From: Candidatus Kuenenbacteria bacterium
GTDB lineage: Bacteria > Patescibacteriota > Patescibacteriia > UBA2196 > GWA2-42-15
Length of the DNA: 60,339 nucleotides
NCBI GenBank assembly: GCA_012797775.1
Contig: JAAZOM010000023.1
Span: 1-60,339, forward strand
Direction of reading: 5' to 3'
The notes below the pieces were generated by a model. The model saw only the letters and a list, made by a program, of their open reading frames with translations, did no database searches and was not told where the DNA came from. Below are positions 1 to 60,339 of the stretch, in pieces (within the stretch, counting starts at the first letter, position 1; each line of letters opens with the position of its first letter). Made by a program: the position numbers and the translations under genes.

Positions 1-69
1 AAACAATTTTCAATTCCTTTTAAGAAAAATTTGGCGGGCGGGCGTTAAAAAATTGAAAGAAAATTGTTT
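1..69. repeat. Interrupted inverted repeat enclosing a GC-rich core. It is an edge copy of the heptamer/hairpin intergenic element family.
   Basis: AAACAATTTT (1-10) pairs with AAAATTGTTT (60-69) and CAATT (11-15) with AATTG (51-55). The core is TTGGCGGGCGGGCGTT (31-46). The 14-mer at 1-14 is identical to 51066-51079. Confidence 0.45.
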
Positions 70-207
70 TGCTTTGCTCGCCGAGTTTCGGCGGGCGGAA
101 ACGCGGAGCGGAGCTAATCAAGCATTTTCCGTTCAAAAAAGTTCGAGCTTCGTTCAGTAATTGCGACCAATTATTTATTATCCTGGTTGATAAGACCCAA
201 TCTGGCC

Positions 208-1173
208 ATGAATATTTTTTATCCGGTTAAAATTTTTTCTGAATGGGTTTGTTTTCGCCTTCTAGGCCTTGACAGCTCGTCATCTATTGGGGAGGTTGTC
301 AGTTATTTTTTTTACGACAGCATCAAGATTGCCATCCTTCTTTTGGTTATTATTACTTTCATTTCTTTTGTTCGTTCCTATCTTCCGCCAGAAAAGATAA
401 AAAAAATATTAACCCAACGCTTTCAACTGGCCGGCCATGTCTTGGCGGCCTTTTTGGGCATTGTCACTCCTTTTTGTTCTTGTTCCGCGGTCCCGCTCTT
501 TATCGGCCTGGTTGAAAGCGGCGTACCCTTGGGCGTGACTTTTTCTTATCTTGTTTCCGCACCCATGGTCAACGAGGTGGCCGCTGTTTTATTGCTGGGT
601 CTTTTTGGTTGGAAAGTGGCCCTTATTTATATTATTTCGGGGGTGGTTATTGCTGTTGTCACCGGTTTTATCATCGGGCGTCTTCGGTTGGAAAATTTAT
701 TAGAAAAATATGTTAATCAGGGAAAAAATTTTTCCAGTCAGAGCAACTCGCCACAAAAAATAAAAGTTCGTTTGAGTGAGGCCTGGCAATACTCTTGGGG
801 TTTGTTTTTAAAAATTTTTCCCTATGTTCTAGTCGGTATTGGTTTTGGCGCAACTATCCATGGCTATGCGCCGGAAAATATTTTAGCCACTTTAGCCGGC
901 AAGCGTAATTTTTTAGCCGTGCCTGTCGCCGTTATTGTTGGGGTGCCACTTTATTCCAACGCCGCCGGCATTGTGCCGGTTGTCGTTTCTCTTATTGAGA
1001 AGGGCTTACCGCTAGGTACAGCCCTGGCTTTTATGATGGCTGTCACCGCCTTATCTTTACCCGAGATGATTATTTTGCGCAAGGTCTTGAAATTCAAATT
1101 ATTGGCTATTTATGTTACGGTTTTGACACTCGGGATAATTTTTACCGGCTATCTGTTCAACTGGATAATTTAG
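208..1173 (+). CDS. Integral membrane permease, ArsP/YraQ-type predicted permease family
   Basis: ORF 187..1173, with the first ATG at 208. It has many hydrophobic helices and the FCSCSAVP motif typical of this family (from memory). There is no SD. Confidence 0.65.
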   Translation: MNIFYPVKIFSEWVCFRLLGLDSSSSIGEVVSYFFYDSIKIAILLLVIITFISFVRSYLPPEKIKKILTQRFQLAGHVLAAFLGIVTPFCSCSAVPLFIGLVESGVPLGVTFSYLVSAPMVNEVAAVLLLGLFGWKVALIYIISGVVIAVVTGFIIGRLRLENLLEKYVNQGKNFSSQSNSPQKIKVRLSEAWQYSWGLFLKIFPYVLVGIGFGATIHGYAPENILATLAGKRNFLAVPVAVIVGVPLYSNAAGIVPVVVSLIEKGLPLGTALAFMMAVTALSLPEMIILRKVLKFKLLAIYVTVLTLGIIFTGYLFNWII

Positions 1174-1219
1174 TTTATTTTTGTTAATCTTATTCTATCG
1201 ATCGTTTTTTCAAATCTTT

Positions 1220-2155
1220 ATGCTCACTCGAGGCAATAATTCCAAGCCCAATTTAGTGGTTTTCCAAAAAGAATACTTTTTTGTCATGATGTCCGGCATT
1301 ATTTCTGGCGCCATTATTTTCAGTGGACAGATTTTTGCCAATCTCGGTCTGTCTCTTTTTGAAGTATCAACCCTACCATTTATTGGAGCGGTGGCCGTGC
1401 TTTTCCCTTTTATCTTATTCAACAAAAAATATAGTTACAAAACAAAAAACATCCCGCTATTATTCCTCTATGGGCTTATTTTTGCTCTTTGTTCTTTGAC
1501 ACAATTTGGTGGTTTATTTTTTGGTGTGCCTATAGCTATCGTTGTACTCCTACTTTATACTCAGCCGTTCTGGACCACGCTCACCAGCGCTTTGATTTTA
1601 AAAGAGAAAATTTCCCGCCGGGAAATAATCTCGGTCTTACTTGTCCTCCTCGGCGTTTTTATTTTATTAAATCCGCAGGACATATCAACCATCGGCCAGC
1701 CGCTTGGCCTCGCCATCGCCATTCTCGGCGGCATTGCTCTTTCCGGCTGGGTATCTGTTGGCAGCCTTTTATCCAAGCGGGGCAATGATCCAGTCAATAG
1801 CTTCTTCACTGGAGAAATTCTCCTATTAATTTTTTTAGCCCTATTCTACCCCATTCTTAGGTTGGCTACTCAGGATCAATCTATAATTCATTTTACCTTT
1901 TCATGGCCTTTTTGGATTTGGATTTTTTTTATTATTTTTAGTCTCATTACCCAAATCGCCAATAATCTCTTTTTTCTCTACGGCGTCAAAAAAGTTTCTG
2001 CAGTCAAAGCTGGCGTGATTATGCTCTTGGAACCGGTTAGCGGCACCACCCTAGCCGCGCTTTTCCTCGACCAGCCAATTACTGCCAATATAATTATTGG
2101 GGGTTTATTTATTATTCTAGCCAATTATCTGGTCATTACCCAAAAAAATCAATAG
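1220..2155 (+). CDS. EamA/DMT-superfamily transporter
   Basis: ORF 1181..2155, with the first ATG at 1220. About ten hydrophobic segments form two similar halves. Confidence 0.6.
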   Translation: MLTRGNNSKPNLVVFQKEYFFVMMSGIISGAIIFSGQIFANLGLSLFEVSTLPFIGAVAVLFPFILFNKKYSYKTKNIPLLFLYGLIFALCSLTQFGGLFFGVPIAIVVLLLYTQPFWTTLTSALILKEKISRREIISVLLVLLGVFILLNPQDISTIGQPLGLAIAILGGIALSGWVSVGSLLSKRGNDPVNSFFTGEILLLIFLALFYPILRLATQDQSIIHFTFSWPFWIWIFFIIFSLITQIANNLFFLYGVKKVSAVKAGVIMLLEPVSGTTLAALFLDQPITANIIIGGLFIILANYLVITQKNQ

Positions 2156-2196
2156 ACCATAAAAATAGCAATGAATTATAAATTAACAACATAAAT

Positions 2197-2325
2197 ATGG
2201 AAGAAAAATGCCAGGCTTGCGGTATGCCCCTAGATGAAAACACAAAATGCTCCTGCAGGCCAGATCTGTGCTGTTATTGCTGTGAGTGTGGGGATGAATG
2301 CAAGTGTGGTTGCCGGGAGAAATAG
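2197..2325 (+). CDS. Cys-rich 42-aa protein (13 Cys), metallothionein-like or zinc-ribbon-like
   Basis: Hand-translated ATG..TAG gives MEEKCQACGMPLDENTKCSCRPDLCCYCCECGDECKCGCREK. It is too short for the ORF track and is intergenic between the DMT transporter gene and rarA. Confidence 0.4.
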   Translation: MEEKCQACGMPLDENTKCSCRPDLCCYCCECGDECKCGCREK

Positions 2326-2405
2326 CAGATCATTAAAACATAAAAACATGAAAGCATTAAAGCAACTCTTGTTTTAGTGTTTTTATGCTTTAATAGTCTT
2401 GTCCT

Positions 2406-3671
2406 ATGGACCTTTTCGACCACCAAATGAATAAAAATCTTCAATCCAGTGCACCGCTGGCTGATCGCCTGCGCCCACGGTCTTTGGATGAGTTTTTGGG
2501 CCAAGAGGGGATTGTCGGCCCCGGCACCCTGCTCCGCCGCGCTATTGAGGCCGATGATCTACCCTCGATGATCTTCTGGGGGCCGCCGGGCTCTGGCAAA
2601 ACCACCTTGGCCTCCGTCATCGCCAAGATGACCAATTCTTATTTTGTAGAGCTGTCTGGTGTCACTGCCGGGCTCAAAGATTTGCGCGCCGTAGTAGAAG
2701 AGGCCAAAGAAAGGCGAAAGTACAATAACCAGCGCACGATTCTTTTTGTAGATGAGATTCATCGCTGGAACAAAGCCCAACAGGATGGACTTTTGCCTTT
2801 TGTGGAAAAGGGAATAATTACCCTTATCGGTGCCACCACTGAAAATCCTTCGTTTGAAGTGATCGCCCCTCTACTTTCTCGCTCGCGCGTTTATGTGCTC
2901 AAGCCGCTCACTCCTTTAAATCTGAAAGTTATTATTGATCGCGCTCTCAAGGATGATTCTCGCGGCCTTGGCAAATATCAAGCCAAGATAGACAAGGAGG
3001 CTGAAGATTTTTTGATCAAGTCCAGCTCTGGCGATGCTAGGGTTATTCTCAATGCCCTTGAAGTGGCTGCAAAAAATACCCGCCTAGATAAATCCGGTCA
3101 GCATGTTGTGGATAAAAAATTGATTGAAGAGGCCCTCCAGCACAAGGCTCTGCAGTATGACAAGGCGGGTGATGAACACTACAATGTTATTTCTGCTTTT
3201 ATTAAATCTTTGCGCGGCAGCAGTGTTGACGGGGCGCTTTATTGGTTGGCCAGAATGGTAGAAGCTGGCGAGGATCCTAGGTTTATCGCCCGCCGCATGC
3301 TCATCCTCGCCTCGGAAGATATCGGCAATGCTGACCCCATGGCTCTGGTTGTGGCCAATGCTGTTTTTGAAGCGGTGGACAAAATCGGCTGGCCCGAAGC
3401 CCAGATCAATCTAGCTCAAGGTGTGGTCTATCTGGCCAAGGCACCCAAGTCCAATGCTTCTTATGTTGCGCTGATGAAAGCCAAAGAAGACGTCAAAAAT
3501 ACCCTCAACTTGCCAGTGCCCCTGCACCTGCGCAACGCCCCCACCCACTTGATGAAAGAGCTGGGATATGGTAATAATTATAAATATAGTCACGATTACA
3601 GCCCGGAAGAGGGTAAACAGGATTATCTACCAGAAGAATTGGCTGATCACCAATATTATTTTGAAAAATAG
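2406..3671 (+). CDS. rarA: Replication-associated recombination protein A (AAA+ ATPase, MgsA/RarA)
   Basis: Walker A GPPGSGKTT, Walker B LFVDEIHR, and the C-terminal MgsA-type segment YDKAGDEHYNVISAFIKSLRGS. Confidence 0.9.
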   Translation: MDLFDHQMNKNLQSSAPLADRLRPRSLDEFLGQEGIVGPGTLLRRAIEADDLPSMIFWGPPGSGKTTLASVIAKMTNSYFVELSGVTAGLKDLRAVVEEAKERRKYNNQRTILFVDEIHRWNKAQQDGLLPFVEKGIITLIGATTENPSFEVIAPLLSRSRVYVLKPLTPLNLKVIIDRALKDDSRGLGKYQAKIDKEAEDFLIKSSSGDARVILNALEVAAKNTRLDKSGQHVVDKKLIEEALQHKALQYDKAGDEHYNVISAFIKSLRGSSVDGALYWLARMVEAGEDPRFIARRMLILASEDIGNADPMALVVANAVFEAVDKIGWPEAQINLAQGVVYLAKAPKSNASYVALMKAKEDVKNTLNLPVPLHLRNAPTHLMKELGYGNNYKYSHDYSPEEGKQDYLPEELADHQYYFEK

Positions 3672-3718
3672 AATTAGTTAAAAAATATTGAAACAAAAGC
3701 ACAAAAGGAGGTGTCGTC

Positions 3719-3928
3719 ATGACCAGAGTTCTTGTGAGGCAGGTAACAGATGCCGAAGACTTGGCTCGCGTTGGCCAATTACTGGCCACTTTTCCCCATC
3801 GTGATGGTTTTTTCAATCCGGAGGCTGGCCACAAGATTGTAGAGTTTGGCAAGCGCAAGACCGGACGAAAAGCTGTTCGAAAGCTACGAGAGGCCAGGAT
3901 CAATTTCAAGACCATTTCTACCAACTGA
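3719..3928 (+). CDS. Hypothetical 69-aa protein (GC-richer ORFan cassette, gene 1)
   Basis: GGAGG lies 7 nt upstream of the ATG. G+C is visibly higher than in the flanks. No motif recognised. Confidence 0.5.
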   Translation: MTRVLVRQVTDAEDLARVGQLLATFPHRDGFFNPEAGHKIVEFGKRKTGRKAVRKLREARINFKTISTN

Positions 3929-3941
3929 TAGGGAGGCAACT

Positions 3942-4139
3942 ATGCTGATAGTAAAGGAGGTCAGAGACTTCACCACACTGGGAAGGGTCGACGGTCTCTT
4001 GAGCGGAGCCGGCTTTGCTTTCTCTTCTGTTCTTGACCCCGACACCGGCACAGATACCCTATCCTTTCAGGGGATAGATCAGGAGCAAAAAGCGGCTTTT
4101 CTGCTTATCGACCACGACTTTGCTGTTGTGGCGGCCTAA
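3942..4139 (+). CDS. Hypothetical 65-aa protein (GC-richer ORFan cassette, gene 2)
   Basis: This is the internal ATG of ORF 3846..4139, with GGAGG 5 nt upstream. It starts 13 nt after the stop of the preceding gene. Confidence 0.5.
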   Translation: MLIVKEVRDFTTLGRVDGLLSGAGFAFSSVLDPDTGTDTLSFQGIDQEQKAAFLLIDHDFAVVAA

Positions 4140-4145
4140 AATCTA

Positions 4146-4179
4146 GGGAGAACCCAAAAGGTTCTCCCTTTGTTTTTTG
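4146..4179 (+). terminator. Rho-independent terminator
   Basis: GGGAGAACC-CAAAA-GGTTCTCCC (9-bp stem) followed by TTTGTTTTTTG. Confidence 0.75.
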
Positions 4180-4225
4180 TTCAGATTTGCGCTAGGATAA
4201 TTATAGAATAAGTAAATCAAAATAT

Positions 4226-5287
4226 ATGTTCAAAAAATATCTTTTGGCTTTTCTTTTCTTCTGTGTCTTGGCTGGCGTACTTTTTGTCATCCGTGGCAAT
4301 GAAGATGGCTGGCTGTGTGTTAATGGCGTATGGGTGAAACATGGCAACCCCGAGGCTCCGATGCCCACTTCTGTCTGCGGCGAATCGATTAATACCAACG
4401 AAAATAACCCTGTTGGTCTCGCCAATCCAGCTTCCAAAAACTGCCTTGATCAGGGTGGCCAATTGACCATAAAAAAAGATGAGACTGGCGGTGAATATGG
4501 GGTATGCACCCTCAAAGACGGTAGTGAATGTGAGGAGTGGGCTTTATTTAGACGAGAATGCCAACCCGGGATCAAGGTTATCACACCCCAAAAAGACACA
4601 ACTGTTCAAAGTCCGCTTACGATTACCGGTGAAGCGCGGGGCACCTGGTTTTTTGAAGCCAGTTTCCCAGTCAAATTGGTTGATGAGTTTGATAATATTT
4701 TGGCCACAGGCGTAGCTACAGCCGATCCGCCAGCTGGCGGAGACTGGATGACCGAAGATTATGTTCCATTTAAAGCCGAATTGTCTTTTCCCCTAGCTAT
4801 CACTGACAAGGGTTATTTGCTTTTAAACAAAGACAACCCTTCTGGTTTGCCAGGCAATGATTTGCAGTTAAAAGTTCCCGTGGTCCTGCTCAAGGGCGAA
4901 ACCGAAAAAGTCAAAGTATTTTTCAATAATAACAATCTTGATCCGGAAATTTCCTGCCAAAAAGTTTTCCCAATTGAAAGAGAAATACTAAAAACCCCGG
5001 CTGTAGCCGAGGCAGCCATAAAAGAATTATTAAAAGGACCGAGCCAGGCAGAGAAAGATAACGGTTATTTTTCCAACATTCCCGAGGGTGTTAAAATCCA
5101 AAAATTGACTATAGAAAAAGGCGTCGCCAAGGTTGATTTCGATAAAACTCTAGAGAGTGCGGCTGGCGGTTCCTGTCGTGTATCTGCTGTGCGCGCGGAA
5201 ATCACCGAAACCCTACTACAGTTTTCCACAGTCAAATCCGTAGTCATTTCCATTGATGGCCGTTCTGAGGACATTCTCCAGCCATAA
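4226..5287 (+). CDS. Secreted or anchored multidomain protein (DUF333-like, Gmad2 Ig-like and GerMN-like regions)
   Basis: N-terminal hydrophobic anchor. The NPASKNC..GG..C..ECEEWALFRREC segment resembles DUF333. The later parts resemble Gmad2 and Germane domains (from memory). Confidence 0.65.
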   Translation: MFKKYLLAFLFFCVLAGVLFVIRGNEDGWLCVNGVWVKHGNPEAPMPTSVCGESINTNENNPVGLANPASKNCLDQGGQLTIKKDETGGEYGVCTLKDGSECEEWALFRRECQPGIKVITPQKDTTVQSPLTITGEARGTWFFEASFPVKLVDEFDNILATGVATADPPAGGDWMTEDYVPFKAELSFPLAITDKGYLLLNKDNPSGLPGNDLQLKVPVVLLKGETEKVKVFFNNNNLDPEISCQKVFPIEREILKTPAVAEAAIKELLKGPSQAEKDNGYFSNIPEGVKIQKLTIEKGVAKVDFDKTLESAAGGSCRVSAVRAEITETLLQFSTVKSVVISIDGRSEDILQP

Positions 5288-5442
5288 TAAAAAAGAACCA
5301 AAAGGTTCCTTTTTATAATGAGGGATTTTCCCTCCAGCCTTGAGGCGACGCACGAGCCAGGGTTTTGCTTACCTCTATCTTAAACCCTTATCACCAATTG
5401 TCAATAGCCCAAAATATTATTAGCCATAAATTAATCTTTTTT

Positions 5443-5685
5443 ATGAAAAAACTCCTTACCGCCCAATTTGTTGTCCTACTTATTGGTACGCTTTTTGCCT
5501 GGTTCAATTTTGGCCGCGAGCTTATTAGTTGGTGGAGTAGTGGCACCTGTGAAATTGGCTGCCCCGGCAATATCACCAATCCTTTTCTGACCCCTTGTTT
5601 TGGTGGCGCCATATTTTTTACCATTGCCTTCGTCTTGAGTATTATTATCCTCAAGAAATCAAAGCAGGCAACCCAAAATCAATAA
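5443..5685 (+). CDS. Small membrane protein (80 aa, two hydrophobic helices)
   Basis: ATG 5443 within ORF 5365..5685 gives MKKLLTAQFVVLLIGTLFAWF... plus a second helix. No family recognised. Confidence 0.5.
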   Translation: MKKLLTAQFVVLLIGTLFAWFNFGRELISWWSSGTCEIGCPGNITNPFLTPCFGGAIFFTIAFVLSIIILKKSKQATQNQ

Positions 5686-5703
5686 TTGGTTAATTGTAAA
5701 AAA

Positions 5704-5725
5704 GCGCCTAGTCGGCGCTTTTTTT
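5704..5725. terminator. Bidirectional terminator between convergent genes
   Basis: GCGCC-TAGTC-GGCGC flanked by an A-run and a T7 run. Confidence 0.7.
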
Positions 5726-5727
5726 GC

Positions 5728-8256
5728 TTATATTCTTTGTTCTTCGCCTCCATATTTCCTATAAAACGCCCTTTTCACCATTTCCACCAACAATAGATAA
5801 ATAATTACCAGGCCAAAAACTATCATCAAAATACCAGCCGGCAGAGGGCTGAAACCAAATATTTTGGCCAGAGGGGTAGTGGCGATCATCGTTCCTGCCA
5901 CGACTATGCCGAGAGTTGTTATCAATAAATAACTGCTGGGCCTAGACTGGAGGAAAGGTATTTTTCTAGTGCGGATAATATAGATTACGAAAACCTGAGT
6001 TGCCAGGGACTCTATAAACCACCCAGTCTGGAAATTCGATCCTGACAGGTGAAAAATTGAATACAAAAAGAAAAAAGTCAAAAAATCAAAAAGTGAACTG
6101 ACTGGCCCGAAAACCAACATAAATTTTTTAATAAAAGAAATATTCCAATGCTTTGGTTTTCTTAGGTATTCAGGGTCGACTTTATCACTCGGTATTGATA
6201 ATTGCGATGTATCATAGAGAAAATTGTTCAAAAGTATCTGCCCAGGCAACATCGGGAAAAATGGCAAAAATATTACCGCCCCAACCATGCTAAACATATT
6301 ACCAAAATTGGATGACAAGCCCATCATCATATATTTCATGGTATTCCCAAAAGTCTTTCTGCCTTCTATTACCCCATCCAAAAGTACCCGCAAGCTCTTT
6401 TTTAGTAAAATAATATCTGCTGTTTCTTTGGCTACATCTACGGCATTATCCACCGATATCCCGACATCGGCTCCAAGGAGCACCGGTGAATCATTGATAC
6501 CATCGCCGAGGTAGCCAACTACTTTGCCACTTTTTCGCAAGACCTCAATTATTTTTTCTTTTTGGCTGGGTGAGAGTCTGGCAAAGATAGTATTTTTTTG
6601 AGCCCTGACCGCCAGGGCTTTGTCATCCAGCTTGTTTATATCCAATTCCTCTCCCGATAGTATGCCCTTGATTTTTATCTTTAGATCAGCGCATATTTTT
6701 TTTGTCACCAGCGGACTGTCACCAGTCAGGATTTTTATTTCTATCCCGTGTTGCTCCATTAGGGCAATGGTTTCTTTGACATCTTTTTTGGGCGGGTCAT
6801 AAAAGGCAATAAAGCCGAGCAGCGTCATTGCCGTTTCTTCGCTTTTGGCATAAATTTTTTTGCCACTGGGGACCAATTTTCTGGCCACCCCCAACACCCG
6901 AAAACCCTGTCGGCTCATCTCCTCATACAGTTTTACAATTTTTTTCTCTGCCTCTGGGCTGTTTTTGTATTCCTTGCCACCGCTATAATATGAAGAACAA
7001 ATTTTGAAAATTTCTTCTGGCGCACCCTTGGTGGCCATCAGGGTGCTATTTTTTTCTTTAAAAATAATAGAAGATCTCTTGCGGATAAAATCATAAGGTA
7101 TCTCATCTATTTTCTTCACACCTTTCAGGCTGATATTTTTAAAATCCAGAATTGTTTTATCCAAAATACTCTTTATCCCTGTTTCCAAAGAGCCATTAAT
7201 ATAGGCCAAACGGAGTGTCTCCGGTGATTCTTTGCCTCTCGGGTCAATATATTTGACTATCGTGATTTTATCCTCTGTCAGGGTACCAGTTTTGTCAGTG
7301 CACAGTATGTCCATACTGCCAAAATTTGGGATGGCATTTAGTCTCTTGACGATTACCCCCTTTTTTGACATCGCGATTGAGCCCTTGGACATATTGACGC
7401 TCATAATCATCGGCAAGAGCTCCGGCGTTATCCCCACCGCCACAGCAATAGAAAATACCAAAGAATCAACCAGATTTTTATCATTCCAAGCATTAATCAA
7501 AAAAATCAGGGCTGTCAGTATCAAAATTATTTTAGCTATCAAAAAGCCAAACCTTTTTATCCCAATTTCGAAAGCGCTTGGCTCCTCTTGGCGCACCAAT
7601 CTTTCAGCTATATTTCCGTATTCAGTCTCAGCCCCAGTTTTAATTATTATCACTCTAGCATAGCCAGATATCACATTGGTTCCCGAATAAACCAGATTAT
7701 CACCATGGTCCCTGGTTATTTTTTCTACGGGGAAACTTTCACCCGTCAGGGCTGATTCATTGAAAAAAAAGTCATCGGCTGAAATGATCATTCCATCGGC
7801 TGGTATAATATCACCAGCTGATAGTGAGATGATATCTCCTGGTACCAAATACTTTATTTGGATTTCTTTTTCTCTGGCTTCTCGGATCACTGTCGCTGTC
7901 ACCGTCAGCTTTTTGGCTATTTTTTCAGCCGCCTTTCCAGACTTGTGCTCTTGATAAAAATTTAGAATTACACTCAAAAAAATCATCACCATGATTATCA
8001 CAAAGTTTTTTGTTTCTCCCGTTGCCTCAGAAACCAGTGCCGCTATTATCAATATGATGATTAGTGGATTTTTAAAATAGGAAAAAAACTTGAAGATTGG
8101 CGAAAGCCTCTTTTTTCTATGAATCTCATTGGGGCCATAATTTTTCAGCCGTTCGGCGGCTTCTTTTTCGGTTAACCCAGCTTCACTGGATCGGAGCATT
8201 TTCAAAACATCCTCTACTTTGGTTTTTTTATAATCATCAAGTGCCAAATTTTTCAT
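5728..8256 (-). CDS. mgtA: Mg2+-importing P-type ATPase (MgtA type)
   Basis: DKTGTLT, TGES, TGD and GDGINDSP motifs. The C-terminal LNNFLYDTSQLSIPSDKVDPEYLRKP...FGPVSSLFDFLTF matches MgtA-type pumps (from memory). Confidence 0.85.
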   Translation of the reverse strand: MKNLALDDYKKTKVEDVLKMLRSSEAGLTEKEAAERLKNYGPNEIHRKKRLSPIFKFFSYFKNPLIIILIIAALVSEATGETKNFVIIMVMIFLSVILNFYQEHKSGKAAEKIAKKLTVTATVIREAREKEIQIKYLVPGDIISLSAGDIIPADGMIISADDFFFNESALTGESFPVEKITRDHGDNLVYSGTNVISGYARVIIIKTGAETEYGNIAERLVRQEEPSAFEIGIKRFGFLIAKIILILTALIFLINAWNDKNLVDSLVFSIAVAVGITPELLPMIMSVNMSKGSIAMSKKGVIVKRLNAIPNFGSMDILCTDKTGTLTEDKITIVKYIDPRGKESPETLRLAYINGSLETGIKSILDKTILDFKNISLKGVKKIDEIPYDFIRKRSSIIFKEKNSTLMATKGAPEEIFKICSSYYSGGKEYKNSPEAEKKIVKLYEEMSRQGFRVLGVARKLVPSGKKIYAKSEETAMTLLGFIAFYDPPKKDVKETIALMEQHGIEIKILTGDSPLVTKKICADLKIKIKGILSGEELDINKLDDKALAVRAQKNTIFARLSPSQKEKIIEVLRKSGKVVGYLGDGINDSPVLLGADVGISVDNAVDVAKETADIILLKKSLRVLLDGVIEGRKTFGNTMKYMMMGLSSNFGNMFSMVGAVIFLPFFPMLPGQILLNNFLYDTSQLSIPSDKVDPEYLRKPKHWNISFIKKFMLVFGPVSSLFDFLTFFFLYSIFHLSGSNFQTGWFIESLATQVFVIYIIRTRKIPFLQSRPSSYLLITTLGIVVAGTMIATTPLAKIFGFSPLPAGILMIVFGLVIIYLLLVEMVKRAFYRKYGGEEQRI

Positions 8257-8353
8257 ATTATTTAAATAATGATGATTTTATTTTAACACAAAAAAGAGAG
8301 CTTGTTTATTTTTTGACTTTTTATTTTTAAGGTGAGAGAATAAATTTATATCT

Positions 8354-9355
8354 ATGTTTGATCTGGAAAAATTAAAACAAATTTTATCAGCCGAACCATC
8401 TTTTCGCTTGAGTCAGGCCCTCCGCCTGATTTTTGTTGATTTGCTGGGCACTTGGGCTCCGGCCACGGTTTTCCCCATTGTCTTGAGGGAAAAATTACAG
8501 CAGGAGTTCCCCCTGCCTCTTGATGCCAAAGAGTTTCCTTCCTCTGACGGGCGCACCATCAAAATTTTATTAAAACTAGCCGATGGCCTATCGGTTGAAT
8601 CAGTCTTGATGTCTTATCCGGGGCAGAGAAATACCGTCTGTGTTTCCTCTATGGTTGGCTGTCCCTTGGCTTGCACTTTTTGCGCCACTGGGAAGCTGGG
8701 CTTCCAGCGGAATTTGACCGCAGGAGAAATTGTAGATCAGGTTTTATATTTTAGCCGCTATCTAAAGTCAAAAGGGGGACGGGTAGATAATGTGGTATTT
8801 ATGGGCATGGGTGAGCCATTTTTAAATTATGATAATGTTCTTGAGGCCATTAGGTTTCTCAACAGTAAAGATAGTCTAAATATTGGTGCGCGCCATTTTT
8901 CTATTTCCACGGCCGGCATTCCCGTTGGCATAAAAAAGCTGGCCAAAGAAAACCTGGCAGTCAATCTGGCCGTCTCGCTCCACGCCCCAAATGATCAATT
9001 ACGCGCTAGTCTTATGCCCATTGCCCGGCAATATCCACTGGAGCAAATTTTTCAGGCCGTTGATTACTACCTCAGCGCCAGTCATCGCAAGGTGATGTTT
9101 GAATATCTCTTGATCAAAGACAAAAATGACGGTCCGGCTGCAGCTGAGGCCCTCGCCAAGCTAATAAAGAAAAAGCTCTACCATCTCAACCTGATGACCT
9201 ACAACCTGACTGGCATTTTCGAGTCATCACCGCCGGACCGTTGCCGGATCTTTCAGTCGATTTTGGAAAAGAAAAAAGTCAGTGTCACTTTCCGTCATAG
9301 TTTTGGGGGTGATATCGCCGCCGCTTGTGGTCAGCTCGCCGGTCGGAAAAAATAA
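8354..9355 (+). CDS. rlmN: Radical-SAM 23S rRNA/tRNA adenine-C2 methyltransferase (RlmN/Cfr family)
   Basis: CPLACTFCATG radical-SAM cluster motif, GMGEPFLNYDNV, and a C-terminal Cys in AAACGQL. Confidence 0.85.
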   Translation: MFDLEKLKQILSAEPSFRLSQALRLIFVDLLGTWAPATVFPIVLREKLQQEFPLPLDAKEFPSSDGRTIKILLKLADGLSVESVLMSYPGQRNTVCVSSMVGCPLACTFCATGKLGFQRNLTAGEIVDQVLYFSRYLKSKGGRVDNVVFMGMGEPFLNYDNVLEAIRFLNSKDSLNIGARHFSISTAGIPVGIKKLAKENLAVNLAVSLHAPNDQLRASLMPIARQYPLEQIFQAVDYYLSASHRKVMFEYLLIKDKNDGPAAAEALAKLIKKKLYHLNLMTYNLTGIFESSPPDRCRIFQSILEKKKVSVTFRHSFGGDIAAACGQLAGRKK

Positions 9356-9427
9356 TTTTTTTCAAATAAAAAAGAGACTACATTTACTGTCAGTCCCTTT
9401 TTATTTTTCTCCTATTTTATACAACGT

Positions 9428-10825
9428 TCACTCCTTTTGTTCCGTTATCGGTTCCATAATCATTTCTCTTACTACCCCGCCCCTTGTTTCTCTGACAGTA
9501 ATTTTTAGGGGCTGTTGTGTATTTGCGTTTTTGGATACGATTTCCAACAGCCTCGCCACCATTCCATTCCATTCACCATCCCCATCATCGCTCGGGGGAT
9601 GGTTGTAGACTGGCTTTACCCCTGTTCCGGCTTCAGTGGTGCTATCTTTTGGTAAAATTAGTTCAGCTTTTTCTCCAGTTGCCTTTTCTACCATTTGGGG
9701 GGCGGAAGCGGGCGGCTCGATTTTTGTAGCGTGTATTTCCTGGACATCCGATGTCAACGGACTTTGGGTCACGGACACATCCACTATCGCCGAGGAGGAA
9801 AAGCGATATTGTTTATGGAGCGGATTAAAGCCACTTTCTGACTGAGTTAGCTCCGTCAGCCCTTCAGATTTAACCATTACCGGGCAGAGATCGCGCCTAT
9901 TTTCAGTCGTGCCGCTAATCATAGTTTTTCCCCCTGGGGGAAGGCTGGCGATCTTTGTTTTTGCACCAGCAGAGATATACAGCAGCTTGGTTTGTTGACT
10001 TGGCTGGGGAACTGGCTGCTGGTCTGGCTGTCGAGCCGGCTGGTTTTCGGGGTCCAGACTGAGAATATTCTTGATTTGGAATTTGCATACCCCGGGTTTC
10101 CCCTCGCAAGGCACGAGTTCTCCCCTGACCAAGATCGGTACATAGCCTGGGTAGGGCCGCGTTTCGTGGCCAGTCAGCCATGACCTTCTTTTCCTCCCCC
10201 CTGTTTTTTTTCCTTGGAGACCGAGTTTTGTATTATAACTTATATACAAAACTTTGGTTTCAGCAGGAGTTGGTTCTTTTTTTCCCATTACGATTGCCTC
10301 CCTGTTTGCTTCGCTTATTTCATGCGGCGGGTGTCTTTTATAATCACATACAAGATACCCATCTTCCGTTTCCTCCACCCAGCAATTGCTGGGTATCTCC
10401 ACTGGCATCCGCTCTTTTCCTTGTTCATCCCAGGCAGGAAAGTAGCCATCTTCGGCCAGGAGCAGCTGCCAACTTACTGGGGCATATAGTCGTATATCTC
10501 TGACCAGAATATCACCTATTCTTATCTGAAACATAGGTCCGAGACCGCCCCCGATATTTCCCCTCAGGGAGGTTTTATCTATCTCCTGTCTTCCCGTAAC
10601 GAGAACCAGTATTTGCCCCCGAGAAGACTTTGCCAGATGAGCATAGCGAGTCTGACAAACTATGCGGGGCATGTTTGGAGCCTGATCATCGGCCATAAAA
10701 AGCAGGGCCTCTTCGGCAATCCTATCCCCTTGAAATCTCAGTTTGCTGACTTTTTGTGTCGGAGAAAGATCGTGTCTTCCTGCTCGGGTTCTTTTTTTTT
10801 GCTTCCGAGGCAAAGTCGTCATCAT
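9428..10825 (-). CDS. Hypothetical 465-aa protein (large GC-richer ORFan)
   Basis: Long ORF with visibly higher G+C and a Gln/Pro-rich linker (QPARQPDQQPVPQPSQQ). No recognised motif. The start region has an A9 tract and an overlapping alternative ORF. Confidence 0.6.
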   Translation of the reverse strand: MMTTLPRKQKKRTRAGRHDLSPTQKVSKLRFQGDRIAEEALLFMADDQAPNMPRIVCQTRYAHLAKSSRGQILVLVTGRQEIDKTSLRGNIGGGLGPMFQIRIGDILVRDIRLYAPVSWQLLLAEDGYFPAWDEQGKERMPVEIPSNCWVEETEDGYLVCDYKRHPPHEISEANREAIVMGKKEPTPAETKVLYISYNTKLGLQGKKTGGRKRRSWLTGHETRPYPGYVPILVRGELVPCEGKPGVCKFQIKNILSLDPENQPARQPDQQPVPQPSQQTKLLYISAGAKTKIASLPPGGKTMISGTTENRRDLCPVMVKSEGLTELTQSESGFNPLHKQYRFSSSAIVDVSVTQSPLTSDVQEIHATKIEPPASAPQMVEKATGEKAELILPKDSTTEAGTGVKPVYNHPPSDDGDGEWNGMVARLLEIVSKNANTQQPLKITVRETRGGVVREMIMEPITEQKE

Positions 10826-10894
10826 CTACCATACTTCCGACGTCGTATTCTTCATCCGGAATTATGTTCATTGGTCACATCCTTTCGTGAGTTA

Positions 10895-11356
10895 TCATCC
10901 TCCTTCGACATCCAAGATGCAGACCCGGTCTTCTTTGGCTTTTTTGGCCCACAACAAAGATCCTATATAGCGGCCAGCCAATAAATATCCTAGCCACATC
11001 AGGTTGGCCAGAACAATTGTAGCGACAAGGGAAGAAAACCATTTTCTAAAATGTGGATCTTCCCAGAGTCCGGGAATAAAACTCAGGACAAAGGTTACCG
11101 CCGAACAGACGAGGGCGGTCAAAAAACCTTCATAGAAAAGGTCGAATTTTTTCCCGTCCTTGTGGCGGTTTAGGGACATTACCTTCGGCCAGCCCTGATA
11201 GAAGAAGACTACGGATGCAAGACCGACCCAAGCCGCAATCCAACATGGCATCGGGGTTGTTACCTTACTCACTAGCCACTGTACCAGGTGGCACAGGCCA
11301 CCGATTGTGACCAGAAGCAGGGTCTTTGTAAACAGCCAACTGATTATTTTTTTCAT
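10895..11356 (-). CDS. Hypothetical membrane protein (153 aa, about 4 TM), co-oriented with the 465-aa ORFan
   Basis: GGAGG lies 4 nt upstream of the ATG. Four hydrophobic helices, GC-richer. Confidence 0.6.
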   Translation of the reverse strand: MKKIISWLFTKTLLLVTIGGLCHLVQWLVSKVTTPMPCWIAAWVGLASVVFFYQGWPKVMSLNRHKDGKKFDLFYEGFLTALVCSAVTFVLSFIPGLWEDPHFRKWFSSLVATIVLANLMWLGYLLAGRYIGSLLWAKKAKEDRVCILDVEGG

Positions 11357-11501
11357 AAGGCCTCCAATCCTTTTTCCTTGTTAATATTTTTGTTTTTTAG
11401 ACTTGCTTCTTTGCCTTTATCTAATCAATTCCCCGCTACTTTGTCAAAGATTTCCACCCAATAAAAAACAAGGGCCAGATAGACCCTTGCCAGACGGAAA
11501 A

Positions 11502-12974
11502 TTATTTCTTTTTCACCACGCTTTTACCATCCGCATCTTCCACCACAAAGCCCAATCCATCAATTTTTTTTCGTAGCTCATCTGCTTTTGTCCAGTCTTT
11601 ATTTTTTCTGGCCTTATCCCTTTCCGCCACCAAGCTTTGCACTTCTTCTGGCACGGTGATTTTTTCTTTTTTTATTTTATCCAATCTTAATCCCAATACC
11701 TTGTCAAAATCCAAGATCAATTTCTTTTTATCAGGGTAGGGGAGTGAATCGTCTTTCATAATTTCCCAAACTACTGACAAAGCCGCTGGAATATTAAAAT
11801 CATCCGAAATATAAGTGATAAATTGTTGTCTATATTTTTGGATTTGTGATTTGTGATTTATTTTGTCTGCCTGCCGGTGGGGCAGGGATTTTGGATTTGG
11901 AGCTTGTGATTTACCCTTTTCGCCAGCGGCCATAAAATCTTTTAATTTCTGGTATGCCACCTTACTGGCCTCAAGTCCTTCCCAGGTAAAGTTTTGTTTA
12001 CTCCGATAATGCGCCTGCAAAAAGAAATAACGCAACGCCATCGGCTCAAAGCCCCTTTCTTTCACTTCACTCAAGGCATAGCCAGTGCCTTCGGATTTCG
12101 CCATTTTTTTATTATTCACCATTAGGTGTTCGTTGTGCAGCCAGTAATTAACAAATTTTACCCCATTAGCCGCTTCACTCTGAGCTATTTCATTGGTGTG
12201 GTGCACAGGGATATGTTCCACTCCACCCATATGAATATCAATCGTTTCTCCCAAGAATTTTTTGCACATGACCGAACATTCAATGTGCCAGCCCGGGAAA
12301 CCCTCACCTTTTTTTACCAGTTTTGACTTGAATGGGGATTTCCAATATTGCAAGGCGTTTTGGTGCTTGCCAGCACGGAAAAACCATAAGGCAAAATCAG
12401 CGGCATTCTTTTTGCCCGGATCGCTCACTTCCCCCTTGCCGGCATCTTTGATATTTTCTTCCATTTTTTGGCCAGATAGCTGAGTATATTTTTTTGCTTT
12501 ACTGATATCAAAATAAACCGCCAGATCGGTTTCATAAGCATAGCCATTTTTTAGGAGGGTTTTTACCATTTGGACCACCTCTGGGACAACACTTGTCGCT
12601 CTGGGCTTATAGTTCGCCGGCCGGGTATTTAGTTCTTTTATGTCTTGCTCAAAAATTTCAATATATTTTTTGGCAATTTTGTCTGGCTCCAAATTATCGC
12701 GTCGAGACGCCTTTTCCATTTTGTCTTCCCCTTCGTCCGCGTCAGAAGTTAAATGGCCAACATCAGTATAGTTGCGTGTTAGCTTCACCTTATACCCCAG
12801 ATATTCCAAGCCCCTAACTATCAAATCCGCCGTTACCATGCCGCGCATATTGCCAATGTGCTGGGTCCAATAGACTGTCGGCCCGCAATGATACATCAAA
12901 ACCCGCCCTTTTTTGAGTGGCTGGAATTTCTGTTTTTCCCGGCCAAGTGTATTGTAGATGTTGACATTTCGCAT
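11502..12974 (-). CDS. cysS: Cysteine--tRNA ligase
   Basis: CGPTVY, an HIGN (HIGH-type) motif, KMAKS (KMSKS-type) and the DDFNIP anticodon-domain motif. Confidence 0.9.
   Translation of the reverse strand: MRNVNIYNTLGREKQKFQPLKKGRVLMYHCGPTVYWTQHIGNMRGMVTADLIVRGLEYLGYKVKLTRNYTDVGHLTSDADEGEDKMEKASRRDNLEPDKIAKKYIEIFEQDIKELNTRPANYKPRATSVVPEVVQMVKTLLKNGYAYETDLAVYFDISKAKKYTQLSGQKMEENIKDAGKGEVSDPGKKNAADFALWFFRAGKHQNALQYWKSPFKSKLVKKGEGFPGWHIECSVMCKKFLGETIDIHMGGVEHIPVHHTNEIAQSEAANGVKFVNYWLHNEHLMVNNKKMAKSEGTGYALSEVKERGFEPMALRYFFLQAHYRSKQNFTWEGLEASKVAYQKLKDFMAAGEKGKSQAPNPKSLPHRQADKINHKSQIQKYRQQFITYISDDFNIPAALSVVWEIMKDDSLPYPDKKKLILDFDKVLGLRLDKIKKEKITVPEEVQSLVAERDKARKNKDWTKADELRKKIDGLGFVVEDADGKSVVKKK
11841..11914. 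repeat. Heptamer arrays flanking a GC hairpin, embedded in frame in cysS
   Basis: GATTTGT GATTTGT GATTTAT TTTGTCT G CCTGCC-GGTGG-GGCAGG GATTTTG GATTTGG AGCTTGT GATTTAC. It shares exact 12-, 11- and 9-mers with the 40966-41156 spacer. Confidence 0.6.
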
Positions 12975-13053
12975 ATTTGTTATAAGGTAATCTTATCTTA
13001 AAAAAGCCAATAAGGCAACCAGGATCATCATATCTTATAGGAGGGGAAAAAAG

Positions 13054-13320
13054 ATGTACAAAAAAATAAGAGTATTAGAAAAGGAGGGGAAGGAGGCTGT
13101 TCTCTCCGCCCTAAATCATTTCTTAAAAGACCAGAGCAGAAACAATATTTTTGTTAAAGAGATTATAGAAAGGATGTCCAAAGGACAAGGTATCTATGCC
13201 ACAGAGCATGAGGTTTTGGTTGTTTTAAAAAATAGTGGTTTCGAAGTCTATTACCGCGGTACGTTATTAGGGCCGTATGTTTTAGCTACAGAGGCCCGAG
13301 AGAAGCTCTCTCAAAAATGA
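13054..13320 (+). CDS. Hypothetical 88-aa protein
   Basis: AGGAGGGG lies upstream of the ATG and the gene has its own terminator. No motif recognised. Confidence 0.5.
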   Translation: MYKKIRVLEKEGKEAVLSALNHFLKDQSRNNIFVKEIIERMSKGQGIYATEHEVLVVLKNSGFEVYYRGTLLGPYVLATEAREKLSQK

Positions 13321-13337
13321 AATGCCAGAGCAGGCTT

Positions 13338-13376
13338 AACCGCGGTGGATCTATTCCTCCCGCGGTTATTATTTTA
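13338..13376 (+). terminator. Hairpin terminator
   Basis: AACCGCGG...CCGCGGTT (8-bp stem, 14-nt loop) followed by ATTATTTT. Confidence 0.55.
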
Positions 13377-13419
13377 TCAACAAAAAACCGTCCTATCAGC
13401 GGCCTTAATTGAAAAATTT

Positions 13420-13451
13420 ATTGGAAATTGGAAATTAGAAATTGGGAATTG
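13420..13451. repeat. Heptanucleotide tandem array
   Basis: ATTGGAA ATTGGAA ATTAGAA ATTGGGA ATTG, located just downstream of the corA stop. Confidence 0.6.
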
Positions 13452-13454
13452 TAT

Positions 13455-14384
13455 TTATATCCATCTCCTTCTTTTGAAATACAAAAGCATCATACACAGC
13501 CCGAAAAGCATCAGTCCAACAATATACCAAAAACCATGTTCACTTTCCACGAAAGGCATTGATTCTACAGTATTCATCCCAAAAACCGCGGCCAAAAGAG
13601 TCAGTGGGAAAACGATGACCGAAAATATTGTTAGGGTTTTCATTATCTCGTTTATTTTTAGGTTGGTCATCGAAGTTTGCGTTTCGTGTAGGGCATTGAT
13701 GGTATCTTTGTAATTTACTAGGGTGTTCCAAATATCTTTTGTATGGTTGACCAAAAAAATAAACTCCTTGCGCAATCCCTCTGGGCAATTAAAATTAATC
13801 ATACTTTCTACAAATCTCTGCAGTATGCCATAGTGTGACTGCAGGGTCTTTTGGAAATTGACGATATTTCTTTTAATCAGAAGCACATTGCGAATAGTTT
13901 CTTCTTCCGCTTTGCTCAAGATCTGTTTTTCCACATTATCAATATCCAGATTGATATGGTTGATAATCGGATAGCAATAATTATATAGCTTGCTTAGTAT
14001 CTTGAAAAAGATAGTCAGGGCATCGTCTTTTTCTATGGTCGATCTGGTCAAGGGATCAGTTTGACAGAGGTTGAAAAAGTCCACCAAGGGTTTTAGTCGC
14101 CCGTCGTGGCAGACTATTAGTTGTTTTTTGCTGACAAAGATATCCAACTCCGACGGCTCGATTGTCCCCACCTCACGATTGTAAACCGGGAACTGCAGGA
14201 CGATGAAGATGTATTTCTGGCGGTCATTGATTTTCTGCCGCTGCAGAAGTGGAGCGCACTCAGCTATATCAGACGGATCAAATCCAAACTCTTGCCGAAG
14301 ATATTTCAGATTGTCTTGGTCCGGGTTGGTGATATCTAGCCACAAAGCATGCCTTGTTTTTAATTCTTTTATTTTTGAGAGCAT
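13455..14384 (-). CDS. corA: CorA-type Mg2+/Co2+ channel
   Basis: Two C-terminal TM helices with a GMN motif (AAVFGMNTV). Length and architecture are typical of CorA. Confidence 0.85.
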   Translation of the reverse strand: MLSKIKELKTRHALWLDITNPDQDNLKYLRQEFGFDPSDIAECAPLLQRQKINDRQKYIFIVLQFPVYNREVGTIEPSELDIFVSKKQLIVCHDGRLKPLVDFFNLCQTDPLTRSTIEKDDALTIFFKILSKLYNYCYPIINHINLDIDNVEKQILSKAEEETIRNVLLIKRNIVNFQKTLQSHYGILQRFVESMINFNCPEGLRKEFIFLVNHTKDIWNTLVNYKDTINALHETQTSMTNLKINEIMKTLTIFSVIVFPLTLLAAVFGMNTVESMPFVESEHGFWYIVGLMLFGLCMMLLYFKRRRWI

Positions 14385-14481
14385 AGTATTTATATTATAA
14401 CATAAAATTGATAGACTGGTATAGTTTTTATAAATTAAATATGCTAAAATTAATTTAAAGAGCTTAATTTATAAACAGCTT

Positions 14482-15021
14482 ATGGCTTTGGCAAATAAAA
14501 TTTTTAAAAACAAACCAGAAAAAATAAATTCTGAAGCCTCAGACAAAGAATCAAAGACAGAGATTGATAGTTTGGATTTATCTACAAATGTGCAAAAACA
14601 GGAACTTGAACCAGCGTTTGAAGCTAAGAAAGATTATCAACCAGAAAGATCAGCCTCTGTCGAAAGGGACGTGCCGGGCTTAGCTCCCGCGGCCAACCAA
14701 TCTGCGCCCACCCCGGTAGCTACTACTCAAAAATCTATTGCCCTTCAGAAAATAGAAAATATATTAGAAGAAGACATGGAGGATATTTATTTCCATCTCG
14801 ATTCCGCCCATCAAAAGCTTTTCAAGGAAGAAGGGGAGCGCGCCGCCAGGCAAATAGAGGGGATTTTGGAAACCGGCAAATCAGTCGCCGTCAAAATTTT
14901 AACCGTTATCAAAAAATGGCTACAGTCTATCCCCGGCATTAATAAGTTTTTTCTCGAACAGGAGGCCAAGATAAAAACCGACAAAATCTCCAAAATTAAC
15001 AATTCAGAGTCCCCAAAATAA
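14482..15021 (+). CDS. Hypothetical 179-aa protein (disordered N-terminus, helical C-terminus), upstream partner of the TraD-like ATPase
   Basis: The stop lies 6 nt before the next start. There is no TM segment and no motif recognised. Confidence 0.55.
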   Translation: MALANKIFKNKPEKINSEASDKESKTEIDSLDLSTNVQKQELEPAFEAKKDYQPERSASVERDVPGLAPAANQSAPTPVATTQKSIALQKIENILEEDMEDIYFHLDSAHQKLFKEEGERAARQIEGILETGKSVAVKILTVIKKWLQSIPGINKFFLEQEAKIKTDKISKINNSESPK

Positions 15022-15027
15022 TTTATT

Positions 15028-17592
15028 ATGGGCTTTGATAATATCGCCCCCACTATATTAAAAGTCCTCCTCGTCCCCGGCATTGTTGTTTTAGTTTTGC
15101 TGTCGGGCCTTTTCTTGATCCGCAAAATTCTTCGTGCCGGCGTTAGTTTGCCTCACGCTTTTTCCAAGGTAATTTTACGGGTTGGCCTGCCAAAAGAAAT
15201 AAATATCGAAGATGCCAGAAAAGACATCACCCGCGAGCAGGTAATTGAAAAAATATCTCAAGCTGAAGAGTTGTTTGCCTCCATCGGCGGGCTACACGTC
15301 AGCCATGGCCTGAATAATTTTCTTTTTGGCCGACACGATCATCTTTCTTTTGAGATAGTCGCCCTCGATGGCAAGATAAACTTTTTTGTGGCCACTCCGA
15401 ATTACCTCCGCCGCTATATTGAACAACAGATTCACGCCCAATATCCACACGCCCAGATTGAAGAGGTCGAGGACTACAATATTTTTCGCCCCCAGGGTAC
15501 CGTCGCCGGAGCACACCTGCAGTTCGGCCGTTCTTATATTTTTCCTCTCAAAACTTTCCGCAAGATGGACTCTGACCCGCTCGATGCCGTCACCAACTCA
15601 TTGAGCAAACTCAGTGATTTTGATGGCGCGTCTATCCAGATAATAGTTCGTTCAGCTTCAAAGGGTTGGCGGTCATCGAGCCTCTCGGTGGTCAAGGAAA
15701 TGCAAAAAGGGAAAACCATAAACCAAGCCCTTAGTGCAGCCGGTGCCGTTTCTGGGCTTGGCCGTTTTGGCGCTGCCACCTGGGGTATTTTAAAAGAATT
15801 TACTGTCGCAGGCACCTCGGGCAAAACTCAAGAACAAAAACAAAAAGAGCAGGAAGCTAAAGGCTATATTACCCCCCACAAGCTTTCCGCCATGGAAGAA
15901 GAGACCGCCAAAGGCATTGAAGAAAAAGCATCCAAGGCAGGTTTGGATATAAATATCCGCATAATCACCTCAGCCACTGATCACGCAACCGCCGCCTCTC
16001 TTTTGGACAGCATTTTAAATTCTTTTTCCCAGTTCAATGTCTATGAATACGGCAATAAATTTATTATCAAAAAACACACCAAGATTGACAATTTGGTTAG
16101 GGACTTTATTTATCGCAACTTTGAGCCCAAACACAAATTGATTGTCAATGCTGAAGAGTTGGCTTCTATTTTTCACTTTCCTCTGCCCACCTGTGAGACG
16201 CCGAACATCAACTGGCTTCACAGCCGCAAAGCTGCTCCGCCGGTAGAAATGCCGAGGGATGGTTTGATTCTTGGTAAAAATATTTATCGTGGTGAGGAAA
16301 AAGTCGTCCGCATCAAAGACGCTGATCGTCGCCGCCACGTCTATATTATTGGTATGACTGGCGTGGGTAAATCAGTGCTCATGGAAAATATGATCAAGCA
16401 GGATATTGAAAGCGGCAAGGGCGTCTGTGTTATAGACCCGCATGGCGGCCTGGCCGAGAAAGCTCTAGAGTTTGTGCCGCCAGAGCGAGTTGAAGACGTT
16501 ATTTATTTCAACCCGGCTGACATTGAAAGGCCAGTTGGTCTGAATATGCTCGAGGCCGACACTGTCGAAGAAATGGATTTTGTCACGCAGGAGATGGTCC
16601 AGATTTTCTATAAATTAGTCACTGACCCGGCCATGATCGGTCCGATGTTCGAGCACAATATGCGCAATGCCATGTTCACCCTCATGGCCGACAAGGAAAA
16701 CCCCGGTACTATGGCCGAGATCCCGCGCATCTTTACTGATGAAGCTTTCCAGCGCTACAAACTGCAGTTTGTGACTGACCCGATGGTCAGAGCTTTTTGG
16801 GAAAAAGAAATGGCCAAGACTTCTGATTTTCACAAATCAGAGATGCTCGGTTATTTAATCTCCAAAGTCGGTCGTTTCGTGGAAAACGAGATGATCCGCA
16901 ATATTATTGGCCAGCCCAAGTCCGGTTTTGATTTCAAGGATGTCATGAATAAAAGTAAGATTCTCATTATCAATCTCTCCAAAGGTCAAGTCGGTGAAGT
17001 CAACAGTAATTTGCTCGGCCTGATTGCTGTTTCTAAGCTCCAGATGGCGGCCTTTTCTCGGGCCAACCTGCCAGAAAGCGAGAGAAAAGATTTTTACCTA
17101 TATATTGATGAGTTTCAAAATTATGTGACCGATTCTATTGCCACTATTTTGGCTGAAGCCAGGAAATATAAACTAAACCTTATTATGGCACATCAGTATA
17201 TTGGCCAGTTGGTCAATAATCAGGACACGCGTATCCGCGATGCCGTTTTTGGCAATGCCGGCACCATTATCTCTTTCCGGGTTGGCGTCGAGGATGCTGA
17301 GACTATGGCCAAGCAGTTTGCCCCAGTTTTTGGCGAGTATGATGTGATGAATATCGAAAAATACAATGCCTATATCCGGCTTCTGATCGACAATACCGCT
17401 TCCCGTGCTTTCAATATGGCCTGTTATCCGCCAGCAGAAGGGGATTTAGCCCTAGCTGGCAAAATAAAAGAACTCTCCCGCCTCAAATATGGCCGCGAAC
17501 GCTCGGTTGTTTCCTCCGAGATCATGGAGCACTCTCGTCTGGGTGAAGCCAGTCGCGAAGCCAGGCCACAACTGTCAGAAAGCAGTTTATAA
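15028..17592 (+). CDS. Membrane-anchored TraD/TraG/VirD4-like (FtsK/HerA-type) P-loop ATPase
   Basis: N-terminal TM helix, Walker A GMTGVGKS, Walker B-like LYIDEFQNY, and ARKYKLNLIMAHQYIGQL typical of coupling-protein ATPases. Confidence 0.7.
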   Translation: MGFDNIAPTILKVLLVPGIVVLVLLSGLFLIRKILRAGVSLPHAFSKVILRVGLPKEINIEDARKDITREQVIEKISQAEELFASIGGLHVSHGLNNFLFGRHDHLSFEIVALDGKINFFVATPNYLRRYIEQQIHAQYPHAQIEEVEDYNIFRPQGTVAGAHLQFGRSYIFPLKTFRKMDSDPLDAVTNSLSKLSDFDGASIQIIVRSASKGWRSSSLSVVKEMQKGKTINQALSAAGAVSGLGRFGAATWGILKEFTVAGTSGKTQEQKQKEQEAKGYITPHKLSAMEEETAKGIEEKASKAGLDINIRIITSATDHATAASLLDSILNSFSQFNVYEYGNKFIIKKHTKIDNLVRDFIYRNFEPKHKLIVNAEELASIFHFPLPTCETPNINWLHSRKAAPPVEMPRDGLILGKNIYRGEEKVVRIKDADRRRHVYIIGMTGVGKSVLMENMIKQDIESGKGVCVIDPHGGLAEKALEFVPPERVEDVIYFNPADIERPVGLNMLEADTVEEMDFVTQEMVQIFYKLVTDPAMIGPMFEHNMRNAMFTLMADKENPGTMAEIPRIFTDEAFQRYKLQFVTDPMVRAFWEKEMAKTSDFHKSEMLGYLISKVGRFVENEMIRNIIGQPKSGFDFKDVMNKSKILIINLSKGQVGEVNSNLLGLIAVSKLQMAAFSRANLPESERKDFYLYIDEFQNYVTDSIATILAEARKYKLNLIMAHQYIGQLVNNQDTRIRDAVFGNAGTIISFRVGVEDAETMAKQFAPVFGEYDVMNIEKYNAYIRLLIDNTASRAFNMACYPPAEGDLALAGKIKELSRLKYGRERSVVSSEIMEHSRLGEASREARPQLSESSL

Positions 17593-17614
17593 TATTCAAA
17601 AGACAAATTAAAAA

Positions 17615-17640
17615 CTGCCCATTTTACTGGGCAGTTTTAT
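17615..17640. terminator. Bidirectional terminator
   Basis: CTGCCCA-TTTTAC-TGGGCAG flanked by A- and T-runs, between convergent genes. Confidence 0.7.
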
Positions 17641-17649
17641 TGTTCATAA

Positions 17650-17922
17650 CTATTTTACATTAGCAAATTTTGTGGCCTTGAGTTGGCCATTAAATTTCAT
17701 TACTTTTCTGGTTATAAATTCTACTTTACCTTCTTTGACCGCGTATATTGTGTCATCGCCACCCTTTCTGGTGTTGAGCCCCGGATGTATTTTTGCCCCT
17801 CTTTGACGGACCAAAATATCGCCGGATTTTACTTTCTCACCAGCCGTAGCTTTGACGCCGAGTCTCTTTGATACGGAATCTCGTCCCAATTTTGTTGAGC
17901 CGCCTGCTTTTCGATGTGCCAT
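17650..17922 (-). CDS. rpmA: Ribosomal protein bL27
   Basis: [26 protein letters not shown] signature. Confidence 0.92.
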
Positions 17923-17989
17923 ATAGGTATTTAATGGTTATTATTTATTAAGAAATAGTATATCAAATATTCTGTCCCTGTCAAATTTC

Positions 17990-18265
17990 CTAAAAAGGAT
18001 TATTCTTTATATCTGTCATTTCTAGGGCTTGTTTCTTTGCTTCATCGGCATTTTTTATTTTTTCCCAAAGTTTCATATCCACAACTTTTACTGCCACTTG
18101 CCCTTTTATTCTTGATAAAACATTGATATCACCAAGACACTGGTATAGGTTGTTATACAAGAAAAAAATACAGACCAAGATTGCGATAATAACAATAAAA
18201 GTCGTTGTCCACTCCAATCGGGAGATGATTGCCGTTGTTATTTTATGGGTATTTTTTTTATCCAT
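17990..18265 (-). CDS. Small single-pass membrane protein, last gene of the pilus-assembly operon
   Basis: One TM helix. It lies 6 nt downstream of the PilO-like gene. Confidence 0.5.
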   Translation of the reverse strand: MDKKNTHKITTAIISRLEWTTTFIVIIAILVCIFFLYNNLYQCLGDINVLSRIKGQVAVKVVDMKLWEKIKNADEAKKQALEMTDIKNNPF

Positions 18266-18271
18266 ATATAT

Positions 18272-18859
18272 TTATTTCCAATAGGTGATAGCGGAAATAT
18301 TTACCGACAAAATATGTTCTTCTACGATCACTTCTTCTGCTTTCCCGTCTTTTGCTGTTTGTTGGCCAGCTTTTTTCGTGTAGTTTACTGTTCCAGAAGA
18401 ATTTATTCTTATTCTATTTATATTTATATAATAATTGATTTTTTCCAAGCTATTTATATAATTCATTGTGTTATGGAGACCGCCATTCAGCCTTATCTCC
18501 ACTGGTACTATTTTTGCTCCCCCAGGGGCTTCACCGCTATCATTATTAAAAAGAATTTCCTGCTCTATCCCATTTTCGGTAGCTATTCTTTCTAGGTCAG
18601 TAATAAATTTTAATTCTTCGCCCTTTTTTAAAAAGGGTTCACCGAGCGCTTCTAAGTTTTTTTCTACATAATTTAGATTTTTTTGGTTTGTGGTGATGTT
18701 TTGCCCGAGAGCCAGGAGATCTTTTAGATTGTTTTTTTCGGCACTAATCAGAAGCTTGTCTTTTTTTATTTGGTTAGCCGCTGGAGCAATAACAAAAAAT
18801 ATCAGCATCAAGCCGATGAAGATCAAAGTACCGATTATAAGATAATATTTTTTATGCAT
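18272..18859 (-). CDS. PilO-like pilus assembly protein
   Basis: N-terminal TM, then coiled coil, then an alpha/beta domain. It sits after pilM-pilN. Confidence 0.5.
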   Translation of the reverse strand: MHKKYYLIIGTLIFIGLMLIFFVIAPAANQIKKDKLLISAEKNNLKDLLALGQNITTNQKNLNYVEKNLEALGEPFLKKGEELKFITDLERIATENGIEQEILFNNDSGEAPGGAKIVPVEIRLNGGLHNTMNYINSLEKINYYININRIRINSSGTVNYTKKAGQQTAKDGKAEEVIVEEHILSVNISAITYWK

Positions 18860-18868
18860 AAATCCGAT

Positions 18869-19372
18869 TTATTTCATCGTTGCCTCTATCGAGAAATCTA
18901 TATTGTTGCGCCGCAACAAGTTTGACACCGGTGACTTGATGTCCGCCACCAATGCAGAATTTCTCAAATTATCCTCAAGTTTTAAATAATCCGCCCTACT
19001 CTCTGCCAGGCCATATAGCATTATTTTTTTATTTTCTTTACTTAGTTCCAGAGAGTTTATTTTTATATTTTCTGGCACTAGTGCTATCACATCTTTCAAT
19101 AAGACAGACCACTTCAAATAATCTTTTTGTAATTCTATTATTTGCCCCATTTTTTTATTTATCTCATCTACCGCATTCTCATCGGTTGTCGGAGCGTATT
19201 TGGCCATATTTTCTATTCGATAATTCAGATATTTTTGGCCAAAGAAAAAAACTATAGCTATCAACACTACCACCACAAATATTGCCAGGACGCTGTTGGC
19301 CACCTCGGCAGCCAGCATGTCTTTTTTTATTTGTTCTTTTTCTTTTTCGCTAAGCAGGTTTAGTCTAATCAT
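18869..19372 (-). CDS. pilN: PilN-like pilus assembly protein
   Basis: MIRLNLLSEKE N-terminus followed by a single TM, as in PilN. It overlaps the end of pilM by 8 nt. Confidence 0.6.
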   Translation of the reverse strand: MIRLNLLSEKEKEQIKKDMLAAEVANSVLAIFVVVVLIAIVFFFGQKYLNYRIENMAKYAPTTDENAVDEINKKMGQIIELQKDYLKWSVLLKDVIALVPENIKINSLELSKENKKIMLYGLAESRADYLKLEDNLRNSALVADIKSPVSNLLRRNNIDFSIEATMK

Positions 19373-20480
19373 TTTTTTCTAAGTAGTTTCTAAGGGCCAG
19401 CCCAATAGCCGTTGTATATGATAATAACCCTTCCCTTTTTTCTGGTTTTGTTTCTATATTTTTCAATGGGTCACCATATTCCACTTTCCGACCAAGCCTA
19501 TCTTCAAGTATTCCGTCAAGATTAAACATATTGGCTCCGCCTCCGCACAAAACAATCTCCAGACTGCTGGTATCTTTACCAAAATGGGTTTGATAAAAAT
19601 TATCAGCATTTATTATTTCATTTATCAATTCATCGATGTTGTTGTTTATAATCTTTAATACCGCCCCCTTGCACCTCTTGGGGTTTGTGCCACAAATTAT
19701 CTTTGCCTTTTCAGCCTCGTCTTCGCTCAGCGACAACTCTCTTGATATTTTGTCAGTAATATTTTTGCCCGATATTTTGTTGAGGTTGTTGGTAAACTGG
19801 ATAAAGCCCTCATCAACCAAAATCAGGCTGGTTCTTGTCGCACCGAAATCAACAATTATTTTTGGGGGATAATCACGATTTTTGTTTTTGGGGCTATCTT
19901 TTTTGTTTATTAGCTTTGATAGCCAATTGATATCTTTTGTCTTGTTTTCCTCGGCCAAAACACTCCTAGCTATTGCTTGGGCCTCTATTTCCAAAGCAGC
20001 AACACCCACTCCGGCCATTTTGCAAACATTAGTGTATTCTTCGGCTACCGATTGTGGCACCACACCTACTAAAAATTTTTTATTTTTTTGGTCTTCATTA
20101 TTACCTTGCCAGTCCATTTGCACATCTTCAGACGATATGGGCATATGCCTCGGCAGCTCCTCCCTGATAGTTTCTTTCACGGGCTGATTTTTTTCAGGGA
20201 TCTCTATGACTTTTATAAAAGTTTTGGTCTCGGGCAACGACAAAACAGCATACTTGCTGGTAAATTTTTTTTCTGATTTTTCCAGAATTTTTTTTATTAT
20301 TTCTGCCACTCCCTCTTCATTTTTTATCTCCCCATCTTCTATATAGCCCAAAGGCACAGCGGCTGAGCCCATCGCCCTTATATATTTTTTCCCAGCCCTT
20401 ATCCCTATTTCTATTGCTTTTATAGACAAATCAGAGATGTCTAGGCCAAATATTTTTTTTGGTGAACCAATAAGGCGCAT
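19365..20480 (-). CDS. pilM: Type IV pilus assembly ATPase-fold protein PilM
   Basis: Actin-like fold with GLDISDLSIKAIEI near the N-terminus and DFGATRTS/GGGA phosphate motifs. Confidence 0.8.
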   Translation of the reverse strand: MRLIGSPKKIFGLDISDLSIKAIEIGIRAGKKYIRAMGSAAVPLGYIEDGEIKNEEGVAEIIKKILEKSEKKFTSKYAVLSLPETKTFIKVIEIPEKNQPVKETIREELPRHMPISSEDVQMDWQGNNEDQKNKKFLVGVVPQSVAEEYTNVCKMAGVGVAALEIEAQAIARSVLAEENKTKDINWLSKLINKKDSPKNKNRDYPPKIIVDFGATRTSLILVDEGFIQFTNNLNKISGKNITDKISRELSLSEDEAEKAKIICGTNPKRCKGAVLKIINNNIDELINEIINADNFYQTHFGKDTSSLEIVLCGGGANMFNLDGILEDRLGRKVEYGDPLKNIETKPEKREGLLSYTTAIGLALRNYLEKND

Positions 20481-20483
20481 ATT

Positions 20484-21986
20484 TTATTTTTCTGTCACCT
20501 CTTCCCACTTCAAAAATCTATATTCTCCGGTTGTGGGAAAGCTGGGCGGCGGATTATAATTTAAATTTGGGTCATAAATAGTTTCAGTATTGCGGTAGCC
20601 GGAGACGGTATTGCCACCAGCGTCAACCCATGACCAAGTCCAGATATTGTTTGTTATAATTGAGCCGTAGATTGTTATATTATTTCTCGATATATAATTT
20701 CTGGCGTTGGCTGGTACGGGGCGGGCACAGCCATTGCCATAACAGTAGTGCTTTCTGTATATCCGTCCCTTTTGGGCGAGCATAGCCGCATCTATTTCCA
20801 AAACATCGGGAGCAGCATAAAGAGGAATTATAATATCTGACTGGGAAACCAGTCCAAGGGTATTAGTATTGTCCCTAGAGACGTAAGTCAAATTTCCATT
20901 AATTCTTATTTTTGTTGTTTTGCCAGACTCTGGGAATTTGGCCGAGGCCAAAGTTGTTCTACCCTTTATCACCCCATTCACCCAAACATCGTCTTCTACA
21001 AAAATTATACCACAATTATTTGGTATCGCGTAGTTTCCCTCAAACTCTTCTCTCTCAAAATCATCAGTATCACGTATCCAGCCATTTCCATCATAACCCC
21101 AAACAGGATTTTCTACTTTTGTCACCCTATAAACATCAAAAGTGCCATTATCTTTGAATACAAAATGATAGCCCAAACCTCTTTGGGGCCAATAGCAGTC
21201 TGCCTTTGGCGCGCAACTCACTGTTTGTGATAGGGTCATTAGATTCCTAAGATCGATGGTCATGGCATTAAAATCTACATTATCACCAGGATATTGCCAT
21301 AAATTTTTATCACCACCCTCTCCCCAGACTCCACTGCACGTACAGCCATCCGGATTTACCCAACTGCAGTCTGGCGCAAGGGTATTACAGTTTGATTGAG
21401 TACAACCATGTTCACTACCGCAGATATAGGTTTCCTTTCGCGAAGAAGTTGTGTTATCATTTTGTCCGTCCATCCTTATCCCGCCGTTAGAGTGTACTGG
21501 CCCATGCAATGTTTCATTTTCTCCAAACCAGGCATTGGAGTTGGTCAGAAAAGCATAGGTTGACAAGGACTGCTTGCCATATTTCACTCTTATTTTTCTC
21601 TTCACATCTGGATCATTGTCCATATAGCCCGTCGACTCTATTGTTACAGCGTTGGAACAATCAACTTCCGGTGCCGTTATATTCAATTCATATTTTCCCA
21701 CAACATTGCCAAGATTATCTTTATAATCATGTATATATGGGCCCTCTTCTCCTGTCCCGTCCTGATAATCGCTCGGCGCGTGTATCAAATGCCATCTATA
21801 ATAATTTACCCCAGCCTCCGCCGCCGCCAAGGCTTTTTGCCAATTTATTTTTTTTAACCCAAGTTTGTGTTGCGAAGAAATAATGCCCGCAATACCGATC
21901 GCCACTACTGTGAAAAGGGTAGTAAAAACCAAGGCCATTATCAACATGCCGCCCCTCTGGTTTTTTATGAGATTATTTTTTTGCAT
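20484..21986 (-). CDS. Large PilX-N-like or pseudopilin-like protein (putative pilus-associated surface protein)
   Basis: QRGGMLIMALVFTTLFTVVAIGIAGI N-terminal segment, followed by a Cys/Asn/Gly-rich extracellular part. ATG 21986 is preferred over TTG 22010. Confidence 0.55.
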   Translation of the reverse strand: MQKNNLIKNQRGGMLIMALVFTTLFTVVAIGIAGIISSQHKLGLKKINWQKALAAAEAGVNYYRWHLIHAPSDYQDGTGEEGPYIHDYKDNLGNVVGKYELNITAPEVDCSNAVTIESTGYMDNDPDVKRKIRVKYGKQSLSTYAFLTNSNAWFGENETLHGPVHSNGGIRMDGQNDNTTSSRKETYICGSEHGCTQSNCNTLAPDCSWVNPDGCTCSGVWGEGGDKNLWQYPGDNVDFNAMTIDLRNLMTLSQTVSCAPKADCYWPQRGLGYHFVFKDNGTFDVYRVTKVENPVWGYDGNGWIRDTDDFEREEFEGNYAIPNNCGIIFVEDDVWVNGVIKGRTTLASAKFPESGKTTKIRINGNLTYVSRDNTNTLGLVSQSDIIIPLYAAPDVLEIDAAMLAQKGRIYRKHYCYGNGCARPVPANARNYISRNNITIYGSIITNNIWTWSWVDAGGNTVSGYRNTETIYDPNLNYNPPPSFPTTGEYRFLKWEEVTEK

Positions 21987-22127
21987 GGGGAGATGATTAG
22001 CAATAAACAATTAACAATTCGCAGTGGCCACATTATTTTTATTAATTGTCCGCTGTTTGTTATTATTATATCATATTTTTCTTTGTGTTATAATATTTAT
22101 ATAAATTAATATTATAAAAATATTATT

Positions 22128-22661
22128 ATGGCCGCACAAAAAATTATTTTAGTTGTTGCGCCGAGCGGCTTTCAAGATGACGAGTATCGCCTCACCAGAG
22201 AAGAGTTGGAGCATGCGCATCACGATATTGTTGTCGCCAGTGTCAAGATTGATCAGGCCATAGGCAAGTTTGGCAGTAATATCAGTGTTGATTTGGCCCT
22301 TTCCGATCTCAACCTAGATGACTGCACAGCGCTGGTATTTATTGGCGGACCAGGCGCCGAGATTTATAAAACCGATCCCGTTGCTCTAGATTTAGTGAGC
22401 CGAGCAATGGCGAAAAATAAAATTTTAGGAGCTATTTGTATTGCCCCACTTATTTTTGCCCACGCCGGTATTCTTGATGGCAAAAAAGCCACTGTCTGGA
22501 CTGATGAAGGCGTCAATTCAACAGCTAGAGAATTAGAGCAATTTGGCGCGATATATACTGGCGAAGCCGTGGCTATTGATGGACAAATTATTACTGCCGA
22601 CGGCCCTTCGTCTGCCTCAGCTTTTGGCCGGGCCATTGTCAAAGCCCTGGCCGTCATATAA
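22128..22661 (+). CDS. DJ-1/PfpI family protein
   Basis: Class I glutamine-amidotransferase-like fold with the nucleophile elbow GAICIAP. Confidence 0.8.
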   Translation: MAAQKIILVVAPSGFQDDEYRLTREELEHAHHDIVVASVKIDQAIGKFGSNISVDLALSDLNLDDCTALVFIGGPGAEIYKTDPVALDLVSRAMAKNKILGAICIAPLIFAHAGILDGKKATVWTDEGVNSTARELEQFGAIYTGEAVAIDGQIITADGPSSASAFGRAIVKALAVI

Positions 22662-22744
22662 TTGATATAAAAAATAAAACCGCCAGATAGACATTTTGAC
22701 CCAGTTTTTCTAGCGGTTTTTGGTTCCCAAAACAGTCTTGGGGT

Positions 22745-22930
22745 TTAAAGAATCCACTCATCTGCTTGCGCGAGATGTGGATATTTTTTTTTCAGCTCTT
22801 CGGCGCCGTTTTCTCCGCCCTCATTTTTGGGCAATATTTTTTTGGGCGCAGTAATAGCGGCAATACAAAGCATGAGCGCGAGGTTACTTGCAGTCGTGGC
22901 TACTTTTGCGATTTCATTTGCAGTACTCAT
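22745..22930 (-). CDS. Hypothetical 61-aa protein downstream of the tRNA-like gene
   Basis: GAGAGAGG lies 6 nt upstream of the ATG. One hydrophobic stretch. No motif recognised. Confidence 0.4.
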   Translation of the reverse strand: MSTANEIAKVATTASNLALMLCIAAITAPKKILPKNEGGENGAEELKKKYPHLAQADEWIL

Positions 22931-22969
22931 AATAAGCCTCTCTCGTTTTTATTTGGGGTTTTATTTTAG

Positions 22970-23041
22970 TAGAGCCGACAGGATTTGAACCTGCGTGATC
23001 CTGAATGTTTGTCAGGTGCCTAGCCGCTCAGCCACAGCTCT
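22970..23041 (-). tRNA. tRNA-like gene with a good cloverleaf but a non-canonical anticodon loop CAAACAU (A at position 33). Isotype unassigned.
   Basis: Acceptor AGAGCTG/CGGCTCT, D-arm GCTG-AGCGGCT-AGGC, anticodon stem CCTGA/TCAGG, T-arm GCAGG-TTCAAAT-CCTGT. No encoded CCA. Confidence 0.6.
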
Positions 23042-23211
23042 GGTAGTTGTTGGTGGATAGGGGTAAAACTAAAAAAGAAAGAACCCAGACTGAGCATAGA
23101 ACCTAGTCCAAAAGGAAATCATTTTGTAGTTTTTAGTATGGCATTGCTTCTGGCGGGGTTTTTATACCCTGGTCATTTTTTAGGGTGGACTCCTGATTTT
23201 TGAGGATAGCT

Positions 23212-23481
23212 CTAGACAAAAAGGCAATATTCACCATTTTCTTCGCCATCTTGTTTCCCTGGTCTTATAACTGGCAACAATAAAAATGACATTTGAGCCG
23301 GTCTTGCCTCTTGGGCTAGAATGGCGACATATTTTTCCACATTGGCAAGCTCTCTCCTGAGCTCCTTAGCCGCTTGTGGTTGTTGCCCACGACGATGATT
23401 TCCTAGCACTCGAAGATAACTAAGGCGCAGCTCGTTGAGTCTTAATTTTAAAGCACTAAGAGCGGTTAGGTCAGACCACAT
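23212..23481 (-). CDS. Hypothetical 89-aa helical protein (GC-richer)
   Basis: AAAGGAGG lies 4 nt upstream of the ATG. The sequence is Arg/Leu/Glu-rich and coiled-coil-like. Confidence 0.5.
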   Translation of the reverse strand: MWSDLTALSALKLRLNELRLSYLRVLGNHRRGQQPQAAKELRRELANVEKYVAILAQEARPAQMSFLLLPVIRPGKQDGEENGEYCLFV

Positions 23482-23603
23482 AAGGCCTCCTTTGTTTTTT
23501 TGTTAATTTTTGTTTTTGGGCCAATACCTTAATATAAAGCTTTTTCTCGGCCCAGTTATGGATTTTTGTTTTTAATTTTTATAGCTGTTCGTGGTTGACG
23601 AAA

Positions 23604-23632
23604 CAAAAAATCGGACCTTTTTATTGCCCGAT
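23604..23632 (-). terminator. Terminator of the 30-aa peptide gene
   Basis: On the minus strand, ATCGGGC-AATAAAAAG-GTCCGAT followed by TTTTTT. Confidence 0.55.
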
Positions 23633-23667
23633 TTTAGGTTATAATTAAAGCTTCTCTAACCCAAAAA

Positions 23668-23760
23668 TCAGGCCAGTCCGATCAACAAAATAATAGCAAT
23701 AATCAAACCAAAGATATTGGTGCTCATGAGGATGTTGATTTGTTTTGCTATCTTATTCAT
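23668..23760 (-). CDS. 30-aa hydrophobic peptide (MNKIAKQINILMSTNIFGLIIAIILLIGLA)
   Basis: Hand-translated. It sits between its own near-consensus promoter and terminator, with a 5' UTR of only about 7 nt. Confidence 0.35.
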   Translation of the reverse strand: MNKIAKQINILMSTNIFGLIIAIILLIGLA

Positions 23761-23773
23761 AGATTGTAGTTTT

Positions 23774-23801
23774 ATTATACTAAATTTTTATAATTGGTCA
23801 A
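23774..23801 (-). promoter_or_regulatory. Sigma70-type promoter TTGACC-16-TATAAT
   Basis: Read on the minus strand, the -10 box ends 13 nt upstream of the peptide ATG. Confidence 0.55.
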
Positions 23802-23891
23802 GCAAATATTTTTTTAGCTAAAATAAGCAATGTTTTTAAATTTTGAATTAAAAATTAAAATTATTATATTTTTATCCACAGTTAGCCAAAG

Positions 23892-23920
23892 TTGACTTTC
23901 GCGAAAAGTTATTCTACAAT
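23892..23920 (+). promoter_or_regulatory. Sigma70-type promoter TTGACT-17-TACAAT
   Basis: TTGACT 23892-23897, a 17-nt spacer, TACAAT 23915-23920. It is divergent from the 23774-23801 promoter. Confidence 0.55.
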
Positions 23921-23931
23921 AACAAGCACAT

Positions 23932-24070
23932 ATGAATACAAAATTATCCAACCATATCAGCTGGAATTTGGCCATCATTAAGAAGGTCTATTTTGACATG
24001 GCTTATTTCCGGGGATAATTACGTTCGAATTAATACAAAAATCACAATCCCCGGTCACAAAGCCGGGGAT
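23932..24070 (+). promoter_or_regulatory. Candidate leader with a 28-codon ORF and mutually exclusive hairpins (attenuator-like)
   Basis: Region A is TCCGGGGAT (24008-24016, overlapping the ORF stop). Region B is ATCCCCGG (24047-24054). Region C is CCGGGGAT (24063-24070). B can pair with either A or C. Confidence 0.35.
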
Positions 24071-24115
24071 TTAAAATTTAAAAATCAAAAAATAAACTGG
24101 AGGGAGGTGAAGCTT

Positions 24116-24169
24116 ATGCCATATCATTTTTATCGCGGCTATGATGATTGCGATCCGCCAACCGAATGA
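24116..24169 (+). CDS. 17-codon micro-ORF (MPYHFYRGYDDCDPPTE)
   Basis: GGAGGGAGG lies 8 nt upstream of the ATG. Coding status is uncertain. Confidence 0.25.
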   Translation: MPYHFYRGYDDCDPPTE

Positions 24170-24207
24170 GCTTTTATCAAATTGGATTATTTAAACCGGA
24201 GGTATGG

Positions 24208-24384
24208 ATGTGCAAGATTTCGTATCGTAGGACCAAGCGCAGTAGAAGCGAGCATCGTGGCAACCCAAGAGGCAAAAAACGCCAGCGCAAGCGAGCCAAA
24301 AATGATTATTCACTCGCTCGACGGGAAGAAGCCTCACGGTTAGCGGTTCAAAAACAAAAAAGGAAAAAAAATGGGCACAAATGA
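24208..24384 (+). CDS. Highly basic 58-aa protein (Arg/Lys-rich)
   Basis: ATG 24208 within ORF 24148..24384, with GGAGG 5 nt upstream. The sequence begins MCKISYRRTKRSRSEHRGNPRGKKRQRKRAK... Confidence 0.4.
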   Translation: MCKISYRRTKRSRSEHRGNPRGKKRQRKRAKNDYSLARREEASRLAVQKQKRKKNGHK

Positions 24385-24577
24385 TTTATCCGAACTTGGC
24401 AATACTTCTAGACTAGGCGCACTCGGGCAGGAAAAGATTGTCGAAGAAAAAAGAGCTGACACAGTATCAACCTCTGCAGATCATGTTGGGTCAGAGCTGG
24501 GCGACCCAACCAGCTTGCCATTTGCTATCAATCCGCTTCGTCGTGACCATCGAGGCCACCGGAGGGGGCTTTTCTAA
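24371..24577 (+). CDS. Hypothetical 68-aa protein
   Basis: It overlaps the previous ORF by 14 nt and is followed by a terminator. No motif recognised. Confidence 0.4.
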   Translation: MGTNDLSELGNTSRLGALGQEKIVEEKRADTVSTSADHVGSELGDPTSLPFAINPLRRDHRGHRRGLF

Positions 24578-24598
24578 AAAGGGGAGATCAATTTTCGA

Positions 24599-24630
24599 GG
24601 AGCCGGTTTTTATAACCAGCTCCTTTTTTA
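24599..24630 (+). terminator. Rho-independent terminator
   Basis: GGAGCCGG-TTTTTATAA-CCAGCTCC (one mismatch) followed by TTTTTT. Confidence 0.6.
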
Positions 24631-24661
24631 TTTTATTTATAAAATGTTATAATCAATTTAT

Positions 24662-25654
24662 ATGAAAGTCCCTCCACTCATAAAAAAAATTGAATCAGCT
24701 GGATTACTTGGTCGCGGTTGTGGTACTTTTCCTTCCTATCAAAAATGGCTGGCGGTTTTGAATGCGCCAGGCAGAGAAAAATATATTGTGGCCAACTGTT
24801 CTGAATCTGAGCCTGGCATTTTTAAAGATGAATTTATTTTAGACCGCTATCCAGAGCGCCTGATTGATGGCATTCTTCTCGCCATGAAAGCTCTTGGAGC
24901 CAAAAAGGGTTTTATTTATCTCAATCCCAAATATTATCAAAAGTTCCGCAAAAAATTGATGCTATTCATCGGCGCCAATAATATCGAACTTTTCGCCAAG
25001 CCAGCCGCTGATTATATTGGCGGCGAAGAAACCGCCGCCCTAAACTTGATGGAGGGTGCTCGTGAAGAAGCGCGTCTGCGTCCTCCCTATGTCACCGCCG
25101 CTGGTCTTTTCGGTCGGCCCACACTAGTGAATAATTGTGAAACTTTTTATGACGTTTCTTTGATAAATGAAGGTTTGTACCAACATGAAAGATTTTTTTG
25201 TATCAGCGGCGATGAATTTCCGAGAAACGTTTATTCTTTCCCCGAAAAATTCACTGTCAAAGAAGCACTTTTAAAAAGTGGCCATTATCCCAGATTTCCG
25301 TTTTTTGTTCAGCTCGGAGGTGCTATGGCTGGAGCTTGTCTACGTGATAACCAACTTGATATCCCCATTCAGCATTATTCTGGCCTGATCATCCACCGCC
25401 TGGATACCGATGAGAAAAAATTGTTTGACTACTGGCTGTCATTTTTCATGCGCGAATCCTGCGGCAAGTGCGTGCCTTGCCGGGAAGGGACTTATCGGCT
25501 TTATGAGTTATTCCAAAAAGATGAAGTCGGCAGCCAATTATTTTGGGACATTATCAATTCCATGCAAAAAACCACCATTTGCTCCCTTGGTAAATTTGCG
25601 CCCACGGCAATTGCTAGTTATCTAAACAACATCAAAAGATTAAAAAGTAATTAA
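24662..25654 (+). CDS. NuoF/HydB-like flavoprotein subunit (short, divergent)
   Basis: YIVANCSESEPGIFKD, YIGGEETAAL and the C-terminal 4Fe-4S motif ESCGKCVPCREG. The FMN loop reads GRGCGTFP. Confidence 0.75.
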   Translation: MKVPPLIKKIESAGLLGRGCGTFPSYQKWLAVLNAPGREKYIVANCSESEPGIFKDEFILDRYPERLIDGILLAMKALGAKKGFIYLNPKYYQKFRKKLMLFIGANNIELFAKPAADYIGGEETAALNLMEGAREEARLRPPYVTAAGLFGRPTLVNNCETFYDVSLINEGLYQHERFFCISGDEFPRNVYSFPEKFTVKEALLKSGHYPRFPFFVQLGGAMAGACLRDNQLDIPIQHYSGLIIHRLDTDEKKLFDYWLSFFMRESCGKCVPCREGTYRLYELFQKDEVGSQLFWDIINSMQKTTICSLGKFAPTAIASYLNNIKRLKSN

Positions 25655-25659
25655 TCTCC

Positions 25660-27582
25660 ATGCCAGCCAACTCTATACTTATCAATAATAAAAATTACTC
25701 ATTCCGACCGGGCCAGACCATCCTAGATGTCTGTTTGGATAATAATATTTTTATCCCCGCTCTCTGCAAACATCCAGATTTGTCTATTCAGGGCAAATGT
25801 CGAGTTTGTTTGGTGGAAATTAAAGGTAGGGGACTAGCCACTTCGTGCTCTACCCCAGCTGAGAATGGCATGGTTATTAATACTAATAGCGAAGAAGTCG
25901 CCAAAGCTAGGCAGACCAACCTAGAGATGATCTATGCCGAGCACATAGAAAAATGTGGCAGCTGTATTCAGGAGCACAATTGCGCCTTGAAAAGATATGC
26001 GGCTCGCTTCGGTTTGAGCCTGACGCGCTTTCATGACAGAAAATCATCAAGTCCTATCTGGCAGCTCGGTGCTTTTTCCTCATCCGAGATCAAAAAAAGG
26101 CGCCAGCTTATTGATAAAAATTTTAAAGGAAAAAAAGAAAAAACTTTTCGGCAAAATCAGCTCGAAACGCAAAGTTCCGGCTTTGTCGAATTTGATAGTA
26201 CCAAATGTATTGATTGCGGTATCTGCACCGAAGTCTGCCGTGACAAGCAGACAGTTGATTTTTATGAAACTGTTGGCAAGGGATACCAGACGCAAACCAA
26301 ACCGACTGATGATGAATCCAAAGATTGTGTTTATTGCGGTCAATGTATTGTCCACTGCCCTGTCGGAGCTATTCAGGGCGTGCCTCATTGGCCAAAAGTG
26401 GAGGAATTATTAAAAAATAAAAAAAAGCATGGTAAATTAATTGTTGGCCAAATTGCCCCTTCCATCCGTGTTAGTATTGGAGAGGAATTTGGTCTACCTT
26501 ATGGCCAAGTAGTCACCGGTCAGTTGTCTGCCAGCCTGAAAAAACTAGGTTTTGATGCCGCCTTTGACGTGACCGTTGGCGCTGATTTTACCACTTACGA
26601 AGAAGCACGCGAATTACTCCATTGGTTGGGAAAAGGCAAACCTCGCCCCATGATTACTTCTTGTTGTCCCGGCTGGGTGAAATTCTGTGAATTTTATTTT
26701 CCTGAATTTGTTTCTCATTTGACCAGCACTCGTTCCCCCGAAATAATTTCCGGCGTTTTGGCCAAAACCCATTGGGCCAAAATAAAGAAAGTAAAACCCG
26801 AGGACATTATCGTCGTTTCTATTATGCCCTGCACAGCCAAAAAGCAGGAAATCGGTCTTTTGCGCCACCGACTGCCAAATGGCCTGCCCGCTGTTGACTA
26901 TATTCTGACTACGCGCGAATACGCCTATCTTTTAAAGCGCAAAAAAATTGATTTTCCAAGTCTTCCATCTCGGCCCATGGACAATCCCTTGGGTGTTTCC
27001 TCGGGCGCTGGTGTTATTTATGGCGCTTCTGGTGGCGTCATGGAGTCAGCTCTACGCACTGCCGAATATTTTCTAAGTCTGAAAAAATCTGGTCGCGAAC
27101 TACAAGAAATAATTCTTGGGACCAAGGGCCAGTGCCGCAATCTCAAAACCCCGCTAAATTCAAAAAGGATTGAATTTAAAGATGTCCGCGGTGATCAGGG
27201 CATCAAAGAAGCAGCCGTAAATCTGGCTGGCACGAAATTAAAAGTCGCCGTGGTCAATGGCCTAGGTAATGCTCGCCGTATTTTAGAATCTATCCGCGAC
27301 AAAAAAGCCAAATACGATTACATTGAAATCATGGCCTGCCCCGGCGGCTGTATTGGCGGAGGCGGCCAGCCAGTACCAGTTTCCGCCGCCATCAGGAAAA
27401 AAAGAGCCGCCGCTCTTTATGAAGTCGACCGCCAATTGCCAGTTCACTCTGCTCACACCAATGAGCTTTTACTCAAAACTTATTGTAGTTATTTTCAGGG
27501 CGATGAAAAATTAATTGAAGAACTCCTGCATTGCCGTTATGAAATTAATCCTCGTTCCGGTTACCAAGTAGCCAAAAGTTAG
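25660..27582 (+). CDS. hydA: [FeFe]-hydrogenase catalytic subunit
   Basis: N-terminal 2Fe-2S ferredoxin-like part, CIDCGICTEVC and CVYCGQCIVHCP clusters, and H-cluster motifs TSCCPGWV, MPCTAKK and ACPGGCIGGGGQP. Confidence 0.85.
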   Translation: MPANSILINNKNYSFRPGQTILDVCLDNNIFIPALCKHPDLSIQGKCRVCLVEIKGRGLATSCSTPAENGMVINTNSEEVAKARQTNLEMIYAEHIEKCGSCIQEHNCALKRYAARFGLSLTRFHDRKSSSPIWQLGAFSSSEIKKRRQLIDKNFKGKKEKTFRQNQLETQSSGFVEFDSTKCIDCGICTEVCRDKQTVDFYETVGKGYQTQTKPTDDESKDCVYCGQCIVHCPVGAIQGVPHWPKVEELLKNKKKHGKLIVGQIAPSIRVSIGEEFGLPYGQVVTGQLSASLKKLGFDAAFDVTVGADFTTYEEARELLHWLGKGKPRPMITSCCPGWVKFCEFYFPEFVSHLTSTRSPEIISGVLAKTHWAKIKKVKPEDIIVVSIMPCTAKKQEIGLLRHRLPNGLPAVDYILTTREYAYLLKRKKIDFPSLPSRPMDNPLGVSSGAGVIYGASGGVMESALRTAEYFLSLKKSGRELQEIILGTKGQCRNLKTPLNSKRIEFKDVRGDQGIKEAAVNLAGTKLKVAVVNGLGNARRILESIRDKKAKYDYIEIMACPGGCIGGGGQPVPVSAAIRKKRAAALYEVDRQLPVHSAHTNELLLKTYCSYFQGDEKLIEELLHCRYEINPRSGYQVAKS

Positions 27583-27593
27583 TCTGGCCATAA

Positions 27594-27618
27594 AGCCCGC
27601 TTTCTAGCGGGTTTTTTT
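27594..27618 (+). terminator. Rho-independent terminator
   Basis: AGCCCGCT-TTCT-AGCGGGTT followed by a T-run. Confidence 0.7.
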
Positions 27619-27678
27619 AAATAGGTCTTTTATGCTAAAATAAATAAGTAAATGATTATCAAATAAATCGTTTGTTTT

Positions 27679-27927
27679 ATGGACAAAAATTTAAAATTGG
27701 AAGTTCTCAAACAGATTTCCGCGCTCGCTTCAGCTGGTTTTGGTCTGGTAGCGGCTTTGGCTTGGAATGAAGCGATTCAAAAATTGTTTGAGGCCATCTT
27801 TGGCAAGCAGTCCAATTTAATTGCTATGTTTGCCTATGCCGTTTTTATTACCATTATCGTCGTAGTGATCTCTATGCAGCTCGGCAAAATGACCAACCGT
27901 CTGACCAAAGACAACGGGCAAAAATAA
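27679..27927 (+). CDS. Small two-helix membrane protein (DUF5654-like)
   Basis: The AAL(A)WNEAIQKLF segment between hydrophobic helices resembles that small-protein family (from memory). Confidence 0.5.
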   Translation: MDKNLKLEVLKQISALASAGFGLVAALAWNEAIQKLFEAIFGKQSNLIAMFAYAVFITIIVVVISMQLGKMTNRLTKDNGQK

Positions 27928-27954
27928 AATTAGCTGTTTTATAATTAACCTGTT

Positions 27955-29115
27955 ATGAAATTAAAAAATTTTTCTGCTCTCAAAAATATTCAGGGCAAGC
28001 GTATTTTGGTGCGTTGTGATTTTGATGTGCCCCTTAAGAATGGGAAAATAATTGACGACAGCCGGCTAAGAGCATGTTTGCCGACAATTAAATTTTTACT
28101 CAAAAAAAGCGCAAAAGTTATTTTAATTGGCCACCTTGGGCGACCGCAGGGTAAATTTTCACCAGAACTAAGTTTGGTGCCAGTGCAAAAACACCTAGAA
28201 AAACTGTTAAAGCAAAAAATTACTTTTATTCCCATCGAGCGTTATGTTGGCGAAGCGGCCAAGAAAAAAGTTAGACAGCTAAAAACTGGCCAGCTCGCCA
28301 TGCTGGAGAATCTGCGTTTCTCTGATCGCGAAGAACTAAATTGCCGTCGTTTTGCCAAGTCATTGGCCGGCTTAGCCGATATTTATATTAATGAAGCTTT
28401 CGCTGTCAGCCATCGTGCGGCCTCCTCCGTCTCCGCCATCAGGGAATATCTGCCGGTCTATTCCGGCTTACACTTGGACGAGGAGATTGAAAAATTATCC
28501 ATTACTCTTAAAAAACCAACTCATCCTCTAACTTTGATTATTGGCGGGGCCAAGATTGAGACCAAATTGCCAGTAATCAAACAATTTATTGATAAGGCTG
28601 AGCATATTCTGATCGGCGGCGCTGTGGCTAATGATTTTTTCAAAGGGCTTGGCTATGAAGTCGGCACTTCTCTTATTGACGAAGAATATATCAAAGATGC
28701 CAACACTATTCTGGAAAAAATTGCTCATTCCCAAACAAAATTGATCCTGCCGCTAGATATTAAAGTCGCCAATGGTAAAAAGGCAATCACGAGAGAGCCA
28801 CACGCTGTTTTGTCTGATGAAATGATTTTAGACATTGGTCCGAAGACCACCAAACTTTATCAAGATATTATTCGCCAATCCAAAATGATTATCTGGAATG
28901 GGCCTATGGGCAAATTTGAAGATCCGCGATTTGCCTCAGGCACCAGGCTGATTACCGAGGGTGTTTTAAAATCGAACGCCAAATCTCTGATTGGTGGCGG
29001 CGAAACTGGAGAGATTTTCAAAAATAAAAAATTACCACAGCATATTTTTATTTCAGTCGGCGGCGGCGCCATGCTCGATTTTTTGGCCGGCAAAAAATTA
29101 CCCGGTTTAAATTAA
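27955..29115 (+). CDS. pgk: Phosphoglycerate kinase
   Basis: RCDFDVPL N-terminal motif, IIGGAKIETKL, and a C-terminal GGGA/GGGE nucleotide site. Confidence 0.9.
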   Translation: MKLKNFSALKNIQGKRILVRCDFDVPLKNGKIIDDSRLRACLPTIKFLLKKSAKVILIGHLGRPQGKFSPELSLVPVQKHLEKLLKQKITFIPIERYVGEAAKKKVRQLKTGQLAMLENLRFSDREELNCRRFAKSLAGLADIYINEAFAVSHRAASSVSAIREYLPVYSGLHLDEEIEKLSITLKKPTHPLTLIIGGAKIETKLPVIKQFIDKAEHILIGGAVANDFFKGLGYEVGTSLIDEEYIKDANTILEKIAHSQTKLILPLDIKVANGKKAITREPHAVLSDEMILDIGPKTTKLYQDIIRQSKMIIWNGPMGKFEDPRFASGTRLITEGVLKSNAKSLIGGGETGEIFKNKKLPQHIFISVGGGAMLDFLAGKKLPGLN

Positions 29116-29120
29116 ATATT

Positions 29121-30449
29121 ATGGATTCTCAAATTAAGAAAATATTAGCTCGGGAAATTTTGGATTCCCGTGGCGATCCCACCATTGAAGTATCTGTTAC
29201 TTTGGAAAATGGCCTTACTCGCGTTGCCTCTGTACCATCTGGCGCTTCGACTGGCATTCACGAGGCAGTGGAATTGCGCGATGGTGACAAAAAGCGTTAC
29301 GGTGGCAAAGGTGTCCTCCGAGCTGTCAAAAATGTCAACGAAAAAATCAATAAATTTCTGACTGGCTTTGACGTGCTCGACCAAGAGAAGATTGATCAGA
29401 AAATGATTGATATGGACGGCAGTGCCAATAAAGAAAATCTGGGTGCTAATGCCATGCTTGGAGTCTCCCTCTCCATAGCCAGAACCGCCGCCACTTTCAA
29501 AAATATTCCTCTTTATCAATATTTGCGCCATGTTTTCAATCTTAAAAATCGGCCTAGCTTGCCCATCCCACTGTTTAATGTCTTTAATGGTGGCAAACAT
29601 GCCGATACCAATTTAGACTTTCAGGAGTTTCATATTATCCCCATAATGAATACCAGCTTCAAAGAGCGCTTGCGCAGCGGTTCGGAAATTTTTCATGCTA
29701 TGGCGGCCGTTTTGAAAAATTACGGGCTAGATATAGATGTGGGCAACGAGGGTGGTTATGCTCCAAACATTGATTCTTCGGTCAAGGCGGTTGAATATAT
29801 TATGGAGAGTATTGATCAGGCCGGCTACAAAGCTGGTAAAGAAGTAGTTTTGGGCATGGATGCCGGCGCCTCGAGTTTTTACCTGCCCAAAGAACGTCTT
29901 TATAACTTTAGTTTGGATGAGTCATTTCTAGAATCCGACCAGCTTATTTATCTTTACCATGAGTGGTTTAAAAAATACCCATTTATTTTAATTGAGGACC
30001 CATTGGCCGAAGACGACTGGCACGCTTGGCAAAAAATGACCAAGGAATTCTCGGGATTAAAGCTCACCATACATAACTACCGCCTTGATGACAAAAAATT
30101 TATCAAATTACATGAAAAAAATCTTCGCCCGATCATTGTTGGTGATGATTTATTTACTACCAATACTGGGCGTCTTGGGGAGGGGATAAAGCTAGGCGTG
30201 GCCAATGCCGTGATCGTCAAACCCAATCAAATCGGCACCCTAACTGAAACAATTAAGTTTGCTCGTTTGGCCCAAAACAACGATTATCAGCTGGTAGTTT
30301 CTCATCGTTCCGGAGAGACATTTGATGATTTTATAGCTGATTTATCTGTGGCCCTCGGCGCCGAATTTATAAAGGCGGGCGCTCCTTCGCGAGGCGAGCG
30401 TGTTACCAAATACAACCGTTTATTAAAGATTGAAGAAGAACTAACCTAG
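29121..30449 (+). CDS. eno: Enolase
   Basis: SHRSGET, GDDLFTTN, IVKPNQIGTLTE and EILDSRG. Confidence 0.92.
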   Translation: MDSQIKKILAREILDSRGDPTIEVSVTLENGLTRVASVPSGASTGIHEAVELRDGDKKRYGGKGVLRAVKNVNEKINKFLTGFDVLDQEKIDQKMIDMDGSANKENLGANAMLGVSLSIARTAATFKNIPLYQYLRHVFNLKNRPSLPIPLFNVFNGGKHADTNLDFQEFHIIPIMNTSFKERLRSGSEIFHAMAAVLKNYGLDIDVGNEGGYAPNIDSSVKAVEYIMESIDQAGYKAGKEVVLGMDAGASSFYLPKERLYNFSLDESFLESDQLIYLYHEWFKKYPFILIEDPLAEDDWHAWQKMTKEFSGLKLTIHNYRLDDKKFIKLHEKNLRPIIVGDDLFTTNTGRLGEGIKLGVANAVIVKPNQIGTLTETIKFARLAQNNDYQLVVSHRSGETFDDFIADLSVALGAEFIKAGAPSRGERVTKYNRLLKIEEELT

Positions 30450-30452
30450 TTT

Positions 30453-32039
30453 ATGGCTTCAAAAATTATCAAAAACCAATATTTTCCAGCCGCCCTCGTT
30501 ATCCTTGATGGTTATGGCTTGGCGCCCTCTGGCGCAGGCAACGCTGTCCGGCTGGCGAATACGCCTTTTTTGAATAAAATATTTTCCAGTTATCCCTACA
30601 CAGAATTGCGCGCTGCCGGCGAGTCGGTCGGTTTATTCCCCGGCGCCACTGGCAATTCTGAAGCTGGACACTTGAATTTGGGAGCCGGTCGAGTTGTCTG
30701 GCAGGACTTAGTTTCTATTTCTCATTCTATCGAAGATGGTACTTTTTTCAAAAACGCCGCTTTTCTTGAAGCTATCAAACACACAAAAAAAAATAGATCC
30801 AACCTGCACATTATGGGTCTCTTGACCGGCAAGAATTCCGCCCATGCCTACCCCGATCACCTAGATGCGCTTATTCGACTGACTCGTGAGCAGGGGGTTA
30901 AAAAAGTTTATTTTCATCTTTTTACTGACGGCCGCGACGCTGATAAATATGAAAGCTACAATTTACTGAAAAATATTTTGGCCAAATTAGATTCTAGTAA
31001 AGAATTAGTAGCCACCATAATGGGTCGTTTTTATGGTATGGACAGAAAAAAGGAATGGAAGAGGACAGAGTTGGCCTACAACTGCCTGATTGATGGTGGA
31101 GCTCGCCAGTGTGAAGGGCCACTTCGTGCCATTGAAGAGGCTTATTCCCGGGGAGAATCAGACGAATTTATCAGCCCAACTATTATCACCCAAAAAGGCA
31201 GACCGCTGCCAAGGATAGACGACAATGATTCGGTAATATTTTTTAATGCTCGCTCGGACCGCGCGCGCCAGCTGACAAAGGCATTTGCCCAAAAAAAATT
31301 TAATGATGATAATCTTGGCTCTTTTAAGCGCAAAAAGGTTATTAAAAATCTTATTTTTATTGCCATGACGGACTTTGGGCCTGATTTGCCTGGTATCTTG
31401 ACCGCCTTTCCTTCACCCGATGTCAAAAATACACTACCGATGACCTTAAGGCATCTGCGCCAGCTCTATATCGCCGAAACTGACAAATATGGGCATATGA
31501 CATATTTTTTTAACGGCGGTTATGCCTCTCCAGTCGGCGGCGAGAATAGGATATTGATTAATTCTCCAGCCGTGGATTCTTATGACCAGACACCAGAGAT
31601 GTCTGTCGGCGAAATTACCAGTGTAGTTATAAAAAGTGTGGAGAAAAAGATTTATGATTTTTTTGGTATAAATTTTGCCAATCCCGATATGCTTGGCCAC
31701 ACCGGCAATCTGAGCGCCACTATCAAGGGCATTGAATTTATGGACAAATGTGTTAAAAAAATAACAGAGACTCTGGTTTATAAAAACAACGGTCTGTTGT
31801 TTTTGGTGGCTGACCATGGTAACGCCGAAGAAATGATTGATATCAAAACCGGCAAGGTTGATACCAAACATTCTGTCAATCCAGTGCCGTTTTGTATTGT
31901 CGGGCCCAAGAAGAGAATCAGTTTTATCAAAAAATTAAGGCCCGGCGGCGCCCTATCAGATGTCGCTCCGACTATTCTTTTCTTATTAAAGCAAGACAAG
32001 CCAGGTGATATGACTGGCAAAAATTTAGTAGTTTCTTGA
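30453..32039 (+). CDS. gpmI: 2,3-bisphosphoglycerate-independent phosphoglycerate mutase
   Basis: ILDGYG N-terminus, SEAGHLNLGAGR and the ADHGNAEEM metal site. Confidence 0.9.
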   Translation: MASKIIKNQYFPAALVILDGYGLAPSGAGNAVRLANTPFLNKIFSSYPYTELRAAGESVGLFPGATGNSEAGHLNLGAGRVVWQDLVSISHSIEDGTFFKNAAFLEAIKHTKKNRSNLHIMGLLTGKNSAHAYPDHLDALIRLTREQGVKKVYFHLFTDGRDADKYESYNLLKNILAKLDSSKELVATIMGRFYGMDRKKEWKRTELAYNCLIDGGARQCEGPLRAIEEAYSRGESDEFISPTIITQKGRPLPRIDDNDSVIFFNARSDRARQLTKAFAQKKFNDDNLGSFKRKKVIKNLIFIAMTDFGPDLPGILTAFPSPDVKNTLPMTLRHLRQLYIAETDKYGHMTYFFNGGYASPVGGENRILINSPAVDSYDQTPEMSVGEITSVVIKSVEKKIYDFFGINFANPDMLGHTGNLSATIKGIEFMDKCVKKITETLVYKNNGLLFLVADHGNAEEMIDIKTGKVDTKHSVNPVPFCIVGPKKRISFIKKLRPGGALSDVAPTILFLLKQDKPGDMTGKNLVVS

Positions 32040-32042
32040 TTT

Positions 32043-33116
32043 ATGAATATCGTTATCTTCGCTGGCGGGATTGGTACGCGCCTCTGGCCTCTTTCTCGGG
32101 CCAATTCTCCAAAACAATTCGATGCTATCTGGGGTGGTAAATCGACCCTGCGTCTGGCAGTGGAGCGCCTACGGCCGACTTTTTCGTGGCAAAATATTTT
32201 TATTCAAACTGTCTCGAATTTCCGCTCGGCCGTTGCCGCGCAGATACCCGAATTGCCAGCCAAAAATATTTTTATCGAGCCTGACAGGAGAAATGTCGGT
32301 CCAGCGGTTTGTCTCGCTATGTCTCGGCTCCGGCAGTTGGGACAAAATGGACCAGTCGCCATTGTCTGGGCTGATCATTTGGTAAAAAACCCAAACGAGT
32401 TTATAAAAAATTTAAAAATAGGGGAAAAACTTATTTTAGAACAACCCAATCGTTTTGTCTTTCTGGCCGAGAAGCCGCGCTTTGCCAATAACAATCTTGG
32501 CTGGTTAAGGGCCGGCAAAAAAATGGGTCAGCTTTCCGGGGTCAATTATTTTAGTTTTTTGGGCTGGCAATATCGGCCTGACCAAAAAACCTGTGACCAA
32601 TTTTTCCGCTCCAGCGATTATTATTGGAATCCCGGCTATTTTATCAGTTCAGTAGATTTTATCTTGTCAGAATATCAGAAATTGGCTCCTAAGATTTATT
32701 CCCCAGTTCAAAAAACCCTCTCCGCCAAGAACGTTAGGCAGGTCTTTGAATTTTACAGCCAGGCGCCCAAGATTTCTTTTGATAATTGTTTGATAGAAAA
32801 AACAGATTTGCGTGACGCCATCGTGCTGAAAACCGATATGGGCTGGAGCGACCCCGGCACTCTTTATGCGCTCAAAGAAGCCCTGCAAAAAAAGACCACC
32901 GACAATGTTATTTCCGGGGCTGTTTTCAATCTTAACACCGAGGATTCCCTAGTGTACAACCTAGAAAAAGGCAAGCTTGTTGCCACCGTTGGTCTCCATG
33001 GTATGGTGGTTGTCAATACCAAAGATGCTGTTATCGTTGTCCCCAAGGATAAAGTAAAAGAAGTGACCGAACTGGTCGAGGCCCTGAGCCGCGACGGCTA
33101 CAAAAAATATCTTTAA
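32043..33116 (+). CDS. Sugar-1-phosphate (mannose-1-phosphate-type) guanylyl/nucleotidyltransferase
   Basis: IFAGGIGTRLWPLSR nucleotidyltransferase loop. At 357 aa it lacks an isomerase domain. Confidence 0.75.
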   Translation: MNIVIFAGGIGTRLWPLSRANSPKQFDAIWGGKSTLRLAVERLRPTFSWQNIFIQTVSNFRSAVAAQIPELPAKNIFIEPDRRNVGPAVCLAMSRLRQLGQNGPVAIVWADHLVKNPNEFIKNLKIGEKLILEQPNRFVFLAEKPRFANNNLGWLRAGKKMGQLSGVNYFSFLGWQYRPDQKTCDQFFRSSDYYWNPGYFISSVDFILSEYQKLAPKIYSPVQKTLSAKNVRQVFEFYSQAPKISFDNCLIEKTDLRDAIVLKTDMGWSDPGTLYALKEALQKKTTDNVISGAVFNLNTEDSLVYNLEKGKLVATVGLHGMVVVNTKDAVIVVPKDKVKEVTELVEALSRDGYKKYL

Positions 33117-33122
33117 ATTTTT

Positions 33123-34136
33123 ATGAAAAAAATCATTTTTTATTTTATTATTTTCGTTATCATCGCTGGTTTATTTTTGAGTGGCTGGTTTATTTTTGAA
33201 ATATTAAATCCCACCAAAGCTGAATCAACCTCTGTTTTTGTTATCCAGCCGGGGGATGGGGTCAATCAGATCAGCTACAATCTAAAAAAACAGGGTGTTA
33301 TAGACAATTCTTTTGTTTTTGAGACCTATGCTTATCTCAAAGACATTGAGGGCGGTTTTCTGGCCGGGGAATATTCTTTACCTTCCATCATCAACATCAA
33401 AAGGTTAGTCGATATTTTGACTACTGGTGAGGCAGTCAATGATTGGGAGCTAAAGGTGATTGAGGGCTACACTATTAAAGATATTGACGAGACTCTTTCC
33501 TCTCTCGGCAAATTTAAAAGTGGTGATCTTATTTTGGCAGTGAAAAATATCAACCAAGACTTTCTTTCCACTTATGGTTTTTTGTCAGACAAACCACCAG
33601 CGGCTAGCCTAGAGGGTTTTCTCTTCCCAGATACCTATCGTTTTTTTAATTATGCCACCCTGGAAGATGTTATTAGAAAATTACTCAATAATTTTGACAA
33701 AAAATTGAGTGAAGAATTACGCACCGAGATAAAAAATCAAGAAAGAAGCGTTTTTGAGGTTATCACCATGGCCTCGATCATTGAAAGGGAAGTTGCTACC
33801 GAGAATGATCGCCCCATTGTCGCTGGTATATTTTGGAAAAGGTTGGAATCTGGCATGCCCCTGCAAGCTGACTCCACAGTCAACTATATAACTGGCAAAA
33901 ATACGCCCGCTGTTTCCGGAGTAGATCTAAAAATTGATTCTCCTTACAATACCTATCTCTATCCCAGCCTGCCACCCGGGCCGATTTGCAATCCCGGGCT
34001 TTCGGCTATCAAAGCCGCTATTTATCCCGAGGAATCAGAATATTGGTTTTTTCTTACAGACAAAAATGGCAACGTCCACTATGCCAAAGATTTTGAGGAG
34101 CACAAGGCCAACAAAGCCAAATATTTATCCGACTAA
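33123..34136 (+). CDS. mltG: Endolytic murein transglycosylase MltG (YceG family)
   Basis: Single N-terminal TM, the ASIIEREV catalytic motif, and LPPGPICNPG. Confidence 0.85.
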   Translation: MKKIIFYFIIFVIIAGLFLSGWFIFEILNPTKAESTSVFVIQPGDGVNQISYNLKKQGVIDNSFVFETYAYLKDIEGGFLAGEYSLPSIINIKRLVDILTTGEAVNDWELKVIEGYTIKDIDETLSSLGKFKSGDLILAVKNINQDFLSTYGFLSDKPPAASLEGFLFPDTYRFFNYATLEDVIRKLLNNFDKKLSEELRTEIKNQERSVFEVITMASIIEREVATENDRPIVAGIFWKRLESGMPLQADSTVNYITGKNTPAVSGVDLKIDSPYNTYLYPSLPPGPICNPGLSAIKAAIYPEESEYWFFLTDKNGNVHYAKDFEEHKANKAKYLSD

Positions 34137-34181
34137 TTATCCGCTTGACGGCAGAAAGGCATTATAGTATTTTATATTCAT

Positions 34182-34293
34182 GTCCCCTTAAGCAGTAAGC
34201 GGCCAATCGCCGCTTTCTCCGCAAGGAGCGTTTTAACGGGCTGCCCCCAAGCCGTTCTGTTATCAAAAAGAACCGCTTAGGGGCTCTTTTTTA
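34182..34293 (+). ncRNA. Candidate structured small RNA (about 100 nt, four-helix fold) ending in a U-tract
   Basis: P1 pairs CCCCTTAAGC (34184-93) with GCTTAGGGG (34275-83). Hairpins are AGCGGC-CAATC-GCCGCT, CTCC-GCAA-GGAG and AACGG...CCGTT, then CTCTTTTTT. Confidence 0.35.
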
Positions 34294-34294
34294 T

Positions 34295-34323
34295 TTGACA
34301 AGTTTTTCAGCTTTTGCTATAGT
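34295..34323 (+). promoter_or_regulatory. Consensus sigma70 promoter of rplJL (TTGACA-17-TATAGT with an upstream TGC)
   Basis: TTGACA 34295-34300, a 17-nt spacer ending in TGC, TATAGT 34318-34323. Confidence 0.65.
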
Positions 34324-34329
34324 ATTTTT

Positions 34330-34448
34330 AACAATCAATTTTGCCATAGACAGCAGGCACCGGCCTATTAGGCCCCTAAGTCCTGCCGAGGTAAATATCT
34401 AGCCGATTTCGGTCTATATTTTACTCTGTGGCAAAACCACAGTTTTTT
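34330..34448 (+). promoter_or_regulatory. L10 (rplJ) leader with an attenuator hairpin
   Basis: Structured 5' UTR (GCAGG/CCTGC and GGCC-TATTA-GGCC helices) ending in CTGTGG-CAAAA-CCACAG followed by TTTTTT at 34426-34448, just before rplJ. Confidence 0.5.
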
Positions 34449-34468
34449 AATTAAATAAATAATAAAAT

Positions 34469-34990
34469 ATGCCCAAATCAAGACAGCAAAAAGAAACAGT
34501 TTTGAATAATTTGGTCGCCAATTTGAAAAACGCCAAAGGCGTAGCTCTGGCCGCTTTTTCTGGCCTCAAGGTTCAATCTGACCGGGCTTTTCGTGCCAAG
34601 CTTTATCAGGAAGGTATAGAATATTCAGTAGTCAAGAAAACTTTACTCAAAAAAGCCTTTGATGAATTGCAGTATCCGGGTAACGAGATTGATAGCCTTA
34701 AGGGTAATATCTCTATTGCTATTTCTGGCCAAGACGAGGTGTCTCCAGCCAAGTCCCTAGACGCTTTTGCGAAGGACAATGAAACAATGAAGATGGTTGG
34801 TGGTATTTTGGAGAATAAGTGGATCAGTGCTGAAAAAGTAAAATCATTAGCCAAGTTACCCAGCCGCGATCAGCTGATCGCACAGACTGTCGGCACCATC
34901 AAGGCCCCAATTTCTGGCTTTGTGAATACCCTCGCCGGCAACTTGAGAGGACTGGTGAATGTTTTGAAGGCTGTCCAGGAAAAGAAATAA
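34469..34990 (+). CDS. rplJ: Ribosomal protein uL10
   Basis: Its length, its position upstream of rplL, and a typical N-terminal KxxxV..L sequence. Confidence 0.9.
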   Translation: MPKSRQQKETVLNNLVANLKNAKGVALAAFSGLKVQSDRAFRAKLYQEGIEYSVVKKTLLKKAFDELQYPGNEIDSLKGNISIAISGQDEVSPAKSLDAFAKDNETMKMVGGILENKWISAEKVKSLAKLPSRDQLIAQTVGTIKAPISGFVNTLAGNLRGLVNVLKAVQEKK

Positions 34991-35078
34991 ATAATTATAT
35001 TTAGAAAATATTTTTATAAATTAATCATTAAATACGCAAACAGGTATTTATCCCGATTGCGTTAAAGAAAGGCAATAT

Positions 35079-35492
35079 ATGTCTGATGAACAAAAAACCG
35101 CTGTTGAGGTTCCCGAGAAATTCAAATCAATAGTGGAGACCATTGAAAAAATGTCTGTCTTGGATCTATCCGAATTGGTGAAAATCCTCGAAGACAAATT
35201 CGGCGTCTCGGCTGCCGCCCCCATGATGATGGGTGCTATGCCAGCTGCGGCTGGTGCGGCTGGTGCTCCTGCCGAAGAAAAAAGCGAATTTGATGTAGAG
35301 CTGACTGCCGCCGGTGAAAACAAAATCGGCGTCATCAAGGTTCTCCGCGAAGTCACTGGCAAGGGCCTGAAAGAAGCCAAGGATATGACCGAGGCTGGTC
35401 CAGTCGTAGTCAAGGCTGGCGCCAAGAAAGAGGAAGCTGAAGAGATCAAAAAGAAACTAGAAGAAGCCGGTGCCAAGGTGACTCTGAAATAA
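35079..35492 (+). CDS. rplL: Ribosomal protein bL12 (L7/L12)
   Basis: Ala/Met/Gly hinge and the C-terminal domain [21 protein letters not shown]. Confidence 0.92.
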
Positions 35493-35507
35493 TCCACACC
35501 AATAAAA

Positions 35508-35537
35508 AACACCCCTCTTGTATTCGGGGTGTTTTTT
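35508..35537. terminator. Bidirectional terminator
   Basis: AACACCCC-TCTTGTATTC-GGGGTGTT flanked by A- and T-runs. Confidence 0.7.
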
Positions 35538-35549
35538 GTTATTTTGTGT

Positions 35550-37610
35550 TTATAGTCCCAGCTTATAAACAAACTTTTCTGTCAAAATATAGAGTTCTTT
35601 TTCATTGGCGCTGGGGATGGCAGAAATTATTTTGTCCAGATTGTCTCCCAGTATTTGTCTTCGCACCTTGCCTTGTTTGTCTGCTATGGTTATCCTGTTT
35701 TTTTCTTTATCCACGAGGTAGAGCAAGTTCAACGCATCGTTGGTATAAATGGTAGTCTGGCTGCTCAGCGGCTCGTAGAGACCAGCTAAGTTGAAGTTTT
35801 CTTTTTTGCCCTTGAAAAGCTTACTCACCTCGCCATTGGCGGAGCTGATCCAAACATTGCCATCAACCATTATCGCTGTATTCCCAGACACTGATACCTC
35901 TTGCTTCAGCCACGCCGCCGGTGTTTCATAGTTATTATTATTATAGTTTGCGCTATAGATATTTTTTTCTCCAAGAATATAAAGTTTTTTATTATAAATA
36001 TTTGTGGACACGACCTTGTCGTTTGCCGGCGCGGGCAATATTTTTTTCTGTGGCGCGCCTTGCCCTTTGTCCAGGAAAAACATCTCTGCGCCATCACCAT
36101 ACAATACCAGCTGTCTATTATCAAAAACAGTTGCTTTGCCCAAACCGGCTGCTACACTGGTAGTTTGTGAAATAGAACCATCTTTGGTATTTATTTTATA
36201 AACACCCTCGCCACCGGCAAAATAGAGATTGCCCTCAATTATTACCGCGTTGCTGCCAACCGTCACGTTTTCCGGTATTTGGGTAAAGGGGGCGTCCTTA
36301 TTTATTTTTTCCAAGCGATAAATTTTATTTTTGGCAGCTTCTATTTGCCCCGACAGCTCATTGTAAGCCGCTTTGGCGCCCTCACTATCATCTTTGCCAA
36401 GCTCTGCCAAAATTCCTTGCACCTCTTGGAATAATTCTTGAGCCTTATTTTCATCTTTATAGATCAGGGCGGCCTCTATTGAATTTATTTTATCTTTGAT
36501 TTCGTTTGCTGCTAGCTCTATTTTTTTATTTTCCGCGCTCTCAGCTCTTTTATTGCTGATTATTTTTAGGCTGCCAACAAAAGCCAGGGCGATTATAATG
36601 ATAAAAATAACCAAACGATATTCTTTGGCGCCAAATTTTTTGAGCCAATTGCCTTGTGTGGCAAAACGGTCTTTGCCAAAACCGAGATTTGCCGTGTGGG
36701 TTTCCTCCTTATCTTTTTCCGGGGCTTCTTTGCTCTTGAATTTTTGAGCTGATAGATCTTTTATTTTTTTTATCACATATTGCCAGGCGCTATTGACGGC
36801 TGATTTTATTTCCAAGGCAATTTTCTGTACTGTTTGAGCCAAAGAACCCCTCTCTCTTTGCTGTAGGGTACCTGGCGAGTCAAATCCTTGTAGTATATTT
36901 ACTGGCGCCGCCTCGGCTGTTTCCCTATCGTTTTTATTCGGGCTGATTATTTTGGCCACTATTGTGCTAAAATCAGCCGCCACCTTGTAATCCACCAGTG
37001 TATTTTTTAGAAAGGCACAGGCCTGCGTCGGTGCTAGGGTTGTTATGGTTTTTTTGATTTTATCTTCAGCAAAATAATCAAAGATTGTAGCGTTGGAAAA
37101 CATCACAATGTCATCTTTTTCTAGTTGGCCGGAAATAATCTGGCTCATTATTTTTTTTGGAGTAACTGCTTTTTTGTTTTCACTCTCTGAGCCAGAGATG
37201 TCGTGTATTTTTCCATCACGGACCAGCCAGGCTCTCATATTGTTATAACTACTCAAGGCCAACCTATTTTCTTGGATCGTAGCCATGAGCATATTTATTC
37301 TCTCTTTCAGCCATTGCCAATTTTTTTGGCTGATCTCCATTATGTTCTCATTAAAATATTGGCAAGTTGTTTCTAGCGCCGCCTCGGAATTTTTAGTCGG
37401 GGAGTGATAATAATATTCACTCAACTCCTGGACAATTTGGTTTAATATCGCGGGAACTTTTTTCTCTTTGGATTTTATTTCAGCAATAATAAAAAGTTGT
37501 CCAAGCCCACTACCAAGAGAGAGGTCTGTGGGCGCGATATAGACGTGCGAACAGCCGCCACCCTTGGGATTTTTTATAGTCAGCTTGTCCGCCTTGGTTT
37601 GGTAGTTCAT
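35550..37610 (-). CDS. Hypothetical 686-aa bitopic membrane protein (cytoplasmic domain, TM, coiled coil, repeat-rich extracellular domain)
   Basis: One central TM (YRLVIFIIIIALAFVGSLKII) followed by a long helical segment. The C-terminal part has recurring aromatic/Gly patterns suggestive of a beta-propeller. Confidence 0.6.
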   Translation of the reverse strand: MNYQTKADKLTIKNPKGGGCSHVYIAPTDLSLGSGLGQLFIIAEIKSKEKKVPAILNQIVQELSEYYYHSPTKNSEAALETTCQYFNENIMEISQKNWQWLKERINMLMATIQENRLALSSYNNMRAWLVRDGKIHDISGSESENKKAVTPKKIMSQIISGQLEKDDIVMFSNATIFDYFAEDKIKKTITTLAPTQACAFLKNTLVDYKVAADFSTIVAKIISPNKNDRETAEAAPVNILQGFDSPGTLQQRERGSLAQTVQKIALEIKSAVNSAWQYVIKKIKDLSAQKFKSKEAPEKDKEETHTANLGFGKDRFATQGNWLKKFGAKEYRLVIFIIIIALAFVGSLKIISNKRAESAENKKIELAANEIKDKINSIEAALIYKDENKAQELFQEVQGILAELGKDDSEGAKAAYNELSGQIEAAKNKIYRLEKINKDAPFTQIPENVTVGSNAVIIEGNLYFAGGEGVYKINTKDGSISQTTSVAAGLGKATVFDNRQLVLYGDGAEMFFLDKGQGAPQKKILPAPANDKVVSTNIYNKKLYILGEKNIYSANYNNNNYETPAAWLKQEVSVSGNTAIMVDGNVWISSANGEVSKLFKGKKENFNLAGLYEPLSSQTTIYTNDALNLLYLVDKEKNRITIADKQGKVRRQILGDNLDKIISAIPSANEKELYILTEKFVYKLGL

Positions 37611-37736
37611 ATTTTATTTTTTAGGAGTATTTATTTATATTTAGTATAGCAATTTTTTGATTTTACAACAAACCTATAATATATTATAATGTTATCATAT
37701 TCTTAATTCTTTTTTAAGCCAATTTTATTGCCTTTT

Positions 37737-38339
37737 ATGTTGGAAAATCTATTTGGTTCGAAAACTAGAGTCAAGCTTTTAAATCTGTTTTTTGACAATC
37801 CCGATAGCTGTTTTTATATCAGGGGCATCAGCCGTGATCTTCGCGAGAACATAAATTCTATCCGCCGTGAAATTATCAATCTGGAAAATATGGAAATCAT
37901 AAAATCAGTGCCACTGGAGACGCTTGATTTGCCCGAGGACGAATTGGCCAAAGAGACCCAAGAAAAGAGAAAATATTATCAGGTCAACAAAGATCATCTT
38001 CTTTATCAGGAGCTTTTGAATCTGATTATGCACGCCCGCGTCTTGGCCGACAAAGCCCTGCTCGATAAAATTAAATTGGAAAAGGGGATTCGACTCTTGG
38101 TCCTTAGCGGCATTTTTGTCGGCAATCCTCATGCCAGGACTGACATTCTCATTATGGGCAATGTGGATAAAAACAAAATCAAACGCCTCATGAGCAGCAT
38201 GGAAAGGAATTTTGAATACCCCTTGCGTTATTCCATTATGAGCCAGCGCGAGTTTGATTACCGCAATTCTATGACTGATAAATTTCTCTTCGAGATAATG
38301 GAAAACAAGAAGATTATCGTCGTTGATCGGAGAAAATAA
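37737..38339 (+). CDS. Putative winged-helix transcriptional regulator
   Basis: The MLENLFGSKTRVKLLNLFF N-terminus is typical of ArsR-like wHTH proteins common in CPR (from memory). ATG 37737 is preferred over TTG 37728. Confidence 0.55.
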   Translation: MLENLFGSKTRVKLLNLFFDNPDSCFYIRGISRDLRENINSIRREIINLENMEIIKSVPLETLDLPEDELAKETQEKRKYYQVNKDHLLYQELLNLIMHARVLADKALLDKIKLEKGIRLLVLSGIFVGNPHARTDILIMGNVDKNKIKRLMSSMERNFEYPLRYSIMSQREFDYRNSMTDKFLFEIMENKKIIVVDRRK

Positions 38340-38378
38340 TGCCTGATTATTTAAAATATTTTTGGCGAATAAAATATC

Positions 38379-38409
38379 AAGATATTAAATATTGAATATT
38401 CAATATCTG
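38379..38409. repeat. Palindromic heptamer array
   Basis: AAGATATTAAATATTGAATATTCAATATCTG, with the units TTAAATA TTGAATA TTCAATA. The first 22 nt are identical to 44362-44383. Confidence 0.6.
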
Positions 38410-38466
38410 CGTGGTTTCATCTCTGTTCACTCAATTCCCCAATCTTTTCAGTTTATCTTACTAACA

Positions 38467-38493
38467 AAGCGCTAAGGCAACATAGCGCTTTTA
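38467..38493 (+). terminator. Hairpin terminator
   Basis: AAGCGCTA-AGGCAACA-TAGCGCTT followed by TTATT. Confidence 0.5.
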
Positions 38494-38502
38494 TTCTCTA
38501 AT

Positions 38503-39183
38503 ATGGAAAAGATAAATCTTACCCAATTTATTTCCAATTCCGGTTTGTGCTCTCGGCGTCAGGCCGAGGAGCTGATTCGTAGGGGAGAGGTTAGGGTTAA
38601 TGGCCGCTTGGCCGTTTTGGGCCTAAAAATTGATCCCCAAAAAGACAAGATAGAAGCTAATGGCCAATTGATCAAACCAGCCGAGAAGAAAGTTTATTAT
38701 CTAGTCAATAAGCCCATTGGCTATACTTGTACAGTAAAAGATATCCACGCCGAGAAAAAAGTTATTGATCTGGTGCCCCCATTTCCAAGAGTCTGGCCAG
38801 TCGGCCGCCTGGACAGAGACAGTCGGGGCTTGATTATCCTCACCAATGATGGAGATTTGACTTACAAATTAACTCATCCCAAGTTTGAGCACCCCAAAGA
38901 ATATTTGGTTACTCTGAACAAACCAATTACTCCAGAGTTGTTGTTAAAACTAAAACAAGGTGTTAAATTGGAAGAAGGGCTGGCCAAAGTTGATTCTATG
39001 AAGCAAGTTAGCCCGACCAAGTTATCAATTACCATTCACCAAGGCTGGAAACGTCAGATCCGTCGCATGGTTGAAGCGGGCGGTTATAAAGTTGTAGATT
39101 TAGTTAGGGTGAGAATTGGCAAGATAAAACTGGGGGAATTGAAGGAGGGAAAATACAAAGAATTAAAAGAAGTTTTACCTTGA
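38503..39183 (+). CDS. rRNA pseudouridine synthase, RsuA/RluB family
   Basis: S4 domain (LCSRRQAEELIRRGEV) and the catalytic GRLDRDSRGLIILTND. Confidence 0.85.
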   Translation: MEKINLTQFISNSGLCSRRQAEELIRRGEVRVNGRLAVLGLKIDPQKDKIEANGQLIKPAEKKVYYLVNKPIGYTCTVKDIHAEKKVIDLVPPFPRVWPVGRLDRDSRGLIILTNDGDLTYKLTHPKFEHPKEYLVTLNKPITPELLLKLKQGVKLEEGLAKVDSMKQVSPTKLSITIHQGWKRQIRRMVEAGGYKVVDLVRVRIGKIKLGELKEGKYKELKEVLP

Positions 39184-39196
39184 ACAAGGTGAAAGG

Positions 39197-39247
39197 TCCC
39201 GTGGTGAGGGGCGTTTGCGACGGGATCCCTCGCTCCGCTCAGGATAA
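39197..39247. repeat. GC-rich double-hairpin spacer element
   Basis: TCCCGT...ACGGGA and ATCCCTCGCTCCGCTCAGGAT. The reverse complement of 39225-39247 matches 59365-59387 inside tgt at 21 of 23 positions. Confidence 0.55.
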
Positions 39248-39258
39248 AATAAATATTT

Positions 39259-39681
39259 ATGAAATTAAGAATTAAAAAATTAAAAACAGAAGCCGTTATC
39301 CCACACTACGCTCACCCCGGCGATGTTGGCCTAGATTTATTTTCTTTAGAAGATTATGATTTAAAACCTGGCGAGCGGCATGTTTTTGATTTGGGTTTTG
39401 CTTTGGAATTTGAAACCGGCTACGCTGCCATTGTTAAGGATAAAAGCGGTTTACCAAAGAAAGCCGGCTTACACACCATGGGTGGGGTTTTTGACGCCGG
39501 ATACAGGGGTGAATACAATGTTCAGCTAATCAATCTTGGTCAAGAAACTTATCAAATTAAAGCCGGTGACAAGCTCGCCCAATTGGTTATTTTTCCCGTG
39601 GTTATTGCCGATTTGGAAGAAACCGATGAATTGTCGGATTCGGAGAGAGGTGAGGGGAGATTTGGGTCAACAGGCAGATAA
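39259..39681 (+). CDS. dut: dUTP diphosphatase
   Basis: GVFDAGYRGE and the C-terminal RGEGRFGSTG. Confidence 0.9.
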   Translation: MKLRIKKLKTEAVIPHYAHPGDVGLDLFSLEDYDLKPGERHVFDLGFALEFETGYAAIVKDKSGLPKKAGLHTMGGVFDAGYRGEYNVQLINLGQETYQIKAGDKLAQLVIFPVVIADLEETDELSDSERGEGRFGSTGR

Positions 39682-39686
39682 AAGTT

Positions 39687-40073
39687 ATGAAACGCGTCAT
39701 CGCCGCTATTATTAAAAATTCAGGAAACAAATATCTTTTGGTCTCTTCCAAAAGAGATTTTGGTCAATTTAGTCGCTATTATTATCCCCCGGCTGGAAAA
39801 GTAGAAGTAGGGGAAAATGATTTTGAGTGTCTGAGAAGAGAATTGCGAGAAGAGCTTGGCTTAGAGCTCTTATCAGTCAAATTCATTACCGAAACACCGG
39901 GTGATATTCAGAATCAAACCACGGCTTGGTATGAATGCCATATTGACGACTATGAATTAAAAATAAATGAAGAAGAGTTATCAACGGCTGGCTATTTTAG
40001 TTTAGAAGAAATGAGACAATTAGATCTTTGGCCAGCCACTAAAAAGTTTTTTGAGAAATATATTTTAGATTAA
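39687..40073 (+). CDS. NUDIX hydrolase
   Basis: Nudix box GKVEVGENDFECLRRELREELGL. Confidence 0.75.
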   Translation: MKRVIAAIIKNSGNKYLLVSSKRDFGQFSRYYYPPAGKVEVGENDFECLRRELREELGLELLSVKFITETPGDIQNQTTAWYECHIDDYELKINEEELSTAGYFSLEEMRQLDLWPATKKFFEKYILD

Positions 40074-40092
40074 AAAATTTAAAATTGTTATT

Positions 40093-40965
40093 ATGCGCAC
40101 GTACTTAGATATTGTTCAAAAAATTATTACCGAAGGAAAATTGAAGGAAAACCGCACTGGTATTTCTGCCGTCTCCATTGCTGGTGCCATGTTTGAGCAC
40201 GACATGAGTCTGGGCTTTCCCTTGCTTACTACCAAAAAAGTACCTTTTCGCTTGGTCGCGAGCGAATTGGAATTTTTTATCAAAGGCATTACTGACAAAA
40301 AGTGGCTGCAAGACAGGAATAATCATATTTGGGATGAATGGTGCACACCCTTAAAAATTCCTTATGGTCATGATGAAGAAACCAAAAATAAAATGTTGGC
40401 CGAGCGCGACCTGGGTACAATTTACGGTTGGGAGTGGCGGCATTTCGGCGCTGAGTACAAAACTTACGACACCGATTATACTGGGCAAGGCGTTGATCAA
40501 CTCAAAAAAATGGTTGATACCCTAAAAACCGATCCTACTAGCCGGCGGATGTTAGTTTTAGCTTGGAATCCTTTGGATATAAATAAAGCCGTGCCGCCGT
40601 ATTGTCACTATGGTTTTCAAGTTACGGTTATCGATGGTAAATTAAATCTACTCTGGAACCAGCGTTCAGTGGACACGATGCTCGGATTGCCTTTCAATAT
40701 TGCCAGTTACGCCCTGCTTTTACACTTGCTCGCGAAAGAAGCCAATTTAAAAGAAGGCAAGTTGGTCGGCTTTCTGGCTGATGTGCATATTTATCAAAAT
40801 CATCTTGCTGGAGCGAAAGAACAATTATCCCGCGATCCACAAAAGTATCCATTACCGACCATTAAAACCAACAATTTTCAATCAATTTTTGACTGGCAAT
40901 ATACTGACACTGAAGTTATTGGCTATGAGAGTTACCCGACGATAAAATTTGATATTGCTGTGTAG
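40093..40965 (+). CDS. thyA: Thymidylate synthase (ThyA)
   Basis: NRTG, LAWNP, PPYCHYGFQ (catalytic Cys) and WNQRSVD. Confidence 0.92.
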   Translation: MRTYLDIVQKIITEGKLKENRTGISAVSIAGAMFEHDMSLGFPLLTTKKVPFRLVASELEFFIKGITDKKWLQDRNNHIWDEWCTPLKIPYGHDEETKNKMLAERDLGTIYGWEWRHFGAEYKTYDTDYTGQGVDQLKKMVDTLKTDPTSRRMLVLAWNPLDINKAVPPYCHYGFQVTVIDGKLNLLWNQRSVDTMLGLPFNIASYALLLHLLAKEANLKEGKLVGFLADVHIYQNHLAGAKEQLSRDPQKYPLPTIKTNNFQSIFDWQYTDTEVIGYESYPTIKFDIAV

Positions 40966-41156
40966 GGGATAATAATCAAGGCCCCTACCTCGCCGGCAGG
41001 CGGGCAAGATGCAATTTCCAAATAAGCATCAAGCTCCAAATTCAAAGCACAAAATAAATTTCAAGCATCAATATTCAAATAAATAATTGCTATTCTGAGT
41101 TTTGTTGATTGAGTTTTAAAATTAAGATTTATTTAAAAATTAAAAATTAAAAAATT
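40966..41156. repeat. Composite spacer with a GC hairpin core followed by about 150 nt of degenerate heptamer words
   Basis: CCCCTACCTCGCCGGCAGGCGGGCAAGAT, then ...GCATCAA GCTCCAA ATTCAAA GCACAAA..., then ATTTAAA AATTAAA AATTAAA. It shares words with the cysS and GT insertions. Confidence 0.55.
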
Positions 41157-41666
41157 ATGAAATTGGTCTTAATGATGGCCATCACCCTCGATGGTAAGAT
41201 CGCCAAACATTCCACCCAGCTGGCCGACTGGACTTCCCAAGCTGACAAAAAAATATTTGTCGAGGAAACCAAAAATGCCGGCGTGATTATCATGGGTAAA
41301 ACGACCTATGAAACTATTGGCAAGCCTTTGCCCGGCCGGCTAAATATTGTTTTGGACAAAAATCCGGACACCAGCAAAAATATTGCCGGCTCTTTGGAAT
41401 ATACCAATTTAGCACCCCAAGAATTGCTGGCTGATTTATCTGCCCGTGGTTTTGAGAAAGTTATTCTCGGCGGCGGCGCCACGATCAATGGTTTGTTTCT
41501 CAAAGAAAATTTAATCGATGAAATCTGGCTGACTATTGAGCCAAAAATTTTTGGCGAGGGCCTCTCGCTCTTCAAAGACGCGGATGTTGATTTGGAGTTG
41601 GAATTATTAGAAGTCAGAAATTTGTACAAAAATGTGATACAAGTCAGATATAAAGTTGCTAAATAG
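41157..41666 (+). CDS. Dihydrofolate reductase-like protein (RibD C-terminal domain family)
   Basis: MAITLDGKIA, GKTTYE and ILGGGATING. It lies downstream of thyA. Confidence 0.7.
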   Translation: MKLVLMMAITLDGKIAKHSTQLADWTSQADKKIFVEETKNAGVIIMGKTTYETIGKPLPGRLNIVLDKNPDTSKNIAGSLEYTNLAPQELLADLSARGFEKVILGGGATINGLFLKENLIDEIWLTIEPKIFGEGLSLFKDADVDLELELLEVRNLYKNVIQVRYKVAK

Positions 41667-41667
41667 T

Positions 41668-42438
41668 ATGGAAAAGATTTTTATCCAAAATCGCAAAAAT
41701 CAAAAACTCGCTGTTCTTATCGACCAACCGGAAAATCCCAAGGGCCTAGCTTTTATCATGCATGGACTTGGAGGCCGCAAAGAACAACCACACATAATGA
41801 CATTTGCCCAGAGTTTCCAAGATGCTGGTTATATCGTAGTTAGATTTGATACCACCAATACTTTCGGTGAAAGCGATGGCAACTATGAAGACGCGACTAT
41901 TACCAATTATTATCAAGATCTGGAAGACGTTATTAACTGGTCTAGTTCACAAACTTGTTATATAGAACCATTTGTTTTAGTCGGCCACAGCTTGGGCGGC
42001 ATCAGTATCGCCCTTTATGCTGAAAAATATCCAGCAAGAATCAAAGGACTGGCTCCCATATCAACCGTTGTATCATATGAACTTAGTTGTGCGACCCAGA
42101 AATACAAAGAAACAATAGATGAATGGCAGAAAACAGGCTGGCGAGTCACCGAGAGCTCCTCGCAACCTGGCCTGATAAAAAGACTAAAATGGTCTCATAT
42201 GGTCGATCGGGCTAAATATGATTTATTGCCAGAGGCAAATAAGCTAACAATGCCAGTTTTAATGGCCGTCGGCGATCAAGATGACAGCACCCCGTTGGAG
42301 CATCAGAAAATATTATACGACGCCCTCAATTGCCCCAAGGAATTTCATATTATTCCCTGTGCGCCACACACATTCAAGGATCCCAAACACCTTAAAGAGC
42401 TGAAAGAAATTTTTGATCAGTGGGTTAAAAAGATTTAG
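41668..42438 (+). CDS. Alpha/beta hydrolase
   Basis: GHSLGG nucleophile elbow and C-terminal Asp/His positions. ATG 41668 is preferred. Confidence 0.7.
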   Translation: MEKIFIQNRKNQKLAVLIDQPENPKGLAFIMHGLGGRKEQPHIMTFAQSFQDAGYIVVRFDTTNTFGESDGNYEDATITNYYQDLEDVINWSSSQTCYIEPFVLVGHSLGGISIALYAEKYPARIKGLAPISTVVSYELSCATQKYKETIDEWQKTGWRVTESSSQPGLIKRLKWSHMVDRAKYDLLPEANKLTMPVLMAVGDQDDSTPLEHQKILYDALNCPKEFHIIPCAPHTFKDPKHLKELKEIFDQWVKKI

Positions 42439-42442
42439 AAAC

Positions 42443-43138
42443 ATGTATTATCTCCTCGCCATTTTAATCCTTTGGTTGATCCTCATCCTTGCCGGTGACT
42501 GGCTAGCTTGTCGTTCAAAGCTAACCAAAGCCGATTGCCTTATTTGTTTATCTGGCACGCGTGGCCGTATAAAATTCGCTGAAGACAAAATCAAAGCCGT
42601 TCAAAAAATATTCACGGCTGGTTATACTAAAAATATTATTTTTACTTCATTTTTTGCGTTTAAGGTAAATGGCGACTATAAACCGATTGGACCAGAAGAA
42701 ATAAATTATATAAATAAAGCTGTCACTGAAGGGAGAGTTACTCCAGCTTACGCCGAATTAATAATCAAGAATGGTGATTTTAATCTGGGCGCTATTGGTA
42801 TGCGTGATAGAGCATTATCGGCCGGTATTCCTATGGAAAACACTTTTTTGTGCCCTTGGTCTTTAAATACCAAAGAAGAAGCCCTCGCTGTTTTTGAATT
42901 ATGTCAATCAAAAGGCTGGCAAAGCGCGATTCTTTTAACTGCTCCTTTTCATCAAAAACGCGCTTATCTTACTTTTAAAGCTTTCGCGCCAACCAATTTT
43001 AAGCTTATTAGTTATTCAGCCGAAACGAGTGAATGGCCACGCTTTTTCTGGTTTTTAAAATTAGCAAATTTAAAATTATTTTTTAACGAGACTATTAAAA
43101 TTATTAAATATAGTCGGCAAAGAAAAAATAAAAAGTAA
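42443..43138 (+). CDS. Membrane-anchored DUF218/YdcF-like protein
   Basis: N-terminal TM and an overall resemblance to the ElyC/YdcF fold (weak, from memory). ATG 42443. Confidence 0.45.
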   Translation: MYYLLAILILWLILILAGDWLACRSKLTKADCLICLSGTRGRIKFAEDKIKAVQKIFTAGYTKNIIFTSFFAFKVNGDYKPIGPEEINYINKAVTEGRVTPAYAELIIKNGDFNLGAIGMRDRALSAGIPMENTFLCPWSLNTKEEALAVFELCQSKGWQSAILLTAPFHQKRAYLTFKAFAPTNFKLISYSAETSEWPRFFWFLKLANLKLFFNETIKIIKYSRQRKNKK

Positions 43139-43187
43139 TCGTTCCTTTATCTGTAAATTAGTAAGAGATTAGTAAATTCGTAGATTT

Positions 43188-44333
43188 ATGAAAATTGCTC
43201 ACCTAATCTGTAAATTTCCCCCCTACCGTGGCGGCATGGGCAATGTCGCATATGAGCAGGTAAAACGCCTGGCCGAAATGGGCCACGAGGTGACGGTTTT
43301 TACTTTGGATCAAAAAGAAAAATTAGACCCTCAAACTATTAATTTTAAAATAGAATATTTAAATCCCTTATTACGCCTGGGTAATGGCGGTTTTTGTCCA
43401 CAGATTATTAAAAAGCTAAAAGACTTTGATGTTATTCAATTACATTATCCATTTTTTGGCGTGCAGGAAGTTTTGTGGCTGGGTAAAAAATTGGGTTTAA
43501 TTAAAGCCAAATTAGTTATTACTTACCACATGGATGCCAGCTTCGATAATTGGTTTTTGAAATTATTAAGTTTTAAATCATGGTTGATTCGCCGCAGTTT
43601 ATTCAAAATAGCCAAGCAGGTTTGCTCGGCTTCACTAGATTATGTCAGGCATTCCAAGATAAAAAATATTTACCATAAATACCAAGATAAATTTGTAGAA
43701 ATTCCTTTTGGGATCAGCCACTCGCCAGATCAAATAAGCCGCGAGAGATTGGAAAAAGTAAAACAGCAAATTCATTGGCAGGGTGGAGAAAAAAATATTT
43801 TATTTGTCGGCAATCTGGATCGCGCTCATTATTTCAAAGGTGTTGATATTTTACTAAAAGCATTTTACAAGTTACAGGTTACAAGTTACAAGTTGCTAAT
43901 TATTGGCGACGGTGATCTCCGTTTCACTTACGAAAAGCAAGCAGAAGAATTAAAAATTTCCGATCGTGTTTATTTTGCCGGTCGTGTTTCTGATGAAGAT
44001 TTACCTTGTTATTATTATCTTTCTGACGTAGTTGTCCTGCCGTCAATCACCAAAGCCGAGGCTTTTGGACTGGTTTTGGCCGAAGCCGAGAGTTTTGGCA
44101 AACCAGTTATCGCTTCCGACTTGCCCGGCGTCAGGAGTGTGGTGGGTGAGGCAGGTTTATTAGCAAAGCCTGGCGATATTGACGATTTGGCTGAAAAGCT
44201 TAAAATAATTTTATCCAATGAAAATCTGCGTCAGCAATTTTCTGCTGCCGGTTTGAACCAAGTCAAAGCAAAGTATAATTGGGATGAACATGTTGAAAAA
44301 CTTAACCAACTATATAAGAAAACGGGGGAGTAG
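43188..44333 (+). CDS. Glycosyltransferase family 4 (GT-B)
   Basis: C-terminal E..FG.V..EA motif (EAFGLVLAEAESFGKPVIASD) and an N-terminal Gly-rich loop. Confidence 0.8.
   Translation: MKIAHLICKFPPYRGGMGNVAYEQVKRLAEMGHEVTVFTLDQKEKLDPQTINFKIEYLNPLLRLGNGGFCPQIIKKLKDFDVIQLHYPFFGVQEVLWLGKKLGLIKAKLVITYHMDASFDNWFLKLLSFKSWLIRRSLFKIAKQVCSASLDYVRHSKIKNIYHKYQDKFVEIPFGISHSPDQISRERLEKVKQQIHWQGGEKNILFVGNLDRAHYFKGVDILLKAFYKLQVTSYKLLIIGDGDLRFTYEKQAEELKISDRVYFAGRVSDEDLPCYYYLSDVVVLPSITKAEAFGLVLAEAESFGKPVIASDLPGVRSVVGEAGLLAKPGDIDDLAEKLKIILSNENLRQQFSAAGLNQVKAKYNWDEHVEKLNQLYKKTGE
43865..43896. repeat. In-frame heptamer array inside the GT4 gene
   Basis: TTACAAG TTACAGG TTACAAG TTACAAG TTGC, encoding YKLQVTSYKLL. 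Confidence 0.6.
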
Positions 44334-44361
44334 AAGCCAGCCTAACAATTTATTTTTGATG

Positions 44362-44407
44362 AAGATATTAAATATTGAATATTAAATATTTAATATTCAA
44401 TATCCTG
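44362..44407. repeat. Palindromic heptamer array, the longer allele of the 38379 element
   Basis: Same ends as 38379-38409 with an extra AAATATTTAATATT (14 nt, two units) at 44384-44397. Confidence 0.6.
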
Positions 44408-44468
44408 GTGTTCAAAAAATTGCAGTAATCTAATTAATGGTCCCCTGGTGAATAACTTTTAATATAAT

Positions 44469-45266
44469 ATGGTAGATAATAAAAAAATTGGTCTGGCTCT
44501 CGGTTCTGGCGGCGCCCGCGGCCTCGCCCACATCGGCGTGATCAAAGTTTTGGAACAAAATAATATTCCTATTGATTTTATCGCCGGCACCAGCATGGGG
44601 GCGATCATTGGTGGTGTTTATGCCAGCCACAAGAATATTAAATTAATTGAAGACTCTTTTTTGGCCACCGACTGGAAAAGGTATATCAAGCTAACCAGTG
44701 ATTTATCTATTTTTTCCGGTGGTCTAGTGGCCGGCGAAAAAATCAAAAATTTTATTCAATCGGAGCTAGAGTGTGCTAAAGAATTTTCTGATTTAAAAAT
44801 TCCTTTTGCTGCCGTGGCTACCAATATGGAAAATGGCGAACCAGTTACTTTCCGGACCGGCAGCTTGGCTGATGCTATCCGCGCCAGCCTTTCTTTTCCT
44901 GGTGTCTTGTCGCCGGCGGAAATCAACGGGCAATTTTTTATTGATGGCGGCGCAGTCAACCCCGTACCGGTTGAGGCTGTCAAAAAAATGGGCGCTGATA
45001 TTATTATTGCTGTGAATCTGGAAGAAAGGGGTGGTAGTTATTTACATCCAGACAAAGGTAGTAAAAAATTATCCAACAACCTTTACAGTGCCGTACGCAT
45101 TATGCAAAGAAAGCTAGCCAACTATTGTTGTGTTGGAGCTAGCATCGTTATTAGCCCAGCCGTTGATAAGTATAATTGGATTCAATTTATGGAGGCCAAA
45201 GATATTATTTCTGCCGGTGAAAAATCAACTGTTCAGGCCCTAGAAAAAATAAAATCTCTGCTATAA
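44469..45266 (+). CDS. Patatin-like phospholipase
   Basis: GSGGARG oxyanion loop, GTSMGA (GxSxG) and the DGG catalytic Asp motif. Confidence 0.85.
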   Translation: MVDNKKIGLALGSGGARGLAHIGVIKVLEQNNIPIDFIAGTSMGAIIGGVYASHKNIKLIEDSFLATDWKRYIKLTSDLSIFSGGLVAGEKIKNFIQSELECAKEFSDLKIPFAAVATNMENGEPVTFRTGSLADAIRASLSFPGVLSPAEINGQFFIDGGAVNPVPVEAVKKMGADIIIAVNLEERGGSYLHPDKGSKKLSNNLYSAVRIMQRKLANYCCVGASIVISPAVDKYNWIQFMEAKDIISAGEKSTVQALEKIKSLL

Positions 45267-45278
45267 TTTTATTATTAA

Positions 45279-45310
45279 ATACGCCCCGATATCTATCGGG
45301 GCGTATTTTT
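45279..45310 (+). terminator. Strong rho-independent terminator
   Basis: ATACGCCCCGAT-ATCT-ATCGGGGCGTAT (12-bp stem) followed by TTTTT. Confidence 0.8.
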
Positions 45311-45343
45311 GACATTAATTCCCAAATAAAGGATAATTAAAAT

Positions 45344-46555
45344 ATGGATATTCCCTCACAAAAAACTACCAAAGTTTTAGTTTTTTCTCTTACTTATTTA
45401 CCCTTTATCGGCGGGGCAGAAATTGCCCTGAAAGAAATTACTGACCATCTAGAAAATTTTGAATTTCATCTAATTACGGCTAAAATTAGCCCAGATTTAG
45501 CATCAGAAGAAAAAATAGGCAATATTCATATCAGAAGGCTTGGTCATGGGGGCAAGTTAGATAAATATTTATATCCGCTGCGTGCTTATTCGCTGGCGCA
45601 CAAACTACACTCCCAATATAATTACAATTTAATCTGGGCCATGCTGGAAACCTGGGGTGGTATTGCCGCTCTGTTTTTTAAATTTCGTTTCCCAAAAATA
45701 AAATATCTGCTCACCATGCAGAGTGGTGATTCAGATTGGTTTATCAGGTTGCGGACTTGGTTTTGGTGGCCGCTTTATAAAATGGTTTACACCCGCTCTG
45801 ATCATATCCAAGTTATCAGTAGCTGGCTCGCCAATCGCGCCAGAAAATATGGGTATAAAAAAGAAATTAGCATCGTGCCAAATGGGGTGGATTTAGAAAA
45901 ATTTAAAACTCCTACCGCGCCGGCCCGCTTCAACGCGAGGCGAGCAGGCGAGCAAAATTCAAAATTAAAAATTAAAGAAGAACTAAGTATTAAGCCAGAA
46001 GATAAGATTATTCTCACTGACTCTCGTCTCGTCGTCAAAAATGGTGTCGCTGACCTGATAAAGTCATTCCACTTACTAGTTACTAGTTACAAGTTACCAG
46101 TTACTTTGTTTATCCTTGGTTCCGGTCCCCTAGAAAAACAATTAAAACAATTGGCTACTCAGCTGGGTGTTCAAGATAAAATAATTTTTCTAGGCACTGT
46201 ACCTTATGAAAAGATCGAAGATTATTACCAAGTCGCCGATGTTTTTGTGCGCCCTTCTTTGACCGAGGGTTTCGGCAATGTTTTTGTCCAAGCCATGGCT
46301 GCTGGACTACCGGTGGTGGCCACTCCGGTCGGCGGTATTATTGATTTTCTCAAAGAAGGAGAGACAGGCTGGCTGTGCCAAGTAAAAAAACCAGAGAGTA
46401 TTGCAGAAAAAATAAAATATATTTTAGATGAGCGCAACCAGGCTGAAGTTGAGCGAGTTGTTGTTGGCGCTCAAAAAATGGTGGCGGAAAAATATAGCTG
46501 GGATTCAGTCTCTGACCAGATGAAAGCTATATTTAATTCTCTAATTAATACATGA
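45344..46555 (+). CDS. Glycosyltransferase family 4 (GT-B)
   Basis: EGFGNVFVQAMAAGLPVVATPVGG motif. It overlaps the next gene by 4 nt. Confidence 0.8.
   Translation: MDIPSQKTTKVLVFSLTYLPFIGGAEIALKEITDHLENFEFHLITAKISPDLASEEKIGNIHIRRLGHGGKLDKYLYPLRAYSLAHKLHSQYNYNLIWAMLETWGGIAALFFKFRFPKIKYLLTMQSGDSDWFIRLRTWFWWPLYKMVYTRSDHIQVISSWLANRARKYGYKKEISIVPNGVDLEKFKTPTAPARFNARRAGEQNSKLKIKEELSIKPEDKIILTDSRLVVKNGVADLIKSFHLLVTSYKLPVTLFILGSGPLEKQLKQLATQLGVQDKIIFLGTVPYEKIEDYYQVADVFVRPSLTEGFGNVFVQAMAAGLPVVATPVGGIIDFLKEGETGWLCQVKKPESIAEKIKYILDERNQAEVERVVVGAQKMVAEKYSWDSVSDQMKAIFNSLINT
45909..45979. repeat. GC-core plus heptamer element embedded in frame in the GT4 gene
   Basis: CTCCTACCGCGCCGGC matches 40982-40997 at 14 of 16 positions. 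AGGCGAGCAAAAT resembles 40998-41010. It continues TCAAAAT TAAAAAT TAAAGAA. Confidence 0.6.
46073..46107. repeat. In-frame heptamer array inside the second GT4 gene
   Basis: TTACTAG TTACTAG TTACAAG TTACCAG TTACTTT, encoding LLVTSYKLPVT. Confidence 0.6.
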
Positions 46556-48138
46556 TTCAAATAATCAAAAAATTAATTAATAAAAATTCTCGTTTCATCA
46601 GATACTGTATTGGTGGTGGTTTTGCTTTTTTGGTAGACTTATCTCTTTTGTATATTTTGACTGAATATGTGAGGCTCTGGTATCTCTATTCGGCCACTCT
46701 CTCTTTTGTGGTTACGGCCATGGTCAACTATACTATTCAGAAATATTGGACCTTTAAAAATTCAGAACGCAAAATTGGCCAGCAATTTTTGTCCTTCCTT
46801 ATCATTCAAGTTATTGGTCTCCTGCTCAACAATCTGACCCTCTATATCTTTGTGGAATTTGTTGGCCTCTGGTATATGCTCGCCAAGATTTTGGCCGCTG
46901 GCCTAGTTTTAATTTGGAATTATTGGGCTGGCAAGAAGTTTGTTTTCAAGGCCGATGCCGTCGACATCGTGCTGGCTGGCGAAATATTCCCACCGGAAAT
47001 CGGCGGTCCCGCTACTTATACCTATCGTTTGGCCGAATATTTTTTAGCTCATCATATCAACTTTGTTGTACTCTATTATTCATACCTTAAAAACAAAAAA
47101 AATAATGGAGACTTGGAAAAATTTCTTATTAGGATCAATGGCTGGTTACCCATTCCTATCAAGTATTTTATTTACTTTTTGAGGTTGTTTTCGCGCTCTA
47201 TTCATGCTAAAGTTATTTATGCGCAGGGGCCGGTTGCTTCTGGTTGGCCCGCCCTTATGGTTAGCAAGCTTTTGGGCAAAAAACTAGTTGTCAAAGTGGT
47301 AGGCGATTATGCTTGGGAGCAAGCGAGACTGGCCCACGTCACCGTCTCTGGCATTGATGATTGGCAGAAAAAAGCGGATATGTGCTCAAAAAATTATTTC
47401 TTCAAACAAAAAATAAAAACCCTAAATAATATCGAACGTTTGGTGGTTAGGCACGCCACAGCAGTTATTGTCCCATCGGACTATCTAAAAAAAATTGTTT
47501 TGGGTTGGGGGGCTGACGAGAGCAACGTAAAAGTTATCTACAACTCTGTCGCCCTGAAAAATCTTGGTACGCTATCAAAGGCTGAAGCCCAAGAGAAGAT
47601 AAAAATTTTTGGTGATCTTATTATTACCGTAGCTCGCCTCTTGCCCTGGAAAGGCATGGAGATGCTCATCAAGATAATGCCAGAATTATTAAAACTAAAC
47701 CCCAAATTCAAACTATTGATAGCGGGTAGAGGTCCAGAAGAGGATAGGCTAAAAAAAATAGTTGAGGCATTAAAAATAAAAGACAAAGTTTTTTTCTTGG
47801 GCAATCTCCGGCAAGAAGATCTGGCTATACACTATCTGGCCTCGTCTATTTTTTTACTCAACTCCGGCTATGAGGGGTTGTCACACGCCATCCTGGACGC
47901 CATGTATTATAATTTGCCCATAATTGTAAGTGATATTGGCGGCAACCCCGAGCTTATTCAAGATGATTATAATGGTCTTTTGGTAGAGTATAATAATGCC
48001 TCGGAGTGGATAAAAGCGATTGAAAAAATTTGGGGAAACGAAAGACTCCGTTTGCGCCTATCCGCCAACCCACTATCCAAGTTAGACGTCTTCAGTTTTG
48101 ACAGCATGATGCGAGAAACATTAAAAATACTTAATTAA
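46552..48138 (+). CDS. GtrA-like membrane domain fused to a GT4 glycosyltransferase
   Basis: The N-terminal about 130 aa have four TM helices of GtrA type (RYCIGGGFAFLVDL). The C-terminal part is GT-B with EGLSHAILDAMYYNLPIIVSD. Confidence 0.75.
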   Translation: MIQIIKKLINKNSRFIRYCIGGGFAFLVDLSLLYILTEYVRLWYLYSATLSFVVTAMVNYTIQKYWTFKNSERKIGQQFLSFLIIQVIGLLLNNLTLYIFVEFVGLWYMLAKILAAGLVLIWNYWAGKKFVFKADAVDIVLAGEIFPPEIGGPATYTYRLAEYFLAHHINFVVLYYSYLKNKKNNGDLEKFLIRINGWLPIPIKYFIYFLRLFSRSIHAKVIYAQGPVASGWPALMVSKLLGKKLVVKVVGDYAWEQARLAHVTVSGIDDWQKKADMCSKNYFFKQKIKTLNNIERLVVRHATAVIVPSDYLKKIVLGWGADESNVKVIYNSVALKNLGTLSKAEAQEKIKIFGDLIITVARLLPWKGMEMLIKIMPELLKLNPKFKLLIAGRGPEEDRLKKIVEALKIKDKVFFLGNLRQEDLAIHYLASSIFLLNSGYEGLSHAILDAMYYNLPIIVSDIGGNPELIQDDYNGLLVEYNNASEWIKAIEKIWGNERLRLRLSANPLSKLDVFSFDSMMRETLKILN

Positions 48139-48163
48139 ATTAATAAATTATTGTAAAAATTTT

Positions 48164-49759
48164 ATGCCCGCCAATATATCCAATGCCGTAGAAAATTGGC
48201 TTTTAAATTACAAAGATATTATCGAAGAAAAAGGAAAGTCAGACTATCATGGCCCCAAGATTAGCGTGAGCGATGCGGCCAGTAAGCTCGCCTTTATTTA
48301 TGAGAAGATTAGAAATACTGTTGATTATCGCGATGATCATCTTTTGCGTCGACACGCTACCGCCCGCATTCTCAGGAGAATAGCCAACCCAGGCCACAAG
48401 GGTTCAGACATTGCCAGGCCGCTAATTGAAGAGTTGATCCGGGCCAGGTATCTTGCCAACAATACTGTGTCTGAGAACATGGTAGAGAAGGTCAGCCACC
48501 TTATTAATAGATATATTATTGCCTATAATATCATCGTTGACAGCGAGTACCCACCCAAAGAGATGAGGGGTTTTTTTGATTGGCTGATAAGTCTGGCCGC
48601 TTGTGAAGTAGAGGAGACGCTTGTCCCGAGCGATGAAGAAAAAATTTTAGTTGAGGTGACCGAAAGAGCCATCAAGCAAAATTTGGTTTTTGATGGAAAA
48701 TTAAATCTAGACGAAGAGGGCAAAAATATTCAAATTTATATCGCCATTTTAAAATCTCTGCTCAAGGCCGACGAGATGACTGTCAATTATTTTCTTTTTA
48801 AATATTATTTTCCCGATTGGCACAATCTAGAATTGGCCGAAGCCGAGAAGCTGGCCCACGACGTAAAGCGTACCTCGGGTATTATTCGTGAAAACATCAA
48901 CAACCCACTAAACGAAAGATTAATCCGCTCCTTTAAAAAGTACACTGTTATTTTTTGGATTTTGCAAGACATTGTTAAAAACAACCCAGACAACTATCTT
49001 TCTATTTTTGCCAAAAAAGAAAAATTAATAGACAAGGTCGAACAGACCTGCCGTGCTAATTATAGCCACATCAGCGGCAAGGTGAGACGCTCAATTGTTC
49101 GTTCTGTTATTTATATCTTCTGTACTAAAATTATTTTTGGCATCGTTTTGGAGTTTCCCTTTGATTATTTTATTTTAAAGGAATTGCGCTGGCTGCCGCT
49201 CATAATCAACGCCTCCTTTCCACCCCTTTTGATGGCCGCCATTGGCATAAGCATCAGAACACCAGGCAAAAAAAATACAGAAAGAATAGTCAAAGAAGTT
49301 GAGTCCGTTGTTTACGGCGGTGGGAGCGAATTGCGTGTCAGGATAAATCGCCCCAAACGTGGTTTTGCCAATATCCTCCTCAACACCCTTTATTTCATAA
49401 TGTATATTATTTCTTTTGGGGCTATTATTTATGGGTTGGTGCAGCTTCATTTTAGCGTCCCAAGCATTTTGATATTTTTGCTATTTCTTACTATGGTTAG
49501 TTTTTTCTCCCTAAGGATTCGTCGCAACGCTTCAGAATTAATTATCTTGGAACAAAAAGAGCGCTTCCTCACGGTGATCACTGCTTTCCTTTTTGTCCCG
49601 ATCTTACGCGTGGGCCGCTGGATCGCCATGCATTCCTCAAAGATAAATGTTTTCATCTTCATTTTGGATTTTATTATTGAAGCTCCCTTCAAGATATTCG
49701 TACGCATTTTTGAGGATTTGGTTATCTTCATAAAAGAAAAACGCGACGAGATGCTCTAA
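48164..49759 (+). CDS. Hypothetical 531-aa protein (about 300-aa soluble N-terminal domain plus a C-terminal multi-TM domain)
   Basis: Long ORF in the envelope locus with several C-terminal hydrophobic helices. No motif recognised. Confidence 0.6.
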   Translation: MPANISNAVENWLLNYKDIIEEKGKSDYHGPKISVSDAASKLAFIYEKIRNTVDYRDDHLLRRHATARILRRIANPGHKGSDIARPLIEELIRARYLANNTVSENMVEKVSHLINRYIIAYNIIVDSEYPPKEMRGFFDWLISLAACEVEETLVPSDEEKILVEVTERAIKQNLVFDGKLNLDEEGKNIQIYIAILKSLLKADEMTVNYFLFKYYFPDWHNLELAEAEKLAHDVKRTSGIIRENINNPLNERLIRSFKKYTVIFWILQDIVKNNPDNYLSIFAKKEKLIDKVEQTCRANYSHISGKVRRSIVRSVIYIFCTKIIFGIVLEFPFDYFILKELRWLPLIINASFPPLLMAAIGISIRTPGKKNTERIVKEVESVVYGGGSELRVRINRPKRGFANILLNTLYFIMYIISFGAIIYGLVQLHFSVPSILIFLLFLTMVSFFSLRIRRNASELIILEQKERFLTVITAFLFVPILRVGRWIAMHSSKINVFIFILDFIIEAPFKIFVRIFEDLVIFIKEKRDEML

Positions 49760-49769
49760 TCGTTTTTTT

Positions 49770-51038
49770 ATGAAAAAAATAATTCAATTTATTTTAAAAT
49801 TTTTTTGTCGCCTGATTTTAAAAAAATATCAGCCAGAAATTATTGGCATTACCGGTAGTGTGGGTAAGACTTCAGCCAAGCTGGCCGTCGAAGTGGTTTT
49901 GTCACCGAGTTTTATTGTTCGCTCCAGCCCCAAAAATTATAATACCGAGATTGGCGTCCCCCTTACTATTATCAACACCAAAAATCCCGGCCGTTCTCTT
50001 TTTGGCTGGCTCGTTGTTTTTCTAAAAGCCTTGTCCTTGATTGTTGCTCGCGACAGAAATTATCCACAAATATTAATCTTGGAAATGGCCGCCGACCACC
50101 CAGGTGATATCGAATACCTTGTTAATTTGGCTAGGCCAAAAATCGGCGTGATTACCGCTGTCGGTCCGACCCATCTGGAATTTTTTAAAAGTGTGGAAAA
50201 TGTTTTTAAAGAAAAAAACAAACTTATTGCCGCAATCGATAAATCTGGCTGGGCCATTATCAATAGCGACGATCCTCTGGCTCTAAATTCCAAAAACAGC
50301 GCCAAGGCCAAAACTATCACCTTTGGACTGAGCCCCGGCGCTGATCTGCTCGCTGCCGACATTATCCTAGATAAAGAAAAATATTCGCTTAATTTCAAGC
50401 TGGGTTATCGGGGTTCTTTCGTTCCAGTCAGTCTGGAAAACATTCTTGGTCGTCCAGCTCTTTATGCTGTTTTGGCCGGAGCTGCGGTAGGTCTAGCTCG
50501 TGGTTTGAACCTAGTAGAGATCAGCCTGTGCCTGAAAAATTATCAATCCCCATCTGGCCGTCTAAAAATTATACCCGGTATAAAAAACACCAAAATTATT
50601 GATGATACCTACAACTCTTCCCCCTTGTCAGTCAAAGCTGGTCTGGAGGTCTTGTCACACCTTCGGTGTGCCGGCCATAAATTTGCCGTATTGGGGGACA
50701 TGTTAGAGCTCGGCAGTCATACCGAAAGCGCGCATAAAGAAATAGGTGAAGAGGTCGCCCGTCTCGGACTTGATTATCTGGTAGCTGTGGGAGAAAATTC
50801 ACGTCACCTCGCCGCCTCAGCCAAAGAATATGGCATGAACGAAGACCGCATTTATACTTTTGACAAATCTAGTGAAGCTGGTAAATTTATACAAGACAAA
50901 ATAGGAGAAGGGGATTTGCTTTTAATCAAGGGTTCGCAGGGTAGTCGCATGGAGAAAATTGTCAAGGAAATCATGGCCGAGCCAGAGCGGGCAGCAGAGT
51001 TGCTTGTTCGTCAGGGTGAAGAGTGGGAGAGAAGATAA
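49770..51038 (+). CDS. murF: Mur ligase, MurF-like (UDP-MurNAc-tripeptide--D-Ala-D-Ala ligase)
   Basis: GITGSVGKTS P-loop, DDTYNSSP, and Mur ligase middle and C-terminal domains. Confidence 0.75.
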   Translation: MKKIIQFILKFFCRLILKKYQPEIIGITGSVGKTSAKLAVEVVLSPSFIVRSSPKNYNTEIGVPLTIINTKNPGRSLFGWLVVFLKALSLIVARDRNYPQILILEMAADHPGDIEYLVNLARPKIGVITAVGPTHLEFFKSVENVFKEKNKLIAAIDKSGWAIINSDDPLALNSKNSAKAKTITFGLSPGADLLAADIILDKEKYSLNFKLGYRGSFVPVSLENILGRPALYAVLAGAAVGLARGLNLVEISLCLKNYQSPSGRLKIIPGIKNTKIIDDTYNSSPLSVKAGLEVLSHLRCAGHKFAVLGDMLELGSHTESAHKEIGEEVARLGLDYLVAVGENSRHLAASAKEYGMNEDRIYTFDKSSEAGKFIQDKIGEGDLLLIKGSQGSRMEKIVKEIMAEPERAAELLVRQGEEWERR

Positions 51039-51160
51039 TTCTGAAATTTTTAATTTTCAATTTTCAAACAATTTTCAATACTCCAATTCTTCAATTAATT
51101 GAGACATTAAGAAATTGTAACATTCATTGAAAATTGAAAATTCAGTAATTGAAAATTAAC
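51039..51160. repeat. Inverted heptamer-array element (long AT-rich hairpin)
   Basis: The left arm (AATTTTC-type units) and right arm (GAAAATT-type units) are complementary. It shares an exact 17-mer with 57880-57896 and a 14-mer with 1-14. Confidence 0.65.
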
Positions 51161-51164
51161 TCAA

Positions 51165-51239
51165 GCCGCTATCGTCTAACGGTTAGGACGCCAGGTTCTC
51201 ATCCTGGTAATCGGGGTTCGATTCCCCGTAGCGGTACCA
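51165..51239 (+). tRNA. tRNA-Glu (anticodon CUC), CCA encoded
   Basis: GCCGCTA/TAGCGGT acceptor, D-arm GTCT-AACGGTTA-GGAC, anticodon loop TTCTCAT, T-arm GGGGG-TTCGATT-CCCCG, then ACCA. Confidence 0.92.
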
Positions 51240-51355
51240 ATACACATTTTAATTTTTAATTGCACCCATTTCTCTTGAATCGTTTTGCGTTTGCAGGGGA
51301 TCTGGCAATCAACAGTCAAAGAATAGAAGTGACCTCGGAGAGGTTTTTTATTTTG

Positions 51356-51391
51356 TCAAAAATAAAGCCGCTCACATTACCGTGGCGGCTT
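51356..51391 (-). terminator. Terminator of the carrier-protein-like gene
   Basis: AAGCCGC...GCGGCTT hairpin, followed on the minus strand by a T-rich run. Confidence 0.5.
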
Positions 51392-51415
51392 TTGACTAGT
51401 AGTTTTTTGGCGCGC

Positions 51416-51721
51416 TTATTTGTCGCTAAATACGGCGACAATTTTTTCCGCTACTACCCTGAGGGTCATTCCCGGGTTATCTTTTAGGATTCCGGCCAAC
51501 CCCTGATTTATAAAATCAACCCCGGGTAATGTTTTCTCAATGAACATTTCAAGCTCGATGACATCCAGGGAGTCGAGCTCAAACTCATCTTCTAAGTCGC
51601 CGACGGTTATTTGCCCGGCCTTTATTCTCCTGAAGAGGTCATTAGTGCCTACTTTCTGGTCGGTTATATTCTTGATCCCCACAACCATGGCGCGGATTAC
51701 TTGCCTTAATTTTAGTTTCAT
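51416..51721 (-). CDS. Acyl/peptidyl carrier protein-like protein (PP-binding motif)
   Basis: ELDSLDVIELEMFIEK matches the DSLD..ELvM..E phosphopantetheine-attachment helix of ACPs. GGAGG lies just upstream. GC-richer. Confidence 0.6.
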   Translation of the reverse strand: MKLKLRQVIRAMVVGIKNITDQKVGTNDLFRRIKAGQITVGDLEDEFELDSLDVIELEMFIEKTLPGVDFINQGLAGILKDNPGMTLRVVAEKIVAVFSDK

Positions 51722-51813
51722 CACACCCTCCTTTGTTGCGAACCCTGTTTCTTGTTGTTGTTTTCCTTTGTTTTTATAATTATTTAAGGGTATAATATCT
51801 TTTTGGTCTTGTC

Positions 51814-51841
51814 AAAAACCACCCAGCAGGGTGGTTTTTTG
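51814..51841. terminator. Bidirectional terminator
   Basis: AAAAA-CCACCC-AGCA-GGGTGG-TTTTTT. Confidence 0.7.
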
Positions 51842-51859
51842 TTTATTATTTATTCTTGC

Positions 51860-53035
51860 TTACTTCACCATCAATAAATTCGGGCTAAAGATCATTATCG
51901 CCCCCAAAATGAATAAGAGCAGTCCGCCGATCAGATGTGAGTATTTGGCGTATTTTTTATTGCCCACAAACAGCTTCCAGCTAAAGCCGGCAATCAAAAG
52001 CACCACGATATCGTCGAGCATGTAGAAAAAGTCGTATATCAAAAGATACAGATAGCGCCCGCCAGAGGAGATATTATTTTGTGAGAGGATCTGCGTATAG
52101 ACCGCCGGGATGCCGGCTGAGCACAAGAGCTCTATCAGATTGATGCTAAAGGCGATGAGTGTAATACCCGCGATGATACCCAGAGTTTTTTCTTTTTGTA
52201 AAATTTTTTCCAGCCGGCTGATGATTTTACTTTTTGTCTCTGTGGAAGTCACTTCACAAGTCAAGTCGTTTTTTTTGCGATTTTTTAGATAATCGCGGAA
52301 AAAATAAATCCCCACCCCGATTGCCAGTATGCCAATAATTATTCTAATGGCGACGATATAGCCGATGACGAGAAAAGTATTCAGCCAGGCTGTTAAAAAC
52401 AGGAAATAAGATATTGAAGAAGCAATGATGTATGTCCAGCCCACCAGCCACATTTTTTTCTTACTGCCGGAATTTATGAGCAGGGTGATCAAAACCAAAA
52501 GTGCCCACATCGAGCAGGGATTAAATCCGTCTACTGCGCCAAGCACTATTGTCAAGACAGGCAGTGATAGTTTTTGAATATCTACCTCACCGATGAGCGG
52601 TAGATGGTATTTATTTTCTTTTGTCTTTTGGCCTGGCATTTCCGCAGTAGTCCTGCCAGTATAGATATCCAGCGCTTTTATGATCTGTTGGCCGGTCGTA
52701 TTTTCATTGCCAAAGCCATAGATTATTTTTTCTCCGATGATCGTCACTGGTACACTGCCAAAAGCTTTACCTGTTCTTTCGCGGGTCATTTTCAAAAGCA
52801 GAGCCTGGTTATCAGTATTTTTCCATGTTTCATACGAGATCCAGTCAATCTCTGGATAATTGTCTTTTATTGTCTCCCAAAAAATCTGTTCCTCGTGGCA
52901 ATGCGGACAGCCATCACCCCAGAAAAAATAAACCGGCAATTTTTCTTGCGCCCCGGCTTTATCAATATTAAAAAACATCGCCGCTCCAGCGATTATTATT
53001 ACCAACAGAATAAGTAGTATTATTTTGGGCTTCAT
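51860..53035 (-). CDS. Thioredoxin-fold domain fused to a DsbD/CcdA-like membrane thiol-disulfide transporter
   Basis: Signal anchor, CPHC redox motif, and a C-terminal multi-TM part with GFNPCSMW. ATG 53035 is preferred. Confidence 0.7.
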   Translation of the reverse strand: MKPKIILLILLVIIIAGAAMFFNIDKAGAQEKLPVYFFWGDGCPHCHEEQIFWETIKDNYPEIDWISYETWKNTDNQALLLKMTRERTGKAFGSVPVTIIGEKIIYGFGNENTTGQQIIKALDIYTGRTTAEMPGQKTKENKYHLPLIGEVDIQKLSLPVLTIVLGAVDGFNPCSMWALLVLITLLINSGSKKKMWLVGWTYIIASSISYFLFLTAWLNTFLVIGYIVAIRIIIGILAIGVGIYFFRDYLKNRKKNDLTCEVTSTETKSKIISRLEKILQKEKTLGIIAGITLIAFSINLIELLCSAGIPAVYTQILSQNNISSGGRYLYLLIYDFFYMLDDIVVLLIAGFSWKLFVGNKKYAKYSHLIGGLLLFILGAIMIFSPNLLMVK

Positions 53036-53186
53036 ATTAGTATTTTTTATTATAATGCAAATCTTCAAACTGGTCAATTTTGTGCTTTCCCTAGACAAAA
53101 ATCCAGTTTTTTGCTAAAGTGATTTCTATCCGCAAAAACCAAAATAAACAATTGCGGCAAACAAAAAACAAACCGTGGAGGCCAGT

Positions 53187-53525
53187 ATGGCAAAGGGAGT
53201 CCCGCCGTTGTTTAAAAAATTGGAACAGGGGATTGCTTTCACCGTCCCGTCAGATATCCACATCGAGCAAGCCAGAGCCGTCCCCAAGGAGGGAGACAAT
53301 ACGCTAGTCAGGCCGCACATCGCCCGGCTGGTCAAGGTTGGTTCGGGCTATCGTTTCGCCACAGCGAAAGACGGTCATTACTCGCCGGCTTTGCAGCGGC
53401 AAATCGTCAGCGGCATTGTCGTCTTTCTCGATAATAGCCTGCTCGGCCGGGAAGTCGAAGTTGACTGGGTCTATACCCACCCCACGACTGAGCGTCAATC
53501 CATCGCCCTGATCGCGGCAGACTGA
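53187..53525 (+). CDS. Hypothetical 112-aa protein (GC-richer ORFan)
   Basis: GGAGG lies 5 nt upstream of ATG 53187 and the gene has its own terminator. No motif recognised. Confidence 0.5.
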   Translation: MAKGVPPLFKKLEQGIAFTVPSDIHIEQARAVPKEGDNTLVRPHIARLVKVGSGYRFATAKDGHYSPALQRQIVSGIVVFLDNSLLGREVEVDWVYTHPTTERQSIALIAAD

Positions 53526-53548
53526 CCCCTCCAGACGCCGATCGCTTC

Positions 53549-53582
53549 AGCGCAACCAAGCTACCAAAGGTTGCGCTTTTTT
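53549..53582 (+). terminator. Rho-independent terminator
   Basis: AGCGCAACC-AAGCTACCAAA-GGTTGCGCT followed by TTTTT. Confidence 0.7.
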
Positions 53583-53622
53583 ATTTGCCAAAATTGCCCG
53601 AATTTTATACAATAAACTCACT

Positions 53623-56493
53623 ATGTTTAACATACCTGATAAAGAAAGAGAAATCTTAAAATTTTGGGCTGAACACAAAATTTTTGAAAAATCGGTGGAC
53701 AAAAAAGCACCGGACTATGTTTTTTATGATGGCCCGCCCTTTGCTACCGGCACCCCTCACTATGGTCATATTGTGGCTAGTATTATGAAGGATGTGGTGC
53801 CGCGCTACTGGACGATGAGGGGCTTTAGGGTAGAACGTCGCTGGGGCTGGGACTGCCATGGCCTGCCGATCGAAAATATCGTGGAAGCAGAAATGGGCAT
53901 CAAGCGCAAAAAAGAAATTGAAGAAATCGGCGTCGACAAATTCAACGAATCTTGTCGTAGCAAGGTTTTGGTCTATGCTGATGAGTGGCGCAAGGTGATT
54001 GAAAGACTTGGCCGCTGGGTGGATATGGACAACGACTACAAGACTATGGATAAAGATTATATGGAATCTATCTGGTGGGTTTTTAAAGAATTGTGGGACA
54101 AGGGTTATATTTATGAAAGCTATAAATCCATGCATATCTGCCCTCGTTGTGAGACCACCCTTTCGCAGTCAGAAATCACCGAGGGGTATAAAGATATTGA
54201 AGATGTCTCTGTTGTGGCCAAATTTGAGTTAGTAAACGAGCCGGGCACCTTTGTTCTCGCCTGGACTACTACACCCTGGACTTTACCGGGCAATGTCGCT
54301 TTGGCCATTGGCGAACACGTTGATTATATTAGAGTCGAATCCGAAGGCGCCAAATATATTTTGGCCAAAAACAATCTGGAAAAAATATTTTCCGGTCGGG
54401 AATATAAAGTTTTAAATGAAGTTAAGGCCGAGGAATTAGTTGGTCTAAAATATCAGCCCCTCTTTAACTACTACCAGAATACTAATTTAGAAAACAAAGA
54501 AAATCTTTATACCATTCAATCGGCTGACTTTGTGACTGTCGAAGACGGCACTGGCGTTGTCCACATTGCTCCAGCTTTTGGCGAGGACGATATGAATCTC
54601 GGCCGAGATAAAAAGTTGCCCTTTATCCAGCATGTTGCTTATGACGGCACTCTCAGGCCAGAGGTTAAAGACCTTTATGGCTTGGAGGTTAAACCCAAAA
54701 ATGATCATACCAGCACTGACCAAAAAATAGTTGATTTTCTTGCCAATAAGGGCTTGGTTTTTACCACGGAAAATTTTATCCACTCTTATCCTCATTGCTG
54801 GCGCTGTGATTCACCTCTTTTAAACTATGCCACTAGCTCATATTTTGTAGATGTCACCAAAATAAAACCACAAGCCTTGGAAACCGCCAAAAATATCAAC
54901 TGGACGCCAGCACATATCAAAGAAGGACGTTTTGGTAATTGGCTGGAAGGTGCCAAAGACTGGTCTATTTCCCGTCAGCGTTTCTGGGGGTCGGTTATAC
55001 CGATCTGGGTTTGTGAGAAGTGTAGCGACAAAAAAGTCATGGGTAGCATCAGAGAACTTGAAGAATTGAGCGGGGAGCACATTGAAGATCTTCACAAACA
55101 CATCATGGATCAAATTAAATTTCCTTGCTCTTGTGGTGGTATTATGAAACGCATCCCCGATGTTTTGGATTGTTGGTTTGAATCTGGCTCCATGCCTTAC
55201 GCCCAACTCCATTATCCCTTTGAGAACAAGGAACAATTCGAAGCCAATTTCCCAGCCCAGTTTATCGCCGAGGGAGCCGACCAGACACGCGCTTGGTTTT
55301 ATTATATGCACATTCTCGCCAACGCCCTCAAGGAAACCAATGCTTTCAGAAATGTGATCGTCAATGGCATTGTTTTGGCTGAGGACGGCAAGAAAATGAG
55401 CAAGAAATTGCGCAACTACCCCGACCCCATGGAGGTAATGGAAAAATATGGTGCCGATGCTGTGCGTTATTATCTCGCTACGGCGCCGGTGATGAAGGCC
55501 GACGACCTTTGTTTTTCAGAGCGTGGGGTTGATGAGGTGGTGAAAAAAGTTATCATGATTCTCCTAAACGTCTTTTCTTTCTATCAGATGTACGCCAAGC
55601 AGGAAAGCAATAATACAAAAATACAAGAACATAAAAAAGAAGAATTAAAAAATATTTTAGATCGCTGGATCGTAGCTAAATTAGAAACCCTCAAGCGTGA
55701 TATTGCCAAAGCTTATGATGAATATGATCTGGTTCGCGCCAGCCGGCCGCTAGGTGAGTTTATTGATGAGCTCTCTACTTGGTATCTGCGCCGCTCACGC
55801 GAGCGTTTCAAGGGTGAAAACGAAACTGACAAAAATGACGCGCTAGACACTTTACGCTATGTACTTTTGACATTGTCCAAGCTCATGGCTCCGGTTACGC
55901 CCTTTATTGCCGAGCACCTTTACCAAGAATTGAAAGGAGACAAAGAATCTGTGCACTTGGAAACTTGGCCAATAGCTAATGAAAAATTGATTGATCAAAA
56001 AGTTTTGGACCAGATGGCTTCTGTTCGTCAAGTGGTTGAGATGGGTCTAGCCAAACGCGCTGAAGCTGGTATTAAAATTCGCCAACCATTGGCAAAACTC
56101 AAAACTCAATCAACAAAACTCAAGATTGAAAAAGAATATTTGGATTTAATCAAAGATGAATTAAATGTCAAAAAAGTTGAACAAATTGATGGCGAGGGAG
56201 AGTTGGCCGTAGAACTAGACACTACTATTACCGATGAGTTGAAAGAAGAGGGGATAGTACGCGAGCTCGTGCGAACCATCAATAATATCCGCAAAGACAT
56301 GAAGCTGACCATCGGCGATAGAGTAAAAATTAATTATTCTAACCACAATCAATTATTGAATAAGGTTTTGGAAAAATATAGTGAAGAATTAAAGAAAAGC
56401 ACCCTAGCCGACAGTCTGGAGAAATCAAGTGAACAGCTGGAAACATTTAAAATTAATGACCTAGAAATAGGATTAAAAATAGAAAAAATATAA
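53623..56493 (+). CDS. ileS: Isoleucine--tRNA ligase
   Basis: PHYGH (HIGH), KMSKKL (KMSKS), WTTTPWTLPGN editing-domain motif. 956 aa. Confidence 0.92.
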   Translation: MFNIPDKEREILKFWAEHKIFEKSVDKKAPDYVFYDGPPFATGTPHYGHIVASIMKDVVPRYWTMRGFRVERRWGWDCHGLPIENIVEAEMGIKRKKEIEEIGVDKFNESCRSKVLVYADEWRKVIERLGRWVDMDNDYKTMDKDYMESIWWVFKELWDKGYIYESYKSMHICPRCETTLSQSEITEGYKDIEDVSVVAKFELVNEPGTFVLAWTTTPWTLPGNVALAIGEHVDYIRVESEGAKYILAKNNLEKIFSGREYKVLNEVKAEELVGLKYQPLFNYYQNTNLENKENLYTIQSADFVTVEDGTGVVHIAPAFGEDDMNLGRDKKLPFIQHVAYDGTLRPEVKDLYGLEVKPKNDHTSTDQKIVDFLANKGLVFTTENFIHSYPHCWRCDSPLLNYATSSYFVDVTKIKPQALETAKNINWTPAHIKEGRFGNWLEGAKDWSISRQRFWGSVIPIWVCEKCSDKKVMGSIRELEELSGEHIEDLHKHIMDQIKFPCSCGGIMKRIPDVLDCWFESGSMPYAQLHYPFENKEQFEANFPAQFIAEGADQTRAWFYYMHILANALKETNAFRNVIVNGIVLAEDGKKMSKKLRNYPDPMEVMEKYGADAVRYYLATAPVMKADDLCFSERGVDEVVKKVIMILLNVFSFYQMYAKQESNNTKIQEHKKEELKNILDRWIVAKLETLKRDIAKAYDEYDLVRASRPLGEFIDELSTWYLRRSRERFKGENETDKNDALDTLRYVLLTLSKLMAPVTPFIAEHLYQELKGDKESVHLETWPIANEKLIDQKVLDQMASVRQVVEMGLAKRAEAGIKIRQPLAKLKTQSTKLKIEKEYLDLIKDELNVKKVEQIDGEGELAVELDTTITDELKEEGIVRELVRTINNIRKDMKLTIGDRVKINYSNHNQLLNKVLEKYSEELKKSTLADSLEKSSEQLETFKINDLEIGLKIEKI

Positions 56494-56507
56494 ATTAATA
56501 TTTGTAT

Positions 56508-57014
56508 ATGAAAATTTTAGGTAGAGAATTTGGTAGAGGTATACCAGAGGGCGAAGCCGAAGAGGCAGCTTCTTTTGGTCGAAGAGAATTTGTCACCCTA
56601 GCAAAGGAAAAAATCAGTGACTTTTTGGCGGCGAATAGGGAAATTATAAAATCTTTATCAGCCAGTGCTTTTTCTAAATTTAGAGAAAGCTTAAGCTTGA
56701 GTTTGGGGGGTCTAATGTTTTTCACGGCCGTTGACGAAGGATTGGGCGCCGAAGCCGACCCCTATGGTATTTTGGCCGAGCTCGAGGCTATGCGTAAAAA
56801 TTCGCCCGCCGAAACCTCCGCTCCGAGCGATCTTGCACCGAAAGAATTGAAAGCAGTAGAAAGAATGCCCAAAGGTCCATCGCCACCTTCTGGTGGGGTA
56901 TCAGGGTTTCGCCCGCTAGGAGAGGCTGATTATGCTCGCTTGCGAGCTGATCGCAAATTCACCAATGCTATTACCGGAGAAGAAAACATAGGAGACATTG
57001 GCGGGGATAAATAA
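56508..57014 (+). CDS. Hypothetical protein (168 aa)
   Basis: ATG 56508 within ORF 56502..57014. One hydrophobic stretch and a Pro/Gly/Ser-rich tail. No motif recognised. Confidence 0.5.
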   Translation: MKILGREFGRGIPEGEAEEAASFGRREFVTLAKEKISDFLAANREIIKSLSASAFSKFRESLSLSLGGLMFFTAVDEGLGAEADPYGILAELEAMRKNSPAETSAPSDLAPKELKAVERMPKGPSPPSGGVSGFRPLGEADYARLRADRKFTNAITGEENIGDIGGDK

Positions 57015-57034
57015 AAATAACTAATTTTAAATAT

Positions 57035-57319
57035 ATGTCAGGAAAAATAGAACAACTCAAAAATATTATCCAAAACCATGCGGGCATTGAGTCGTCAGAC
57101 AAGGAAAAGCTTATTGAGGCGGTAGCCAAACTGAATGACCAAGCCGCTGATTATTTGATTTTTTTGGCTGAAAACAACCCGGAGAATCTCGCGCGCATCA
57201 ACCAGTATTTTAAGGCCAAGTCAGAAGTTTTTGCTACCCAAGACCCGGAAAAAATCAAATCTTTTTTGGATAAACATTATCGGGAACTACTTGACGAGGC
57301 CAGCCAAGAAGAAAACTAA
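57035..57319 (+). CDS. Hypothetical helical protein (94 aa)
   Basis: Compact ORF in the operon with the CarS-like gene. No motif recognised. Confidence 0.5.
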   Translation: MSGKIEQLKNIIQNHAGIESSDKEKLIEAVAKLNDQAADYLIFLAENNPENLARINQYFKAKSEVFATQDPEKIKSFLDKHYRELLDEASQEEN

Positions 57320-57321
57320 TT

Positions 57322-57864
57322 ATGGTTTTGGTATCACAATTGATTTGGCTCTTTTTGCCAGTTGGTATCGCCAATATTTTTGCCTCACTTTCACGGCACA
57401 TCTTGCCCCAATGGATTTATCCCTTGGATTTTAATAAGGAATTTAGAGGCAAAAGAATTTTTGGTGGCCACAAAACAATCCGCGGCTTTATTTTTGGGGT
57501 ATCAGCCGCTTTTTTGTTTTTTATTTTTCAAATATATTTATATAATACTTGCCCAGCCATCAACAATATTAGTCTTATTAACTATAGTGATTCAAGTATT
57601 CTCATTGGATTTATTATGGGGCTGGGCGCGCTTTTGGGCGACGCTCTCAAAAGTTTTTTCAAGCGCCAAATCAATATTCCCCCTGGCCGGCCATGGTTCC
57701 CTTTTGACCAGCTAGACTGGGTAGTCGGCGGCACTCTTTTGAGCTGGCCTTTTGTCAGTGTTTCCAGTTATACAATTATCACCGCCATCGGCTTGGGTTT
57801 ATTATTTCACTTATTATTCAAAGTTATTGGTTATATTTTTAGAGTAGACAAGACGATAATTTAA
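57322..57864 (+). CDS. CDP-archaeol synthase-like (CarS/DUF46 family) membrane protein
   Basis: LPVGIANIFA, FGGHKTIRGFIFG, GDALKSFFKRQINIPPG and PFDQLDWVVG match the CarS-family pattern (from memory). About 5 TM. Confidence 0.65.
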   Translation: MVLVSQLIWLFLPVGIANIFASLSRHILPQWIYPLDFNKEFRGKRIFGGHKTIRGFIFGVSAAFLFFIFQIYLYNTCPAINNISLINYSDSSILIGFIMGLGALLGDALKSFFKRQINIPPGRPWFPFDQLDWVVGGTLLSWPFVSVSSYTIITAIGLGLLFHLLFKVIGYIFRVDKTII

Positions 57865-57972
57865 CAATTTTCAATTTATAATTTTCAAACAATTTTATAA
57901 TGTCTTAATTTTTGAATTGAATAATTAGGACATTGTTTTGAAATTAAAAATTAGAAATTAAAAATTGTTTTT
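57865..57972. repeat. Inverted heptamer-array element, homologous to 51039-51160
   Basis: The left arm CAATTTTCAATTTATAATTTTCAAACAATTTT is complementary in vocabulary to the right arm GAAATTAAAAATTAGAAATTAAAAATTG. It shares a 17-mer with 51059-51075. Confidence 0.65.
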
Positions 57973-58560
57973 GTGTATTACAACCTCACTGCTATTGTTC
58001 TCAAGCGCCAAGATTTTCGTGATGACGATTTGCTAGTTACGGTTTATTCACGCGAACGCGGCAAGCTCACCATCGTCGCTCGCGGCGGCAAAAAAATCTT
58101 GAGTAAATTGGCCGGCCATCTGGAGCCGGTTTCTTTGGTTTTATTAAATATTGCTTCTGGCAAATCAATTGATCAGCTGACGGGTGCTTCCTTGCAAAAA
58201 GGTTATCAAAAAATCAAAGCCGATCTAGCCAGGACCGTCGTCGCCATCTCATTTTTAAAATTATTAGACCAGTTGACCCTAGACAATCATAAAGATGAGC
58301 GCATTTTTGAGTTGGCTGTAAAGTATCTTGACTTTTTGGACAAAAAAGAGGAGGATTATGAAATCGCCAAATTAAGCGCTGGTTTTAAACTCTTGGCGTT
58401 GCTCGGTCTGAATCCGGCTGAAAAAGTAGGTAGCCCCAAAGAGGAAATTAAGTTTATTATCAAAAATAATATCCGAGATATTTATGAAAACAAAAATATC
58501 AAAACAAAAATAAAAGATTTGGAAAAAATATTAAATAGTGAAGTAGGGAATGTGACCTAA
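57973..58560 (+). CDS. recO: DNA repair protein RecO (short form)
   Basis: N-terminal OB-fold segment AIVLKRQDFRDDDLLVTVYSRERGKLTIVARG. GTG start. Confidence 0.75.
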   Translation: MYYNLTAIVLKRQDFRDDDLLVTVYSRERGKLTIVARGGKKILSKLAGHLEPVSLVLLNIASGKSIDQLTGASLQKGYQKIKADLARTVVAISFLKLLDQLTLDNHKDERIFELAVKYLDFLDKKEEDYEIAKLSAGFKLLALLGLNPAEKVGSPKEEIKFIIKNNIRDIYENKNIKTKIKDLEKILNSEVGNVT

Positions 58561-58575
58561 AAGGTAGGAGGCGTT

Positions 58576-58827
58576 ATGACTAAAAGGAGAGGGCGGCGTC
58601 TCGGGTGCAACTCGAGTGTGTTGTTGAGCGAAGATCCGTCCGCGACGGCCGCGCTGGAAGGAATCTTCTTCAACACAGTCAAGTGCCCTTGCTGTGATTT
58701 TTGTTTACGCAAAAGCGACATCGATGGGCAAGTCGCTCATCTGAAGCGCGAGCACCCTCGATATTTAGATGATCGGGAACGAGAAATCCCGGAGACGGAG
58801 CTAGCTTTTGGCTCCAAAGAATCATAA
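58576..58827 (+). CDS. Hypothetical 83-aa protein with a C2H2-like zinc-finger pattern (GC-richer)
   Basis: GGAGG lies 4 nt upstream. CPCCDFC-x11-H-x4-H (CDFCLRKSDIDGQVAHLKREH). Confidence 0.5.
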   Translation: MTKRRGRRLGCNSSVLLSEDPSATAALEGIFFNTVKCPCCDFCLRKSDIDGQVAHLKREHPRYLDDREREIPETELAFGSKES

Positions 58828-58845
58828 TCTCAAAAAGGAGGTATT

Positions 58846-58968
58846 GTGAGTAAAAAGAAAATTTTTTCACTTGTTGTAGCCACCTTGGTCGTGGCCGCTG
58901 CGGTCATCGCCGTCAGACAAGCGGATGAATGTCTGAAGGCGCTGGAGAAAGCGGTCTGGGCAGATTGA
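58846..58968 (+). CDS. 40-aa single-TM peptide
   Basis: AAGGAGG lies 4 nt upstream of the GTG. The sequence is VSKKKIFSLVVATLVVAAAVIAVRQADECLKALEKAVWAD. Hand-translated. Confidence 0.4.
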   Translation: MSKKKIFSLVVATLVVAAAVIAVRQADECLKALEKAVWAD

Positions 58969-58982
58969 AATCTGCTCAGTAC

Positions 58983-59011
58983 AGCACTCACTGGGGGGTG
59001 GGTGCTTTTTT
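58983..59011 (+). terminator. Rho-independent terminator
   Basis: AGCACTCAC-TGGGGG-GTGGGTGCT followed by TTTTT. Confidence 0.7.
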
Positions 59012-59056
59012 ATTTGCTTTTTATTTCAAAAACAGTTAGATTAAAATTAGATATTT

Positions 59057-60214
59057 ATGTTTAAAGTTTTAAAACAATCAAAAAAATCCCGTGCCCGCTT
59101 GGGCCTTTTGAAAACGCCTCATGGAGACATTGAGACGCCTTTTTTTATGCCCATCGCTACCAAGGGCTCGGTCAAAGCGCTGACCCCGGAAGATCTCAAA
59201 AATATCGGGGCGAGTATTATCCTTTCCAATACTTATCATCTTTATTTACAACCCGGTTTGGATGTTTTGAAAAAATTTGGCGGACTGCATAAATTTATGG
59301 GTTGGAACGGCCCGATTCTGACCGATAGTGGCGGTTACCAGGTTTTTAGTTTGAGTAATAAAGTTTATCCTGAGCGGAGTGAAGGATTGCGTGGTCCCTA
59401 TTCTTCCCTTGTTAAAATAAACAAGGCTGGTGTAGAATTTCGTTCTTTCCTCGATGGCTCCAAACATTTATTTACCCCAGAGAGTGTTCAGCAGATCCAA
59501 GATGCCATCGGCTCAGACATAAAAATGGTCCTTGATGTCTGCTCACCTCATCCCTGTGCCAAAAAGCAAGCCGAAATTGATCTAAAGCTGACTCACGATT
59601 GGGCCAAGAGAGCGCTGGAATATCACCGCAGAACGCAAAACACAATTAGCAAAGATCAAAAAAATAAAAATCTTTTGTTTGGCATTATCCAAGGGTCAAC
59701 CTATAAAGACTTAAGATTAAACTCTGCCAAATTTTTATCTGGGCTTGATTTTGACGGCCTGGCTATTGGCGGTTTGGCTGTGGGCGAAGACAATAAAACA
59801 ATGTATCAGGTTTTAGATTATACTATTCCCGAACTGCCAGTTAACAAGCCGCGCTACCTCATGGGTGTGGGTAAACCAGAAAATATTATTGAAGCCATCA
59901 AAAGGGGAGTAGATATGTTTGATTGTGTCATCCCCACGCGCGAAGCGCGACACGGCCGGCTATATACCTTTAAAAATAATAAACTTTTGGGCAATTTTTA
60001 TAATGTTATAAACATTCTCAATTCAAAATATAAAAAAGACACCAAACCATTGGATAAAAGTTGTACTTGCGAGTTGTGTCAAAATTATAGCGCCGGCTAT
60101 TTACATCATCTGTTTAAAGCCGGTGAACCTCTAGCTTTGCGTCTAGCCACCTTGCACAATTTAGCTTTCTATGTTAAATTGATAAATCAAACAAAAAATA
60201 AGGAGCTTGTCTAG
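59057..60214 (+). CDS. tgt: Queuine/guanine tRNA-ribosyltransferase
   Basis: TDSGGYQV, LAIGGLAVGE, the CTCELC zinc site and GVDMFDCV. Confidence 0.92.
   Translation: MFKVLKQSKKSRARLGLLKTPHGDIETPFFMPIATKGSVKALTPEDLKNIGASIILSNTYHLYLQPGLDVLKKFGGLHKFMGWNGPILTDSGGYQVFSLSNKVYPERSEGLRGPYSSLVKINKAGVEFRSFLDGSKHLFTPESVQQIQDAIGSDIKMVLDVCSPHPCAKKQAEIDLKLTHDWAKRALEYHRRTQNTISKDQKNKNLLFGIIQGSTYKDLRLNSAKFLSGLDFDGLAIGGLAVGEDNKTMYQVLDYTIPELPVNKPRYLMGVGKPENIIEAIKRGVDMFDCVIPTREARHGRLYTFKNNKLLGNFYNVINILNSKYKKDTKPLDKSCTCELCQNYSAGYLHHLFKAGEPLALRLATLHNLAFYVKLINQTKNKELV
59357..59410. repeat. GC-hairpin element embedded in frame in tgt
   Basis: TTATCCTGAGCGGAGTGAAGGAT (59365-59387) matches the reverse complement of 39225-39247 at 21 of 23 positions. 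It encodes ..KVYPERSEGLRGPYSS.. Confidence 0.55.
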
Positions 60215-60241
60215 AACAGCATAAACATTTATGCTGATAAC

Positions 60242-60339
60242 ATGGCAAGCAAGTTAATACCAAACAGCAAATTAACCAATAGACAAATAAGTCAGATCAT
60301 AGACCTGTTTGTCCTCGAAGTACCAGCCATTAAGGTGGC
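60242..60339 (+). CDS. 5' end of an ORF resembling the N-terminal HTH of IS1595/IS1016-type transposases (truncated by the window edge)
   Basis: MASKLIPNSKLTNRQISQIIDLFVLEVPAIKV resembles the S.L...Q...I.LFV....A pattern of that family (from memory). It is preceded by a 9-bp palindrome. Confidence 0.3.
   Translation, partial: MASKLIPNSKLTNRQISQIIDLFVLEVPAIKV

Follow-up and report, generated by a model that had tools for sequence, protein, structure and literature searches.

Related sequences in tgt and in the spacer upstream of dut

The window, that is, the whole stretch of 60,339 nucleotides of Candidatus Kuenenbacteria DNA analysed here, holds two related short sequences, one of them inside the coding sequence of a tRNA-ribosyltransferase and the other in the spacer between a pseudouridine synthase gene and dut. 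The features at the two places are listed below; the Pfam assignments come from a scan that covered eight ORFs of the window.

59057..60214, plus strand: tgt (queuine/guanine tRNA-ribosyltransferase), the intact host gene; Pfam TGT E = 4e-141, PDB Tgt E = 4e-104 over residues 8-380
59357..59404, plus strand: Tgt codons 101-116, NKVYPERSEGLRGPYS, a 16-residue insertion relative to solved Tgt structures (HMMER alignment)
59364..59393, plus strand: in-frame element copy in tgt, TTTATCCTGAGCGGAGTGAAGGATTGCGTG, with its core stem-loop at 59367-59387 (21/23 match to the spacer copy)
38503..39183, plus strand: pseudouridine synthase (S4 and PseudoU_synth_2; Pfam), the upstream flank of the spacer copy
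39192..39206, plus strand: AAAGGTCCCGTGGTG, resembling an inverted partial element tail (compare AAGGATCCCGTGG) and pairing with 39220-39227 to give a larger spacer hairpin
39217..39249, minus strand: intergenic element copy, TTTTATCCTGAGCGGAGCGAGGGATCCCGTCGC in the minus-strand reading (match to the tgt copy, covariance model)
39259..39681, plus strand: dUTPase (Pfam), the downstream flank of the spacer copy

The initial annotation had drawn attention to TTATCCTGAGCGGAGTGAAGGAT at 59365-59387 (plus strand), within tgt, as agreeing in 21 of 23 positions with 39225-39247 when the latter is reverse-complemented, and this is borne out in both coordinates and sequences. The alignment grows to 29 nt with 25 identities (86%; 39220-39248 against 59364-59392), and an exact 16-mer, TTTATCCTGAGCGGAG, is common to the two copies. 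A covariance model of the family matches 59363-59391 with 30.6 bits and 39221-39249 with 39.2 bits, scores to be read with the fact that both copies were themselves among the training sequences. The proposed ATCCT...AGGAT pairing is possible in the tgt copy, but not quite in the spacer copy, in which the minus strand reads ATCCT..GGGAT and forms four Watson-Crick pairs and one G-T. In a targeted search, chosen post hoc once the match was known, none of 100 shuffles contained two matches. An all-against-all count of 23-mer pairs (identity at least 21/23, GC at least 11/23) returned two in the real window, compared to a mean of 0.08 in Markov-shuffled windows, where one of 12 had a single pair. 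By itself the tgt/spacer 23-mer pair is suggestive, evidence short of decisive.

The spacer copy lies antisense to both neighbouring genes, and its T-rich head stops 10 nt short of the dut start codon. As RNA, the plus strand of 39184-39258 folds with -25.6 kcal/mol (z = -1.75), GGUCCCGU pairing with ACGGGAUC, and the tail motif GGATCCCGTG is found again in the copies of relatives. Translation across the tgt copy yields ..DSGGYQVFSLSNKVYPERSEGLRGPYSSLVKINKAGVEFR.., and YPERSEG is the portion of the 16 inserted residues that comes from the element. The insertion had been placed right after the catalytic DSGG motif, correctly so, judging from the Zymomonas mobilis Tgt chains, which have nothing at that position: HMMER leaves a 16-residue gap opposite residues 101-116, directly after ..DSGGYQVMSLS. 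The insert is predicted to be a disordered loop; in the AlphaFold2 model of Tgt (mean pLDDT 86) residues 98-115 are the sole segment with pLDDT below 50. Across 47 aligned orthologues the stretch that follows QVFSL is hypervariable, both in its length and in its sequence, and the peptide is not conserved in unrelated Tgt proteins, YPERSEG occurring at that loop only in the closest relatives (about 75-80% identity).

Recurrent insertion into two Tgt loops

At this first Tgt loop (site 1) close orthologues carry TTTATCCTGAGCGGAGCGAAGGATCCCGTG, which is nearer to the spacer copy than is the window's own tgt copy. Two of them, L001 and L003, read TTTATCCTGAGCGGAGCGAAGGATCCC(G/T)TG, and the L003 copy is identical to the spacer copy at 28 of 31 positions; a third, L002, has 15 extra nt, and inner loops differ in length among orthologous copies. 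The element core is near-identical in the window, L001 and L003, against a third-codon-position identity of 0.52-0.59 elsewhere in tgt. The same termini, enclosing longer inner hairpins, occupy a second loop (site 2, after ARHGRLY) in L001, L002 and L004, and are absent there from the window and L003. More distinct forms are found at site 2 of other genomes, namely a TGTC-headed copy whose 5' end is in another reading frame in L305 (LSSRP..EGSRG), and inverted doublets that are partly read antisense in L261 and L307 (ILRYAQND, LLRFARND). At this site the element has replaced the resident ancestral loop sequence and not simply extended it, and no target-site duplication is visible at the copies. 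The two Tgt loops have received independent insertions, in both orientations. The question raised at the outset, whether the frame is always preserved, has a twofold answer: trivially it is, in that the host ORF remains open, but translation of the element itself uses several frames and either orientation.

Synteny adds loci at which the element is absent. The syntenic relatives L308 and L309 have no element at site 1 and none in the spacer between YbaB and DnaB; site 1 is filled instead by a canonical TGTC REP doublet in L309 and by an AT-rich repeat in L308. A third copy is present in the YbaB-DnaB spacer of a 99.5%-identical strain (L302) as well as of the relative L001, which gives a small family: the 60-kb window has two members, and roughly 70 kb of the strain has three. 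No presence/absence polymorphism was seen among strains located by exact protein identity, L301-L304 (99.5-100% identical) being identical at both sites with both copies present; since they are near-identical and all carry both copies, these strains are uninformative on mobility.

Architecture, covariation and distribution of the family

The canonical form of the element is (T/C)GTC-AT-NNN-GAGCG-N-AGCGA-NNN-AT-C. Its architecture comprises a short unpaired head, a stem composed of an A-T and a T-A pair, three covarying pairs and two G.A positions, a GC-GNA-GC mini-hairpin, and a short tail; the hairpin as DNA, with the proposed tandem sheared G.A pairs and GNA triloop, is ATCCTGAGCGNAGCGAAGGAT. 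Long forms have a second GC-rich hairpin in place of the loop. The subfamily of the window lineage reads TTTATCC(T/C)GAGCG...CGA(A/G)GGATCCCGTG.

The element stem covaries. When a loop-only pattern was used for collection, 41 of the 50 matches without the CCT/AGG stem were fully Watson-Crick paired and a further seven had one G-T, and in the alignment A2 99.7% of cells pair and 31 change on both sides, which was matched by 0/500 shuffles. Nearest-neighbour folding of the short form as DNA or RNA gives -1.7 to -3.0 kcal/mol, no better than shuffles, and it is therefore on covariation that the structural claim rests. A reading of CUGA..GAA as a hammerhead-like or other ribozyme was rejected, the CUGANGA core being absent.

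Nor is the match confined to two sites: the termini recur at the second Tgt loop, in other spacers of the strain and its relatives, and, with near-identical cores, at more than 250 distinct places in publicly available contigs, viral as well as genomic. Among viral contigs 96 stretches contain ATCCTGAGCG-N(1-31)-GCGAAGGATC, and among genome contigs at least 120 do; the annotated genomes matched belong to Chloroflexota, Acidobacteriota, Patescibacteria, Omnitrophota, Planctomycetota, Bacillota, Bacteroidota, Cyanobacteria, Proteobacteria and others. Beyond the stretch that this pattern covers, GTC stands directly before 104 of 113 and 137 of 144 distinct matches listed, mostly as TGTC or CGTC. 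A census of Patescibacteria (1.08 Mb of loci) gave 28 distinct covariance-model matches, about 17 of them intergenic and 11 inside long ORFs, and a strict-pattern census of 1 Mb of Tgt-neighbourhood loci gave 11 matches, so the family is sparse beyond the near relatives of the window. Rfam at the gathering threshold reports no family for the two window copies, nor for four loci rich in copies. All-against-all clustering of the ORFs within 1.5 kb of copies (216 loci) uncovered no recurrent associated transposase; no ORF family occurred in more than six loci, and those few were related viral contigs.

Against this background a chance resemblance, in which the Tgt loop would be a lineage-specific peptide and the 21/23 agreement with the spacer a coincidence at window or genome scale, has a very small probability and is already effectively refuted: the window does hold two copies only, and with about 0.08 such GC-balanced pairs per shuffled window the pair alone would have a chance of about 8%, but chance is untenable because the loci of relatives carry the same element, the same termini recurring at the second Tgt loop, in further spacers and across hundreds of contigs that are unrelated, with a GTC head conserved outside the search pattern.

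Relationship to known repeat systems

The nearest published counterparts are the CGTC-tagged REPs, which have CGTC or TGTC as their head, begin their stems with AT, often occur as dimers and lack a dedicated transposase (Di Nocera, De Gregorio and Rocco 2013, BMC Genomics 14:522; PMC3733652). Their superfamily includes dRS3 of Neisseria and RPE-4 and RPE-6 of R. conorii, and intragenic copies are known; the published families have fully paired stems of 8-9 bp and loops of 4-5 nt, stems with more than one mismatch having been pruned (PMC3733652). The window element and its wider family resemble these REPs in the short stem-loop, the unpaired head (canonically (C/T)GTC), the inverted dimers, and a dispersed, multi-copy and mainly intergenic occurrence in which a minority of copies is translated within genes and no transposase is adjacent. 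In relatives the canonical copies have CCAGAA at their end, in agreement with the CCA tail described for these REPs, and the encoded peptides also agree in type (VIPxxxGI, RHSELVSGS); in P0026, Tgt site 2 reads CHPELVSGS, which resembles the RHSELVSGS peptide of that paper (PMC3733652). The stem-initial A-T and T-A of CGTC REPs are likewise found, AT...AT being invariant in 42 of 42 aligned copies including both window copies, an invariance that is in part selection-driven and not independent because 41 of the 42 were collected with a pattern that demands AT at each end.

There are also differences. The window copies lack the defining CGTC/TGTC (or CCTC) tag and have TTT(T)-ATCC instead; the tag is present in other Patescibacteria copies (L118, L166, L261 and L305). 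The stem has nine positions, two of them G.A/A.G, and closes on a 3-nt GNA loop. The TTT head of the window subfamily goes together with a CCCGTG tail, individual tails being CCCGTC in the window spacer copy and TGCGTG in the tgt copy, compared to CCATTC or CCAGAA in canonical REPs of the strain and relatives and CCA in the published consensus. Finally, the host belongs to the Patescibacteria, outside the five phyla listed in PMC3733652. The best explanation, in which we have high confidence as a whole, is that the window subfamily derives from the widely distributed canonical (T/C)GTC-ATNNNGAGCG-N-AGCGANNNAT-C(T/C) and that the window element belongs in, or next to, the CGTC-tagged REP superfamily. 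The papers listed by a literature search do not contain CCTGAGCGAAGCGAAGG, VILSEAKD or HPERSEG, the 10-mer ATCCTGAGCG alone appearing among the matches listed, as PCR-primer coincidences, and a search for Patescibacteria/CPR together with REP found nothing relevant.

GTAG REPs and REPINs are mobilised by RAYT proteins, which are IS200/IS605-like Y1 HUH transposases, and REPs are usually species-specific. Like the GTAG REP/REPIN-RAYT system, the window element has a four-nucleotide unpaired head on the 5' side of its short hairpin, forms inverted doublets, is non-autonomous and presumably passes through a single-stranded intermediate. Unlike that system it has no GTAG/GTGG at the hairpin foot, the heads being GTC in the wider family and TTT in the window; no RAYT gene was found beside the copies (within 1.5 kb, 216 loci), and the core of the family is near-identical across phyla. 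The small dispersed repeats (SDR) of cyanobacteria, reportedly described by Elhai and colleagues in 2008, are similar in that they, too, are imperfect palindromes of very small size (about 21-27 nt) found inserted in spacers, in each other and occasionally in genes; this likeness is one of description, and sequence and lineage are unrelated. A MITE, i.e. a derivative of a TIR transposon, was considered and rejected: the doublets look like 25-nt inverted ends, but the flanks show no duplication, and no associated IS was found among the ORFs near the copies.

Rickettsia palindromic elements of the RPE-1 type are said to have been reported by Ogata and colleagues in 2000, a work cited in PMC3733652, from spacers as well as, in frame, from within essential genes. 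By description they are alike in being palindromic repeats of a reduced-genome, host-dependent bacterium whose in-gene copies are tolerated as surface segments, whereas at about 100-150 bp they are longer than the window element (21-60 nt) and are restricted to Rickettsia, unlike a family found in many phyla. The link between RPEs and the window element runs through the equation of RPE-4 and RPE-6 with CGTC REPs (PMC3733652).

Origin and spread of the element

The view that a GC-hairpin element is present both in a spacer and in frame within tgt is supported by the relatives, the covariation and the synteny and withstood both of the refuting checks set in the initial annotation, and the two sequences are very probably copies of a short, non-autonomous, REP-type palindromic repeat. 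One copy would have landed between the pseudouridine synthase gene and dut, and another would have entered the Tgt surface loop after DSGGYQVFSL in an ancestor common to L001, L002 and L003. The survival of the latter may be due to a loop that accommodates additional residues and to an insert that is stop-free and in frame; this copy would now be translated as a disordered 16-residue loop (YPERSEG...), most likely without a function of its own. We infer that the folding strand is the top strand (GTCAT...), and that the element spread as a folded single strand, with processing by an enzyme that acts in trans and is encoded elsewhere, comparable to the role of RAYT HUH transposases for REPs. Gene conversion between copies may have contributed to the spread or the uniformity.

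It is highly improbable that the YPERSEG loop is instead a selected functional extension of Tgt, for example in tRNA or partner binding, with the spacer similarity as a secondary matter. The insert is retained in four orthologues of 75-80% identity and lies near the catalytic DSGG motif, but the loop is hypervariable in length and sequence among orthologues and predicted to be disordered, its conservation is at the nucleotide level with third codon positions included, and unrelated repeats (the REP doublet of L309, the AT-rich repeat of L308) sit at the same site in syntenic relatives.

Somewhat better placed, though still unlikely, is a cis-acting signal, i.e. a hairpin that is not selfish but kept for a role in RNA or DNA (termination, stabilisation, RNase processing, replication or supercoiling), with the tgt copy being functional. 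The covariation of the stem shows selection for pairing, the nucleotide conservation in tgt exceeds the synonymous background, the spacer region folds in the mRNA sense into the -25.6 kcal/mol hairpin, and many REPs have been argued to be transcribed and to act as RNA elements (PMC3733652). Against this, copies occur in both orientations with respect to transcription, the predicted stability of the short form is negligible, no T-run follows the copies, syntenic relatives manage without the element and there is no Rfam family match. A cis-acting role is compatible with a REP-type repeat, since a spreading element can later be co-opted.

The alternative that retains an appreciable, if minor, share of the probability concerns not the nature of the element but the manner of its spread, which would have proceeded by short-patch gene conversion or by template switching between hairpins during replication or repair, without a transposase. 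CGTC REPs have no dedicated transposase (PMC3733652) and no gene recurs beside the copies; the missing target-site duplication, the replacement of resident loop sequence at site 2, the near-identity of orthologous copies in nucleotides and the variable length of their inner loops (the 15 extra nt at site 1 of L002) all fit such a process. However, gene conversion needs prior homology at the target, of which an element-free Tgt loop has none, the conserved unpaired head and tail are as expected for an enzyme recognition site, and lineage-specific subfamilies with shared flanks resemble amplification from master copies.

A broader proposal is more tentative, and we regard it as possible but rather doubtful: GTCAT-NNN-GAGCG-N-AGCGA-NNN-ATC may represent an uncatalogued REP family spanning most of the bacterial domain, its 25-nt core being near-identical in more than 12 phyla and in viral contigs. 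If so, there would have to be a conserved trans-acting machinery, the missing mobiliser of CGTC-type REPs, whose substrate is a hairpin in single-stranded form, carrying two G.A positions and closed by a GNA triloop. In that case the two Patescibacteria Tgt loops would have served repeatedly as insertion traps that document its activity, with at least six independent insertions in both orientations and from several subfamilies.

The in-frame entry of REP-type repeats into essential genes has been described for Rickettsia and a few other bacteria. In-frame repeat insertion is thus already known for Rickettsia palindromic elements and is encountered here in a new lineage, the Patescibacteria (CPR), whose genomes, though small and streamlined, harbour selfish hairpins of the REP type with in-frame entry into essential genes. 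Such events account in part for the hypervariable insertions of CPR proteins and odd recurring peptides such as HPERSEGS, VIPDLIGNP and LLRFARND, and in annotation and structure prediction these segments would be better treated as repeat-encoded loops than as lineage-specific domains. The two-loop Tgt insertions could serve as a natural set of independent events from which target preference and eventually the activity mobilising CGTC-type REPs may be approached.

One further sequence had been counted as related in the initial annotation, a GCGGAGCGGAG word at 104-114. It is without the AT..AT stem, and the family covariance model has no match at this place with E up to 10, so that this assignment does not stand. 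The word has a 13-mer, GTTTCGGCGGGCG, in common with a CDS at about 56.8 kb.

Hairpin copies in tgt and in a spacer

The initial annotation proposed a dispersed hairpin element in a spacer and in frame in tgt. This interpretation holds, except for a word at 104-114 listed there as related, which is unrelated, as the covariance model of the family finds nothing there. The positions of the two copies and their 21/23 match were reproduced:

59365-59387, plus strand, tgt copy, TTATCCTGAGCGGAGTGAAGGAT, 21/23 identical to the reverse complement of the spacer copy
39225-39247, spacer copy, its reverse complement matching the tgt copy, flanked by a pseudouridine synthase gene and a dUTPase gene
38503-39183, pseudouridine synthase gene, one flank of the spacer copy
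39259-39681, dUTPase gene, the other flank

The similarity lengthens to 29 nt at 86% identity and includes an identical 16-mer, TTTATCCTGAGCGGAG; the spacer copy reads TTTTATCCTGAGCGGAGCGAGGGATCCCGTC. ORF 59057-60214 is an intact Tgt in which the element region is translated as ..DSGGYQVFSLSNKVYPERSEGLRGPYSSLVKINKAGVEFR.., and the covariance model finds no copy over the whole window beyond these two. In an all-against-all comparison of 23-mers on both strands (at least 21/23 identity, GC at least 11/23), the real window contained two qualifying pairs. Since Markov-shuffled windows average 0.08 such pairs, the tgt/spacer pair taken alone, at roughly 8%, is suggestive but not decisive. The only other GC-balanced pair at this identity is a 20-nt exact direct repeat, CCGCTCCAGCGATTATTATT, at 32605-32624 and 52980-52999 in two different long ORFs (32043-33116, plus strand; 51860-53098, minus strand).

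The insert in Tgt

The Tgt protein search returned Patescibacteria proteins with source names including Kuenenbacteria, Komeilibacteria and Kerfeldbacteria, and 47 of them were aligned. Directly after QVFSL both length and sequence are hypervariable, and (V/I)YPER..EG occurs there only in the closest relatives (P0003, P0005 and P0007; 75-80% identity), so that among the 47 orthologues the peptide is not a conserved part of Tgt. Relative to the Tgt structures of Z. mobilis, the protein of the window carries a 16-residue insertion (residues 101-116) exactly at the element position. In its AlphaFold2 model (mean pLDDT 86, pTM 0.87), residues 98-115 are the sole segment with pLDDT below 50, which predicts a disordered loop beside the catalytic DSGG motif. 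The core codons TAT CCT GAG CGG AG(C/T) GAA GGA are near-identical in tgt of the window and of the related contigs L001 and L003, while identity at third codon positions outside the element is 0.52-0.59; this points to DNA- or RNA-level constraint, or to homogenisation between copies. Most simply, the Tgt copy is a tolerated passenger.

Gains and losses among relatives

Contigs encoding Tgt relatives (L-numbers) were fetched, and the DNA at two Tgt loops, site 1 after DSGGYQVFSL and site 2 after ARHGRLY, and in the spacers was compared. Site 1 in L001 and L003 holds TTTATCCTGAGCGGAGCGAAGGATCCC(G/T)TG; these copies resemble the window spacer copy (28/31 for L003) more closely than the tgt copy of the window does. 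The same termini, with a longer GC-rich inner hairpin, occur at site 2 in L001, L002 and L004; site 2 is empty in the window and L003, and site 1 in L004. At site 2, L305 carries a TGTC-headed copy whose 5' end lies in a different reading frame (LSSRP...EGSRG), and L261 and L307 carry inverted doublets read partly antisense (..ILRYAQND.., ..LLRFARND..). The syntenic relatives L308 and L309 have the gene order RecO-Tgt-L21-RecR-YbaB-DnaB in common and differ at site 1, which is filled by unrelated repeats: L309 (546-1835) carries an inverted doublet of canonical TGTC REPs, TGTCATTCCCGATCTAATCGGGAATCCAGAA...CCCGAGGATGACAG, encoding VIPDLIGNPE..SPEDD, whereas L308 (10001-11245) has an AT-rich AATTTCCAAAT-type repeat resembling spacer repeats of the clade, with the peptide FPNPNFQINYKSQIPNPK. 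The element is absent from the YbaB-DnaB spacer of both; a third copy, TTTTATCCCGAGCGCAGTTGAGGGATCCCGGG, lies in that spacer in L302, a 99.5%-identical strain whose contig runs past the window end, and L001 also has one copy there. The nucleotide match is thus not unique to two sites, given the copies at the second Tgt loop and in the YbaB-DnaB spacer. The pattern is one of independent gains and losses of a single DNA element, not of a conserved peptide, and the element has inserted repeatedly and independently into two permissive Tgt loops and into spacers. At both sites, assemblies of this organism obtained from other samples do not differ, and no current mobility was seen in them.

The covariance model found 28 distinct copies in 1.08 Mb of Patescibacteria loci: about 17 intergenic, 9 in Tgt (a biased count, because the loci were chosen for containing Tgt) and 2 in other long ORFs. 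One of these two ORFs is the following:

L305 2979-4502, minus strand, 507 residues, two GTPase domains and a KH-like domain

The Pfam hits suggest a Der/EngA-like product. Within this ORF, at L305 3819-3938, lies a doublet of the hairpin family that is read antisense (..RDSSTSLGMT..); its position (about residues 188-228) would place it between the GTPase domains. Copies of the element are read in four or more combinations of frame and orientation, so 'in frame' means only that surviving insertions leave the host ORF open; frame preservation applies to the host ORF and not to the element itself. The Tgt loops as recurrent insertion sites are worth follow-up and reach beyond the window.

A wider family with a covarying stem

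The pattern ATCCTGAGCG-N(1-31)-GCGAAGGATC, searched in IMG/VR contigs and species-representative genomes, matches 96 stretches of the former and at least 120 of the latter. Titles among the matches listed include Chloroflexota, Acidobacteriota, Saccharibacteria, Komeilibacteria, Omnitrophota, Planctomycetota, Gemmatimonadota, Bacillota, Bacteroidota (including the isolate Hymenobacter glaciei), Cyanobacteria and several Proteobacteria. Among the distinct matches listed, GTC directly precedes the pattern in 104/113 and 137/144, and T or C directly follows it; the chief variable position of the family is the central N. These features point to (T/C)GTC-AT-CCT-GA-GC-GNA-GC-GA-AGG-AT-C as the canonical unit. 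Inverted doublets are frequent, heads outward, with 10-45 nt between units.

Weak folding energies are predicted for the short form, and covariation was therefore chosen as the test of the stem. A pattern fixing only the loop and AT ends yielded seven distinct stem sequences. Of 50 stems other than CCT/AGG, 41 are fully complementary (about 1 expected by chance) and 7 have one G-T. When 42 sequences were aligned, pairing held in 99.7% of cells and 31 cells were changed on both sides, values that none of 500 shuffles reaches. The element is thus a hairpin repeat in dispersed copies, divided into lineage-specific subfamilies, whose stem covaries. On the GTCAT strand G-T pairs outnumber A-C pairs, which weakly suggests that this is the folding strand. 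The sequence d(GCGNAGC) is well known as a DNA mini-hairpin of unusual stability, and tandem sheared G.A pairs are likewise stable, so standard parameters may underestimate the fold. The core common to many phyla likewise merits follow-up beyond the window.

Relation to CGTC-tagged REPs and possible mode of spread

CGTC-tagged REPs, defined by Di Nocera et al. 2013 (PMC3733652), have a CGTC or TGTC head, short tails (CCA) and stems of 8-9 bp almost always beginning A-T, T-A; they occur mostly as dimers, lack a dedicated transposase, and include Neisseria dRS3 and R. conorii RPE-4 and RPE-6. Intragenic copies are translated in several species, and the REP-encoded peptides listed include VIPAKAGI and RHSELVSGS (PMC3733652). 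The Tgt inserts of the orthologues P0004 and P0026 contain VIPDLIGNP and CHPELVSGS. Canonical TGTC REPs with CCAGAA tails are present in L004, and L302 has a TGTC REP doublet with CCATTC and CCAGAA tails. In contrast, the stem of the element described here contains two G.A positions and its loop is 3 nt long, a kind of stem that the 2013 pruning would drop; the subfamily of the window copies carries a TTT head in place of the defining tag; and Patescibacteria lie outside the five phyla with CGTC repeats in that paper (PMC3733652). From the features in common, the element works like the CGTC-tagged REP superfamily and most likely belongs to it. None of the papers listed by the literature search contains the longer element strings or peptides, and no Rfam family matches the element. 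The finding adds Patescibacteria, with a copy in frame inside tgt, to the hosts of CGTC-type REPs, an already known kind of element.

By analogy with REP/RAYT systems, the element might spread as a folded single strand via an enzyme encoded elsewhere; short-patch conversion between copies could also contribute. Element copies show no target-site duplication, the resident loop sequence at site 2 is replaced by the element and no gene linked to the copies was found, observations that fit the conversion reading.

Other repeats

Several intergenic regions of the window share AT-rich periodic repeats of the GAAATTGGAAATT / AATTTTCAATTTTCAAACAATTTT type:

13406-13456, 44353-44403, 51112-51162 and 57922-57972, AT-rich periodic repeats
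51020-51075 versus 57841-57896, a further such pair

The reverse-complement translation of the AT-rich spacer repeat, QFPISNFQ.., matches peptides that P0029 and P0006 carry in their Tgt loops, so this second kind of repeat may also enter genes. Two spacers (38376-38406 and 44359-44403) contain a palindromic repeat made up of A and T only, ATATTAAATATTGAATATTCAATAT, with 25-nt arms that are 96% complementary. The exact 13-mer GTTTCGGCGGGCG, with GGAGCGGAG, occurs inverted at 84-96 (plus strand) in the first spacer and at 56806-56818 (minus strand) within ORF 56502-57014, for which Pfam gives no match; unrelated to the hairpin element, this 13-mer may represent a further type of GC-rich repeat.

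In the IMG/VR contig L054 (8560-8980), REP subfamilies GTCATCCTGAGCGTCAGCGAAGGATC and GTCATTCTGAGGGAGTGAAGCGACCGAAGAATC alternate in a tandem array with a period of 87 nt and at least five units, reaching the contig end. At least six REP units of several subfamilies cluster within about 350 nt of a 31%-GC Patescibacteria contig (L265 2242-2588) and give rise to spurious ORFs about 150 codons long (VVILNEVKNL, CHPESFSSKDP..). REP-bearing Patescibacteria loci repeatedly contain small 23S_rRNA_IVP/bAvd-like genes and PDDEXK_3 genes, a co-occurrence only (L302 16427-16804, L309 9799-10176, L305 20904-21173; L001 8011-8412, L004 14592-15035).
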